From Isurus oxyrinchus (lineage: Eukaryota): a stretch of DNA of 64,000 nucleotides. Each line of letters starts with the position of its first letter. Positions within the stretch are counted from its first letter, which is position 1. Shown here piece by piece: positions 1-64,000 of the stretch. The notes below the pieces were generated by a model that saw nothing but the letters and a program-made list of their open reading frames with translations, was not told the DNA's origin and did no database searches. The position numbers and the translations under genes are program-made. The stretch covers positions 34,348,001-34,412,000 of the forward strand of contig JANJGN010000026.1 in NCBI GenBank assembly GCA_026770705.1, written 5' to 3'.

Positions 1-706
1 ATGAATAAACGAAGAAAGCACCACTCCTCAATGGTTCCCTTACCTTACAAAATCTTGAGGCTTCATTCACTTTCTTTGGGGCCAACCCAAGGTATGCCAC
101 AGCCCTCTGGAATTTACTTTGATTTCTCCCCAGTCTGGGACTTAGACATCCAGAGCTCTTCCTCCCTGTGAGGATGCCACTGCCTTCTTCAGCTGGCTTT
201 GGGCAGCTGCTTTTTCCCAGTCGGCTCCCACAGCTCTTTCCAAGCTGACTGCTCTCTGACACAAGACCAACTGCCTTTCACGTTGAGGACCACTGGAGAT
301 TTCTTCCTCTAGCTTCAAACTAGGCAAATCTTCCAACTTCTTTTTCCCCTCACATGAATTCCAAGTGAACTGTAAATTACACAAGACCAAGTCTGTAATT
401 GTCCCCGTGAGAAACATCCAGATAAATAAAAAAAAAAACACTCTAACCCCCACAGCCCATCTCCAAGGCAATGAGTGACGCTTTGGGAGAAAATGGAAGG
501 CAAACTGAATTTCTTTTTCCTTCCAAACACCCTTTCGTTCTCTGATCCAAATGAAAGATGAAACTGGATATTCGCAACAAGTCTCAAAATGCATCAGTCC
601 ACTGGAAGCAAGGTCATGAGACCGGACAGTCCAGATGTGAGAATGAACATGGTTCAGTAATGGATGTGATTCGCAGCAGCAATAACAACAGAATCAATCC
701 TTGTAA

Positions 707-1213
707 TCACTGGTGCAGTCTCTGGTGTCTCAATAGAAGGGAGGACCAAGTGAATGCCTTTCCACATACAGGGCAGATGAATGGCCTCTCCCCAGTGTGA
801 ACACGCTGGTGTTCCTGCAGGCTGGATAACCGACTAAATCCCTTCCCACACACAGAGCAGGTGAACGGCCTCTCCCCTGTATGAACTCGCTGATGTGTCA
901 GTAGGTTGGATGACTGGGTGAATCCCTTCCCACATTTGGAGCAAGTGAATGACCTCTCCCCAGTGTGAACTCGCTGGTGTATTAGCAGGTTGGATGACTG
1001 AGTGAATCCTTTCCCACACTCAGAGCAGGTGAACGGCCTCTCCCCGGTGTGAATTCGCTGGTGTGACTGCAGAGTGGATGACTTGCTGAATCCCTCTCCA
1101 CACACGAAGCAGGTGAATGGCCTTTCCCCAGTGTGACTGCGTCGATGAGTTTCCAGATCAGACGGGCAACGGAATCCCTTCCCACAGCCCCCACACTTCC
1201 ATCTTTTCTCCAT
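707..1213 (-). CDS. C2H2 zinc-finger protein with 6 tandem fingers and no KRAB/SCAN domain
   Basis: The ORF from the ATG at 1213 (MEKRWKC...) has six CxxC-x12-HxxxH fingers joined by TGERPF(T/I)-type linkers. Upstream sequence (1214-1580) is degenerate finger sequence with stops, following a tttcacAG acceptor at 1581-1582. Confidence 0.85.
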
Positions 1214-2489
1214 GGCGTGGGTGTCCTTCTGTCTTGCCAGGTTCAACGATCAGTTGAAGACTCATCTACAAACAGAACACATTTACAGTTTCTCCCCAGT
1301 GTGAATGCTGTGAAGTTTTTTCAGGCTGTGTTACAGGTTGAAGCTCTTTCCCACAGTCAGTTCACTGGAACACTCTCACTCGGGTGTGTGTGTGTTTCGG
1401 TGCTTACCCAGTCACACTAATGTTTGAAATCTTCTCCCAGAAACAGAACAAATAAACATTTCTTCTTCTAGATTCAAATGCCAATGACATCCACATCCCA
1501 ATGAATCGAGTGACTTTGTCAGATCATGGCGTGGAGTTTGTTTTGAGATTTCAGTCTGCAAATCCTCACCTCCAGATATCCTGTGAAAGGAGTTTACAAA
1601 AATCATCACTGTCAGTACAGGTTAGAAATTCAAAACAAACAATTCTAGTTTCTATGAAACATTCTTCCTTTCTCATTCCCCAAAAGCTGTAAATCCCCAT
1701 CCCACACACTCTCCCTCCATTCTCACTCTGCTGTACCTAATATACACCGCCCCAATTCTTCTGAAGGTGACAATTCATGCTGATCGACAGGTCCATGCTC
1801 ACTGATTCTGATACACATAATTTTTTTGGGACTAAAGAGGCACGTAATATACAGCAATGTATTACTTGATTAGAGATACACGCAGAATGTGAGGAAGAAC
1901 TTTATTTAGGCAGCCTATAGCCTAAGTGGATGATGGAAGCAGAGATGATCAATTATTTCAAAATTGGATGGGCACTTGAAGGAAATAAACTTGCAGGGTG
2001 AGGAGGATATAAAGGAGGAATGGATCTGACTGGATTCCTCTGCAGAGTTGGTATGGACTCTAGTTGCAAAATGGACTCCTTCTGTGTCATATCGACTCTG
2101 TCTGAAAATATATAACATAGCTACAGTACTATATTACAAGACAAGAAATAATAATAAATGTACTTAATTGGAAAACCATAAATAATATGTCTAATATGTA
2201 TCATATAACATCACTCCACTTAAACCTGTCCTATATTAATTTACTGTCCCCTTAAATATCAGCCTTTCCCTGGGAAAATGACCCCTTTAAATGTGAACAT
2301 TAGCCAGACAAATAAATGTGCCAAGATTAGTCAGCAAACGATGTCAATGTCTTCAAGAGAGAGAGTAGGCCAACCTTTCCAGAGTCTGCACCCTCACTGG
2401 ATTCACTTCCTTTCCCTTCAGTTCCTGCAAGTCAACAATTTAAACCCAATATGAGTAAAGTAATGGAAAGGGGGAGGAAATAAAGTTTT

Positions 2490-2830
2490 ACTCACAGATA
2501 TTTACGCACAAGAGGAAGTTTTAGTCTGTTAAACTAAATCTGCATTGACACAAAGCCCACGCTCTGATTGCCTGGGGGACAAGAGTCCTTCCGGTCCTCC
2601 AACTCTTCTCATTGGCCAATCCCCGCATGAAGACACTTTGACCCCCATGACGTGCTCCAATGCTGGCCTCCGTGAAACGCTTTTCTCTACACATGCGCAC
2701 ACCCTCTCTTTGTTGCCCATGCGCACTCCCGGGCCGTCCCGCCTGCGCGGTGGATAGATCGGTCTCCCTGAAGCGGGGGCTTGTGGGACTTACGGCTGCC
2801 ATTACTGAGCCACTGCCCGGTCTCGAAACA
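2490..2830. promoter_or_regulatory. CpG-rich promoter/first exon of the ZNF gene, possibly bidirectional
   Basis: Local CpG enrichment, ATTGGCCAAT (double CCAAT) near 2611, two CATGCGCA NRF1-like sites near 2692 and 2718, and a minus-strand GTGAGT donor near 2490. It lies between divergently oriented ZNF copies. Confidence 0.55.
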
Positions 2831-3149
2831 CATGGGACTGGCTTGAAAAGTGGGAATGAGGGGCACAATGACCTCACCCTGTCACAAAGTACATGTAGAA
2901 GTCACTGGATTTGATTTTGACATCACTTGAACAAAACTGTTAGTTAACTTTAGGCGTAAAGATTTAGATACCTGGGTAACAAATTGGGGAGGCAAATCGT
3001 GACTGTGAAACTGAACCCAAGAATCAGCACCTTCAAGGAAGGAGAATTCTAGATTGAGAGGGAAAATGATTTTTTATGTCAACTGGAATATTAGTTTCTA
3101 ATTTCTATTGTGTACTTACTGCAATGGCTTTAGTAAACTTCTTGTCAAG

Positions 3150-3532
3150 CATATTGGAGAAGGAGGACTTGCAGATGGGAAAATCAAATCAAACATCCCA
3201 TGAACATTTGATAGAGTTAATTGATTCATCAGGACCGGATTATCATCAGCCATTGAATGTGGAAGGAGAAATATTTGTCTGTTTGAAAATATTTCTAACA
3301 TTAGTGTGACTATCGAGACAAATGCACCCAAGTAAGAGTGTTCCAGTGCACTGACTTTGGAAAGAGCTGCTAGTTACACAGCCTGACAAAGTATTGCAAC
3401 ACTTACAACGGGGAGAGGCCGTTTATACGAGGTTTCAACTGATTGTTGAACATAGTGAGACACAAGGACACCCACAACAGGGAAAAACAATGTAAATGTG
3501 GGGCCTGTGGGATGGGATTCTATTACCCTCTG
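3150..3532 (+). pseudogene. 5' part of a C2H2-ZNF exon, broken off next to the Copia element
   Basis: Paralogous to the 1214-1580 leader (ILEKEDLQMGKSNQTS...TLV*). It continues into degenerate fingers and HKDTHNREKQCKCGACGMGFYYP, then stops abruptly. Confidence 0.7.
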
Positions 3533-6500
3533 TTTTCGCCCTCCTCCCTGCCCCCATTGTATTTGGAAAACCTGTGGATTTACGATTTACGCAATCTGGA
3601 CACTACTGTATTCCTTTAATGAAACCTAACTTTTTGATTAAGCAGATTAAAGGAGTGTTATTAGCATCAGGGGATAGGAATTGTGTCATAATTGCATCAA
3701 CAGTTTGTCTATCCTTCTTTGCAAAGGTCAAAAATTTTGCTAAGGAATGGAGGAATAAGGGATGGAGAGTACACTAAAATTACAGAGCAGATAAGCAATA
3801 GATGTGACATATGTAAGAAATACATAAGGACACTGTCACGGCTGACAGTGAGTCCACCTTTAGTGGGGCATTTCAATGGAGTTCTGACAATGGATTTAAA
3901 GGTATGGGATAAAGAAAAGAACATTTTTATTTTACATTTCGTAGAATTGGCAACAAGGTTTAGCCAGCTGACAATCATGTACAGTAAAGAAGAGAAGATA
4001 ATTGTGGATCAGATAATTGAGAATTGGATAGGGACTGGATTGGGACCACCAGCCAAATTCCTCACTGATAGTGGGGGAAATTTGCTAGCTACGAGCTTGT
4101 GGATATGTATAAAAACGTGAATATAATAGTTATGAATGCTGCAGCTGAAAGCCCCTTTATTAATTGAGTGTGTGAAAGGAATCATGCGGTAATAAATGAG
4201 ATGCTTCGTAAAATATTGGAGGATAGACCAAGCTGTAAATTATCATCAGCTCTAGCATGGGCTGTCCATGCTAGGAAGTCATTGCAGATGGTTGGGGGCT
4301 AAATTCCATATCAGTTGGTTTTTGTTAGAAACCCAAATATTCCTTCAGCCCTGAATGGTCAGCCCCCAGCTTGAGAGGGAACTATGATTAGCTCTACCTT
4401 ATCTGAGCATCTAAATGCACTGCACACGGGTAGAAGAGTGTTCTTTAAAGCCAAAGTTTCAGAAATAATCCAGCGAGCTCTAAGACACAATGTTCATCCA
4501 TCGGAAGCTATTTTCAATTGGGGAGACATGGTATACTATAAGAGAGAAGGACTTAATGAGAGGAAAGGCTGAGGAAAGATTATCAGTAAAGATGGTAAAA
4601 CAGTCATTTACAACATGGGAACTACACTATTCAGGTGAACTGATCAAGGTTAGTTGGCACAGACTACAAATTTGCGGGTTCAGAAAGTGTAGGAAGGGAC
4701 GAGGTATGCTTCTCATACCCATATATTGCATGATTGTGAGGACCAGATAGCTAAAGTTATTAGGGTATCTGAAGATGGAGGCAGAACTTTGGACAAAGAA
4801 GGTGAAACAATTTGTCCCAGAGGACGAATGTCAAAAGCTGGCACTAAAGTTACATACTTGCCAAAAGGAGACAGTCAATGGTGGGATGCAATGATTGTAG
4901 GTAGAGCAGGGAAGGCCCTGGAAATATTAAAACTGGTTAAATGTATGAGATAAAGGCCTATGGATTGGAAATATGAAGTACAACAGTGGAAGGCATGGAA
5001 ACGCAGTATCAGTTCAGACACTGGGCCTGGCAGTGAACATGCCTCTCGGTAGAGATCACGAACTGTTGAATGAACATCTATAAGCAAGAGTGGGAGATCA
5101 AACATAACATCCGGAGCATGATAGAAGGCAGGATAGAGAGCATAGCTTAACAAGGTCAAAGAATATGGTAACAAGGAGCAGAAGCCCATGTGATTGAGAA
5201 GTCTTATTAGTTTCAAACAAATTAGACTATAAATTAATAAAGGATGCCAAACAACAATAACCACATAGTTGGAAAGAATTTTGGGTATACAGAGAGCTGC
5301 CAGATAGGGGACAACCAGCTCTGTCTCATAGGCAGATATGCATGGAAAAGGTGCTTCCTGATGGGACTTCTAAAACTAAAGCCAGACCAGTGGAATGAGG
5401 GTTTGAAGAAAATCTGGGTGACTGGATGTGTGAGTAGATTCACCTACAGCAGGGAAAGATGTTGGAGATCCTTTTGGCTCTATTGGCTACAAATGCTTAG
5501 GAATGCAAGTCCATTGATATTAAAGCTGCTATTTTGCAGGGAGACCAACTTCAAAGGGAAATTTTTCCCCGTCCACCAAAAGAGGTGCCAAACGCAGAAA
5601 GGATTCTCTGGGAGATAAATAAACATTTATACAGTTTAAATGATGCCTCCTGAGTTTGGTATTTCTCAATGAGGTCAGTTTTGTTAGTGTTGGGCTGTCT
5701 TCAGTTGGAAGGCCCGGCAATATTTTAATTGGTGCCATGGCAGGAACTTGCAGGCATCTTTATGATGCATCTAGATGATTTGTGTGGGGTAGTAGTAGTG
5801 AATTTGAAACAGTTGCCATTAATGGGCTCAGAACAGAGTTTAAAAACTGGAAGTCAGTCTTTTGTTGCATTTAAGTACTTGGATTGGAAATCAGGCAGGA
5901 AGGATCACACATCCTTTTACATCAGCAATCCTACTTAGAGAACATCAATCCCGTTGCGATTAGATGTGGTAGGGCCTCGCAGAAAGATGCTACGGCTTCT
6001 GAAGCTGTAAAAAAGGAATGCAGAAATCTAACTGGGCAGTTCAATTGGCTAGGCAAACAAACAAGGCCTGATGTCAGTTCTGACATTTTGGAATTAAGCA
6101 CTAAAATGAACGATCCCAAGGTTGAAGGAACCATTCAGGAAAAAAAAAATCACGGACAATATTAAAAATGGAGCAGTGTGTTTGAAATTCCCATCTCTGG
6201 GTGATGTTAGAAAAATGAAATGGATTGTGTTTAGTGATGTGTCTTACACACATCTATATGATGGGTTTTCAAGTGTGGGAGGATTTATAATATTTCTTAT
6301 GGTGAAAAAGGCAAATGATGCCCTTTGACATTGGAATCTAAAAAGATACAAGGAGCTGTAAAAAGTACGTTAGCAGCAGAGACTCTTGCCCTTGTTGAGG
6401 TGATAGATATGGCAATCTATTTATCAAAGATACTGGAAGACGTTTTAAATGGGAAAGGGTATTCAGGGACGATACCGATCGAATGTCTCATAGATAATAA

Positions 6501-6807
6501 GTCACTTTGGGAAAATGTTCACTCTATGAAGTGCGTTAATGGGAAGAGATTGTGAACTGACATTGCAAGCTTAAAAAAGATGCTCGAGAATAAGGAGATT
6601 GCCAAGATCAAATGGATTGATAGCAGCTACCAATTCTCTGACTGCTTCACCAAAAGAGAAGCGAGCTCTAAGAAGTGATTAGAGATCTTCAAAGAGGGAT
6701 GTTTTTTAAGAAAAATATACTCCTTTTATGTGGACATATCAGTACGTTGCCTTTTTTAAGGAGGGGAATAAGGTGAAATTATTGAATGAAACAATATATA
6801 TATTGAT

Positions 6808-6952
6808 AAAAGCAAAAATAAAAGCAAAATACTGCGGATGCTGGAAATCTGAAACAAAACAAAAATAGCTGGAAAAACTTAGCAGGTCTGACAGCATCTG
6901 TGGGAGGAATACAGTTAATGTTTTGAGTCTGTATGACTCCTCATCAGAACTT
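6808..6952 (-). mobile_element. Short Penelope-pLTR-derived insertion with a decayed hammerhead core
   Basis: Minus strand reads AGTT-CTGATGA-G-GAGTC-ATACA-GACTC-AAAAC-ATT-AACT. Flanked by a near-direct repeat, TATATTGAT (6799-6807) and TATACTGAT (6953-6961). Confidence 0.65.
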
Positions 6953-7033
6953 TATACTGATGTTTGTTATTACAATTTTTTTGTGTGATTATATAAACTT
7001 TAAGGTTATTTTATTTCTAAGAAGAAGGGAATC

Positions 7034-7234
7034 TGTTAGGGAAGGAAACAGTTAAAGAAGTTCAATTGCTAATTATTAGGTTGTTTAACTAAGTACCCAT
7101 TCGGTTGTATAAAAGGGATAACAGTTGAGACTAGCTGGCTCTGTGGAGAGTTTTATGACAAGCAATAAAACTCTGTCTGAAGGAGTCAGTCTTGGCTTTG
7201 GTCTTCATTTCTAAAAAACTATTGGAACTTACCA
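7034..7234 (+). mobile_element. Candidate 3' LTR (~200 bp) of the Copia element
   Basis: A purine tract (AAGAAGAAGGGAA) precedes TGTTA at 7034. The segment contains TATAAAA (~7108) and AATAAA (~7164) and ends in ...TTACCA at 7234. Confidence 0.6.
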
Positions 7235-7235
7235 T

Positions 7236-7850
7236 ATAATTGTATAAGAGTTATTTATACTTGTATACCAATCCCTTTGTAATATAGGCTAACATACATT
7301 TGCCTTCCTAATTACTTGCTCTACCTGAACGTTAAGCTTCCATTATTCATGTACAAGGGCAGCCAGGTCCCTCTGAATACAACCATTTCCCAGTCTTTCA
7401 CCATTTGAAAATTATTTTGATTTTGTTTTATTTTTTCTCCCAAAGTGGATAACTTCACACTTCACCACATTGTATTCCATCTGCCATGTTGTTACCCACT
7501 CACCCAACCTGTTCTCCACACTGTTTACTTTCTCACCTAACTTTGCATTGCCAGCAAATCTGGATACGTTACACTAAGTCCCACTTTGTAGGTAAATAAT
7601 ATAGATTGCAAATAGCTGATTCCCAATTACTGATCCTCGTGGTGCCTGCCAGTTATAGTCTGCCAACCTGAAAATGTCCCATTTATTCTGAACATCTGTT
7701 TTATGTCCATTAACTGACCGTCAATACATGCTAAGATATTGTCTCCATCACATGAGACCTAATTTTTTGTAATGACCTCTTCTGTGACACCTTATTAAAA
7801 GTTTTTTCAAAATATAAACTGCTTTCCCCTTATCCACCTGACAGTTATGC
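7236..7850 (-). mobile_element. CR1-clade LINE RT fragment
   Basis: Reverse-complement similarity to the other CR1 ORF2 copies in the window. Confidence 0.65.
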
Positions 7851-8671
7851 CCTGTTCCATGTGTTATTCTCATTATCTCTTCCTGACCCACTCTGCTTCC
7901 TTTTACCCAAACATTGCTCTGGAGCTTGACATTTCCCTTGCTGCTTTTGAATTTACTCTTTCCTGAATTATCCCACACCCACCACCATCTGCAATCTCCC
8001 ACCACCACCCCACCCCCCCACCCCGCCCCACCACTGTGAGAAGTTGCAGTCCCTGTGTAGTTATCTGAACGGGCTACTCCTCAAACTTTAATTACACTTC
8101 AGCCCGAGGTTCCTAATCTTTGTCAGCCCAGTATGGAGGGGCCTGGGTAAGTCAGAACCTTCTCCTGGACCTGCTCTTGGGCCTAGTTTACTGGTCCCAG
8201 ATTAGACAAATGGATGGGGAGAAGCAGAGGGAATGCTGATCTCCATGGCAGTCTCCTCGGAACGGTTTTTTGGTCCTGGATCAGGCGGATGCTGATCTCA
8301 GTGGCTGGAGCTGACAGTTTCTTCCTTAGCCTCCAAAGTGTTCGGCCAAAGCCAGCATGGATCACTTTGAGAAGCTCTTTCTTCTCTGAAGTGGTTTTCC
8401 CTCTTGAAAGCCTGTTCATATACCTTATTTGTAGGGGTCTTTTGTCAATAACTTGTTCAATTGTGCATTAGCAAAGGACAGATATTCAAGGTAATCCCCG
8501 CTATTTGTATTGGAAGACTATGAAATAATCTTGTGGCTCATCAATCTCTTGGACATCCTGTTTAACCTTTACTTGGACAGTTGGTTTACACAGAGACCAT
8601 GAGATTCCCCCACCCCATCAAGTTTGTCTTGTTTCAGTTTCTGTGCTAGAAACATGTCCTCACCAGAGACA

Positions 8672-9570
8672 ATAAGACATAGGAGCAGAAGTAGGCCATT
8701 CGGCCCACCGAGTCTGCTCTGCCATTCAATGAGATCATGGCTGATCTGATAATTCTCAATTCCACTTTTCTGCCTTTATCCCATAACCCTTGATTCCCTT
8801 ACTGATTAAAAATCTATCTTTCTCAATTCTGAATATACTTAACGACCCAGCCTCTACAGTAAAGTATTCTACAGATTCACTACCCTCTGAAAGAAGAAGT
8901 TCCTCCTCATCTCTGTCTTAAATGGGTGACCCCTTACTCTGAGATTATGCCCTCTGGTCCTAGACTCTCCCACAAGGAGAAACAACTTCTCCACATTTAC
9001 CCTGTTAAGCCCCCTAAGAATCTTATATGTTCCCAGTAGGTTGCCTCTGATTCTTCTGAACTCCAGTAAGTACAGGCCCAGCCTACTCAACCTCTCCTCA
9101 TAAGAAAATCCCTCTGTACCAGGGATCAACCTAGTGAACCTTCTCTGGACTACCTCCAATGCCAGTATGCCTTTCCTTAGATAAGGGGACCAAGCTCTTC
9201 GCAGTATTCTAGGTGTGGTCTAACTAGTGCCTTGTTTAGTTTTAGCAAGACTTCCCTATTTTTATACTCCATTCCCTTTGAAATAAAGGCCAACATTCCA
9301 TTTACATTCCCTATTACCTGCTGAAATTGTATGCTAGCCTTTTGTGATTCATGCCTGAGGATCCCCAAATCCCTCTGTTTTGCAGTCTTTCTCCATTTAA
9401 ATAATATTCAACTCCTCTATTCTTCCTGCCAAAGTGCAGAACCTCACATTTTCCCACACGATATTCCATCTGCCAAGTTTATGCCCACTCACTTAACCTG
9501 TCTATATCTGTCTGTCGGCTCCTTGTGTCATCCTCACCACTTGCCTTCCCACATATTTTTGTGTCATCCA
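8672..9570 (-). mobile_element. CR1-clade LINE 3' fragment
   Basis: ORF pieces ALVRPHLEYC and VQRRFTRLIPG...LSRLGLYLLEFRRIRG, plus a CR1-type 3' UTR. Confidence 0.85.
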
Positions 9571-10749
9571 GTAATAGGCTTACACTGTCCTCTGTTTATC
9601 AACCCAAGGAGCTTTTATCATAAGCGAGAGACACAAAGAGCCATTCCTATGATATTCAATACAGTTTTTAAAATGTTACAAGGTTATTGGACAGTGGTTT
9701 CTTGAGAAGGGATTATTCATATTCTTCGTCTGACAACTCATTTCTGGCTAACCCAGCAATTTCTATGCTATGAGCTTGTTTTCCTAATTTCTTGACTACA
9801 AACTGTAGACAACGTACTAAAGCTACTACAATTATCAGAATCAGAAACACAAACCCTTGAGCTGCCACCAAGAATAAATGTAAAAACTCTTCCAGTAAAA
9901 TATGATAAATATCAACTTCGATTCATCCTCCCCACCTGCAGATCATCTCACGCAATTCTATATTATTGGCATGTTGTAAATAGATATAGTTCAAACAAAG
10001 GCTCATACATGGACTTTAAAGACTCTCCAGCTCTCTGTTCACCTGCATCCACCTTGTGGATGTTTTCTAAATCCAGATTTTATATCCCTCTTCACTTTAA
10101 TTTTGCTCCCTCTGATGGTGACCAGGTTATAAATGCAATTTTCTTAAAAAGAGTTCAAAAATCTTCCAAGAGATTTATTAGTTTCATGTACACTTTCACT
10201 ATGCCAATTTTTAAAACTTATTCTTTCATGGAATGTGACCATTCCTAATTGCACTAAGGAGTCATCTGTAGGCCAGACCAGGTAAGGATAGGAGATTCAT
10301 TAGTGAACCAGATGGTTATTGAGACCAGCTTCAAGATTCAATTAATTTACTTTAAGTTCCACCAGCAGCCATGGTGGGATTTGAGCCCTTGTCCCAAGCA
10401 TTAACCTAAACTTCTAGAAGACTGGTCCAGTGATATTACAACTACATCACCATCTCCCCCTGACAGACTGATAAATTCCATAAACTGCACCAAGGGAAAG
10501 TCATTGCAATTCCCATTCAGTGGTGTGATTTTTCTCTTTTATTTTAAGTGGAGAATCCCAAGAATTGCCATTCCACCTCATTCATGAACCCTGGAAGAAC
10601 TTAACTGTTCAATTCAATCTTCTCAGAATGTGGTATCTGTGATCAGAGACAGAAGTGTCTGCAATCAGTTTGGAGATAACTCCCATATCTCCTGTTCTCA
10701 GGCACTTTGTCTTGAAAGATAATAAGTGGGATTAAGCCAAATTTTTTAA

Positions 10750-11090
10750 TTCTTTCATGGGGTGTGGTTGTCGCTGGCAAGGCCAGCATTTGTTGCCCAT
10801 CCCTAATTGCCCTTAATAGGTCATTTCAGAGGGCAGTTAAGAGTCAACCACGCTGCTGTCAGTCTAATCATATGCAGTCTAGAGAAGGATGGCAGGTTTC
10901 CATCACTAAAGGACATTGGTGAAGCAGGTGGGTTTTTGTAACAATCGATGGCTTTATATTCCAGATTTATTAACTGAATTCAAGTTCTACCAGCTGCTAT
11001 GATGGGGTGTGAACCCATGTCCCAAGAGCATTCACCTTGGTCTCCACAGTATGAGTCTGGCAACATTATCACTATGCCACTGTCTCCCCA
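10750..11090 (-). mobile_element. tRNA-derived shark SINE (a partial copy also at ~10245-10460)
   Basis: B-box-like GGGTTCACACCC, the body seen at 37680-37990 and 60600-60980, and a tail resembling GGGCAATTAGGGATGGGCAACAAATGCTGGCC. Confidence 0.7.
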
Positions 11091-11304
11091 AATTATTGGG
11101 AGGCAAAGTCTTTAGTTCAAATCATCACCGTGCAGTGTGAAAAGGGTTAACTTCACTGCCTGTTTGCAAAAGGGTAGAGCAAAAACTTACAAATGTGCAC
11201 AATTGAGTTAACTTCACATAACTTTATTTTTCAGGTTAAAGATGAACCAACCACCATTGTCAACTTTGTTTCCCTAATTCCTCTGGTATTTTTCTCAGCT
11301 TTGC

Positions 11305-12828
11305 CCAAATGTTAGTGAGGTAAGGAGGGAGATTTCAGGGGCTCTGCCACGAATTTTCAAATTCTCTCTGGCCATTGGAGAGGTGCCAGAGGACTGGAAA
11401 CAGCGAATGTGGGACCATTATTCAAGAAGGGTAGCAGCAATAAACCAGGTAATTACAGGCCAGTGAGTATAACATTGGTAATCAGTGGTCGGGAAACTAT
11501 TGTAAAAAATTCTGAGGGACACTTAGAGAGGCAGGGACTAATCAGGGATAGTCAGCATGGCTTTGCCTGGGGGAAATCATGTCTAACAAATTGGACTGAA
11601 TTTTTCGAGGAGGTGACTAGTTGTGTAGATGAGGATAGTGCAGTTGACGTAGTCTACATGGACTTCAGTAAGGCTTTTGACAAGGTCCCGAATTGGAGAA
11701 TGGTCAAGAAGGTAAGAGCCCAAGAGATCCAGGGCAATTTGGCAAATTGGATTCAAAACTGGCTCAGTGGCAGGAGACAGAGGAAGGATGGTCAAAGGTT
11801 GTTTTTGCAATTGGAAGCCTTAAATGAGTGGTGCATCACAGGGATTGGTGCTGGGACCCTTGCTGTTTGTAGTGCACATTAATGATTTAGACGTGAATAG
11901 AGGAGGTATAATCAGTAAGTTCACAGGTGACATGAAAATTGGTGGTGTCGTAAATAGTGAGGAGGAAAGCCTTAGATTACAGGACAATATAGATGGGCCG
12001 GTAAGATGGGCATAGCAGTGGCAAATGGAATTTAATCCTGAGAAGCTTGCATTTTGGGAGGACTAACACAGCAAGGGAATACACAATAAATGGTAGGACC
12101 CTAGGAAGTACAGAGGATCAGAGGGACATTGGTGTACATGTCCATAGATCCCTGAAGGCAGCAGCACAGGTAGATAAGGTGAAGAAGGCACATGGGATAC
12201 TTGCCTTTATTAGCTGAGGCATGGAATATAAGAGCAGAGAGGTTATGTTAAAGCTGTATAAAATGCAAGTTAGGCCACAGCTGGAGTACTGTGTGCAGTT
12301 CTGGTTGCCACACTAGAGGAAAGATGTGACTGCACTGGAGAGGGTGCAGAGGAGATTCACCAGGATGTTGCCTGGCTGGAGCATTTCAGCTATGAAGAGA
12401 GACTGGATAGGCTAGGGTTGTTTTCCTTATAGCAGAGAAGGCTGAGGGAGGACCTGACAGAGGTGTACAAAATTATGAGGCACAGAGATAGGGTAGATAG
12501 GAAGAAACTTTCCACCCTAGCGGAGGTGTCAATAACCAGAGGGCATAGATTTAAGGTAAGGGGCAGGAGCTTTAGAGAGGATTTGAGGAAAAAAAAAATT
12601 CACCCAGAGGCTGGTTGGAATCTGGAACACACTGCCTGAGGGGGTGGTAGAGGCAGGAGCCTGAGCAACATTTAAGAAGTATTTAGATGAGCACTTGAAA
12701 TGCCAGAGCATACAGTGGCCCAACACAGGCCAAGTGCTGAAGAATGGGACTGGAATAGATAGGTGTGGCCAGCATGGACATGATGGGCTGAAGGGCCTGT
12801 TTCGGTGCTGTAAAACTCTATGACTCTC
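11305..12828 (+). mobile_element. CR1-clade LINE ORF2 (RT) 3' fragment
   Basis: PGNYRPVS, SQHGF, VYMDFSKAFDKV, SQGLVLGPLLF, FTGDMKI motifs; CTCTATGACTCT tail. Confidence 0.9.
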
Positions 12829-13169
12829 TGTTAGTGTTTTTTTTGTTGTTTGTTCAGGTGTCTTTCCAAATGACTATAATAAAGCTGAAGAAAAATAAAA
12901 CTAATGAAGTGAGTTTCCACAGGTAAACAGAGTTTCAACCATCTTAGACCAAAAAGTGTTGAAAAGGATGGGGCTTCCCACAACTTGTGAGCTCCGAAAC
13001 ATAACTTCAAGGGTGAAGCTTATCTTCAGGGAATCACATGTTTTGTGCCTTTTCCAATTGTACAAGTCAATTGTAATTTATACTTAAACGTTTACTTTCA
13101 CTCAGTAATGATAACTTTTTACATTTCTCAGCAAAGAACTGGCAGCATTTTAGATTAAATACCAATCGT

Positions 13170-14250
13170 ACACTTCTCTTGGAGCTGGTTTATGGAGATC
13201 ATGTCCTCTGTAGGTCTGCCAGCACAGAAACCGCACTCTGCTTCTGGAAACACTCAATCTGCAAATAGATGAAGTCTTTAAGCATGACCCTGGCGAAGAC
13301 TTTCCCAGTGACATTAGGGAGTGAGATACCCCTGTAGTTGTTGCAATCTCCTCTGTCACCTTTGTTTTTGTTTATTGTGATGATTTTCGCTTCACACATG
13401 TCCTGTGGAACGGATCCTACCTTCCAACAGAGGAGGAGATGATGAATGTGTGACAGTAGATGAGACTTTCCGTGCTTGAGCAGTTCAGCTGGAATTCCAT
13501 CCTTGCTGGTTGCCTTTCTGCTTGCTGAACAATCAATGGCCTTTTCCAGCTCAAGTGATGAGGTTTCCTCGTCCAACTCAGCCCTGACAGGAAGCTGCTG
13601 GGAAGAGTCAAACAGAGACTGGGAGATGTCTGTCTCACAGGGAGTACAGCTCCCAGTGTTAAACCCAGTGACAACCTGCTCACTTCTGTCAGTCAGCACT
13701 TCACCATCTGCCCATTTCATGGGAGGGGCAACTTTGGTGATGGTCGGACCATCATGTGCTCATACATGGCACATAGTTCCCGTTGTCACAGGCAGTTTGG
13801 ATTTCTTGGTGTAGGCTGATCCAGTGTTTATTTACACAGTATCTCCCTGTCTTTTACACAACCATCTTGGAACTTTCAAGATATGCAGTGTTCTAGCTGT
13901 TGGGTTTATGTTGTGCATCAGGTGGGCTTTGCTTTTTGCTTCAATGACAGATTCATCTCTGCTGAGTGGGTCTCAAACCAGCCTTTACCAAATGTTGCTG
14001 CTGCTGTGTCAGAAATGATTGAACTCAGCGACTTCCAAACTTCATCAGTATCAGTGTTGATTGATGAAGCATTTATTGATGTGCCTGTAAAATATTTCAC
14101 TGTTTTGTTTAACCTTCCTTGAGAATTTAATTTCATGATGGAGGTGTCACTCTGAAGAATGTGGAAGTCAATAAGAATTGTCAGCAAGGATTAATCAGCA
14201 CTTTCTAATTGTCGATGCTAATCAGAGGAACTGCAAAACACACAGGTGGC
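13170..14250 (-). mobile_element. RTE-clade LINE fragment
   Basis: DGIPAELLKHG...KNKGDRGDCNNYRGISLPNVTGKVFARVML is typical of an RTE RT N-terminus. Confidence 0.8.
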
Positions 14251-14453
14251 AGGAAAACTCTCCCCACAAAAGCCCCCAAAACGCCCCTGAATATTCAGTC
14301 ACTGGGGTGACCATTGAAAAAAAGTTGCCCCAGAATGTGAGAGAGACAGAATCTATAAGAAACAGCTTCTCCAGTCAGATTCTGTCTCTCCTGATCTTGC
14401 TGTTCCCCTATTCAGTGCTGCATGTGATTAACAGAAAAATCCAATCACTATAG

Positions 14454-15125
14454 TCACTTATGAACTTGCTGGTGTCTCAGCAGTGTGGATGACCGACCAA
14501 ATCTTTTCCCACACATGGAGCAGGTGAATGGCTTCTCCCCAGTGTGAACTTGCTGGTGTCGCAGAAGGGTGCATGTCTGAGTGAATCTCTTCCCACACAC
14601 GGAGCATGAGAATGGCTTCTCCCCAGTGTGAGTGCGCTGGTGTACAGTGAGGTCAGATGATTGCTTGAACCCAATCCCACAGTGAGAGCATCTGAACGGT
14701 CTCTCGTCAGTGTGAACACGTTGATGGGACATCAGTTCCCCAGAACTTTTATAGCACTTCCCACAGTTTGGGCATTGAAAAGGTCTCTCATCAGTGTGAA
14801 CTCGCTGGTGTCTCAGCAGGTTGGATGACTGAGTGAATCCCTTCCCACACTCAGAGCAGATGAATGGTCTCTCCCCAGTGTGAATGCGCTGATGTGCCAG
14901 CAGATGGGATGAGGTAGTGAATCCCTTCCCACACTTGGGGCAGGTAAACGGCCTCTCTCCGGTGTGAATGCGCCGATGAATTTCCAGCCTAACTGGATAA
15001 CTGAATCCCTTCCCACAATCACCACATTTCCACAGTTTCTCCACAGTTTGACTGTGCTTGTGTCCCGACAGGACAGAACAAGTGTATGGTTTCTCTCCAA
15101 CGTGAACGGTGCTTTTTCCTTCCAT
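14454..15125 (-). CDS. C2H2 zinc-finger protein with 7 intact fingers and no KRAB/SCAN domain
   Basis: Open frame from the ATG at 15125 (MEGKSTVH...). One internally deleted finger is followed by seven CxxC-x12-HxxxH fingers with TGERPF/TDERPF/TGEKPF linkers. Acceptor ctatttcAG near 15235. Confidence 0.88.
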
Positions 15126-15989
15126 GCTCAAAATCCGGTAATATTCAGGTTACAATTAATTGGACAACTTTGCCAGATCCTGATGTGATGTTTGGTTTCA
15201 GTTTCCTGACTGCAAATCCTCCTCTTCTGATACCCTGAAATAGAAAAAAGGGAGTGAGAGAGAACCCACAAAAACACACAAAGCCAGGTTGTGAAACTGA
15301 GTTTGTGGGGCCAGCACTAGGAAGAAATGACCATGAAAGTTGATGGATTGTCGTAAAAACACAACTGGTTCACTAATATCCTTCAGGGAAGGGAACCTGC
15401 CTCCCGGTCTGGGCTACACAAGACTCTGGCTTTCATGGGAGGAGAGCAAGAGAAAGAGGTGGGAGAGGCAAAGTGTGGAGACAGAGATTTTATATTTCTA
15501 CAACTTGACCAGAACTTTGACAGGATCTCCCGAACTCTCAGCCTCCACCACCTAGAAGCACCAGAGTAGCAGGTATATACGAACACCATCACCTACAAGT
15601 TCCTCTCCGACTCCACATTGTCCTAACTTGTCTGACATCCAGCACTACATGAAGGCAAATTTCCTCCATTTAACATATGAACATATGAATTAGGAGCAGG
15701 AGTAGGCCACTTGGACCCTGGAGGCTGTTCCGTCATTCAATATGATCATGGCTGATCTGACTGTTACCTCACGCCTACCCCTGATAACCTTTCACCCCCT
15801 TGTTATCAAGAATCTATCTACCTCTCCCTTAAAAATATTCAAAGACTCTGTTTCCACTGCGTTTTGAGGAAGGGAATTGCAAAGGCTCATTAACCTCTGA
15901 GATAAAAAAAAACTCATCATCTCTGTGTTAAATGAGTGACCCCTTATTTTTACATTGTGACCCATATCCTCACTACCACCCTTGATGCT

Positions 15990-17405
15990 CTAGTTCCCAG
16001 GAAAGCCTTTACTCTCTCTCTCCCTGGCTGCTCCCCCTAGTACAGCCCTCACCTCCGCTCCCTTAAGTCCAAGGGATGCAGACTTGAAAGGATACGGCGG
16101 ACAATTGGTCTAAGCATTCACCCCCAGATCTTGCTGAAGCACATAACGCACTCTCGGGTTCTTTTCTCACCTGCTATAACTGCTAGGATCATCCTCAAAT
16201 GCAAATATAACCCCAGGCTTTTTCTCTAATGCAAATCATCTTTCTTAACCCTTCTTCCACGGTCTCCTCCACCCTCACTTCCAACAATAAGAGATAGGAG
16301 CTCACAGACTTTTGTCACTAAAATCAACATCATCCATTCAGCTGCTTCTGCTGCTTCCTTCCCTTCCACTAGCCCAACTGGCCAAATTTCCTCTGAAGCT
16401 TCCCCCTGCCCCAGCCCCGAACATCTTTCTCTCGTTTCTCTCCTATCTCCTTCTCCGAACTTATCTTGTCCATGACACCCACCTCTTGCTTTCTCAATAT
16501 TACTGTCAACTAAACTGCTAACTATTCAACTTCATCTCTTGGTCCCCATGTTAACAGATATTGTTAACAGATCTCTCCAGGTGCTGTTCCTCTCTCCTCT
16601 AAATCTGCCATATCACCCCTTTCCTCAATAAGCATCGGTCAGTAAATAAGCTTTCCTCAGTAAATACTGGGAAGACTGAAACCATTGTCTTCAGTCCCTG
16701 TTACAAACTCCACTCCCTTTTCACCGACTCCATCCCTCTCCCTGGGAACTGTCTGAGGCAAAATATTTCACCCCAAGATGGGTTTCCATTCACATATCCG
16801 CATCATCACCAAGACTGCCTATTTCCACCTCAGTAACATTGCTTGACTACATCCCAGTCTCAACTCATCTACTGCTGAAACCATCATCCAATCCTTTGTC
16901 ACCTCTGGACTTAACAACCCTAATGCACTCCCAGCCATCCTTCCAGATTTAACCTCCACCATCCAAAATTCTCTTGTGCTTACTTGGACCAAGTCTTGTT
17001 CACCCAGCACCCCTGTGATCATTGATCTACAAAGGCTCCCAATTCAGAGGCAGCAACATTTAAAATTCTCAGCCCTGTTTTTCTCCATGGTTACAATCAT
17101 CCCTTTCTCTGTAATCTCCTCCAGCCACAGAACCCTCCAAAATATCTGCACTCATCTAATTCCACCCTCTTTAGCATTGCTGATTTTATTCGCTCCACCA
17201 TTGCTGGCCCAAGCTTGGAAATTGCTCCCAAACCTCTCTAACTTGCTTTCCTCTTTTAAGGCACACCTTAAACCAACCTCTTTCACCAAATTTATGTCCG
17301 AATATCTCATTGTGTGGCTCGGTATTAAATGTTGCTTTGTAAAATTTCTGTGAAATGCCTTGTTAAATGTTTTATGTTAAAGGCGCCAGATAAACACAAA
17401 TTGTT
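15990..17405 (+). mobile_element. L2-clade LINE fragments
   Basis: Degenerate KTAYFHLSNIA..HPSLNSSTAETIIQSFVTSGL C-terminal motif and a pyrimidine-rich L2-like body and tail. Confidence 0.65.
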
Positions 17406-18149
17406 CCTGTTGATTTGGACATAAATCACCTTTCCTGCATCATCACTGGGTGAATAACCTGTAATTCCTTACCTAACAGTATTGTAGGAGCACCTTCACC
17501 ACACAGACTGCAGTGGTTCAAGAAGCTCAAACATCATCTTCTCCACTAGCAACTGGTGACTGGCAATATATGCTGATATTGGTGGAGAGGGAAACAGAGT
17601 TAATGACTCAGGTCTGTAGAATGAATTACAGGCAATAAAAATGGTGCAGAATTTGATGATCAATATAAGTTCAAAAGTGAAAGAACTGGTAAGCCAGCAG
17701 CACATGTTCAGGGGATGGGCAGCAGTGGAAACCTCATTTAGACATGATCGGCAGAAGGAACAGTAAAATGCTAAACATAACTGAAATACATTCATTATTA
17801 GAGACAGAGGAAGTTAGACAATGGCAGAGAGGTGATCAGGGAAGAGAGAGTTGAAACAGAGCAATGGATGGACATGGATTCAGATCCACAGCAGAGGAAT
17901 CAGACCAGCCCCAAAGCAATAGTCAAAAATACTCACATCTGAAACAATTTCAGTTTTCAACATTAAAATCTCCCACTGGAGCCTGCAGCTAGAAAGATAT
18001 CAGAAGAACTGGAGTCAGAGAAAAATCTCCCAGTTGAGGAAATACCCGGGGAGCGGGGTGATGTCACCGAGCAATTGTCAGTATGTGATGACATCACAGA
18101 CACGAACACAGAACATTTGGGTCTGTGCAAACAGTGATCACCACACATT

Positions 18150-18465
18150 ATGAACGATGTGAGGGCCTTTGGGAAAGGGCAGAGGAGATTTATCAGAATA
18201 GTTCCAGGGATGAGGGGCTTTAGTTGCAATGTTAGGTTGGAGAAACTGGGGTTGTTCTCCTTGGAGCAAAGGAGATTGAGGGGAGATTTGATAGAGGTGT
18301 ACAAGTTAATAATAGGTTTAGATAAGGTAGATAAAGAAAAGCTGTTCCCATTATTTGATTGTAAAAAATTATGGACACGGATTTAAGATTTTGCGAAGAG
18401 ATAAAGAGGGAATGTGAGGAATCACTTTTTTTTATACAGCGAGTGGTAATGACCTGGAACTCAAT
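18150..18465 (+). mobile_element. CR1 LINE fragment
   Basis: RLEKLGLFSLEQRRLRGDLIEVYK. Confidence 0.8.
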
Positions 18466-18699
18466 GTTTACACTCAAAGGCCGATAAGATCCAGGTCCTG
18501 GTGAATCGGGTCTGCTCTGAATGTGATGTTTGGTTTGACTTTCCTGTCTGTAAATCCTCCCCTCCTCACCCTCTGTAAAAGGTGTTTCCAAAATCCATCC
18601 CTGTCAGTCCAGGATAGGAATTCACACCATTCTCTCCTCCTGCTCCAGGATCAGTAAAGTGAGTTAAAGATGATTTCTCATTAACAAACCCATTGCTGC

Positions 18700-19080
18700 A
18701 TTTCCTTCATTAACCCACATTTGTCCACTTGGGTCTGGCACCGGGAGAAAGTCCGCAGCTGCCGTTCCGTTCTGTGCAAAAGTGAGCCCGGTACTTTCTT
18801 ATTGGGGGTGTTGAGGCCTCCACTGGGTGTTTGGGAAGCCTCCGCTCCCACCCACTGCCCCTAAAGCTGCCTCTGCTTATCCGCCTCCTTCCCGCCTGAA
18901 GATGAGGCAAACAAGTGTCTGTTCATGGACATCACCCGCACTACACATGCTCCAGATCACATGCCCGGAGGGTGATTGACAGCAGCTCTGGACCAATAGG
19001 AAGAGGAGGCGGGGCTGAGCCCGAATCTCTCTCATTGGTTAAAGCTCTGCATCATTTTGGAAGCTGATTTGTCTCAAACT
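18700..19080 (-). promoter_or_regulatory. CpG-rich promoter module, probably for the 14454-15125 ZNF gene
   Basis: CCAAT (~18993), GGCGGGGC GC-box (~19008), ATTGG (~19034). Resembles the modules at 2.5-2.8 kb and 26.3-26.7 kb. A ZNF acceptor/leader relic lies at 18470-18640. Confidence 0.45.
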
Positions 19081-19769
19081 CCAGGAGAAAACTGGACCTT
19101 TCTGTTTGTGGCTTTAACCAGATGAAACCCTGTGGGTGTGGAGCAAACATTTCAACATTTGTTTGTGAAATGGATTCATTCAGGACAGACAGCAGGGATT
19201 ATTTCAGGAAATTACACAGTGTAGCGATTATTTCTCTTTGAACTCATCCCTTGGAGAACAGTGTAAATTAGTGGAAGAATTCACAGGTTGTTTAATGCTC
19301 CTTCCATGACTGGAACCATTTAATTCCAGCCGATCTGTTGGTCCGGCTTCAACCGGGAGAGTTTGATGAGTTCCCACAACTCACACAATGGGAGTGGACA
19401 GCCAGACCCGCCGGACACACCTATCCTGCCTGATAGCAACCCAGAATGAACTGGAGTCATCTCCACTCAGCAGGAGTGTCCGCAGTGGTGTTTCTGACTC
19501 AGGGGCAGGAACGTTAACAGTTATTTCTTATTAATAACCCCAAAACATGCAAGAGCCATCAAACTGGAATCTACTCCTTTTTACCTTCATCATTGTCCAA
19601 ATGAAGTCTTAATTTTACTTTTGCAGCTTGTGAGAGCACGGAACTACAGTAGCTGTAGAAACTTCATTCTTATCTACCCTCTAACATATCTCTCCCCATT
19701 CTCTCAGATTCAAACCAATCCTGTCTTTGACCAGGATCCTAAAATTCATTGTGTTAGTTGATTACTGAT

Positions 19770-20290
19770 TCAGGTTAAGGAGGGAGGTATTTGCATTGGA
19801 GGCAGTTCAGAGAAGGTTCGGTAGGCTAATTCCTGGTATAAAGGGGTTTGTCTTAAGTGGAAAGGTTGAGCAGGTTGGGTCTATACTCATTGGGATTTGA
19901 CAATGAGAAGTGATCTTACTGAAGCATGTAAGATTATGAAGGGGCTTTACAGGGTAGATACTGAGAGGATGTTTGCTCTTGTGGGAGATCCTAGAGATAG
20001 GGCGTATTTAACACGTAACGGGCCTCCCATTTAAGACTGAGATGAGAGGAATTTCTTCTCTCAGAGGGTTTGTCAGTCTTTGGAATTCTCTTCCCCAGTG
20101 AATTGTGGAGGCTGGGTCATTGAATAAAGTCAAGGCGGAGTTGAAGAGATTTTTGATCCACAAGAGAGTCAAGGTTTATGGGGGAGAAACAGGAAAGTGG
20201 TGTTAAGGGTACAATCAGATCAGCCATGATCTTACTGAATGGTGGAGCAGGCTCAATGGGTCAAATGGCCTACTCCTGCTCCTATTTCTT
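19770..20290 (+). mobile_element. CR1 LINE 3' fragment
   Basis: Same subfamily as 8672-9570, with tail GGCCTACTCCTGCTCCTATTTCTTAT. Confidence 0.8.
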
Positions 20291-20649
20291 ATTGTCTGCT
20301 TCCTGGGTCAGGATGGCTCTGCATGTACTCTGCATGGGGGATGTGAGGGTGAACACGTTTACACAGTGAGTGGCATTGTCCTGGAACTCGCTGCCAATGG
20401 GAGTGCTGGAAGTGGAGATGAATTATTTCAAACAGAAACTGGATGGATACTCAAGGGAAATAAACTTGCAGAGCAACAGGGTTAGAGTGGGGGAATGGGA
20501 CTAACTGGATTCCTCGACAGAGAGCTGGTGTGGACTCCTGACCTGGAATCACTCGGTGACTCCATGAGTCCTGTTTTCTGCTTATTGTGCATTTGTAAGT
20601 TGATCTGTCCTGGTTTTATAAACCCATTCAGGCCAATAATGGGCCAGGT

Positions 20650-21110
20650 AATTTCACAGTGATCCCAATCAGCATGTTGTGGTCTGAACTGAGACTGGGA
20701 CAGGTACTTTCTGTGAAGCTTCGTTTAACAGTTTGACCAACTCTGTCCAGGCTGGTGTCCATTCCCACTCAGCAATCCTTCTCAACAAAGCAAAGAGGGG
20801 AACTCTTAATGGGGCAAAACCCTTGACAAAAACACCATCAATCCCGCGAATGACCAGACCACCTTCATAGTTGTTGGTGGGGGCAACTCCTGTCCAGCTT
20901 TTTTTAAATGTTATCAATGTTACCCCCCCAACATAGCTCATATTCACTCCTGAAACATTTACCTTCTCCTGCACTGATTTCTTGAGATGAATCTTGAACC
21001 TTCCCTGGTCAATCCTTGTTACAATTCTCTCAGTAATCTCACATGACTCTCAATGTCCAGATTCAGCAACAGTAAATCATCCAGCTCCTGTATTAAACTC
21101 TCAGACTGAT
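20650..21110 (-). mobile_element. Gypsy/retrovirus-like RT-RNaseH connection fragment
   Basis: Degenerate LDDLLLLNLDIESHVRLLREL motif and FAPLRVPLFALLRRIAEWEWTPAW. Confidence 0.5.
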
Positions 21111-21612
21111 TAAACTGATTAGTCACACTCCCCTGCCCTCTCCCAGAGCTCTGCAGAATGTACCTTTCAACTAGAGATCCAATTCACTTTGGGAAGTTAC
21201 TATTGAATCTACTTCCACCTTTCGGGGAGTGTGTTCCAGATCACAACTCATTCAGTAAAACGTCTTTCCTCATCTCCCCTCAGGCTTTTTGCCAATTATT
21301 TGACGTGGTCTGTTTACTCCTCACTTTTTGTTAAATCAATTTGCTGAGTGGATTCAGGTTTAAATTTAAACCAAGTTTGTAGGTGTGATGGTCTATTCAA
21401 ACATCGAAGGTGGGAGAGATGCTGTAGGACTATGGACATTGTTAGAGCAATCAAGGGCATAACACACAGTGTTTTAAATAATGACACTATTCACAATATT
21501 AAATTCTCACCATTATATGGGGTGATAAACATCAGCAGAAACAAAGCCCAACTATCAGAATGAACATGGTTCATTCCTGGATGTCATTAACAGCAGAATC
21601 CAACGCCTGGAG

Positions 21613-22725
21613 TCACTTGTGGACTCGCCGGTGTCTCAGCAGGGTGGATGAGTGAGTGAATCCCTTCCCACAAACAGAGCAGCTGAACAGATCCTCCCCA
21701 TGTGAACTCGCTGGTGACTCTGAACATTGGATGAGCGACGAAATCTCTTCCCACACTTGTAGCAGGTGAATGGCCTCTCTCCGGTGTGGCCTCGCTGGTG
21801 TGCCAGCAGGTTGGATGCGTGAGTGAATCCCTTACCACACGGAGCAGATGAACGGCCTCTCCCCAGTGTGACTGCGTTGGTGTATCAGCAGATCCCTTGC
21901 GCTTTTAAAGCCAGAATCACAGTCAGAACATTGAAACGGTCTCTGATCAGTATGAAGAAGTTGGTGTGATGTGAGGTTGGTTAAACAAGTGAATCCCTTC
22001 CCACACACGGGGCAGGTGAACGGTCTCTCCCCAGTGTGAACACGGAGATGTTCAGTGAGATTGGATGACCGTGCAAATCTCTTCCTGCAGTGAGAGCAAC
22101 TGAATGGTCTCTCCCTGGTGTGAACTCGCTTGTGTTCAGTCAGGGTAGATGATTTAGTAAAGCCCTTCCCACACACGGAGCAGATGAATCGTCTCTTCCC
22201 AGTGTGAACTCGTTGGTGTGTTAACAAGGTAGATAACTGAGTGAAACCCTTCTCACAATCAGAGCAGATGAACGGTCTCTCCCCGGTGTGACTGCGTCAA
22301 TGAGTTTCCAGCTTGGATGGATAATTGAATCCCTTCCCACGGTCCCCACATTTCCATGGTTTCTCCGTGGTGCGGGTGTCCTTATGCTTCTCCAGTTTGA
22401 ATGGATCAGTTGAAGCCTCGTCCACACACAGAAAAAGGGGTACACTTTCTCTCTGCTGAGAACGGTGTGATTTTTTTTCAGGCTCTGTAACTGGTTGAAG
22501 CTCTTTCCACAGTCAGTTCACTGGATCACTCTCACTTGGGTGTGTGTGTCTCGGTGCTTTTCCAGTCACACTGATGTTTGAAATCTTTTCCTAGAGACAA
22601 AAATTTCTTGTGCTGCATTCAAAGGCTGATGATATTCAGGTCCTGATGAATTGAGTGACCATCAGATCTTGACGTGATGTTTGATTTGAGTTTCATGTCT
22701 GTAAATTTTCCCCGTCTTATGCCCT
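21613..22725 (-). pseudogene. C2H2 zinc-finger pseudogene (about 9-10 fingers)
   Basis: The family start ATG is ACG here (TEKPWKC). First finger has Cys>Arg, there is an in-frame TGA at 22297-22299, a frameshift near 21835 and more lesions downstream. Confidence 0.85.
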
Positions 22726-23039
22726 GGAAAAGGAGTTTACAAAGTCAACCCTGTCAGTCCAGGATAAAAATTCAGAGCAGACGATTCCAGTTTCTATGGA
22801 ATATTTTTTCCTCTCTAGTTGCCCCAAAGCTGTAAATCCCCATCCCACACACACGCCCTCCTCCCTGGGCTGAAATCCAAACCCATTTCACCATCTCCAG
22901 CATTTCTTTCCTCCAGTCCCAGTTTTCTCCCTCCCTCTCCTCTGCCTGGGTTCAATTCTCCAGCAGAGTGAGAATAAAATAAATGAGTCAATCATTTTCT
23001 CTCCTGGTCACTGGGACTGTGACTCGTTTCAGCCCCACA

Positions 23040-23472
23040 AACAGCACCACTTACAGCAGGGAGAAACCATGCACGTGTTCTGTGCGTAGTCAAGGCTTCA
23101 CTGATCATCTCTCTTGTTAAAACACAAGTGCAATCACACTGGGGAGAAACTGTGTCCATGCGGGGATCTTGAAGGCAATTCAATTATCTGTCAGATCTGG
23201 AAACTCAATGCCACAGTCACACAGGGTAGAGGCTGTTCTCTTGCACTGAATGTGGGAAAGGATTTATATCACACTTTCAATCACACCAGGGAGTGCACAC
23301 TTATAAGAGACTGTTCAAATGTTCTGACTGCAAGAAGAGATTGAAAAGCAGAAGGGATCTACTGAAACACCAGTGAGTTCACACTGGGGAGGGGCTGTTC
23401 ACCTGCTCCGTGTGTGAAAAGAGCTTCACTTGTCAATCCAACCTGCAGACAGACTGATAAGTTGACAAGTGA
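23040..23472 (+). pseudogene. Heavily decayed C2H2-ZNF copy, opposite in orientation to its neighbour
   Basis: Remnants HTGEKLC, CTECGKGF, FKCSDCKKRLKSRRDLLKHQ*VHTGEGLFTCSVCEKSF, followed by the family 3' UTR. Confidence 0.75.
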
Positions 23473-23564
23473 CAACAGAGGTTGGATTCTACTGTTATTG
23501 CTGCTGTTAATCACATCGAGGACTGAACCATATTGACTTTGACACTGAGATTTATTTCTGCTGA

Positions 23565-24490
23565 TCACAGAATCACACAATGCAGAAGCCCTTCGGCCCA
23601 CTGAGTCTGCACGAGTGAGAAACATGTGACCTACCTACCTAATTCCATTTACCAGCACTTGGCCCATAGCCTTGAATGTTATGATGGGCCAAGTGCTCAT
23701 CCAGGTACATTTTAAAGGATGTGAGGCAATCCTCCTTCATCACCCTCTCCCAGGCAGTGCATTCCAGACTGTCACCACCCTCTGGGTAAAAAGGTTTTTC
23801 CTCTCATCCCCCCTAAACCTCCTGCCCCTCACCTTGAACTTGTATCCCCTCATGACTGACCTTTCAACTAAGGGGAACAGCTGCACCCTATCCACCCTGT
23901 CTGTTCCCCTCATAATCTTGTACACCTCGATCAGGTCGCCCCTCAGTCTTCTCTGCTCCAATGAAAACAACCCAAGTTTATCCAACCTTTCTTCATAACT
24001 TAAATGTTTCATCCCAGGCAACATCCTGGTGAATCTCCTCTGCATCCCCTCCAGTGCAATCACATCCTTCCTATAATGTGGCGACCAGAACTGCACACAG
24101 TACTCCAGCTGTGGCCTCACCAAGGTTCTATACAACTCCAACATCACCTCCCTACATTTGTAATCTATGTCTCGATTGATAAAGGCAAGTTTCCCATATG
24201 CCTTTTCACCACCCCACTAGCATGCCCCTCTGCCTTCAGAGATCTATGGACACACATGCCAAGGTCCCTTTGTTCCTCAGAACTTCCTAGTGTCATGCTG
24301 TTCACCGAATACTTTCTTATCAAATTACTCCTTCCAAAGTGTATCACCTCACACTTTTCAGGGTTAAATTCCATTTGCCACTTATCTGCCCATTTGACCA
24401 TCCCATCTATATCTTCCTGTAGCCCAAGACACTCAACCTCACTGTTAACCACACGATCGATCTTGTGTTATCCACAAACCTACGAATCCT
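23565..24490 (-). mobile_element. CR1 LINE 3' fragment (young subfamily)
   Basis: KWQMEFNPEKCEVIHFG and LYRTLVRPQLEYCVQFWSPHY; closely matches 32160-33060. Confidence 0.9.
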
Positions 24491-24619
24491 ACTCCCGAAA
24501 CAATCTTTATGGCTTGGGTGAAATTTAATATTCTGGCTGTCGGTTTGCTTTACTTTGTATCCTTTCGTCACCAAATAAACTATATTTCTTCAGGTTATGT
24601 TTGAGGTTTTGTGTGATGA

Positions 24620-24945
24620 AACAAACAGTGATTTACTTGTACTTCCTGCAGCTCAGTTACTGTATTAACTGCTGACGATCTGGTCTGCTCTACACTGGGA
24701 AGGTGAAAAGCAGATTAGGTGGTCACTTTGTGGAACAAACTCTGTTCAGTCTGTCAGCTTGACCCTGAACTTCCCGTCACTTGTCATTTTAATTCTCCAC
24801 CCCACTCCCACTCTGACCCTCTCTGTCCTCGGCCTCTTGAACTGTTCCAGTGAAGCTCAATGAGAGCTCAAGGAACAGCAGCTCATTCTTCAATTCTGCA
24901 CTTTACAACCTTCAGAACTCAACAATGAGTTCAGCACTTTCTGCA
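24620..24945 (+). mobile_element. Penelope-like GIY-YIG endonuclease fragment
   Basis: Homologous to 35775-36100 (GLLYTG; PELPVTCHFNSP). Confidence 0.7.
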
Positions 24946-25239
24946 CCAACAGAGAGTTGTCAGGATCTGGAACTCTCTACCTGAAAAGGTGCTGGAACCT
25001 GATTCTATGTTTGGACTCCGCTCACCGATCCTAGATTCCCCAACCAGTGGAAATAGTTTTTCTGTCTGCCCTGTCAACACCAATTAATATCCCAAAAACT
25101 TGAAGCAAATCACCTGTTAATCTTCTAAATTTCAGGGATTACAACCTTCACAGCGAGGTGATGGATTTTGACAGGAAGGATAGAGAGAGAAAGAAAATAG
25201 CGACCTCATGGCACAGGTAAAAACAGTGTACAGAGTCAG

Positions 25240-25750
25240 AGGGATCTGGCCCTTTATGTACAGAGATTTTTTAAGGGTGACAGGATAGATTAAGAGAGCA
25301 GTTAGCAAGGTATTTGTAATCTTGGGCTTCTTCAATAGAGCTACTGAGTACAAAAGCAAGGAAGTTATGCCTAATTTTTGTTAGGCTCTGGTGAGGCCAC
25401 AACCCAAGTATTTGTGTCCAGTTCTGATCACCACACTTCAGGAAAGATGTAAAGGTCCTTGAGAAGCTGCAGAGGAGATTTAACTGAATGGTTCTAGCAA
25501 AGAGCTGAGGGCAGATTGATAGATAAGCTTTAGATAAGATTGACAAAGAAAATCTATTCCCATCAGTTGATTGTACAAGGACTAGGGGCACAGATTTAAG
25601 TTTTTGGGTAAGAGATACAGGGGGATGTGAGGGAGAATAGGCACTTGAGGGAAATAAACTTGCAAGGATACAGGGATGGCGAGCAGAGGAATAGGTCTCT
25701 CTGGAGAGCTGGCATGGGCTCAATGGGCCAAATGGCATCCTCTGTGCCAC
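25240..25750 (+). mobile_element. CR1 LINE fragment
   Basis: Degenerate ALVRPQPKYCVQF*SPHFRKDVKVLEKLQRRF. Confidence 0.7.
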
Positions 25751-26259
25751 AATGGGTCTTCCTTGTCATCTCATTCTGTAATGAAACCCATTGAGTTCAG
25801 GTATCACTCAGGTAAATCTGTGCTACACTCTCTCCATGACCACTCTATCCTTAGGTTTGTTGCACAAAAGTGAACATATTATCTAGGTGTGGTCTAACCA
25901 GGGTTTGTGCATCTTGGTGCTTTTCTACAGATAGAACAGACAAACCTTCTTCATTCCACATTCAGATGCTGATGATATTCAGATTCTGATGAATCGAGTG
26001 ACTTTGTCGGATCTGGATGTGACGTTTGGTTTGAGTTTCCCATCTGTCAATCCTCCATTTCTAATAACCCTGTAAAATAAATTTACAAAGACTTTTATTG
26101 TCAGCCCAGGATAGAAAATCAGAAGAGACAAACATTACTCTTGGTTTGAGTTTGCTGTGTGTAAATCCTCCCCTTATAACCCCCTGTAAAAGGAGTTTCC
26201 AAAATCCATCCCTCAGTCCAGTATAGGAATTCACAATATTCTCTCCTGCTGCTGACAGG

Positions 26260-26700
26260 GACAGGGATGGCCGCGCATGCGCCCTGCTGCACCTCGCCTC
26301 TGGTAAACATGGCGGCCGTTAACACGGGCCTGTGACCCAGAGCAGGCCAACAACTGTCGTCCCGTCCCGTCCCGTCCCGTCCCGCGCAAATGCAGAATCG
26401 GTAGCTTCGTAGTGGGGGGGTTTGAGGCCTTCACCAGGTGTTTATGAATCCTTCCCGCCCACTCCGATGGCTCTAATCCTCTTCACCCACCCAGCGGCTC
26501 CATTACTCAACCTCACTCGATTGTTTCTCCTTTCTCCGCCGAACTCCAGGCACAAATCGCACTGAGCATGTACCAGTCAGGGACAGCAATGCGCATGCTC
26601 AGTTTCCAGCTCGGTAGTACGCCTGCGCAGCAAGCCCCCTGTCGTCTGGATAGGACGCATTCTTCCTCGCAGAGGATACTGGGTAAACATCCAGCCATTG
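26260..26700 (-). promoter_or_regulatory. CpG-island promoter module, probably of the 21.6-22.7 kb ZNF pseudogene
   Basis: GCGCATGCGC (NRF1-type, 26273-26282), AACATGGCGGC (YY1-type, 26306-26316), (CCCGT)4 and TGCGCATGC near 26590. ZNF acceptor relics lie at 25915-26250. Confidence 0.55.
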
Positions 26701-38415: not shown

Positions 38416-38568
38416 CAGACAGCACTGGATAAAAACACCTGCCTGGGAAAGGGGGTGGGGGGGGGGGGGGGGGGTGGGGTGGGAAACAGTGTAATAGGGA
38501 AAATGGAGCTGTGTCGATGGGCCTGAGAGAAAGGAGTTCAGCAAAGTCAGTTCGTTTCACATTCATGA

Positions 38569-38610
38569 TTTATTAACAATTTCAGAGAACATTTTACAGA
38601 AAAGTTTATT
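38569..38610 (-). terminator. Candidate poly(A) signals of the membrane IgM transcript
   Basis: AATAAA on the minus strand at 38605-38610 and 38569-38574, about 420-450 nt past the TM2 stop. Confidence 0.5.
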
Positions 38611-39026
38611 TTAAAGTTAACTGAAGTGAATATAATGACTGAGAGTCACATTGAGAACAGAGCACATTCGCTCTGAGCTGCCAACTGTGTGTACAACTGT
38701 AACAGACACCAGAAAGAGAAAACAGGAGCTCAACATAAAGGGAAGGGATTAATTGTGAATGAGGAATGAGAAACGTTACTTATTTACACAGGGAATTCAA
38801 ACTATTGGGAAATTATAAGCTGCTATTGCAATGCAATCATAATTATCTCACACATTTGAAACAGAGAAACAGAAATACCGTTCATAATTGTCTCAGTTAC
38901 AAATTCGGAAACATAAACTGAAGGTATTTCATTTTTACAGTCACCAAGAGGACATATTTTAAATTCGGAATACAGAGGTCTCAATAAACAGCTGAGGAAA
39001 ATCTACGGTGTCCAAAATTCAACTGG

Positions 39027-39035
39027 TCACTTGAT
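39027..39035 (-). CDS. IGHM: IgM TM2 exon (I-K-stop)
   Basis: cttttacAG|ATC AAG TGA, giving cytoplasmic tail KIK. Confidence 0.85.
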   Translation of the reverse strand: MK

Positions 39036-39174
39036 CTGTAAAAGAAGATGAAATAATGAAGCAGGTTGTTATGATCTAGAACATTCAATGTTAATGTTTT
39101 AATCAATGAAACATTGAGAGATTTTTCAAACCGCTTCTGTCACTTTGAAGTGTGAGTGGATTGAATCTTCTCAC

Positions 39175-39302
39175 CTTCGCCAGAGTGACGGCAGCGCTGT
39201 AGAAAATGCTCAGGAAGAACAGGATGATGAATGTGGAAGCAGTTGTCCAGATGTTGCTGTTATCATCCTCAGAGTCTTCAATCCAGATGCGGTCTGCGGA
39301 AT
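39175..39302 (-). CDS. IGHM: IgM TM1 exon
   Basis: AG acceptor at 39303-39304 and GTGAG donor. Encodes (D)SADRIWIEDSEDDNSNIWTTASTFIILFFLSIFYSAAVTLAK, with the conserved antigen-receptor TM motif. Confidence 0.95.
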
Positions 39303-39839
39303 CTACGGGGATATAGCCGAGGAAATATAATTAGATTGTTTATTAATCTAAGATATCATTTTTAAACATTTCCTTTACTCTTTCCTAAGTTATTAATGTA
39401 TTCAATGTTCAATGTATATCTCCTATTAAGTTTGTGACACTCAGTAACCCATCTCTGTAACTATCTGCACAGCTGTCATTCCTTTACAATGTTTGTACAG
39501 CCCGTGTCAGAAAATATGGCAAATTTTCTCCAGTATCAGTTTATTTTCGAACAATTTCGTACGATCTATTATTGGAGAATATTATGATGGATATCGAGAG
39601 AGATTCACTGAGCTACTTATTTGGAAACTGTGAACGTTGCTTTTTAAAAGCTCGGGTGTGATTTCCCATCTTGTTTGTCTATTTGTGATGGGAATGTTTG
39701 GTGCGTCATTAACTTAAATCAGTTTCTCAGTAAGAGCATTGTTTCAGTGTGTTTATCGGGTTATTATGTAATAGAGACAATTGCCGGAGGATATGCCGTT
39801 AAAAAGTACATCTGAATTATTCTTTCTTCAATAGCCTGG

Positions 39840-40950
39840 CGTTTGTGTTGTGCTTTAGCTTTTGTGTATGTCTGCATGAGTATCTCGCACTTTGCATTAC
39901 TGTTTGTTTGTGTGTCCATATGTGTACATGTGTGTTAATGTGTGTGTTCATGTGCCAATGAGTGCTGATTTGTGTATTTTTGTGTCTGCATCTTTACGTA
40001 TATTTTGTTTTTCTGCCAATGTGGATGTACGAGTATGTTATTGTGTGTGTTTATGTCTTGATGTCTATATTTACTTATTACTATCTGTGTTAATGTGTGT
40101 TTACCTGTTTAATGTGTGCCTGCTAATATGAGTGTTAATGTTTCTTTTTGTGTTCCACGTGTCTGTCAGCATATTAATGTCTGTGTCACAGTGTCTGTGT
40201 GATTGTGTGACACAGCGAGAGAGAGAGAGAGAGGGAGTTTTTAATATGTGCATTTGTGTGTTGATCGATATTTAGAACTATGTATCAATGTGTGTATATG
40301 TTTTCATATGTACTAACGTGTGTTTTTTGTTTTCTACTGTGTATGAGTATATTCATGTTTGTGTCTACATGTGTGCCTGTGAATGTGTTCGTCTGTTCTT
40401 CTGTTTTTGTGTCTGAGTGTCATCTGCTCATACGTGTGCATGTGTTAATGTGTGTCCATGTATTTGTTTTAATGCGTATGTGTGTCTTTATGTCTGTATT
40501 TATGTCATTGTGAACATGTAATAATGCATATGTTAATAGTTACATTTGTGCTTTGTGTCCTTGTATGAATCTGCTTGTCTGGTTTTATCTGTTTGTGTGT
40601 GTGTGATTGTGTATATGTGTGTGAGCGAGTGTCTCTGTGTGTGTATTTCTGCATGTGTGTGATTGTGTGCATGTATTTGTTTATGTGTGCGATTGGGTGT
40701 ACGTGTGTGTCTGTGTATGTTTGTGCGTCTGCACCCATGTGTTTGGGATTGTGTGTGCATGTGTGTGTGTGTGTGTGTGCACATGTATGTGTATTTGTCT
40801 ATGTGTGTCTGCCTGTGTCTGCCTGTGTTTGTGTGGCTGCGCATGTGTGGGTGTAAATGTGTCTGCCTGTACCTGTGTGTGTTTGTGTCTGCGTGTCTGT
40901 GCCTATGTGTGTGTGTGTACGCGTGTTTGTGTCTGTCCAGTTGTGTCAGC
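39840..40950. repeat. Degenerate (TG)n microsatellite tract in the Cmu4-TM1 intron
   Basis: Continuous TG-rich low-complexity sequence. Confidence 0.95.
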
Positions 40951-41454
40951 TGAGTGTATTTTTACTATTTTCCCGAATTTCACCAGTACCAATTATCGAG
41001 TCTGACCTTGATGGTGAAAATTTTGGTGAATAGTTTCAATGTTCTGTGTATAAACGTGTTTTTTGTGAGATGTAAAGTGATATCAGGTGAACGAATGCAA
41101 ACAATCAACCACGTGCTTCATAAAATTCAGGGACAGAACCTTGAACAACTCAGGGAGGATTCAATCACCAGTTTAGATTCGGATTATGGGAAACCAATCT
41201 TAGCATAAGCTTAACAGGAACAAGGGTGTTAAAAGATCGTCAAATTATGTTGCATAAATAGATGTTTTTACAACATCCTAAGCATGATGGGAGTTTAAAA
41301 TCTGTGGCCAGTAAGCTGGAAGCGGACTTGGACTGTTGGTAACTGAGTCCTGACAGTAGAGACCCGTTCCTTTCCAGATTCTCTGCTCGGTGAGGGTCCA
41401 GTGAGCTAATAGTTTTGCTCTGTCTGGGTGTCTAAGCAATTTCCCTTTTGGTTC

Positions 41455-41830
41455 TTTCTGCTGAGAAGGTGGAGACACACCGGGTTAACCAATGACCTTT
41501 CTCGTCTTTCTGTTTAGCAAGTGGAGGTAAAATCAGCTTAAAATTTTCCTTTCAGTTTTCTCTGTTGGGGATGTGGAGGTACAGTGGGTTACCAATTTCC
41601 CTTCCCCTCTCTCCGTTGGGAAAGTGGGGTACTGTGGGTTACCAATTTCCCTTCCCCTCTCTCTGTTGGGAAAGTGGGGTAAAGTGGCTAAACAATTCGC
41701 CCCCACCCCCACCCGCTGTTGTGGAAGTGGAGGTGCAATGGGTTAAGAATGTTCCCTTCCCCCTCTCTCTGTTGGGGAAGAAGGGGTACATTGGGTTAAT
41801 AATTTCCCTTCCCCCTCTCCCTGATGGGGG
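41455..41830. repeat. ~51-bp minisatellite, about 7 diverged copies
   Basis: Unit resembling CTGTTGGGAAAGTGGGGGTACAGTGGGTTACCAATTTCCCTTCCCCTCT at ~41562, 41611, 41662, 41715 and 41768. Confidence 0.85.
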
Positions 41831-42226
41831 ATTGTTGGGACATGTTTCTATGTGACTCCACTTCAGTTCCCAGTGGGTGTGGTGCAGCAGCTTAAAGCTG
41901 ACATCCATTTTAAAGGAATGGACAATAAGAGAAGCAGGAACACCCAGATCTAAATGTGCTGTGTTTGTTTGTCGGAAATGGGAATTGTCAGATTTCACCT
42001 CAGTGGGAGGGAAGTTGGTGAAGTTATTTTGCAGAATCCCATAATGAATGAGCTTTACTCTGTCTCGAACCCAGGGTGTATCTGATCTGGGAGCACTGCG
42101 TGTACAAGACTTGGGTGTGAGCCCTGCAAATATCCGATTTTAACTAAACAGGTCTAACATCAGCAAAAGTAGAAAACAACATTGATTAAACGATTGTGTA
42201 TTTAAATCACGATTGGAGAAAAGGTC

Positions 42227-42242
42227 TTTATTATTTTTTATT
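42227..42242 (-). terminator. Poly(A) signals of secreted IgM
   Basis: Two AATAAA on the minus strand (42237-42242 and 42227-42232), about 30-40 nt after the TGA at 42270-42272. Confidence 0.8.
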
Positions 42243-42269
42243 GATGTTTGAAATGTAACCGATGGAATC

Positions 42270-42661
42270 TCATTGACATGAATTAACGGTGTCCATCAGT
42301 GCAAGGGAAATGTTCACAAAACTCGGTTTACCGCTGGATTTATCAACAGTTCTGTTGATGATCTTCAAGGGGATCGCTTCATGTCCCACCACACAGGAGT
42401 AAGAAGCGCCGCTGGCCCACTCCTCTGCTGCAATGGATAACAGGCTGTACATGAAGAAGGAGCGATTGTCATTCTCCGCCACCACCTCAGTGTTCTTGTA
42501 ATTCCTGGGATCCACTGGCTTGTCATTGACGGTCCACTTGACGAAAATCTCTCGCGGGGAGAAACCTCTCACTAAGCAGCTGAGGGAGACGAATCTCTGA
42601 GCGGAGACATCTTCTGCCGAGGGCAGGAGGACAGACACGGATGGTTCCTGCGGGTCTTTAT
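42270..42661 (-). CDS. IGHM: IgM Cmu4 exon plus secretory tailpiece
   Basis: ttttctgcAG acceptor. Encodes (D)[17 protein letters not shown]...[17 protein letters not shown]...[43 protein letters not shown], with tail sequon NIS and penultimate Cys. Internal G|GTAAA donor at 42331 for splicing to TM1. Confidence 0.97.
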
Positions 42662-42799
42662 CTGCAGAAAATGTACAATAAATGTCAATAAACTGGATAC
42701 TTTCGTAGACAATGAAACTGCTGGTTAGATGTGAGAGAAACATGTTTTGTGATGAATTTTAAGGTTTTTCATTATCCAATTCTCGGAAATATATCTCCG

Positions 42800-42988
42800 A
42801 TCCTTCACTATAGCTGAATCAAAATCCTGGAACTCCCTCCCTAACAGCACTGTGGGTGTATCTACACCACATGGACTGCAGCGGTTCAAGAAGGCAGCTC
42901 ACCACCACCTTGTCAAGGGCAATTAGGGATGGGCAATAACTCTGGCCCAGCCAGCAACGCCCACATCCCATGAATTAATAAATAAAAT
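42800..42988 (+). mobile_element. LINE 3' end sharing its tail with the SINE family
   Basis: Same sequence as ~53505-53680; ends GGGCAATTAGGGATGGGCAATAA..CCCACATCCCATGAAT. Confidence 0.7.
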
Positions 42989-43375
42989 ACTTTGGGATCT
43001 TTCCGGCTTTCCAGCTCGGAGCAGAGGTGGCACAATCCTTTTCCCTGAGAACTTATGGGGATGGACGAGAAAGTTTCTCAAAGTTTACAGCACAGAAACA
43101 GGCCATTCTGCCCAACTGGTCCATGTTGGTGTTTCAGCTTCGCACCAGGCTCCTCCCATCTTGCTTCATCTAAACCCAATGACACAGCCTTCAATTCATT
43201 GTTCATTCATCTACTTATCAATTTGCCCCTGAAAGTCCACAGGCCCAGACCGTTTAGTTGGCGAAATTGTTAATCAGAGTAGACCATGAATACACTGAAT
43301 AGTAAATATTGCTCCTGACACTTACACTGGAAATAGACACATTGAACAACTTATTGCTTCAATCTCACCGCTCAC

Positions 43376-43687
43376 CTGGTTCCTTGTGGATGGAACTTCT
43401 TAAAGGAGTCGGCAGATCCTGATGGCTCACCACACAGTAGAACTCAGCCCCACTCAGCCAGGCTTGTGTCGAGATGTTTACGTTGCTGACCACGCTGTCG
43501 GGATCCTCTCCCGGTTGGACGGCGATCTCTGATTTCAAAGGCTTCTACTCTTGTGTCCAGCTCACGAGGACTCCATACGGAGCTTTAGAAACAATGCAGG
43601 TTAAGGTCACGGTCGCCTCCAGTAAGACCTGTTCTATTGGAGGTGGCAGTAGAGTAATTGTGGGATCGTTGGGGCAGTGGTGATCAC
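43376..43687 (-). pseudogene. IGHM: IgM Cmu3 exon with an in-frame premature TAG (43545-43547)
   Basis: tctcacAG acceptor and GTGAG donor, 312 nt. Encodes [103 protein letters not shown]. Confidence 0.93.
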
Positions 43688-44310
43688 CTGTGAGACAGAA
43701 ATGAAAATCAATCAAAGTTTCACCTTCAGAATCAGTACAGCAGTATTCAGCCTTCACTCCCTAAAGGAGAATAAATCACCTTGGACATATCAACCTCTAA
43801 CTATCGTCTTTAATCTTCTTTACACAATGGAAAAACCAGCTTGGTCTGTGGAAATCATTCCCATAATTTAAGTCCTTCAGCCCCGGTAACATTCTCATGA
43901 ATCTGCGTTGCCCCAGTCCCAATACAAATGTATCATTCCTGGGCCCTGGAATGCAGTACTGAAAGCTGTTTTATAAGTAGGGTGGATGCACTTTCCAACA
44001 CTCCATCCTGAAGCTGTTACCAGTGAAGTGTTCCAGACACCTTCTGCCTATCCAAATATGATCAGCTGACTCAGGGTAAAGCTGATATCAAGTCCACCTC
44101 ACTCACTCTATGACGTCAATGTAGAGACGTGATGTGATAAAATCCTGAATGGTGAACAATCCGAATGTAGCAGTTACATCAGAATTAAATACCAACTACA
44201 TGAGAATAAATTAGAAATTCTTCTGTGCTTGTACTAACTCCAATAAATTCCTGATTCGACTAACATCGGAGAGCAGAATGATCTATCCTTCCTCGGTTTG
44301 TATTTCTTAC

Positions 44311-44625
44311 CATCGCACTTGGTGGCGTTTCGACTTTGGGTGACCCCTTGGTGAGTGACCTGACAGGTATAGACCGCGTCACTGAACCATTCTCCAGCGG
44401 AGACTGTCAGCCGACTGGTCGCCGAGAAGTTCCCATTCACTTCAAAGATAGGAGAGGTGACAATTCCTGAATCCATGGGTTGTCCATTCTTCAGCCACTT
44501 CACGGTGATTGACATTGAACGGAGATCGGTGATTGAACAGACGGCGGTTGCAAATTTGTTCGTTCTGATTTCTTCCCGGGAACTCACGGTGAGGAGAACA
44601 GTTGGAGGTAAGTCAGGATGAGGAC
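44311..44625 (-). CDS. IGHM: IgM Cmu2 exon
   Basis: ttttgaAG acceptor and GTAAG donor, 315 nt. Encodes (C)[15 protein letters not shown]...AVCSITD...VKWLKNG...[39 protein letters not shown]. Confidence 0.95.
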
Positions 44626-44824
44626 CTTCAAAAAACACAGGTTAGCCATTTCTTGCAGAAGAAATTGATAACAGATACAATAAATTCTTATATTTTAACC
44701 ATGGACACTAACCTGGAATTTCCAGGGATCAGAACTATGCAGAGTACTATAAATGCGTTATAACCAAGGCCCCATACAGTTCAATCACAGCCTTTCTGTT
44801 TCTCACAGGTTCCCCAACACTTAC

Positions 44825-45124
44825 ATTGCATTTCAACGCTCTTGTCTGAGTTGCTGTATTGAACTTCACACTTGATTATGCTGCATTCCCCCTCTGACTC
44901 GGTGATGGTTAACTGGCTGCTCAGAGTGTAGGTTCCCTTCTGGTTTCTCACTGACGGGTAAGTCTTAAATCCAGTGGTGATCTGCTGCCCATCTTTCTTC
45001 CAGGTCAGGCTGGTGATTTCTGGGGAGTAGTCCATCGCCAAACAGCCGTAGGTGACGGAGCTGTCGGTGTTGTGTTGCTGACAGGAGGAGACCAGGCTGT
45101 AGAGAGTGGGCGAAGACGGTGTCG
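44825..45124 (-). CDS. IGHM: IgM Cmu1 exon
   Basis: ttcccAG acceptor and GTAAGT donor, 300 nt. Encodes (A)[45 protein letters not shown]...[35 protein letters not shown]. Confidence 0.96.
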
Positions 45125-45679
45125 CTGGGAAAGAATAGCCGATCGAACAAGTTAGACTCTGTGATTTGCGCTCATTAAGTAACCAAACAACTCAAAATTT
45201 GACTATAACTATAAACATATCCTAATATATTCCAATTGAAACCCACATCCACATTTGATCATTTATTATTTCCATCATTTGGTGATCCTCACCTGTCGGT
45301 TCCCTCTTTAGAAACCCACACCTCTTTCTCCGCCTCTATCCCATTACTGAAATAGAACATTTTGATGTCATCTGAATGACGTACCTTTCATTGGATTAAA
45401 ATGGAAGAGCAGAGGATTTTACCGGTTATTTCGGCCATCGTTTATTTCTCAATTAACAGCACTTGGTGATAGACAAATTGTCTCGTCATTTATATCATTG
45501 CAGTTTGGAAATTGGCTCTGTTCAAATTGACTGATGCCCCCTCCTCTCTCCATGTCCATCCAAAACAAAGAATATCAACGGCCCTTCGAAAGAACCTTTG
45601 TAATGGTACCTATATAATGACCATAGAATCCTAAATTGATTACCAGTTACAGTAAGTACGACATTTTCCAATCGTATGG

Positions 45680-47210
45680 ACATATGAACATGCGGATTAG
45701 TAGCAGGAGTAGGCCATTCGGCCTCTCTAGCCTCCTCCACCATTCACTCCGATCATAGATGATATGATTGTGGCGTTAACTCCACATTCCCGCCTACTCT
45801 CCGCAAACCTTTGACTCCCTTGTCAATGAAAAATCTCTCTACCTCTGCCTTGAAATTTTAATGACTCCTCCTCCATCGCTCCCTGGGGAAGAGAGTTCCA
45901 AAGTTATACGACCCTTTGAGAAAAAATAAAATCTCCTCATTTCCGTCTGAAACGGGAGACCTCTTATTTTTAAACTGTGTTTCCTATCGTTAGTCTGTCC
46001 CCAAGGGGTAACATCCTTTCAGCATCCACCCTGTTAATTCCCCTCAGGATCTTATATGTTTCAATGAAATCAGCTCTCATTCTTCTAAACTCCAATAGAT
46101 ACAGGCCCAGCCTATCCAAATTTCCACATAAGATAACCGACGACACCTCCCAGTATCATTTGAATGAACATTCTCTTAACAGCTTCTAATGCTTTTATAT
46201 CCTTTCTTAAATGAGACCAAATCTGTACACAGTAATTCAGAAGAGGTCTCATCGATGCCCCGTTAAACTGTAGCAAAATATCCTTCCATTTATATTCTAT
46301 TCCCCTTGTAATAAATGCCAACACTCCCTTTGCCTTTCTCATTACTTGCTGTTCCTGTATTATGACTTTTTGTGGTTCATACACCAAGGGATGCACATTC
46401 CTCTGACCCTGCAATCTCTCTCCCTTTCAATAATATGCTGCTTTTGTATTCTTCCTGCCAAAGTGGACACATTTATATTTTCCCACATTATACTCCATCT
46501 GTCATTTTTTTGCCCACTCACTGAACCTATCGATTTCCCTTTGCTGACCCTTTATCCCCTCTTCACCATTTACTTTCTTATCTGTCTTTGTGTCATCAGC
46601 AAATTTAGCAAATTCATTCAGTCCTTTCATTCAAGTCATTGATATAAATTGTAAATAGTTGAGGCTGCAGCATTGATCCCTGTGGCACTCCACTTGTCAC
46701 ATCTTGCCAACCTAAAATACCTAATTTATCTCTGCTCTCTGTTTCTTGTTAGCTAACCAAACTTCTACCCATGCTGAAATGTTACTGCTGACATCATTAT
46801 TTTGTGCAGTAACCTTTGATATGCCACTTTGTCAAATTCCTTCTGGAAGCCCAAATACAGCACACCCACAGGTTCTCCTTTATTCATGTTCCTTGTTACT
46901 TATTCTAGAGGCCTCAAATAAGTCAACCAAACATGATTTTCCTTTCACAAAATCATGACGGGTTTGCATAATTGCATTTGAATTTTATAAGTGACCCGTG
47001 ATAGATTCCTTAATAATCGATTCCAGCATTTTTGCTTGGACAGATGTTAATCTAATTGGCCTGTAGTTACTTGCTTTCCCTTTCCCTCCTTTATTTAACA
47101 TAAAAGACTCATTCTCTATGTTCCAATCTGATGAGATCTTTCCAGAATCTAGGCAAGTTTGGAAAATTAAAACCAATGCCTCTGCTATTTTAGTAACTAC
47201 CTTGTTAAGG
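45680..47210 (-). mobile_element. Older CR1 LINE RT fragment in the J-C intron
   Basis: KGKASNYRPIRLTSVQAKMLESIIK and RPLLNYCVQIWS; CR1 3' UTR near 45690. Confidence 0.85.
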
Positions 47211-47719
47211 CGAAAATATTTGTCCAACTTCTCTGCACGTTTCCTTATTTTCCTTTATTATGGGCTTGTCCAATCCGTGTCCAATGGCTGGATTCTGACC
47301 CTCCCCGAAGCCCCTTTATGTGGCCCCCGGAGCTGTTGTTCTACAGGCTGGTGAGGCGGGTAAGTGGAGTTGAAGATTTCTGTAAGGAGCAGCTCCTCCA
47401 ATCACAGGCTGGTCTTCGACCCCGTTAGCTGCTGATAGGCTGATTAGCAGATCAGCAGTAAAAGTGGAAGACAAACGGGTTGTGATTGGAGGGGCAGTGA
47501 ACACCCACTGGAGAAAGGCGCAGGGAGCCTGTGGGGGGGGGGGGGAAATGCACGGAGACATTGTCTCCCTTCTATCCCAGGCACTGAGTGCCTTTCTCCG
47601 GGAATGGAAAGGATTTCAGGAGGGGGAGAGACAATGAGGGAGAGAGTTAGAGAGAGTTAGAGAGAGTGGGGCCCAGGGCGTCTGATGCATCCGCTTGCGA
47701 CTGCTTTCGCCCGGCTCTC

Positions 47720-50050
47720 CCTGCTATAGCCCAGCTCTCAGCCCTTTTCCCACCCCCCGCCTCTCTGCACTTTCCCCTCCACCTCTCTGTCCTTTCTCCC
47801 CCAGCTCTCCGCACTTACTCCACGGCTTTATTCATTTTCACCTGGCTCTCTGACCTTTCCTCCAGCTTGCTGACATTTCCCCCTCAGCCCTTTCCCGCCC
47901 CCACCTCTCTGCCCTTCTCCCCCTCTGCCTCTCCGTTCTACTGCCTCCCTGCCCTCTCCCCCACCGTCTCTCTGCCCTTTCCCCCTCTCACTTCTCTGCC
48001 CTTTCCCCTTGCCGCCTCTCTGCACGTCCCACCCCCCGCTTCTCTGCCCTGCCGCACTGCCCTTCCCCACCCACTGCTCTGCCCTTCACCCCCGCCTCTG
48101 TGCTCTTTCCCTTCTCCTCTCTACGCATTCCCACCCGCCTCTCTGCTCTTTTCCCCTCCTGCATTTTTGCCCTTTCCTCCTCCTCTATGCTCTTCCCCCC
48201 GCCACCTCTCTGCCCATTCCCACTCCCGCCTCACTGCCCTTTACACCCATTGCCTCTCTGCCCTTTCCCCCTCCCACCTCTCTGCCCTTACCCCCCTCCC
48301 CACCTCTCTATCCTTTCTCCGTTACCTCTCTGCCCTTTCTCCCCCAGCTCTCTGCGTGCACTCCACTGCGCTCTGCGCTTTCGCCCGGCTCTCTGACCTT
48401 TTCCATTGGTTCATTGCCCGTTCCCCTGGCTCGCTGCCCTCTCCATCCTCTGCCTCTCTGCCCTTTCCTTCCCCCACCTCTCTGCCCTTTCCCCCTCTGC
48501 CTGTCTGCTCTCCCACCTCCTTGCCCTTTCCCCCACCTGCCCCTCTGCCCGTTCCCTCTCTGGACTTTCCCCCTCCCGCCTCTGAGCCCTTTCCCCCTCC
48601 TGCCTCTCTGCCCTTTCCCCATCCCGCCTCTCGGCCCATTCCCCCTCCCACCTCTCTGCCCTTTCCCTCTCTGCCCTTTCTCCCTCCTGCCTCTCTGCCC
48701 TTTCCCTGCACCTCTCTGCCCTTTCCCCAGCTCATTGCCCTTTCCATCAACTCTCTGCCCTCTCTCCCCCAGCTCTCTGTGTGCACTCCACTGCGCTCGG
48801 TGCTTTCATCTCTGACCTTTTCTAGTGGTTCATTGCCCATTCCCCTGGCTCGTTGCCCTCTCCATCCTCTGCCTCTCTGCCCTTTCCTGCCCCCCACCTC
48901 TCTGTCTTTAACCCCTCTGCCTCTCTGCCCACCCTCCTCTGTCTTTAACCCCTCTGCCTCTTTGCCCACCCTCCTCTCTGTCTTTAACCCCTCTGCCTCT
49001 CTGCTCTGCCTCCTCTCTGCCCTTTTCCCCTCCCACCTCTCTGACTTTTCCCACCCGCCTCTCTGTCCTTCCCCCCTGCCGCCTCTCTGTCCTTTCCCCC
49101 ACCCACCTTGCTGCCCTTTCCCCTGTCACCCCTCCGCCTCTCTACCCTCCCGCCTCTCTGCCCTTTCCCCCTCCTGCCTCTCTGTGCTTCCCCCCAACTC
49201 TCTGCCCTTCCCCTCCCGCCTCTCTGCCTTTTCACACCCAGCTCTCTACTCTTACTCCACAGCTTTCTGTGCTTTTGCCTGGCTCTCCGACCTTTCCCAC
49301 TTGCTCTCTGCCCATTCCCCAGCGCGCTGACCTTTCTGTTGCCTCTCTGCCCTTTCCATCACCTATCTGCTGGTCCCACCGCCCCCCCTCTTCTCTGCCC
49401 TCCTGCCTCTCCGCCCTTTCCCCCATGCACCTCTCTGCCCTTTCCCCTACTGCCTTTCTCCCCTCTCTCCTCTCTGCCCTTTTCCCTTCCCGCCGCTATG
49501 CCCTTTCCCCCCCTGCTTCTCTGCCCTTTCCACCTTCCACCTCTCTGCCCTTTCCCCCTCCCCACCTCTCTGCCCTTTCCCCCACGCGCCTCTCTGCCCT
49601 TTCCCCTACTGCCTTTCTCCCCTCCCTCCTCTATGCCCTTCCCCCCCGCCTCTATGCCCTTTCCCCCCCGCCTCTATGCCCTTTCCCCCCCGCCTCTCTG
49701 ACCTTTCCCCCTCTCACCTCTATACCCTTTTCCACCCCACCTCTCTGCCCTTTCACTGGCTCGCTGACATTTCCCCCTGCTTGCTGACCTTTGCCCGAAC
49801 CCGATGCACTTTCCGTTGGGTTCCTGCCCTTTTCCCCGTCTCTTTACCCTTCCCCCACAACACCCGCCCCACCCATGGCTCTCTGCCATTTCCCTCGACT
49901 CCCTACCCTTTCCCCCAGGCCCTCCGAGCTTTCCCCCGCCTCCCTGCCCTTTCCAATGAAGCTCGTCGCTTCCTTCAGCTGTGCTCCACTTTCTGGCACT
50001 GCTAGGCCTCAGGCCTCACTTCCAGGTCTCTCTTCTCTGCAGTTCCCGCC
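47720..50050. repeat. Polypyrimidine/polypurine tandem repeat, G-rich on the IgH sense strand
   Basis: Dozens of CCTCTCTGCCCTTTCCCC-type units, with higher-order blocks starting CCCAGCTCTC at ~47800, 48342, 48768 and 49237. Confidence 0.95.
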
Positions 50051-50109
50051 CTCCCACACACTGATTTATGAAAAGTGATCAAGTGAGTAAGCGTGTGCAT
50101 GATTGACAA

Positions 50110-50645
50110 AATGAGGGTGGCTGAGTGACAGAGTGAGGGTGGGTGATTGAGTGAGTGAGGGTGCGTAGGTGAGTGAAGGTGTGAGTGAGGGTGGGTGGTG
50201 AGTGGGCGTGGGTAGGTGTCTGAATGTGGGTGAGTGAGGGTGGGTGATTGAATGAGGGCAGTCGAGCGGCTGAGTGAGGGTTGGTGGGTATATGAGGGTG
50301 GGTATGTGAGTGAGGGTGAGTGGGTGTGTGATGGTGGGTGGATGAGTTATTGAGTGTCAGTGAAGGTAGGTGACTGAGGATGGGAGGGTGAGTGAGGGTA
50401 AGTGAGAAAGGGTGAGTGAGTGAAGATTAGAGTAATCGATAGTGAGTGATTGAGGGTGAATGAAGGTGGGTGAGTGGGTGAGGGTGAGTGAGAGTGAGTG
50501 AGGGTGGGTAAGGGAGTGAGATTAAGTGATGGCGAGTGAGTGAGGGTGGGTGACTGAGGGTGATTGAGTGAGTGTGAGTGAGGATGAGTGAGTGAGGGTG
50601 AGTGAGTGATAGTGAGTGAGGGTGAGTGATTGTGAGTAGTGAGGT
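50110..50645. repeat. (GTGA)/(GAGGGT)-type simple repeat, G-rich on the plus strand
   Basis: Repeated GAGTGAGGGTGGGTGA. Confidence 0.9.
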
Positions 50646-51197
50646 TGTCCAGGTGCTGTAGGCTCATCAAGGTGATGTTTCTCTGGATGATTTTCTGCTC
50701 CAGCTCAGCTATCCATTGCCTGTTGCCGAGCTGGGGGCTCCTCCATTCGGCTCCACCACCTCCACCTCCTCCTCTTCCTCTCTATAGATCCTGTCTTGAT
50801 TCTCCATGTTGATCAGCTTTCAGTAACACTGGCTGTGTAAAGTCAGGCAGCAGTGTAGATCGCTGACCAGCTGCCAATTCCTTTCTTTGAGAAACCCGTG
50901 TCAGTGCACGAATAGGCAGACTGAGGGGGCTGGAGGGGAAGGTTACAACAAAACCAGGATGGGCCGTGCATGCATCTTGCACCAAGTGTGCACCAGTATT
51001 GGGGATCCAGGCGGCCGTGGTCTCCTTCACATCCCTCCCTCTTTCTTGTTTCTTTGCATTTGGTTCAACATTTGGAAATTCTCCACATATATAGTGATGT
51101 CACCTGCGTAAATTCATTTTACCCAAAAATGCATCAGAAATGGAACAAAGAACATGCCTGCAGCTTAACGGATTTTCTTTCCAAAATTAGCATATTC

Positions 51198-51355
51198 NNN
51201 NNNNNNNNNNNNNNNNNNNNNNNNNNNNNNNNNNNNNNNNNNNNNNNNNNNNNNNNNNNNNNNNNNNNNNNNNNNNNNNNNNNNNNNNNNNNNNNNNNNN
51301 NNNNNNNNNNNNNNNNNNNNNNNNNNNNNNNNNNNNNNNNNNNNNNNNNNNNNNN
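51198..51355. other. Assembly gap (158 N)
   Basis: Run of N. Confidence 1.
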
Positions 51356-52330
51356 GGGAGTATAAGTGTGAAAGTGTCTGAGATAGAGAAATGTGTGTGC
51401 GAGAGAGAGAGCATGTGTGTGACAGAGAGAGCGACTGTGTGTATGTGAGAGAGAGTGTGCACAGGGGTGTGAGTGATATGTAGTATAAGTGTATGAGACA
51501 GAGAGTGTGTGTGTGGGAGAGAACGAATGTGTGAAAGAGAGAGCCAGTGTGCGTCAGAGAAAGAGAGTGTGTGTGAGAGACAGAGAGAATGAGACAGAGT
51601 GCGTGTGTGTGAGGAACAGTGTTTGTATGTGTGAGAGGGAATATGTTTGTGATTCTGTGTGCATGAGAGAGAGAGAGAGAATGAGGATGTGTATGTGTGA
51701 GAGAGTGTTATGTTTCTGTGTGTGAGAGAGGGGGGAGAATTGAGAGTGTGTATATGTGTGGGAGAGAGGGTGCATGTATGTGAGAGAGTGGGTGTGTGTA
51801 AAAGAGAGAGAGAGAGTGTGTGTGTGTGTGAGAGAGAGTGTTATGTGTCTATGTATGAGAGAGGGGGGGTATTGAGAGTGTGCATGTGTGTGGTAGAGAA
51901 GGTGCATGAATGTGAGAGAGAGTGGGTGTGCTTAAAGCAGAGAGAGCTTGTGCGTGTGTGTGTGTGAGAGAGAGAATGCATGTGTGAGAGTGCATGTGTG
52001 AAAAAGAAAGAGTGCATGTATGTGTGAGGGAGATAGTGTGCACATGTGTGCACAGTTCAGAGAGTATGTGTTTGAGAGAATGTGAGTGTCTGTGTGAGAG
52101 TGTTTATGAAAGAGAGGCAATGTGTGAGAGATAGAGTGTGTGCGTGTTAAGGGGAGTTTGTGTGTGTGTGAGAGAGAGTGTAAGTGTGTGTATGTGTGAC
52201 AGAGATAGAAAGAGAGGGTGTATGTCTGGGAGAGAGAGTGCATGAGAGAGTGTCTGTGCATGTGTGAGAGAGAGCGTGTGTGACAAAGAGAGTGAGCGAG
52301 TGAGGGTGTGTGGTAAAGAGACTGAGTGTG
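51356..52330. repeat. Mixed (GT)n/(GA)n microsatellite tract
   Basis: Low-complexity GT/GA sequence next to the gap. Confidence 0.95.
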
Positions 52331-52929
52331 CCGAGGTAGATCAGCCATGACCTTACTGAATGGAGGGCAGGATCGAAGGGCTGAATGTCCTCCTCATGCT
52401 TCCATTTATGTCATTCATTCCTCCCACTGCAGGCGGCAATCCAATGACTCAGTTTTTGATGGCGTCTCCTTTTCCCCAAATCCCCCACGGCTGGTTATTT
52501 GGAGCGGGAGTCTGGTCATTATCCATTTCAATCATTTAAATAACTCTCAGCCTCTGAGCAGATCAGAACAGGCGCTGCTCTCTGGAGCCTCACTGTCACT
52601 CCCTGATTCTGTTTGTTCTGAAATTGTGCTCAAGTTCAGCTCACTCACGTTCAAGGACTTTCTGATACTCAAAATGCTTAAACATAATTAATTTATTAAA
52701 ATTTATACATGTTCTCTGCAGAAATATTGTTAAAAACAATTAATGTGCATCATTTCAGCCGAGCAATGGAAAAATTTATTTTCACAGATCTGACCTGAGA
52801 ACTCACAGCCAGTTAGTTCGATGCTGATTCAGTTTGTTTGACCTCTGCGGAGAGAAGACTCCCAGGTAAGGAACAGGAAAAGTTAAAATATGGATTAAAG
52901 CCCCCACTCCTCCCCCAGTACACCCTTGT

Positions 52930-53682
52930 CATCAGCTGCAATGGCGGGATTCAACAGAAAGCCAACTCTCCACTGAACTGTCAAACTCCGGGTCAGGTAC
53001 AGCACTGGTTTGATATAAAATAAAACTCTCTCTACATTGTCCCATCAAATATGCCCAGGAGAGGTTCAATCCCTTTTTGATATAAGTGCTGTGCCGCAGG
53101 AGCCGGTCAGAGGCTGGGAATTCTGTGGCAAGTAATTCCACTCCTATCGCCAAAAGAAAACTGACCATCTGCAAGGCACAAGTCAGGACTGGGATTGAAT
53201 AGTTTCCACTTGCCTCAATGTGTGAAACTTCAAAAAAACCCAAGAAACTCGATATTATCCAGGACAAAGCAGCCCACAGAATTGGTACCCCATCCACTAC
53301 CTGAAACATTCACTCCCTCCCCCACCGACGCACAGTGACAGCAGTGTGTGCCATATACAAGATGCAATGCAGCAACTCGCCAAGTCTCCTTTAGAACCCG
53401 CAACTTCTCCTAACTAGAAGGAGAAGGACAGCAGGTGTTTGGAAACACCACCACCTGTATGTTCCCCTCCAAGACACTGAACATCCTGAATTGGAACCAT
53501 ATCACCGTTCCTTCAATGTCAATGGGTCAAAATCCTGGAACTCCCGACCTAACAGAACTGTGAATGTACTTGCAGCTACTCAAGGAGGTGGCATTTCAAC
53601 ACTTCCTCAAGGGGTACTTAGGATGGGCAACAAATGCTGGCCTTACCAGCGACCCCAACATCCTATGATGGGATTAAAAAAA
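52930..53682 (+). mobile_element. CR1-group LINE 3' fragment (partner of the SINE family)
   Basis: Degenerate LTICKAQVRTGIE*FPLA..KLDIIQDKAAHRIG C-terminus and the tail shared with the SINEs. Confidence 0.7.
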
Positions 53683-56600
53683 GATACAGGTTAATTTCTC
53701 CCTCCGCATTGTCCAACCAAATAGGTCAAGATTTAAAACTGGATAAAACTCTCTCTGCATTGCCTAACCGAACACTCCCAAGACAGATACATCACTGGCT
53801 TAAAATCAACCAAATCTCCTTCGACAGTCTGTCTGTCATTTCTGAACTGTCCTTTCTGACTGTCACAATGGGTTGGGTATCTCATTTCTGACACGCCTGG
53901 TCAAAAAGTCAAACTTTCACATTTCTCACAAATACAAGTTTTGTGAAGAAATAAATCAAATTGCACTTCCTGAAATCCAGCAGAGCGAAGCAGAAGGTTT
54001 ATAACTAGTCAGGAAGATTCCTGGTCCCAGCACAGTGACCACGTGCACAGAAACAGAACAGAACAGGCACAAATGGTGCAACAAGCGAGTTCCCAGCAGA
54101 TAGATCTGTTCAATCTGTCCATTTCACTCAAGCTGTTTGATTCTAATTGATCAATGGTCAATTTGCTACAATTATTCTATGACTTCTTCGAAATGAAAAA
54201 TGATTTTCATTTCAAAATTCCCTTTGAAGTCCTTCTAATTCTTCGTCTGACTCAAATCTCCAAACAATGTAAGATTTAAGTTACCCTGAAAATGAGCACA
54301 GCAAATACTACAGATTCAGGATAATTAGTTGTCCGTAAAAAAGACTTAATGACAGGGTAAGAATTAAACAAATCAGGAAACATTCACATTGAAAATCGAT
54401 TACCCACTGATTTGATTTGATTTTAGGTACAAATATAACCAATAAAAACATCAAGACGAAACACCTTATCGAGCTGAACACAGCTGAGTAAGAAAAGTAT
54501 TCTTTTCTAAATTCATTTTGGATACAATTCAAAATTCTCTCCACCCTTTGAGATTTTGCATTCACTATAATGTCCAGTAGACTATGTAATTGTTGGAGTT
54601 CATTTATGTTGAATTGATTATCACTATTATTATATTGTAAGTTAATTATCTTGTTATTGTCAATTCATTTTCTTGTTAGCTGATTTCTACTTTATAATGA
54701 AAATAGTTTTCAATAATTGAAAATTTGTTTCTCCCTGGTACTTTGTCAAATAATTGTGGTTTATTTAAATCAACCTGATACTGAAACAATGTTGAACAAT
54801 AAACTTCAAATTACTAGATGGTAACATTCAGGCAAGTATATCAATTTTACTTAAATCTGATCAATATTTACTACTTTATTTTTACTTCTCCTGCTCTGTT
54901 TAACGGACAAAATTGTAAACTATGTGTTACTGAACGGATTGAGAAATCATAAATTCCATCTATTCTCATCAATTAATTCACACTACAAATTTATGAGTTG
55001 AATATTTGAAACACTTTCAAATCTGGCCGGGGTCACATCACATTAACTGTCTATGAGGTGTAATATCATCTGTTTGCTGAATCAAACTTGCCTTAACTCC
55101 AAGCTATATGTAAACAAGTGTTCCTGGCAGTTACTTATTATCAATAAAAGTGCTTCCTAGATAACAATCCCTATAATTTAATTGTTAAATATATTGTTCA
55201 CTGAAATAAGATCCAAATTAATCAGTACAATTTGATGAGAATAATTCATTCAGATCATCTGCGCCACTGAAATGTAACCGGCAAATTGATTCCAGATATT
55301 GTTCTTCAATTTAATATTTAAAAAGAATTAAGCATGAATCTCAGATATAATCTGTTCTTCTCCTATAATTCTATCCTGTGTACAGCACAGCTATGGCAGA
55401 TAGAATGTTGTTATTAAGTTCAAAACTAATACTAATATTTGCCATTAAATTAATCTGTTCGAGTTTCAAGCTTTTACTTGTCAGTCTCTATTCATATGTG
55501 GTCTGCACCTTCCTACAGTTCAAAAAATGTAAGAACAATTCTTTTACTGCCAGCGAATTAAACCCCCCACTAAACTGTTTAAAATTAGATAAGTGACAAT
55601 TCTGTCGCTTTCCAAATCCCAATGACATTGAAGGAATAATATGGTTACGGCTGCACAGAAAGAATGTAATAACAGAATAGACAGACTGCCAAACTGCAAT
55701 ATCAAATTCCTCTTTAAGTCAATGCAAATGTTATCATGGACATAAAAAAAAGTAATTCAAAATCTCTTTTGAAACTCAACAATTCTGTAGAATCAGTATA
55801 TTCTTACTGAAATTTTTTCATGCATAATCACAAAATGTTTCCATCCTAAAAACTTTTCCGATCATGTTAATTGTGCGCAGAGCACAGCAGAATTGTGAAA
55901 GGCGATTAATGATCAATTAGGTTAATATGAAAAATGTTCCGTCAATATGGAGAAATATTACCGCATTATAATTGTTTGAATAGTATTAATTTTACTCTAC
56001 AATTTGAAAACTTGGTAATTGTATAGTTTCTGATTGCAGTAACGAATTATGTTCTGAATGAGCGTCATAATCCATGGTTTAGTTTAATCTGCAATTACCA
56101 CTTAAAATAAAGACAAAATGTTCTAACACATCTTTAAATGTTTTTTTTACCAATTTCTGAAGCCTGTTTGTTTTCTGCCTACAATCGCGCTTCAAGCAGA
56201 TACAAACGCGGAGGCTGCTTCGATTCGATCGCAAAACGTGTAACCGCTCAATATCACCTAGTTTAAACAAAGCAGAAACGATGCAGAACCGCCAAACCGT
56301 TTCATAAATTCTACTTGTTCAAAGTCACCCAGGCACACAATCTCCTCAGCAGAAAACAACAAAATCACATCACTGAGGGGCTGAAATCCGTTCCATGGAG
56401 AAGCCGCTCAATTCTACAAACACTTCCAACAGAATCCAATGTAACATTGCAAGAAAATCTCAATATCGAATCCAGACAACCCGCTCGTCACCAAATGAAT
56501 GAATAATTAAACTAAACAGAAATATGGAATAATGTCAAAAGCATTGCGAGTAGGCGGAACATGTTCAATAAATTAACATTGAAACAAGCATATTTTGTTA

Positions 56601-56987
56601 ATATTGGGTTTGATTTCAAACCTATTTAAACCGTTGTGCAGTACACGGTAAAACCCGCAGCCATTAGATGTCACCGAGATTAAACATTGCAGAAACGTCA
56701 AACTGTTTTTACAAATGTTAGATATTTCAAGTAGCCCGGCCACACAGTATCTTCAGCAGATAAACACAAAATCACAACAACCAGGGTCTCAATCTCTCAG
56801 CAGCACTTTTCACCAAGACACAGCGGAATTATATAATTCAATTTCAGCAGAATCACATGACACATTGTAAAACATTCTGCACACAGAATCCACCAAACCC
56901 AGGTTTCATTGGCTAAATGAATTATTAAAATAGACAAAAAAGCAAAGACTCAAATAAAACATGACCAAATAAATGTGTGGTTCTTAC

Positions 56988-57035
56988 CGGCAGTCACTGT
57001 CATCATGGTCCCTTTCCCCCAGTAGCCCATAGCGT
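56988..57035 (-). CDS. IGHJ: JH segment (AMGYWGKGTMMTVTA)
   Basis: WGxG motif and GTAAG donor at 56987. The 5' RSS is CACAGTG (57036-57042), a 23-bp spacer and ACAATAACT (57066-57074). Confidence 0.96.
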
Positions 57036-57431
57036 CACAGTGTTACATTCCCTGGGCTGTGCCATACAATAACTGTCCCTGCACCAAAAAGACAGAAATC
57101 CACCATTATTTTAAATATTCATAAGCCAGAGGCAAAGTAAGATCACGATGAATCTTCACGAAATTATATTTGCTTTTGTGGATATCTTTAGCTATTCATC
57201 AATGATCCTCATGTTTTATAATTCACAGAATAACGCATGAACATGTTATTGAATTCACCAACTGATGAATGGATAATTATCACGGCTTTTCCATCTTAAA
57301 CCACGTTTTTTGGGCAGTGCTGGACAGAAATAATACTTCATTGTAAATATAGCAGGATTGTAAAAGCGAGCACTGACCCAGGCAGACTCAATTAGTGCTG
57401 AGGGGTTTTTGCATTGTCAGTAACTGCTGTG

Positions 57432-57444
57432 CCATCCAGTATAT
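57432..57444 (-). other. IGHD: DH2 segment ATATACTGGATGG flanked by 12/12 RSS
   Basis: Plus strand reads GGTTTTTGC (57404-57412), 12 bp, TGCTGTG (57425-57431), D, CACAATG (57445-57451), 12 bp, TCAAATACT (57464-57472). Confidence 0.92.
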
Positions 57445-57825
57445 CACAATGAGAGACACCATGTCAAATACTGTGGCAGACTGTTAACTGTAAATACAGA
57501 GATTTAATCTCACTGCGCTCTCAAAAACCAGATTCCGACACGCCTAAGAGTGAATCAGTGAGATATTTCAGCTTGTGCTGAAATTTATATTTATATTTAT
57601 AAATGTGATTGGAGTTCTTTAAAGCCTCTGTGAAGATTTAGCGTGTCCGTAAACACAAACAAAGCGGAAGACTTTTATATATTTTTACAAACCAATATTA
57701 CTTATACCCATTATTTTATTTAGCTCCCATTTTCTTTGACGTTTCCTGTTGTGATCGTGATCACCAATTTGAACAAACTCCTTCTGAGGTTTTTGTATGA
57801 GGATGTCGCTGTGCACAGCACTGTG

Positions 57826-57842
57826 ACTCGCTGCTGTGGTAT
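57826..57842 (-). other. IGHD: DH1 segment ATACCACAGCAGCGAGT flanked by a 5' 12-RSS and a 3' 22-RSS
   Basis: Plus strand reads GGTTTTTGT (57788-57796), 22 bp, CACTGTG (57819-57825), D, CACGGTG (57843-57849), 12 bp, ACAAAAACT (57862-57870). Confidence 0.94.
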
Positions 57843-58231
57843 CACGGTGAAATACAACCGCACAAAAACTTCACCCACTCTCTATTCAGTGCCGCCTCTC
57901 AATATTCACTTCAAATAGATGTTTACCTCTGATCTAGTTTAGTATTTATGCAGCAATTTACAAAATTCAATGAACAGTGATCCCCTCCAAGTATTAAAAT
58001 GAACATTATATCCAGGTCTGTAATTGTGGAAACTGTTAACAGTAAATATAAACACAGCCAAAAGCTCAGCTCATTATATCAATTGGTTTGTTAGGTTTTT
58101 CTGCTAACTTTGCTGTCTTAGTTTTGTCAGAAGCGGCTTGTTGTCGGCTTCTGATCATTACAGTTAATATCACATTTAAAACAAGTACTTACCGTCAGGT
58201 TACGATGGAAGTTATTGAGTTTCTCTCAATC

Positions 58232-58270
58232 TGTTCTTGTTCGGGTCCAGCCCTGGTTCCTCTCGCTGTG
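58232..58270 (-). promoter_or_regulatory. VH 23-RSS
   Basis: CACAGCG (58270-58264), 23-bp spacer, ACAAGAACA (58240-58232). Confidence 0.92.
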
Positions 58271-58575
58271 GTCTGCTGCACAGTAATAGATGGCGGTGTC
58301 TTCAGCCTTCAGGTTCGTCATGTCCAAGGAGAAGATGTTTCTTGAAGTGTCTTTGGACGCAGTAAATCGATCTTCAATTGCTGGGGCATAGTTGTTGATG
58401 GATGAACTATAGTAGCTAACCAACCACTCCAGCCCCTGTCCGGGAACCTGTCGGACCCAACACATGAAGTTGCTGCCAAGATCGAAGCCGCTGGTTTTAC
58501 AGGTCAGTCTCAGGGAGCCTCCGAGACGCCCAGTCTCTGCCTCAGGCTGAGTCAACACAACATCCGACTGGACAC
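58271..58575 (-). CDS. IGHV: VH exon (open frame)
   Basis: ttttacAG acceptor. Encodes (R)[101 protein letters not shown]. Confidence 0.97.
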
Positions 58576-58711
58576 CTGTAAAAATATATCAAAAACCCCG
58601 AGGATTAATCCTGTTGAAAGGATTCCAGGCTCTGTAACATTCCAGAGAGAGAGAGAGAGATTAACACTGAGACAGTAACAGTGAGAGATTTGGGGAATAA
58701 AAACTACTCAC

Positions 58712-58757
58712 GGGATAAGATAGTCAGTAACAAAATGAGAGAAATCGCCGACCTCAT
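58712..58757 (-). CDS. IGHV: VH leader exon (MRSAISLILLLTILS); alternative upstream ATG at 58769
   Basis: 46-nt phase-1 exon encoding a hydrophobic signal peptide, GTGAGT donor at 58711, 136-nt intron. Confidence 0.92.
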
Positions 58758-58799
58758 CCTTCTGGTCATTTGGGGAAAATGGTTCTGTCCAGAACTCAG

Positions 58800-58975
58800 T
58801 GAACAAACCAGCTCCCGGACTGTTGGATTCCGGCCCCAGTGAGCGGCATTTAAATACCCGGCAGAAGGGGGCGGGTTTCCAGGCGCCGCCTGTTGATTCT
58901 CTGGTGGAGGCGGCGAGTGGATCCACACACCACCTCCCACATCCCCAACAGAATGGACTCAGATATTTACATTAG
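58800..58975 (-). promoter_or_regulatory. VH promoter
   Basis: TATTTAAA at 58849-58856, GC box GGGGGCGGG near 58867, CpG-rich, and no consensus ATGCAAAT octamer. Confidence 0.7.
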
Positions 58976-60599
58976 GTTATTGTTAAAAGTGGACATTTTA
59001 TTTGTATCGGGATATTTGGCTGAATGGATTTATTGTAATTGGCTCTAATGGTGAAATTCCAGTTGAACATCTGTTAATAAAAAAACTAATTCCATTGTAA
59101 ATTAAGTCCATTTATGTCTACACTACCTCACATAAGATGGAACCTAAAAAATTAAATTATATTATCAGGGAATAAAGGGACTGTCAGCCTGTTTTGCAGC
59201 AACTCTGGGTCTCTATATTACTACACAATAAAGTGTCATCAGTCATAGGAATTATTATTGATTTGTGTAACTAAATGCGGCGGATGAACAAGGTGATTTT
59301 ATTTACAGCCAGGGTGGCTATCGCTGTACAATTTGGGTTCGGAGATAAGAAGAATCTCCTCACATTATACAATGTAGCTCCTTGCATTTCTCTAACTGCC
59401 CCTGACCCTAAGACAGCCCTGTGAAAATTAGCGGAAAAAGAAGCCCGCCAGCCTGATAATTAAACAGTGAGTTGACAGAGAAACGTAAAATTTACATCAG
59501 CTTTTGACAGAGAAATTAATGAATCAGAACGGACACGGAGATCAGCAAAGTTATCCTTCAGCATCCAAATCATTGCAGCTAATTTCATTGGCCTCTCGCT
59601 GTCTACCATTCACTGGTGTTGGGAACACAGGATATCAGGACTTTGCGGCATATTACAACTGTACAGTACACGGTGCTAATCAGGTATTAGAGATTCTTCA
59701 GGTTAAATGAGGTGCACACTCAGAATATTCAAGGATTTCCTGCGGGTTCAAGACAAATCTGCTATTTTCTTTTAATTTCTTGTAATTTTTTGCCACTCTA
59801 CTCATCTCATTCGACTGGTGGGGTCGGCGAGTGGAGGGGTGGGGGGTGGGGGTGGTGCGGTGGGTGGGGGTGTTGGGACCATCAACATCACTCTCTCGCT
59901 CTTCATGGAGTCCTTAATAAACCGGCTTTAATAACTGGAATGCCCTTTACTTAGAAATAACTTAAATTAAATAGTATATGGTCAATTTCCTGATCGTGTT
60001 TAATCTCACAGTGAATACGGCATTCATCAAATATTTCCTTCGATGAAATACCATTTAAAAAGTGCTTTTCGTGTGTGTCTGATACATTTATTGTTTGAAT
60101 GGCTAAATCCCATTTTCTTCATTCGTATCCAGGCTAATATGCCCCACATAGTATTTGGCATCAAGCCAGCCGGCTGCACTCAGGGAGGCTCGAATGTCCA
60201 ATGTTGTTTACAGGAAGCATCTGCGGGGTTGTGCAGTAAATGAAAGATCTGTTTCCTCAGCACTGACCGCTTGGCTGCAAGTCAACTTCAAACCCTTAAC
60301 ATTGTCAACAAGGCCTATTTATAACAAATCTACCCAGCAACAGCACTGGAGTCAGTTTTTTTTTTAAGTGAACCTATGTGAACTGTTCCAATCCCTCAGG
60401 AAAGAAAAGTTATCCAGCTTCCCTGACACCCTGTTAGCATCAATAGCTCATTGGAGGATCTCTCCAACACATCATAATATTGTGATGGATGGATGGATAG
60501 ATGGAAAGAATTGCAGGCAGATTATCAGAGAGGACTCAGAGAGAGGCTACATTTTGTTACAGTCAAACATATAAAGCTGTGTGATTTTTTTTGCGTCTT

Positions 60600-60980
60600 T
60601 ACTCTTTCAAGGGATTTGGGAATCACTGGCAAGGCCAGCATTTGTTGCCTGTCCCTAATTGCCTTTGAGCTGAGTGCCTGGCTAGGCCACTTCAAAGGGC
60701 AGTTGGCGTCCACCATATTGCTGTGGATCTGGAGTCACATGTAGGCCAGACTAGGTCAAGTGGCAGATTTCGTTTCCTAAAGGACATTAGTGAACCAGAT
60801 GAGTTTTTTCCACAATTGATGATAGCTTCACGGTTCCCTTCACTGAGACCAGTTTTCAATCCTAGGTTTATTGTTGAATTTAATTTCCACCAGCTGCCAT
60901 GGTGGGATTTGAATTCGTGTCCCCAGGAGAATAGCTTGGGTCTCTGGGTCCAGTGACAGGAATACAACACCACCGTCTGC
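60600..60980 (-). mobile_element. tRNA-derived shark SINE, near full length
   Basis: Reverse complement of the 37680-37995 body, plus A/B-box head and the LINE-shared tail. Confidence 0.8.
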
Positions 60981-61758
60981 CAAAGAATGGAGGGATGGCT
61001 ACAGTGATGTGGGAAATGAATGGTAGTTGGATGCCTGAACATTGTCATTAAGGGATCAGTGAATGAACTGATCGATAGGCGCGTCTGGAAGATGCTGTTC
61101 TACCTTCTCATCTTGATATTTGACTATTTCATACCTTGAAGCAGGTCCAGTTTTTCATTTGTATCAGTCTAATACCTTCAGTCTCCCCAGATTTTCTGGA
61201 TGTATTCCATCCTCAGGTTAACAAGCTGAACTTCACCAAGAGAAGGATGGAGATGTCCCTGAGGTACTGATGAATCTTCCCTGCTGATGGGGAATCATCA
61301 CCTTTCAGACAGAAAGCGGGTGCATAATTCGGTTTAGGACGGAGGATTGTAATATTTGGAAGATGTGGTACTTCCATGTAAAACAAAGCATTCAACATAC
61401 CCTCACCCAAATTAGCGAAGGTAACAAACATTACTCACTGGAGAGGCGCATTAACTTACAGTCAGGTCCAGGTAGTTTTATTTATACTATCACTTTATAA
61501 ATCCTCAAACGCTGCAGTTATATATCAGGAGTTTCTGCGTGATGATAAATTGGTTACCTGTCAATAAAGTGCAGAGACTGCTAGGTAACTGCTCATTATC
61601 CTCGGTCCGATTTAATTCTATTTCCCAATGAATTCTGGGACAGATGTGATTCCTTGCTGACAGAATGGTCAAGATGATCTCAATCAATGTTAATGATATT
61701 AAATGAACCAGAATTACATTTTGTATGAAATAAAATTCTGAAAATGATTGGTACATGC

Positions 61759-61853
61759 AATTATTTATCTTTGTGAATGGATGAAAATTCGTGAATATAA
61801 TTATTTATCTTCATGAATTGATAATAATTGGTGTATATAATTATTTATCTTTC
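61759..61853. repeat. 40-bp AT-rich tandem repeat, about 2.4 copies
   Basis: AATTATTTATCTT recurs at 61759, 61799 and 61839. Confidence 0.85.
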
Positions 61854-61899
61854 TCAGCCTTTACGACCTTCTTCTACTCTGCTAAAAGATAAGATCCGT

Positions 61900-63140
61900 T
61901 TTCACAGGAGGTGAATAATGCAAAAATCACCACACTATCTGAAAACAAAGCCGACAGATGAGACTGCAACAACTACAGTGATATCTCACTCATAGAGTTA
62001 CGGGGAAGGCCTTTGCTGGGGTCATGCTTTAAAGACTTCATCTGGTTGCAGGCTGCAGCACAGTGTGATGTTTTTGTCGGAAATATTCTCTGGAAATGAT
62101 CTGCTCCAAATGCTCGACACTGTCAGAAGAACAGGACTCTGCAAGATTTCGGGAAAAGTTGACTATCCACCAAAGCTCCTCAGTATGATTCACTCCTTCC
62201 ATGACAACATGCACTGCACTGCACAGATTGATGATTCCACGAAGTGAAGAATGGAGTAAAGAATGGAATGAAACAGGCCTGTATCTTAGCCTTACTCTTT
62301 TTGGCATCTTCTTCCCCATGCTGCTGATCTTTGCTTTCCCTGCAGATATGGAAGGAGTCAGGCTGCAAGCTGTACAATCTATAAGACTGAAAGCGAAGAC
62401 ATAAGCACATTGAATCCTGATCAGAGAATACTTCTATGCTGATAACCCTGTCGTCACAAAGAAACCTTACCCTCAAAGAATCATGAACTGACTCTCCCAT
62501 TCCTGTAACTTGTTCTCCCTGACTATAAGCATGGAGCAAACCGTGGTCATGGGACAAGGTGTTGTACTTTCACCATTGATCACACTAAATAACACCCGGA
62601 TGGAAGTAAATTCCACTCCCTGTGTTCCACGGTGGCAGGCAGCCTGTTCCTTGCTGCAGAACTTGATGCCTGCATGGGAAAAGCAGCTGCCACCTTTGGC
62701 TGACTCATGAAACGCCATTGGAATAAAATCAAACTGGCCCTTAGGACCAAGCCTGTGTCCTCAGCACCTTGCTCTATGGCTGTGAAACATGAACAAATTA
62801 TTGTTATCAAGAAAACAAGCTCCACAATTTCCATCTTCACTGCCTGCTGCGCATTATGGATATGTACTGGCAGGATAAAGTCACGAACGCAGTGGTACTC
62901 TCAAAGGCAGAGCTCCCAAAATGCAGAACTCATCAAACAGAAGCAGTTTTTGTGGTTTGGGAACATCCGCAGGATGGATCATGGTCATATACGCAGAAAC
63001 TTTCTGTAAGATGAGGTACCCGGAGGCAGGCAACCAATGGGACGCCCAAAGCTCCGCTTCAAGGATGCTTGACCTTAAATATCAATTATCACAACTGAAT
63101 GCAGCTAACTGATGACTGAGGAAAATGACCACACCTCCTG
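61900..63140 (+). mobile_element. RTE-clade LINE RT fragment
   Basis: Homologous to 13170-13420 (DCNNY.DISL...GKAFA); DTVRRTGL..PPKLLSMIHSFHDNM, LLYAD and LWFGNIRRMDHG. Confidence 0.8.
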
Positions 63141-63837
63141 TGTGTTGGCATGAATCGCCACGATGACCAGCGGCAACAGCGGCTTGGCAGTTGAAGCCAA
63201 TACTGGAATAAAAAGCAACCCACAACGATATTTTGTACCTTCATATGCAGCACTTTCAGCAGAACCTGCCTCACAACAATTGGCCTCCTCAGACATCAGC
63301 ACTTCTGAAATGGATTTGTTTCCATTGTGTGTCTGTGTCCTTTCATAGATAGAAGGTTGTCCAGGATCTTCGTGAAATTCAGTTGCAAACACTATTATGT
63401 GCTTCTCCCTCTCTCTCTCCCTCTCCCTCACACACAGACCAAGATGGCAACTTGTGCTTCAACTTAAGATCTCACTTTGACTTCCTGGGAGGCTCCATAG
63501 CACTTAACTACCGAAGAAAATGACCCTAAATGTCCTTCAGGTGGTATGATGAACCAATAAGATCTCCCCAAAACTATGTTTGTTGAGGTGGACATTAAAG
63601 TTCCTGCCGTCTCTATACAGCTCCCTGGTCAACATCCCTCCCTTTAATCAAGATGAACAAAGATACATCACCAGGAATTAGGCCGCTTTACTCTGGTGCT
63701 GACTTTAACGTGCGCTAATCAACCACGTTCATCTGCAATTAATTGAATTTTGTTAAATTTTGACATCTTCTGCTGAATGCGATGTGGTATTACATCTGGG
63801 GAAGTGGATTCTTGAAACAATAATGTCAAAGATCTAA

Positions 63838-63971
63838 AAACAGAGAGATAAAAACAAAAAAACTCCGGATTGAGTTCTGCTGAAGGGTCATGAGGTCTCG
63901 AAACGTCAACTCTTTTCTTCTCCGCCGATGCTGCCAGACCTGCTGAGTTTTTCCAGGTAATTCTGTTTATA
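63838..63971 (+). mobile_element. 134-bp Penelope-pLTR-derived insertion with a hammerhead motif and 12-bp TSD
   Basis: Flanked by TCAAAGATCTAA at 63826-63837 and 63972-63983. Contains GAGTT-CTGCTGA-A-GGGTC-ATGAG-GTCTC-GAAAC-GTC-AACTC (63872-63912). Confidence 0.75.
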
Positions 63972-64000
63972 TCAAAGATCTAACCTGACAGCGACATTTT

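Follow-up and report, generated by a model that had tools for sequence, protein, structure and literature searches.

The minus strand of the 64,000-nucleotide stretch of Isurus oxyrinchus DNA analysed here (the window) carries a complete V-D-D-J-Cmu IgM cluster, which was mapped over the whole gene (Table 1). The leader, V, D1, D2, J, Cmu1, Cmu2, Cmu4, the secretory tail, TM1 and TM2 are all open, the constant (C) exons have AG and GT ends throughout, and every C junction is in phase 1. One V, two D and one J segment with six compatible recombination signal sequences (RSSs) lie within a V-to-J span of 1,540 nt, and poly(A) hexamers are present at about position 42240, after the secretory stop, and at about 38610, after TM2. 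The exception is the Cmu3 exon, which is interrupted by an in-frame TAG (protein context VSWTQE*KPLKSE) that lies 169 nt above the Cmu3 donor and 140 nt from the other end of the exon. An initial annotation of this DNA had reported the same codon as the lesion of an otherwise open cluster, and reading of all exons bears this out. The same annotation held that, with C junctions in phase 1 and a Cmu3 exon of 312 nt, splicing of Cmu2 to Cmu4 or to TM1 would stay in frame; in silico joining of these exons confirmed that the reading frame is kept in both cases.

Table 1. Features of the window, and clusters elsewhere in the genome with disabling lesions in the C region (window coordinates unless a scaffold is given)
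Feature	Position	Strand	Remarks
Leader exon	58712..58769	-	ATG at 58769, phase-1 donor; same sequence in twin
VH exon	58271..58575	-	open; Pfam V-set, E 2.2e-18
V 3' RSS	58232..58270	-	23-nt spacer; typical of family
D1 with RSSs	57788..57870	-	D1 57842-57826; 5' 12-RSS, 3' 22-RSS
D2 with RSSs	57404..57472	-	D2 57444-57432; 5' 12-RSS, 3' 12-RSS
J 23-RSS and JH	56988..57074	-	JH 57035-56988, open, GT donor
J-Cmu1 intron repeat	47650..50000	-	2.3 kb, degenerate, tandem, unit of about 24 nt
LINE-type reverse-transcriptase fragment	~45850-47250	-	decayed; read from sequence
Cmu1 exon	44825..45124	-	300 nt, open; Pfam C1-set
Cmu2 exon	44311..44625	-	315 nt, open
Cmu3 exon	43376..43687	-	312 nt, strong acceptor and donor, broken at codon 47
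Premature TAG	43545..43547	-	in frame, codon 47 of Cmu3; AAG (Lys) in all other copies examined
Cmu4 and secretory tailpiece	42270..42661	-	Cmu4 330 nt to internal TM donor at 42332; tail ends Cys-Gln-stop
TM1 exon	39175..39302	-	128 nt, open
TM2 coding part	39027..39035	-	Ile-Lys-stop
LINE-type reverse-transcriptase fragment	32242-33228	-	decayed
C2H2 zinc-finger gene exon	14454-15149	-	231 codons open; duplicated with the block
Cluster L067	G000:C26:38.83 Mb		Cmu3 donor GT>TT; all exons open
Cluster L068			TM1 acceptor AG>CG
Cluster L072			1-nt deletion in Cmu1
Cluster L052	C26:30.13 Mb		multi-lesion pseudogene, V open
Cluster L050	C26:29.57 Mb		5' truncation: without Cmu1 and upstream V-D-J
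Cluster L062	C26:36.59 Mb		5' truncation, cut within Cmu1
Cluster L196-L198	C26:25.29 Mb		old multi-lesion pseudogene

Cmu4 and the tail share 91% identity with the corresponding part of Triakis IgM and 88% with that of nurse shark IgM, and the interrupted exon aligns with the third domain (Cmu3 identities of 76% with Triakis, 62% with nurse shark and 87% with horn shark IgM). The cluster therefore encodes a shark IgM, and the interrupted exon is Cmu3. It has four Cmu exons, a tailpiece with a penultimate cysteine, and TM1 and TM2 exons that are spliced from inside Cmu4. The open frame through all C exons that defines a functional IgM gene is broken by the TAG in Cmu3. Its order of elements, VH-D1-D2-JH-Cmu1-4, secretory tail and TM1-TM2, is that of the elasmobranch IgM minilocus exemplified by nurse shark G1-G5, as are the 23/12-22/12-12/23 RSSs, the four C1-set exons, the tailpiece and the TM donor inside Cmu4. 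Identities with the nurse shark, horn shark and Triakis IgM domains range from 62 to 91%. Unlike such a minilocus, the window copy has the premature Cmu3 stop and two deviant RSS heptamers. No tRNA genes were found in the window. Two database entries labelled as hypothetical proteins of Salmonella and Aeromonas (P0001 and P0013) match shark Cmu3-Cmu4 with identities of 95-97% and 76-90%, respectively; they are probably mislabelled contamination.

The six RSSs had been described as intact in the initial annotation. All six were found, but two of the heptamers depart from the family pattern: among 41 other V-D-D-J units examined, the D1 5' heptamer CACGGTG is found in the window copy and its closest relative (the twin, see below) only, and the D2 5' heptamer CACAATG is found in the window copy only. 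Both retain the CAC core, the only part of an RSS heptamer known to be essential.

The intact twin and the condition of other IgM clusters

A genome search with the Cmu3 exon gave 116 candidates, of which 40 matches were scored. Among these best 40, which include the window, all 39 other Cmu3 copies have AAG at the site of the stop, and the codon is also open in 13 of 13 further clusters that have C exons. The stop is shared by none of the 52 other clusters in which C exons were examined. This set consists of 38 clusters, the twin, a group of 10 and a last group of three for which only the frame was checked; one V-only match at a contig end, having no C exons, was excluded.

The twin lies on the same scaffold and the same strand, 3.0 Mb from the window (G000:C26:37.38 Mb), and has open frames in leader, V, J and C exons alike. 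In Cmu3 it differs from the window copy at one position, the stop base, which is also the sole difference between the two over positions 42883-44513; the Cmu3 splice sites and the flanking introns near the exon are the same. Across the C region 53 of 10,000 bases differ (about 0.5%), which makes the two the closest pair among the clusters compared, and the proteins are one residue apart in V and one residue apart in J. The block to which both belong matches over more than 110 kb, with 1,055 substitutions in 105,704 aligned bases (1.0%). Colinearity extends at least over 33.80-34.75 Mb against 36.78-37.73 Mb (about 0.95 Mb), where 8 of 12 sampled pieces matched at 93-99.5%; the four pieces without a partner in the stretches compared, at which the offset drifts by 45 kb, are probably misses. 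A stretch of about 6 kb that starts 2.7 kb above the start codon (window 61440-64000, to window-equivalent 67410) is present in the window copy and in other clusters and absent from the intact twin, a loss that may take upstream regulatory sequence from the latter. Changes private to the window copy are four in number: a missense change in V (Thr>Ala at 58306), the D2 heptamer, a missense change in Cmu2 (Lys>Met at 44514) and the stop. None of them is silent, which fits relaxed selection, the number being too small for statistics.

The odds are about even that the twin is the second allele or, instead, a duplicate of young age. A second haplotype placed in tandem would agree with the existence of exactly two, colinear copies of this cluster type and with a divergence that is about that of pairs between C26 and small unplaced scaffolds. 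A true recent duplicate, on the other hand, would agree with the location of both copies on one scaffold with no gap in any stretch compared, and with the drop in identity to 93% at the right end of the block; moreover, families of about ten copies at 0.6-1.4% show true duplicates of such age. Contig depth was rejected as a means of separating the two, being not proportional to copy number (in run X2 about 40, 52 and 60-75 for one, two and eight assembly copies; in run X1 107 for two and 200-309 for eight copies) and giving between-run ratios of 2.1-3.6. The depths lean weakly to more than two haploid copies.

Disabling C lesions were found in 7 of the 52 other clusters: two 5' truncations, two multi-lesion copies and three copies with a single-base lesion (Table 1). 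With the window included, 8 of 53 clusters are broken, four of them by a single base. Automatic lesion flags in Cmu2 of L060, L079 and L085 and in the secretory tail of L050 and L052 proved to be alignment artefacts and were dropped before counting. A cluster with a single lesion is therefore ordinary in this locus, an argument that is weaker if the lesions of the other clusters are assembly errors. A family with germline-joined D2 and J shows the same pattern as described here, with one copy carrying a donor lesion, one a deletion and one intact. In the nurse shark, 9-12 functional IgM genes and three pseudogenes are given in the text available from PMC5192425, and the pseudogene G2C belongs to a subfamily with the functional G2A and G2B (parts of PMC2435157). 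Like G2C and groups 6-8 of that species, the window copy is a dead cluster amid a functional family; groups 6-8 gave no rearrangement on Southern blots according to the same parts of PMC2435157, whereas the window copy looks able to rearrange.

The survey also revealed variation in the rearranging segments. D2 is joined to J in the germline in L107, L111 and L113 (C210, C151 and C26:38.82 Mb), L124 (C26:37.96 Mb) has a single D, and L121 (C151) has a 10-nt deletion in the D2 5' RSS. In two clusters, L163:4759-5155 (G000:C26:36.125 Mb) and L170 (C152), the whole segment from D2 to J has been turned around precisely at the coding ends, each of which shows two palindromic bases, and the 12- and 23-RSS of D2 and J have changed places; L171 is an uninverted relative that represents the prior state. 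By its sequence, this inversion looks like a germline RAG hybrid joint, of which one case, between D1 and D2, is already known from the accessible text of PMC2193153. The first leader ATG is changed to ATA or GTG in L088, L096, L100 and L124, where a second Met four codons downstream could be used as start. Many of the small scaffolds (C140, C151, C152, C210, C301, C2606 and C3720) carry IgM clusters with V proteins equal to those of C26 clusters; these are probably uncollapsed haplotypes that inflate the gene count.

Interpretation of the interrupted Cmu3 exon

The window cluster, which has an intact twin, is best explained as a null allele of recent origin or a very young pseudogene, a reading to which we assign a probability of about three in four, and the stop itself is likely a recent, real germline mutation. 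A very young pseudogene or null allele was among the possibilities put forward in the initial annotation, and it now gains support from the intact twin and from the recurrence of copies killed by a single base. The twin, which lay outside the view of that annotation, removes most of the surprise of the stop.

The V-D-D-J of such a copy would probably still rearrange and be transcribed, perhaps less well with its two deviant heptamers. With normal splicing, the stop would lie 169 nt above the Cmu3/Cmu4 junction in both the secreted and the membrane mRNA, and both would be targets of nonsense-mediated decay under the rule that a stop is recognized when it is more than 50 nt above the last junction, a rule applied to mammalian IgH mRNA in the part of PMC7072976 available. 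By analogy with these mammalian data, decay of transcripts of the window copy is likely. Any residual protein would stop after 46 Cmu3 residues, that is, within half an Ig domain, and would have neither anchor nor tailpiece; neither the part of the exon ahead of the stop (46 residues) nor the part behind it (56 residues) scores as C1-set, whereas the whole exon of the twin does. With no membrane form there would be no surface receptor, and the B cell would proceed to another of the 50-odd clusters. Continuation with another cluster after a non-productive rearrangement is described for sharks in passages of PMC2435157. Because the redundancy of clusters makes the loss of one nearly free, the observations point to birth-and-death turnover rather than to a new isotype.

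An unlikely alternative is that the assembly has the wrong consensus base at the T and that the cluster is functional. The lesion consists of one base in one copy, it is located in a region of many near-identical copies that is hard to assemble, and TAG is found in no public contig. The contigs used are assembled contigs rather than raw reads, from six runs (X1, X2, X3, X4, X5 and X16) and two samples. None of ten contigs at 98% likeness spans the site with TAG, but the path of the twin is missing as well, so that the absence is uninformative and the test blind. In X3 all contig depth counted at 43547 is AAG, and the path of window and twin (43548-43623) is missing in every run. A k-mer simulation with 40 assembly clusters predicts two pieces, one of 61 nt with the TAG and one of 76 nt that the window and the twin have in common; neither occurs in any of the six runs. 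A pair-specific piece, 43687-43771, is nevertheless present in X1 and X2, and pair-type pieces occur in X3, which indicates that this cluster type exists in two samples; since the two predicted pieces are missing while 43687-43771 is present, the low-depth branch was probably dropped. The public contigs thus neither confirm nor refute the TAG. Against an error speak the near absence of indel errors from exons, since about 72 kb taken from 38 C and 42 V regions contain a single frameshifting indel, and the site itself, which is not a homopolymer. Moreover, private substitutions occur on both members of the pair, three besides the stop on the window copy, which is what true divergence should produce, and a polishing error drawn from paralogs would be expected to leave AAG at the site.

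An improbable reading, also raised in the initial annotation, is that the window copy acts as a VDJ donor, its rearranged VDJ being moved by AID-dependent inter-cluster switching onto an intact C region and expressed. The V-D-D-J is open with its six RSSs, the G-rich repeat in its J-Cmu intron is common to other IgM clusters (see below), and passages of PMC4279169 describe nurse shark VDJs that are expressed together with the C region of a different cluster more than 120 kb distant. Inter-cluster switching of the kind described in the nurse shark by Hsu and colleagues (as reported in parts of PMC4279169 and PMC8201067) would free the window VDJ from its dead C region, but there it is shown between functional clusters, in another species, and PMC4279169, in the text available, places it in activated B cells, which already have a receptor from another cluster. 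Rescue would also add almost no repertoire, V and J of the twin each being a single residue off. Of the clusters found on the same strand, the nearest upstream is at a distance of about 0.4 Mb and the nearest downstream at about 1.8 Mb, and the two deviant heptamers weigh against this reading as well.

It is very unlikely that the stop triggers skipping of Cmu3, or splicing of Cmu2 to TM1, to give a stable three-domain IgM. Both joins are in frame, and the A>T change interrupts the purine-rich run GAG AAG AAG, a type of sequence that may act as a splicing enhancer. Nonsense changes can break an enhancer and cause exon skipping, as described in parts of PMC7072976, and domain-short shark chains exist, namely IgM1gj without Cmu2 and the IgW short forms (passages of PMC4279169 and PMC5192425). 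However, the Cmu3 acceptor and donor are near consensus and identical to those of the twin, no supporting cis change is found over 42883-44513, and the change sits in mid-exon, well away from either end. Cmu3 is missing from none of the 52 other clusters and is kept in 7 of 7 cDNA-type shark heavy chains retrieved; contigs from the presumed RNA run show Cmu2-Cmu3 and Cmu3-Cmu4 joins for the family, in a search with a Cmu3-only query to which skipping is invisible. Skipped Ig products in the mouse are harmful rather than useful in the account available from PMC7072976. A domain-short IgM would have its exon deleted or constitutively skipped, and here the exon is present with strong splice sites. 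The proposal of the initial annotation that the cluster is a source of Cmu3-less IgM thus retains its compatible frames and finds no further backing.

The nurse shark IgM1gj, with three C domains, is one domain short, as a skipped product of the window copy would be, but the domain that it lacks is Cmu2 and not Cmu3, as the initial annotation stated and the retrieved chain sequence agrees. Its V, moreover, is joined in the germline and its protein is expressed, whereas the window copy retains its Cmu3 exon. As judged from splice-site sequence, L067, with TT in place of the Cmu3 donor GT, is a better candidate for Cmu3 skipping than the stop described here. A cryptic acceptor formed by the new AG was rejected, since it would have no pyrimidine tract and would shift the frame, and a cryptic donor formed by the new GT was rejected for its poor context. 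The database proteins P0037 and P0045-P0048, in which Cmu3 seems to be missing, are gene models or fragments and not cDNAs, and were given no weight. In the literature searched, neither this gene nor a shark IgM without Cmu3 was reported. That the stop arose somatically, by hypermutation in the cells sampled, or that it undergoes read-through can hardly be credited: no support for either was found, the cluster is unrearranged, the promoter is about 15 kb away, which puts the site outside the range of hypermutation, and the bases after the TAG are not a known read-through context.

The J-Cmu1 intron repeat and the significance of the cluster

In the J-Cmu1 intron, which was read except for 158 masked bases, the repeat has a sense strand with 52% G and a GC skew of +0.66; its G runs number 35-40 per 500 nt, compared with a background of 6. 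In a genome search, 38 of 40 scored matches fell in J-Cmu introns of known clusters and the other two belonged to further IgM clusters. An exact two-unit pattern gave 117 matches in 4.98 Gb; the 100 that were listed all have the sense orientation and occupy J-Cmu intron positions, and they belong to at least 36 IgM clusters. Used as a probe, the repeat also recovered three IgM clusters that the exon searches had not listed.

Mammalian S-mu is a tandem repeat of 2-3 kb that lies 5' of Cmu and has a G-rich non-template strand with many G runs. The shark intron repeat is alike in each of these respects, being a kilobase-sized tandem repeat 5' of the C gene with a G-rich non-template strand, and on sequence grounds its location, length and strand bias are reminiscent of a switch region. 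It is unlike S-mu in that AID hotspots do not occur at high density: WGCW amounts to 6-9 per 500 nt (8 in the comparison with S-mu; background 9.3) and AGCT to 1-3 (background 1.9), so that neither is enriched. Since common ancestry of all clusters suffices to explain the distribution of the repeat, it is a lead and not evidence of function. Shark Ig loci are described as having no switch regions in passages of two reviews (PMC4279169 and PMC8201067). A literature search found no description of such an intron repeat, and the primary nurse shark papers may describe one. That a C-dead cluster rearranges and that its VDJ is rescued by switching steered by this IgM-specific repeat, as a proto-switch region, is improbable. 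If it were true, the window copy would be a natural reporter, since full-length IgM with its marker bases must have switched, and the switch junctions would fall in the intron repeat.

A dead copy among some 50 IgM clusters is one more case of birth-and-death evolution and as such matters little. It also cautions that any count of genes in this locus lumps alleles together with duplicates and broken copies. If carriers are common, the private bases of the window copy would serve as markers with which nonsense-mediated decay, exon skipping and inter-cluster switching could be followed without engineering. The intron repeat is of more interest than the stop: it bears on how shark switching is directed without switch regions, a question raised in the available text of PMC4279169.

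What the first reader, a model, noticed from the sequence alone, without database searches (positions are those of the whole stretch)
63826..63983. Tiny (~135-145 bp) TSD-flanked mobile elements built around a minimal hammerhead ribozyme
Seen: 63872-63912 folds as a type-I hammerhead with stem I GAGTT/AACTC, box CTGCTGA (a variant of CUGANGA), a stem II with one mismatch, GAAAC, palindromic ACGT in place of stem III, and a GUC cleavage triplet. It sits in a 134-bp insert with a perfect 12-bp direct repeat. A sister copy lies at 6808-6952 (-), with CTGATGA, a perfect GAGTC/GACTC stem, GAAA lost by CpG decay and a 9-bp near-TSD. Remnants occur at 26710-26880 and at the end of the GIY-YIG element (36434-36463). 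Known: Penelope-like elements carry minimal hammerheads in their pLTRs that can cleave as dimers. Inference: a non-autonomous, retrozyme-like family mobilised by shark Penelope elements, with subfamily variation in the catalytic core.
Basis: partly seen in the sequence, partly recalled or inferred. Interest (0 to 1): 0.7.

Follow-up and report, generated by a model that had tools for sequence, protein, structure and literature searches.

The report
Penelope retrotransposon end-stub with altered hammerhead
This 134-base insert is a real, recent insertion, but it is the cut-short, partly inverted end-piece of a very abundant Penelope-type jumping gene rather than a separate mini-element; its self-cutting RNA motif carries a core change that probably weakens it, and the end points of its many sister copies suggest how these elements copy themselves.

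Summary
The insert and its 12-bp target-site duplication (TSD) are real: 19 of 19 paralogous sites are empty. It is not a separate 135-145-bp family. Bases 63873-63968 are the end of a 3.3-kb Penelope-like element with an RT + GIY-YIG ORF (about 108,000 exact 35-mers). Bases 63838-63870 are an inverted piece of that element's own tail. Of 98 copies chosen by their 3' part, 49 reach beyond -30 and 30 reach the ORF. However, 27 start within 15 nt of the hammerhead's first base, and none starts at the cleavage site. In 34 of 37 head-to-head pairs one arm has the tail and one lacks it. Best reading: both nicked target strands prime reverse transcription at two internal sites of one uncleaved RNA, likely running off at its 5' end. 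The ribozyme is a passenger with A6 changed to C or U. The layout, the tail and the minimal hammerheads are published. I found no paper on this shark-like family. This scan noted the same thing on other DNA of this and other genomes.

The parts
63826..63837 (+). Left target-site duplication TCAAAGATCTAA
   Evidence: single copy at 19 of 19 empty paralogous sites
63838..63870 (-). Inverted arm: the element's tail, positions +115..+147 (+1 = window 63873)
   Evidence: 31 of 33 identical to L109:4198-4230, the pLTR-to-ORF junction of a full-length copy
63871..63872 (+). Junction bases TG between the arms; the G gives the apparent fifth pair of stem I
   Evidence: G in 1,929 of 73,410; long copies have A, C or T here
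63873..63968 (+). Forward arm: pLTR end +1..+96, ending at the 'short' 3' end class
   Evidence: 96 of 96 identical to L007; 92 of 96 to the L109 3' pLTR
63873..63911 (+). Minimal type-I hammerhead-like motif: stem I AGTT/AACT, core CTGCTGA (A6C), extra A, 5-bp stem II with one mismatch, GAAAC, GTC; predicted cut after 63907
   Evidence: sequence, descriptor; not the minimum-energy fold; no Rfam hit
63972..63983 (+). Right target-site duplication
6808..6951 (-). Non-inverted stub (+1 to tail) of an older subfamily with canonical CTGATGA; shared by paralogous clusters
38298..38413 (+).
26721..26899 (.). Decayed head-to-head pair with a 10-bp direct repeat GAAACACTTA
   Evidence: forward and reverse alignments; repeat at 26721 and 26890
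35700..36463 (+). 3' part of an older Penelope-like copy: broken GIY-YIG region, 3' UTR and the first 30 nt of its hammerhead
   Evidence: 64% identical over 109 aa to the L109 ORF; paralogs L194, L204 continue through the motif

Best explanation
The insert is a 5'-truncated, 5'-inverted copy of the pLTR end of a high-copy, endonuclease-bearing Penelope-like retrotransposon, likely made when both nicked target strands primed reverse transcription at two internal sites of one uncleaved element RNA. Shown: identity with the end of a full-length pLTR-ORF-pLTR element; a true TSD; two 3' end classes (about +100 and about +137); one of each class per head-to-head pair; coupled arm lengths; a pile-up of 5' ends at the hammerhead's first base; no pile-up at the cut site. 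Inferred steps: (1) The GIY-YIG domain makes staggered nicks about 12-16 bp apart. (2) One strand primes in the tail and the other near +100. (3) In the window copy the tail-primed cDNA stopped after 33 nt, just short of the other start site, while the other ran to +1. (4) Position +1 is likely the RNA 5' end, about 30 nt behind a TATA-like box, so priming in the leader copy of the pLTR gives 100-140-nt stubs. (5) The two cDNA ends were joined head to head. The ribozyme is carried passively and its A6 change probably lowers cleavage. Odds: stub of a PLE about 0.93; two-strand priming about 0.7; +1 as the RNA start about 0.55.
For: Full-length copy with a 926-codon open frame, RVT_1 (E 3e-6) and GIY-YIG (E 0.002) between two pLTRs. 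107,927 exact 35-mers and 73,410 exact hammerhead 32-mers. Empty sites 19 of 19. 98 copies chosen by +60..+94 only: 49 reach beyond -30, 30 into the ORF; stop rate 2.1% per nt at -5..+10 against 0.27, 0.62 and 0.29% in neighbouring bins; 10 of 31 non-inverted and 17 of 67 inverted copies stop there; 0 at +33..+39. Genome-wide G-N junction patterns: 97 at -17 (one subfamily only), 2,482 at +1, 583 at +5, 194 at the cleavage site. 37 head-to-head pairs: 34 short + tail; log arm lengths r = 0.77 (0 of 10,000 permutations); direct repeats of 13-16 bp in 27; the arms are closer to each other than the median to other insertions in 9 of 9 long pairs. TATA-like box at about -29 to -32 in the subfamilies printed. 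In vitro, the anole PLE cuts and extends both strands, starts at two internal sites that bound the tail, and uses uncleaved RNA (PMC11167929).
Against: No RNA 5'-end data: the available runs are contigs only. The sequence before +3 also reads as a polypyrimidine tract plus AG (3' splice-site-like), and in D. virilis an intron ends at helix I (PMC4209133) while the promoter is internal and TATA-less (PMC2377424). Arms also end near each other at -17 (14 of 21 partners within about 7 nt), so near-symmetry is not special to +1, and that test is biased by the G in the pattern. Arm similarity could come from later gene conversion. Both Pfam hits are below gathering cut-off. The 98-copy sample comes from the first 3.3 Mb of one contig, and paired arms are not independent. 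Alignment ends are uncertain by a few bases.
Confidence: 0.8

Rival explanations
1. An independent non-autonomous, retrozyme-like mini-element of about 135-145 bp, released by hammerhead cleavage and mobilised in trans.
For: 27 of 98 copies start at about +1 and end at one of two fixed 3' positions, so a short class exists. TSDs flank short copies. A few loci join the ORF start to the pLTR end in a short head-to-tail unit (L024, L072, L118). Retrozymes are reported to derive from pLTRs, including in one chondrichthyan (bioRxiv 10.64898/2026.07.22.740005).
Against: No private sequence: the core equals that of a long copy (L007). Inverted arms and junctions differ at each locus. No ends at the cut site. 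The window copy is a monomer and lacks the upstream TATA-like box. The core has lost A6.
Confidence: 0.07
2. The inversion arises by fold-back self-priming of one strand, for example on an antisense template, as proposed in PMC3846280.
For: The arms share variants and are often near-palindromic at the joint.
Against: A fold-back can only recopy what the first strand holds, so the tail arm should always reach at least as far 5'. The short arm reaches more than 10 nt further in 16 of 34 mixed pairs, the tail arm in 7, and 11 are within 10 nt. In the window copy the arms do not overlap at all.
Confidence: 0.1
3. The pile-up at +1 is a reverse-transcriptase stop or end-joining hotspot on long templates (structure, splice-site protein, or microhomology), not the RNA 5' end.
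For: Splice-acceptor-like context at +1/+2 in all subfamilies printed. Short palindromes near +1 favour inverted joints.
Against: The pile-up is also present in non-inverted copies (10 of 31). No spliced junction to +3 was seen among 210 genomic copies checked against one subfamily's reference. The TATA-like spacing is conserved while the sequence between changes.
Confidence: 0.3
4. Two RNA molecules, paired through the hammerhead's ACGT palindrome, each template one arm; the motif is kept as a dimerisation signal.
For: The arms overlap in most pairs, so +1..+100 is copied twice. The palindrome is kept while A6 is lost. Minimal hammerheads are proposed to act as dimers (PMC4209133).
Against: Two independent RNAs should give short/short and tail/tail pairs often; only 3 of 37 were. 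Apparent conservation in young copies reflects recent amplification.
Confidence: 0.12

Closest known systems
Insertion units of canonical EN+ Penelope-like elements (D. virilis Penelope, A. vaga Pen2a; PMC3846280 and PMC8557442, passages read)
   Same: pLTR-ORF-pLTR partial tandem, RT with C-terminal GIY-YIG, heavy 5' truncation, adjacent inverted 5'-truncated copy, 30-40-bp tail on one side, TSD, putative TATA and initiator in the pLTR.
   Different: TSDs here are mostly 13-16 bp (8-10 bp in the A. vaga examples). Copy number is about 10^5. A quantified pile-up of 5' ends at the hammerhead start and coupled arm lengths were not in the passages read.
[quoted passage not shown]
   Same: Short helix I, extra nucleotide between 9 and 10.1, G10.1-C11.1, no helix III with palindromic centre, mostly single motifs from truncated PLEs, opposite-strand pairs 100-700 bp apart.
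   Different: A6 is replaced by U or C in the young subfamilies. Helix II is 5 bp. Sharks are not mentioned in the main text read (supplements not seen).
Poseidon from Anolis carolinensis, PAc (PMC11167929; main text read)
   Same: Two internal RT start sites bounding the tail, downstream of the hammerhead; both strands cut and extended; uncleaved RNA used; no reads ending at the cut site.
   Different: In PAc the ORF starts inside the hammerhead; here the open frame starts after the tail (about +150). Clade placement was not tested here.
Non-LTR retrozymes (bioRxiv 10.64898/2026.07.22.740005, part 1 of 5 and passages; PMC7229834, search listing only)
   Same: Non-coding, type-I hammerhead, pLTR-related.
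   Different: Defined there by tandem units each with a complete hammerhead; the window copy is a monomer with an inverted tail and has no sequence of its own.

Membership tests
EN+ Penelope-like element | Single ORF with RT and C-terminal GIY-YIG endonuclease | tested here: met
   L109:4233-7013, 926 codons; RVT_1 E 3.4e-6, GIY-YIG E 0.0023, both under gathering cut-off; DKG motif visible; 1,777 homologues at E<=1e-30
EN+ Penelope-like element | pLTRs formed by partial tandem | tested here: met
   5'-truncated upstream copy followed by a full unit
EN+ Penelope-like element | Inverted 5'-truncated copy at the 5' end | tested here: met
   window 63838-63870; 37 pairs
EN+ Penelope-like element | 30-40-bp tail on one end only | tested here: met
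   34 of 37 pairs short + tail
EN+ Penelope-like element | Target-site duplication | tested here: met
   19 of 19 empty sites; 13-16 bp in 27 of 37 pairs, none found in 6
Neptune, Poseidon or Nematis clade | Phylogenetic placement of RT; linker Zn-finger-like motif | not tested
   No tree with named references was built
Minimal type-I hammerhead | Helix I 4-5 bp, extra nt 9.1, G10.1-C11.1, palindromic centre, NUH triplet | tested here: met
   (modal pairs intact in 241-261 of 264 young instances)
Minimal type-I hammerhead | Conserved core CUGANGA | tested here: not met
   Window CTGCTGA; first 100 listed read TC 84, TT 15, CT 1 at positions 6-7 (hand count; the pattern allowed only C/T there); older subfamilies keep A6
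Minimal type-I hammerhead | Compensatory covariation in stems | tested here: not met
   no common two-sided change; only a one-sided A-U/G-U difference at stem II pair 2 between subfamilies; the sample is young and little diverged, so power is low
Minimal type-I hammerhead | Self-cleavage as monomer or dimer | not testable with these tools
   Needs an in vitro assay; A6C lowers Mg2+ activity in other hammerheads (PMC7151607, PMC3088659, passages)
Non-LTR retrozyme | Tandem units each with a complete hammerhead | tested here: not met
   Window copy is a monomer; a few short head-to-tail joins occur elsewhere (L024, L072, L118), not followed up
Non-LTR retrozyme | Unit bounded by the cleavage site | tested here: not met
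   0 of 98 ends at +33..+39; 194 junction matches at +36 against 2,482 at +1
Non-LTR retrozyme | Circular RNA | not testable with these tools
   Only contigs of runs guessed to be RNA were offered
Self-propagating non-autonomous family (SINE-like) | Own fixed unit and diagnostic sequence | tested here: not met
   Core identical to long copy L007; junctions differ per locus

The most novel reading that the evidence does not exclude
These stubs are the Penelope counterpart of retroviral strong-stop DNA. An RT dimer on one capped, uncleaved RNA primes from both target nicks at two fixed internal sites, copies the same leader twice and runs off at a TATA-driven start site that coincides with the hammerhead's first base. 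The most successful recent subfamilies did this about 10^5 times after losing core A6, so cleavage is dispensable in vivo.
Probability: 0.4. Interest if true: 0.6.

Novelty: new member of a known kind. Interest (0 to 1): 0.33.

Why it matters
The origin of Penelope's inverted pLTRs and one-sided tail is called undefined in PMC8557442. A young family with about 10^5 near-identical copies gives exact end statistics that can separate the models: two-strand priming, fold-back, or cleaved or circular templates. It also suggests an in vivo case of amplification with a weakened ribozyme. The single insert itself is an ordinary by-product.

Tried and rejected
Cap-G idea. The G before AGTT looked like a copied cap, but those hits were selected by a query that holds the G. 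After G at -2, the base at -1 was G in only 8 of the first 100. G outnumbered A 70 to 30 at -2, but many such G bases come from the inverted arm or the TSD. Not supported. Partner-arm test: 2 of 40 against 17 of 21, Fisher p 2e-9. Rejected as proof of a hard boundary because it is confounded by general arm symmetry and by the G in the pattern. In one search the pair classes for long arms were unreliable, so redid them. Spliced form: no forward join to +3 among 210 copies (one unrelated join), and no listed joint at +3 in RNA contigs. Neither result is evidence of absence. RNA contigs cover both pLTR and ORF, but RNA status is a guess and starts cannot be read. Rfam and single-strand folding did not support the fold; one fold input (L220:1-60) was irrelevant. 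Lunse et al. 2017 (PMC5785218) is not held; only its title was seen, so whether it covers A6 variants or sharks is open. No supplements were read; those of PMC4209133 and the 2026 preprint may list shark motifs. The sample holds 98 of the 100 listed places because the script's anchor was shifted by one base.

Full report
Observation. Positions are given relative to +1 = window 63873, the A of AGTT. The 12-bp repeat and the 134-bp insert are as described. The window lies in a multi-copy region, so the left flank was searched in the genome. All 19 paralogous sites fetched (19 of 39 listed besides the window) carry the 12-mer once, some with substitutions, and run straight into the right flank. 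The duplication is therefore a true TSD and the insertion is younger than the cluster duplications. The hammerhead-like motif is present, with corrections. Stem I is natively AGTT/AACT: of 73,410 exact 32-mers only 1,929 are preceded by G, and 28 of 30 of those inspected are junctions rather than element sequence. An extra A lies between A9 and stem II. Rfam found no hammerhead and the energy fold does not favour it.

What it is. A 35-mer from the 3' part has 107,927 exact matches in the 4.98-Gb genome. Locus L109 holds a full unit: a 5'-truncated pLTR, a 926-codon open frame with RT and C-terminal GIY-YIG hits (both under Pfam's cut-off), and a second pLTR 3.3 kb downstream. The best named homologue is an uncharacterised Chiloscyllium protein (68% identity over 64% of the query). 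The window's 63873-63968 is the end of this pLTR. It is 96 of 96 identical to L007, which continues at least 1,539 nt upstream into the ORF. Window 63838-63870 is the reverse complement of +115..+147, the tail that follows (31 of 33). The insert is thus TSD, inverted tail, TG, pLTR end, TSD.

Is there a defined unit? I took the first 100 listed matches of the 3' 35-mer on contig C1, of which 98 were kept, so selection ignored the 5' end. The 5' ends run from +54 to -3189; 49 pass -30 and 30 enter the ORF. Yet 27 stop within -5..+10, a rate of 2.1% per nt against 0.27-0.62% in the neighbouring bins. This holds for non-inverted copies (10 of 31) and inverted ones (17 of 67). None stops at +33..+39, around the predicted cut. 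Genome-wide patterns with a foreign G two bases upstream give 97 matches at -17 (one subfamily only), 2,482 at +1, 583 at +5 and 194 at +36. These counts include point mutants and palindromic joints, so they are a rough index. The 3' ends fall into two classes, about +100 (45) and about +137 (51), with 2 longer.

Head-to-head pairs. Among 37 pairs in loci L031-L110, 34 have one short and one tail arm, 2 have two tails and 1 has two short arms. Log arm lengths correlate (r = 0.77; 0 of 10,000 permutations). Direct repeats of 13-16 bp flank 27 pairs, and none was found for 6. In 9 of 9 long pairs the arms are closer to each other than the median to other insertions, and at or below the minimum in 8. 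The short arm reaches more than 10 nt further 5' in 16 of 34 mixed pairs and the tail arm in 7, which a single fold-back cannot give.

Mechanism. The anole element PAc cuts and extends both strands, starts reverse transcription at two internal sites that bound the tail, and inserts equally well with a dead ribozyme, using uncleaved RNA (PMC11167929). Applied here by inference: staggered nicks each prime at one of the two sites on one RNA, and the two cDNA ends are joined. When priming occurs in the leader copy of the pLTR, synthesis runs off at the RNA's 5' end and leaves 100-140-nt arms. A TATA-like box lies about 29-32 nt before +1 in the subfamilies printed, while the sequence between varies. 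Against this: no RNA ends could be read, the same context resembles a 3' splice site, and D. virilis Penelope has a TATA-less internal promoter (PMC2377424) and an intron ending at helix I (PMC4209133). A copied-cap signature was sought and not supported.

The ribozyme. In all fetched loci, 264 motif instances have U, C or G at position 6 and 32 have A. This sample is biased by the queries. The A6 group is older: the best genomic matches to the window's sister copy outside its paralogs are 90-95% identical, against 90-100% and mostly 95% or more for the finding. A6C lowers activity in Mg2+ in other hammerheads (PMC7151607 and PMC3088659, passages). The window copy also has a stem II mismatch. 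No common two-sided compensatory change was seen. Weak or absent cleavage is an inference; no assay was possible.

Comparison with what is known. pLTR tandems, inverted truncated copies, the one-sided tail, TSDs and a putative TATA/initiator are described (PMC8557442 and PMC3846280, passages). Minimal hammerheads as single motifs and opposite-strand pairs from truncated PLEs are described (PMC4209133). A 2026 preprint derives tandem retrozymes from pLTRs and includes one chondrichthyan. Searches returned no paper on this shark-like family, on twin priming in Penelope elements, or on 5' ends piling up at the hammerhead start. The library is incomplete, Lunse 2017 was not held, and supplements were not seen. 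L1 twin priming and retroviral strong-stop DNA are recalled comparisons, not from a call. After my analysis I looked up earlier scan notes: several report the same twin-primed stubs, fixed start and altered core on other DNA. They agree but are not independent support; one led me to PMC3846280.

Verdict. A real, young insertion; a new member of a known kind; not a new retrozyme family. Interest 0.33, carried by the testable end statistics rather than by the insert itself.

Noticed in passing
window 58226-58588 (-), 44781-45191 (-), 44234-44641 (-), 42270-42758 (-): Open frames that read like an immunoglobulin heavy-chain V exon and constant exons (recognised from recalled motifs, no family search). 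The flanks recur at dozens of places on C26 and small contigs, as expected for a cartilaginous-fish Ig cluster. The insert lies about 5.2 kb upstream of the V exon and is private to this cluster among 20 examined.
   Followed up: partly
L024, L072, L118 (= L148): The start of the element's ORF region (about +270 to +290) is joined directly to the pLTR end, with a different joint each time, giving short head-to-tail units of about 300 bp that could meet a retrozyme-dimer definition.
   Followed up: no
L138, L144, L157, L158, L174, L175, L183: Recurrent joints in which a few bases of +3..+13 are repeated between the two arms, suggesting slippage or re-priming at the RNA 5' end.
   Followed up: no
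G000:C1:462206-468930 (listing): Three same-strand motif copies about 3.35 kb apart, probably a tandem of full-length units and a candidate source locus.
   Followed up: no
window 707-1249, 14454-15149, 21832-22296 (-): C2H2 zinc-finger arrays.
   Followed up: no
window 32242-33795, 23740-24216, 8869-9219 (-), 11319-11882 (+): Fragments of LINE-type reverse transcriptase frames, CR1/L2-like by recalled motifs.
   Followed up: no
window 24617-24936: A second, more decayed GIY-YIG-region match to the element at 35700-36463 (68% identity over 322 bp).
   Followed up: no
window 37080-37340: Tandem repeat of about 50 bp, roughly five copies.
   Followed up: no
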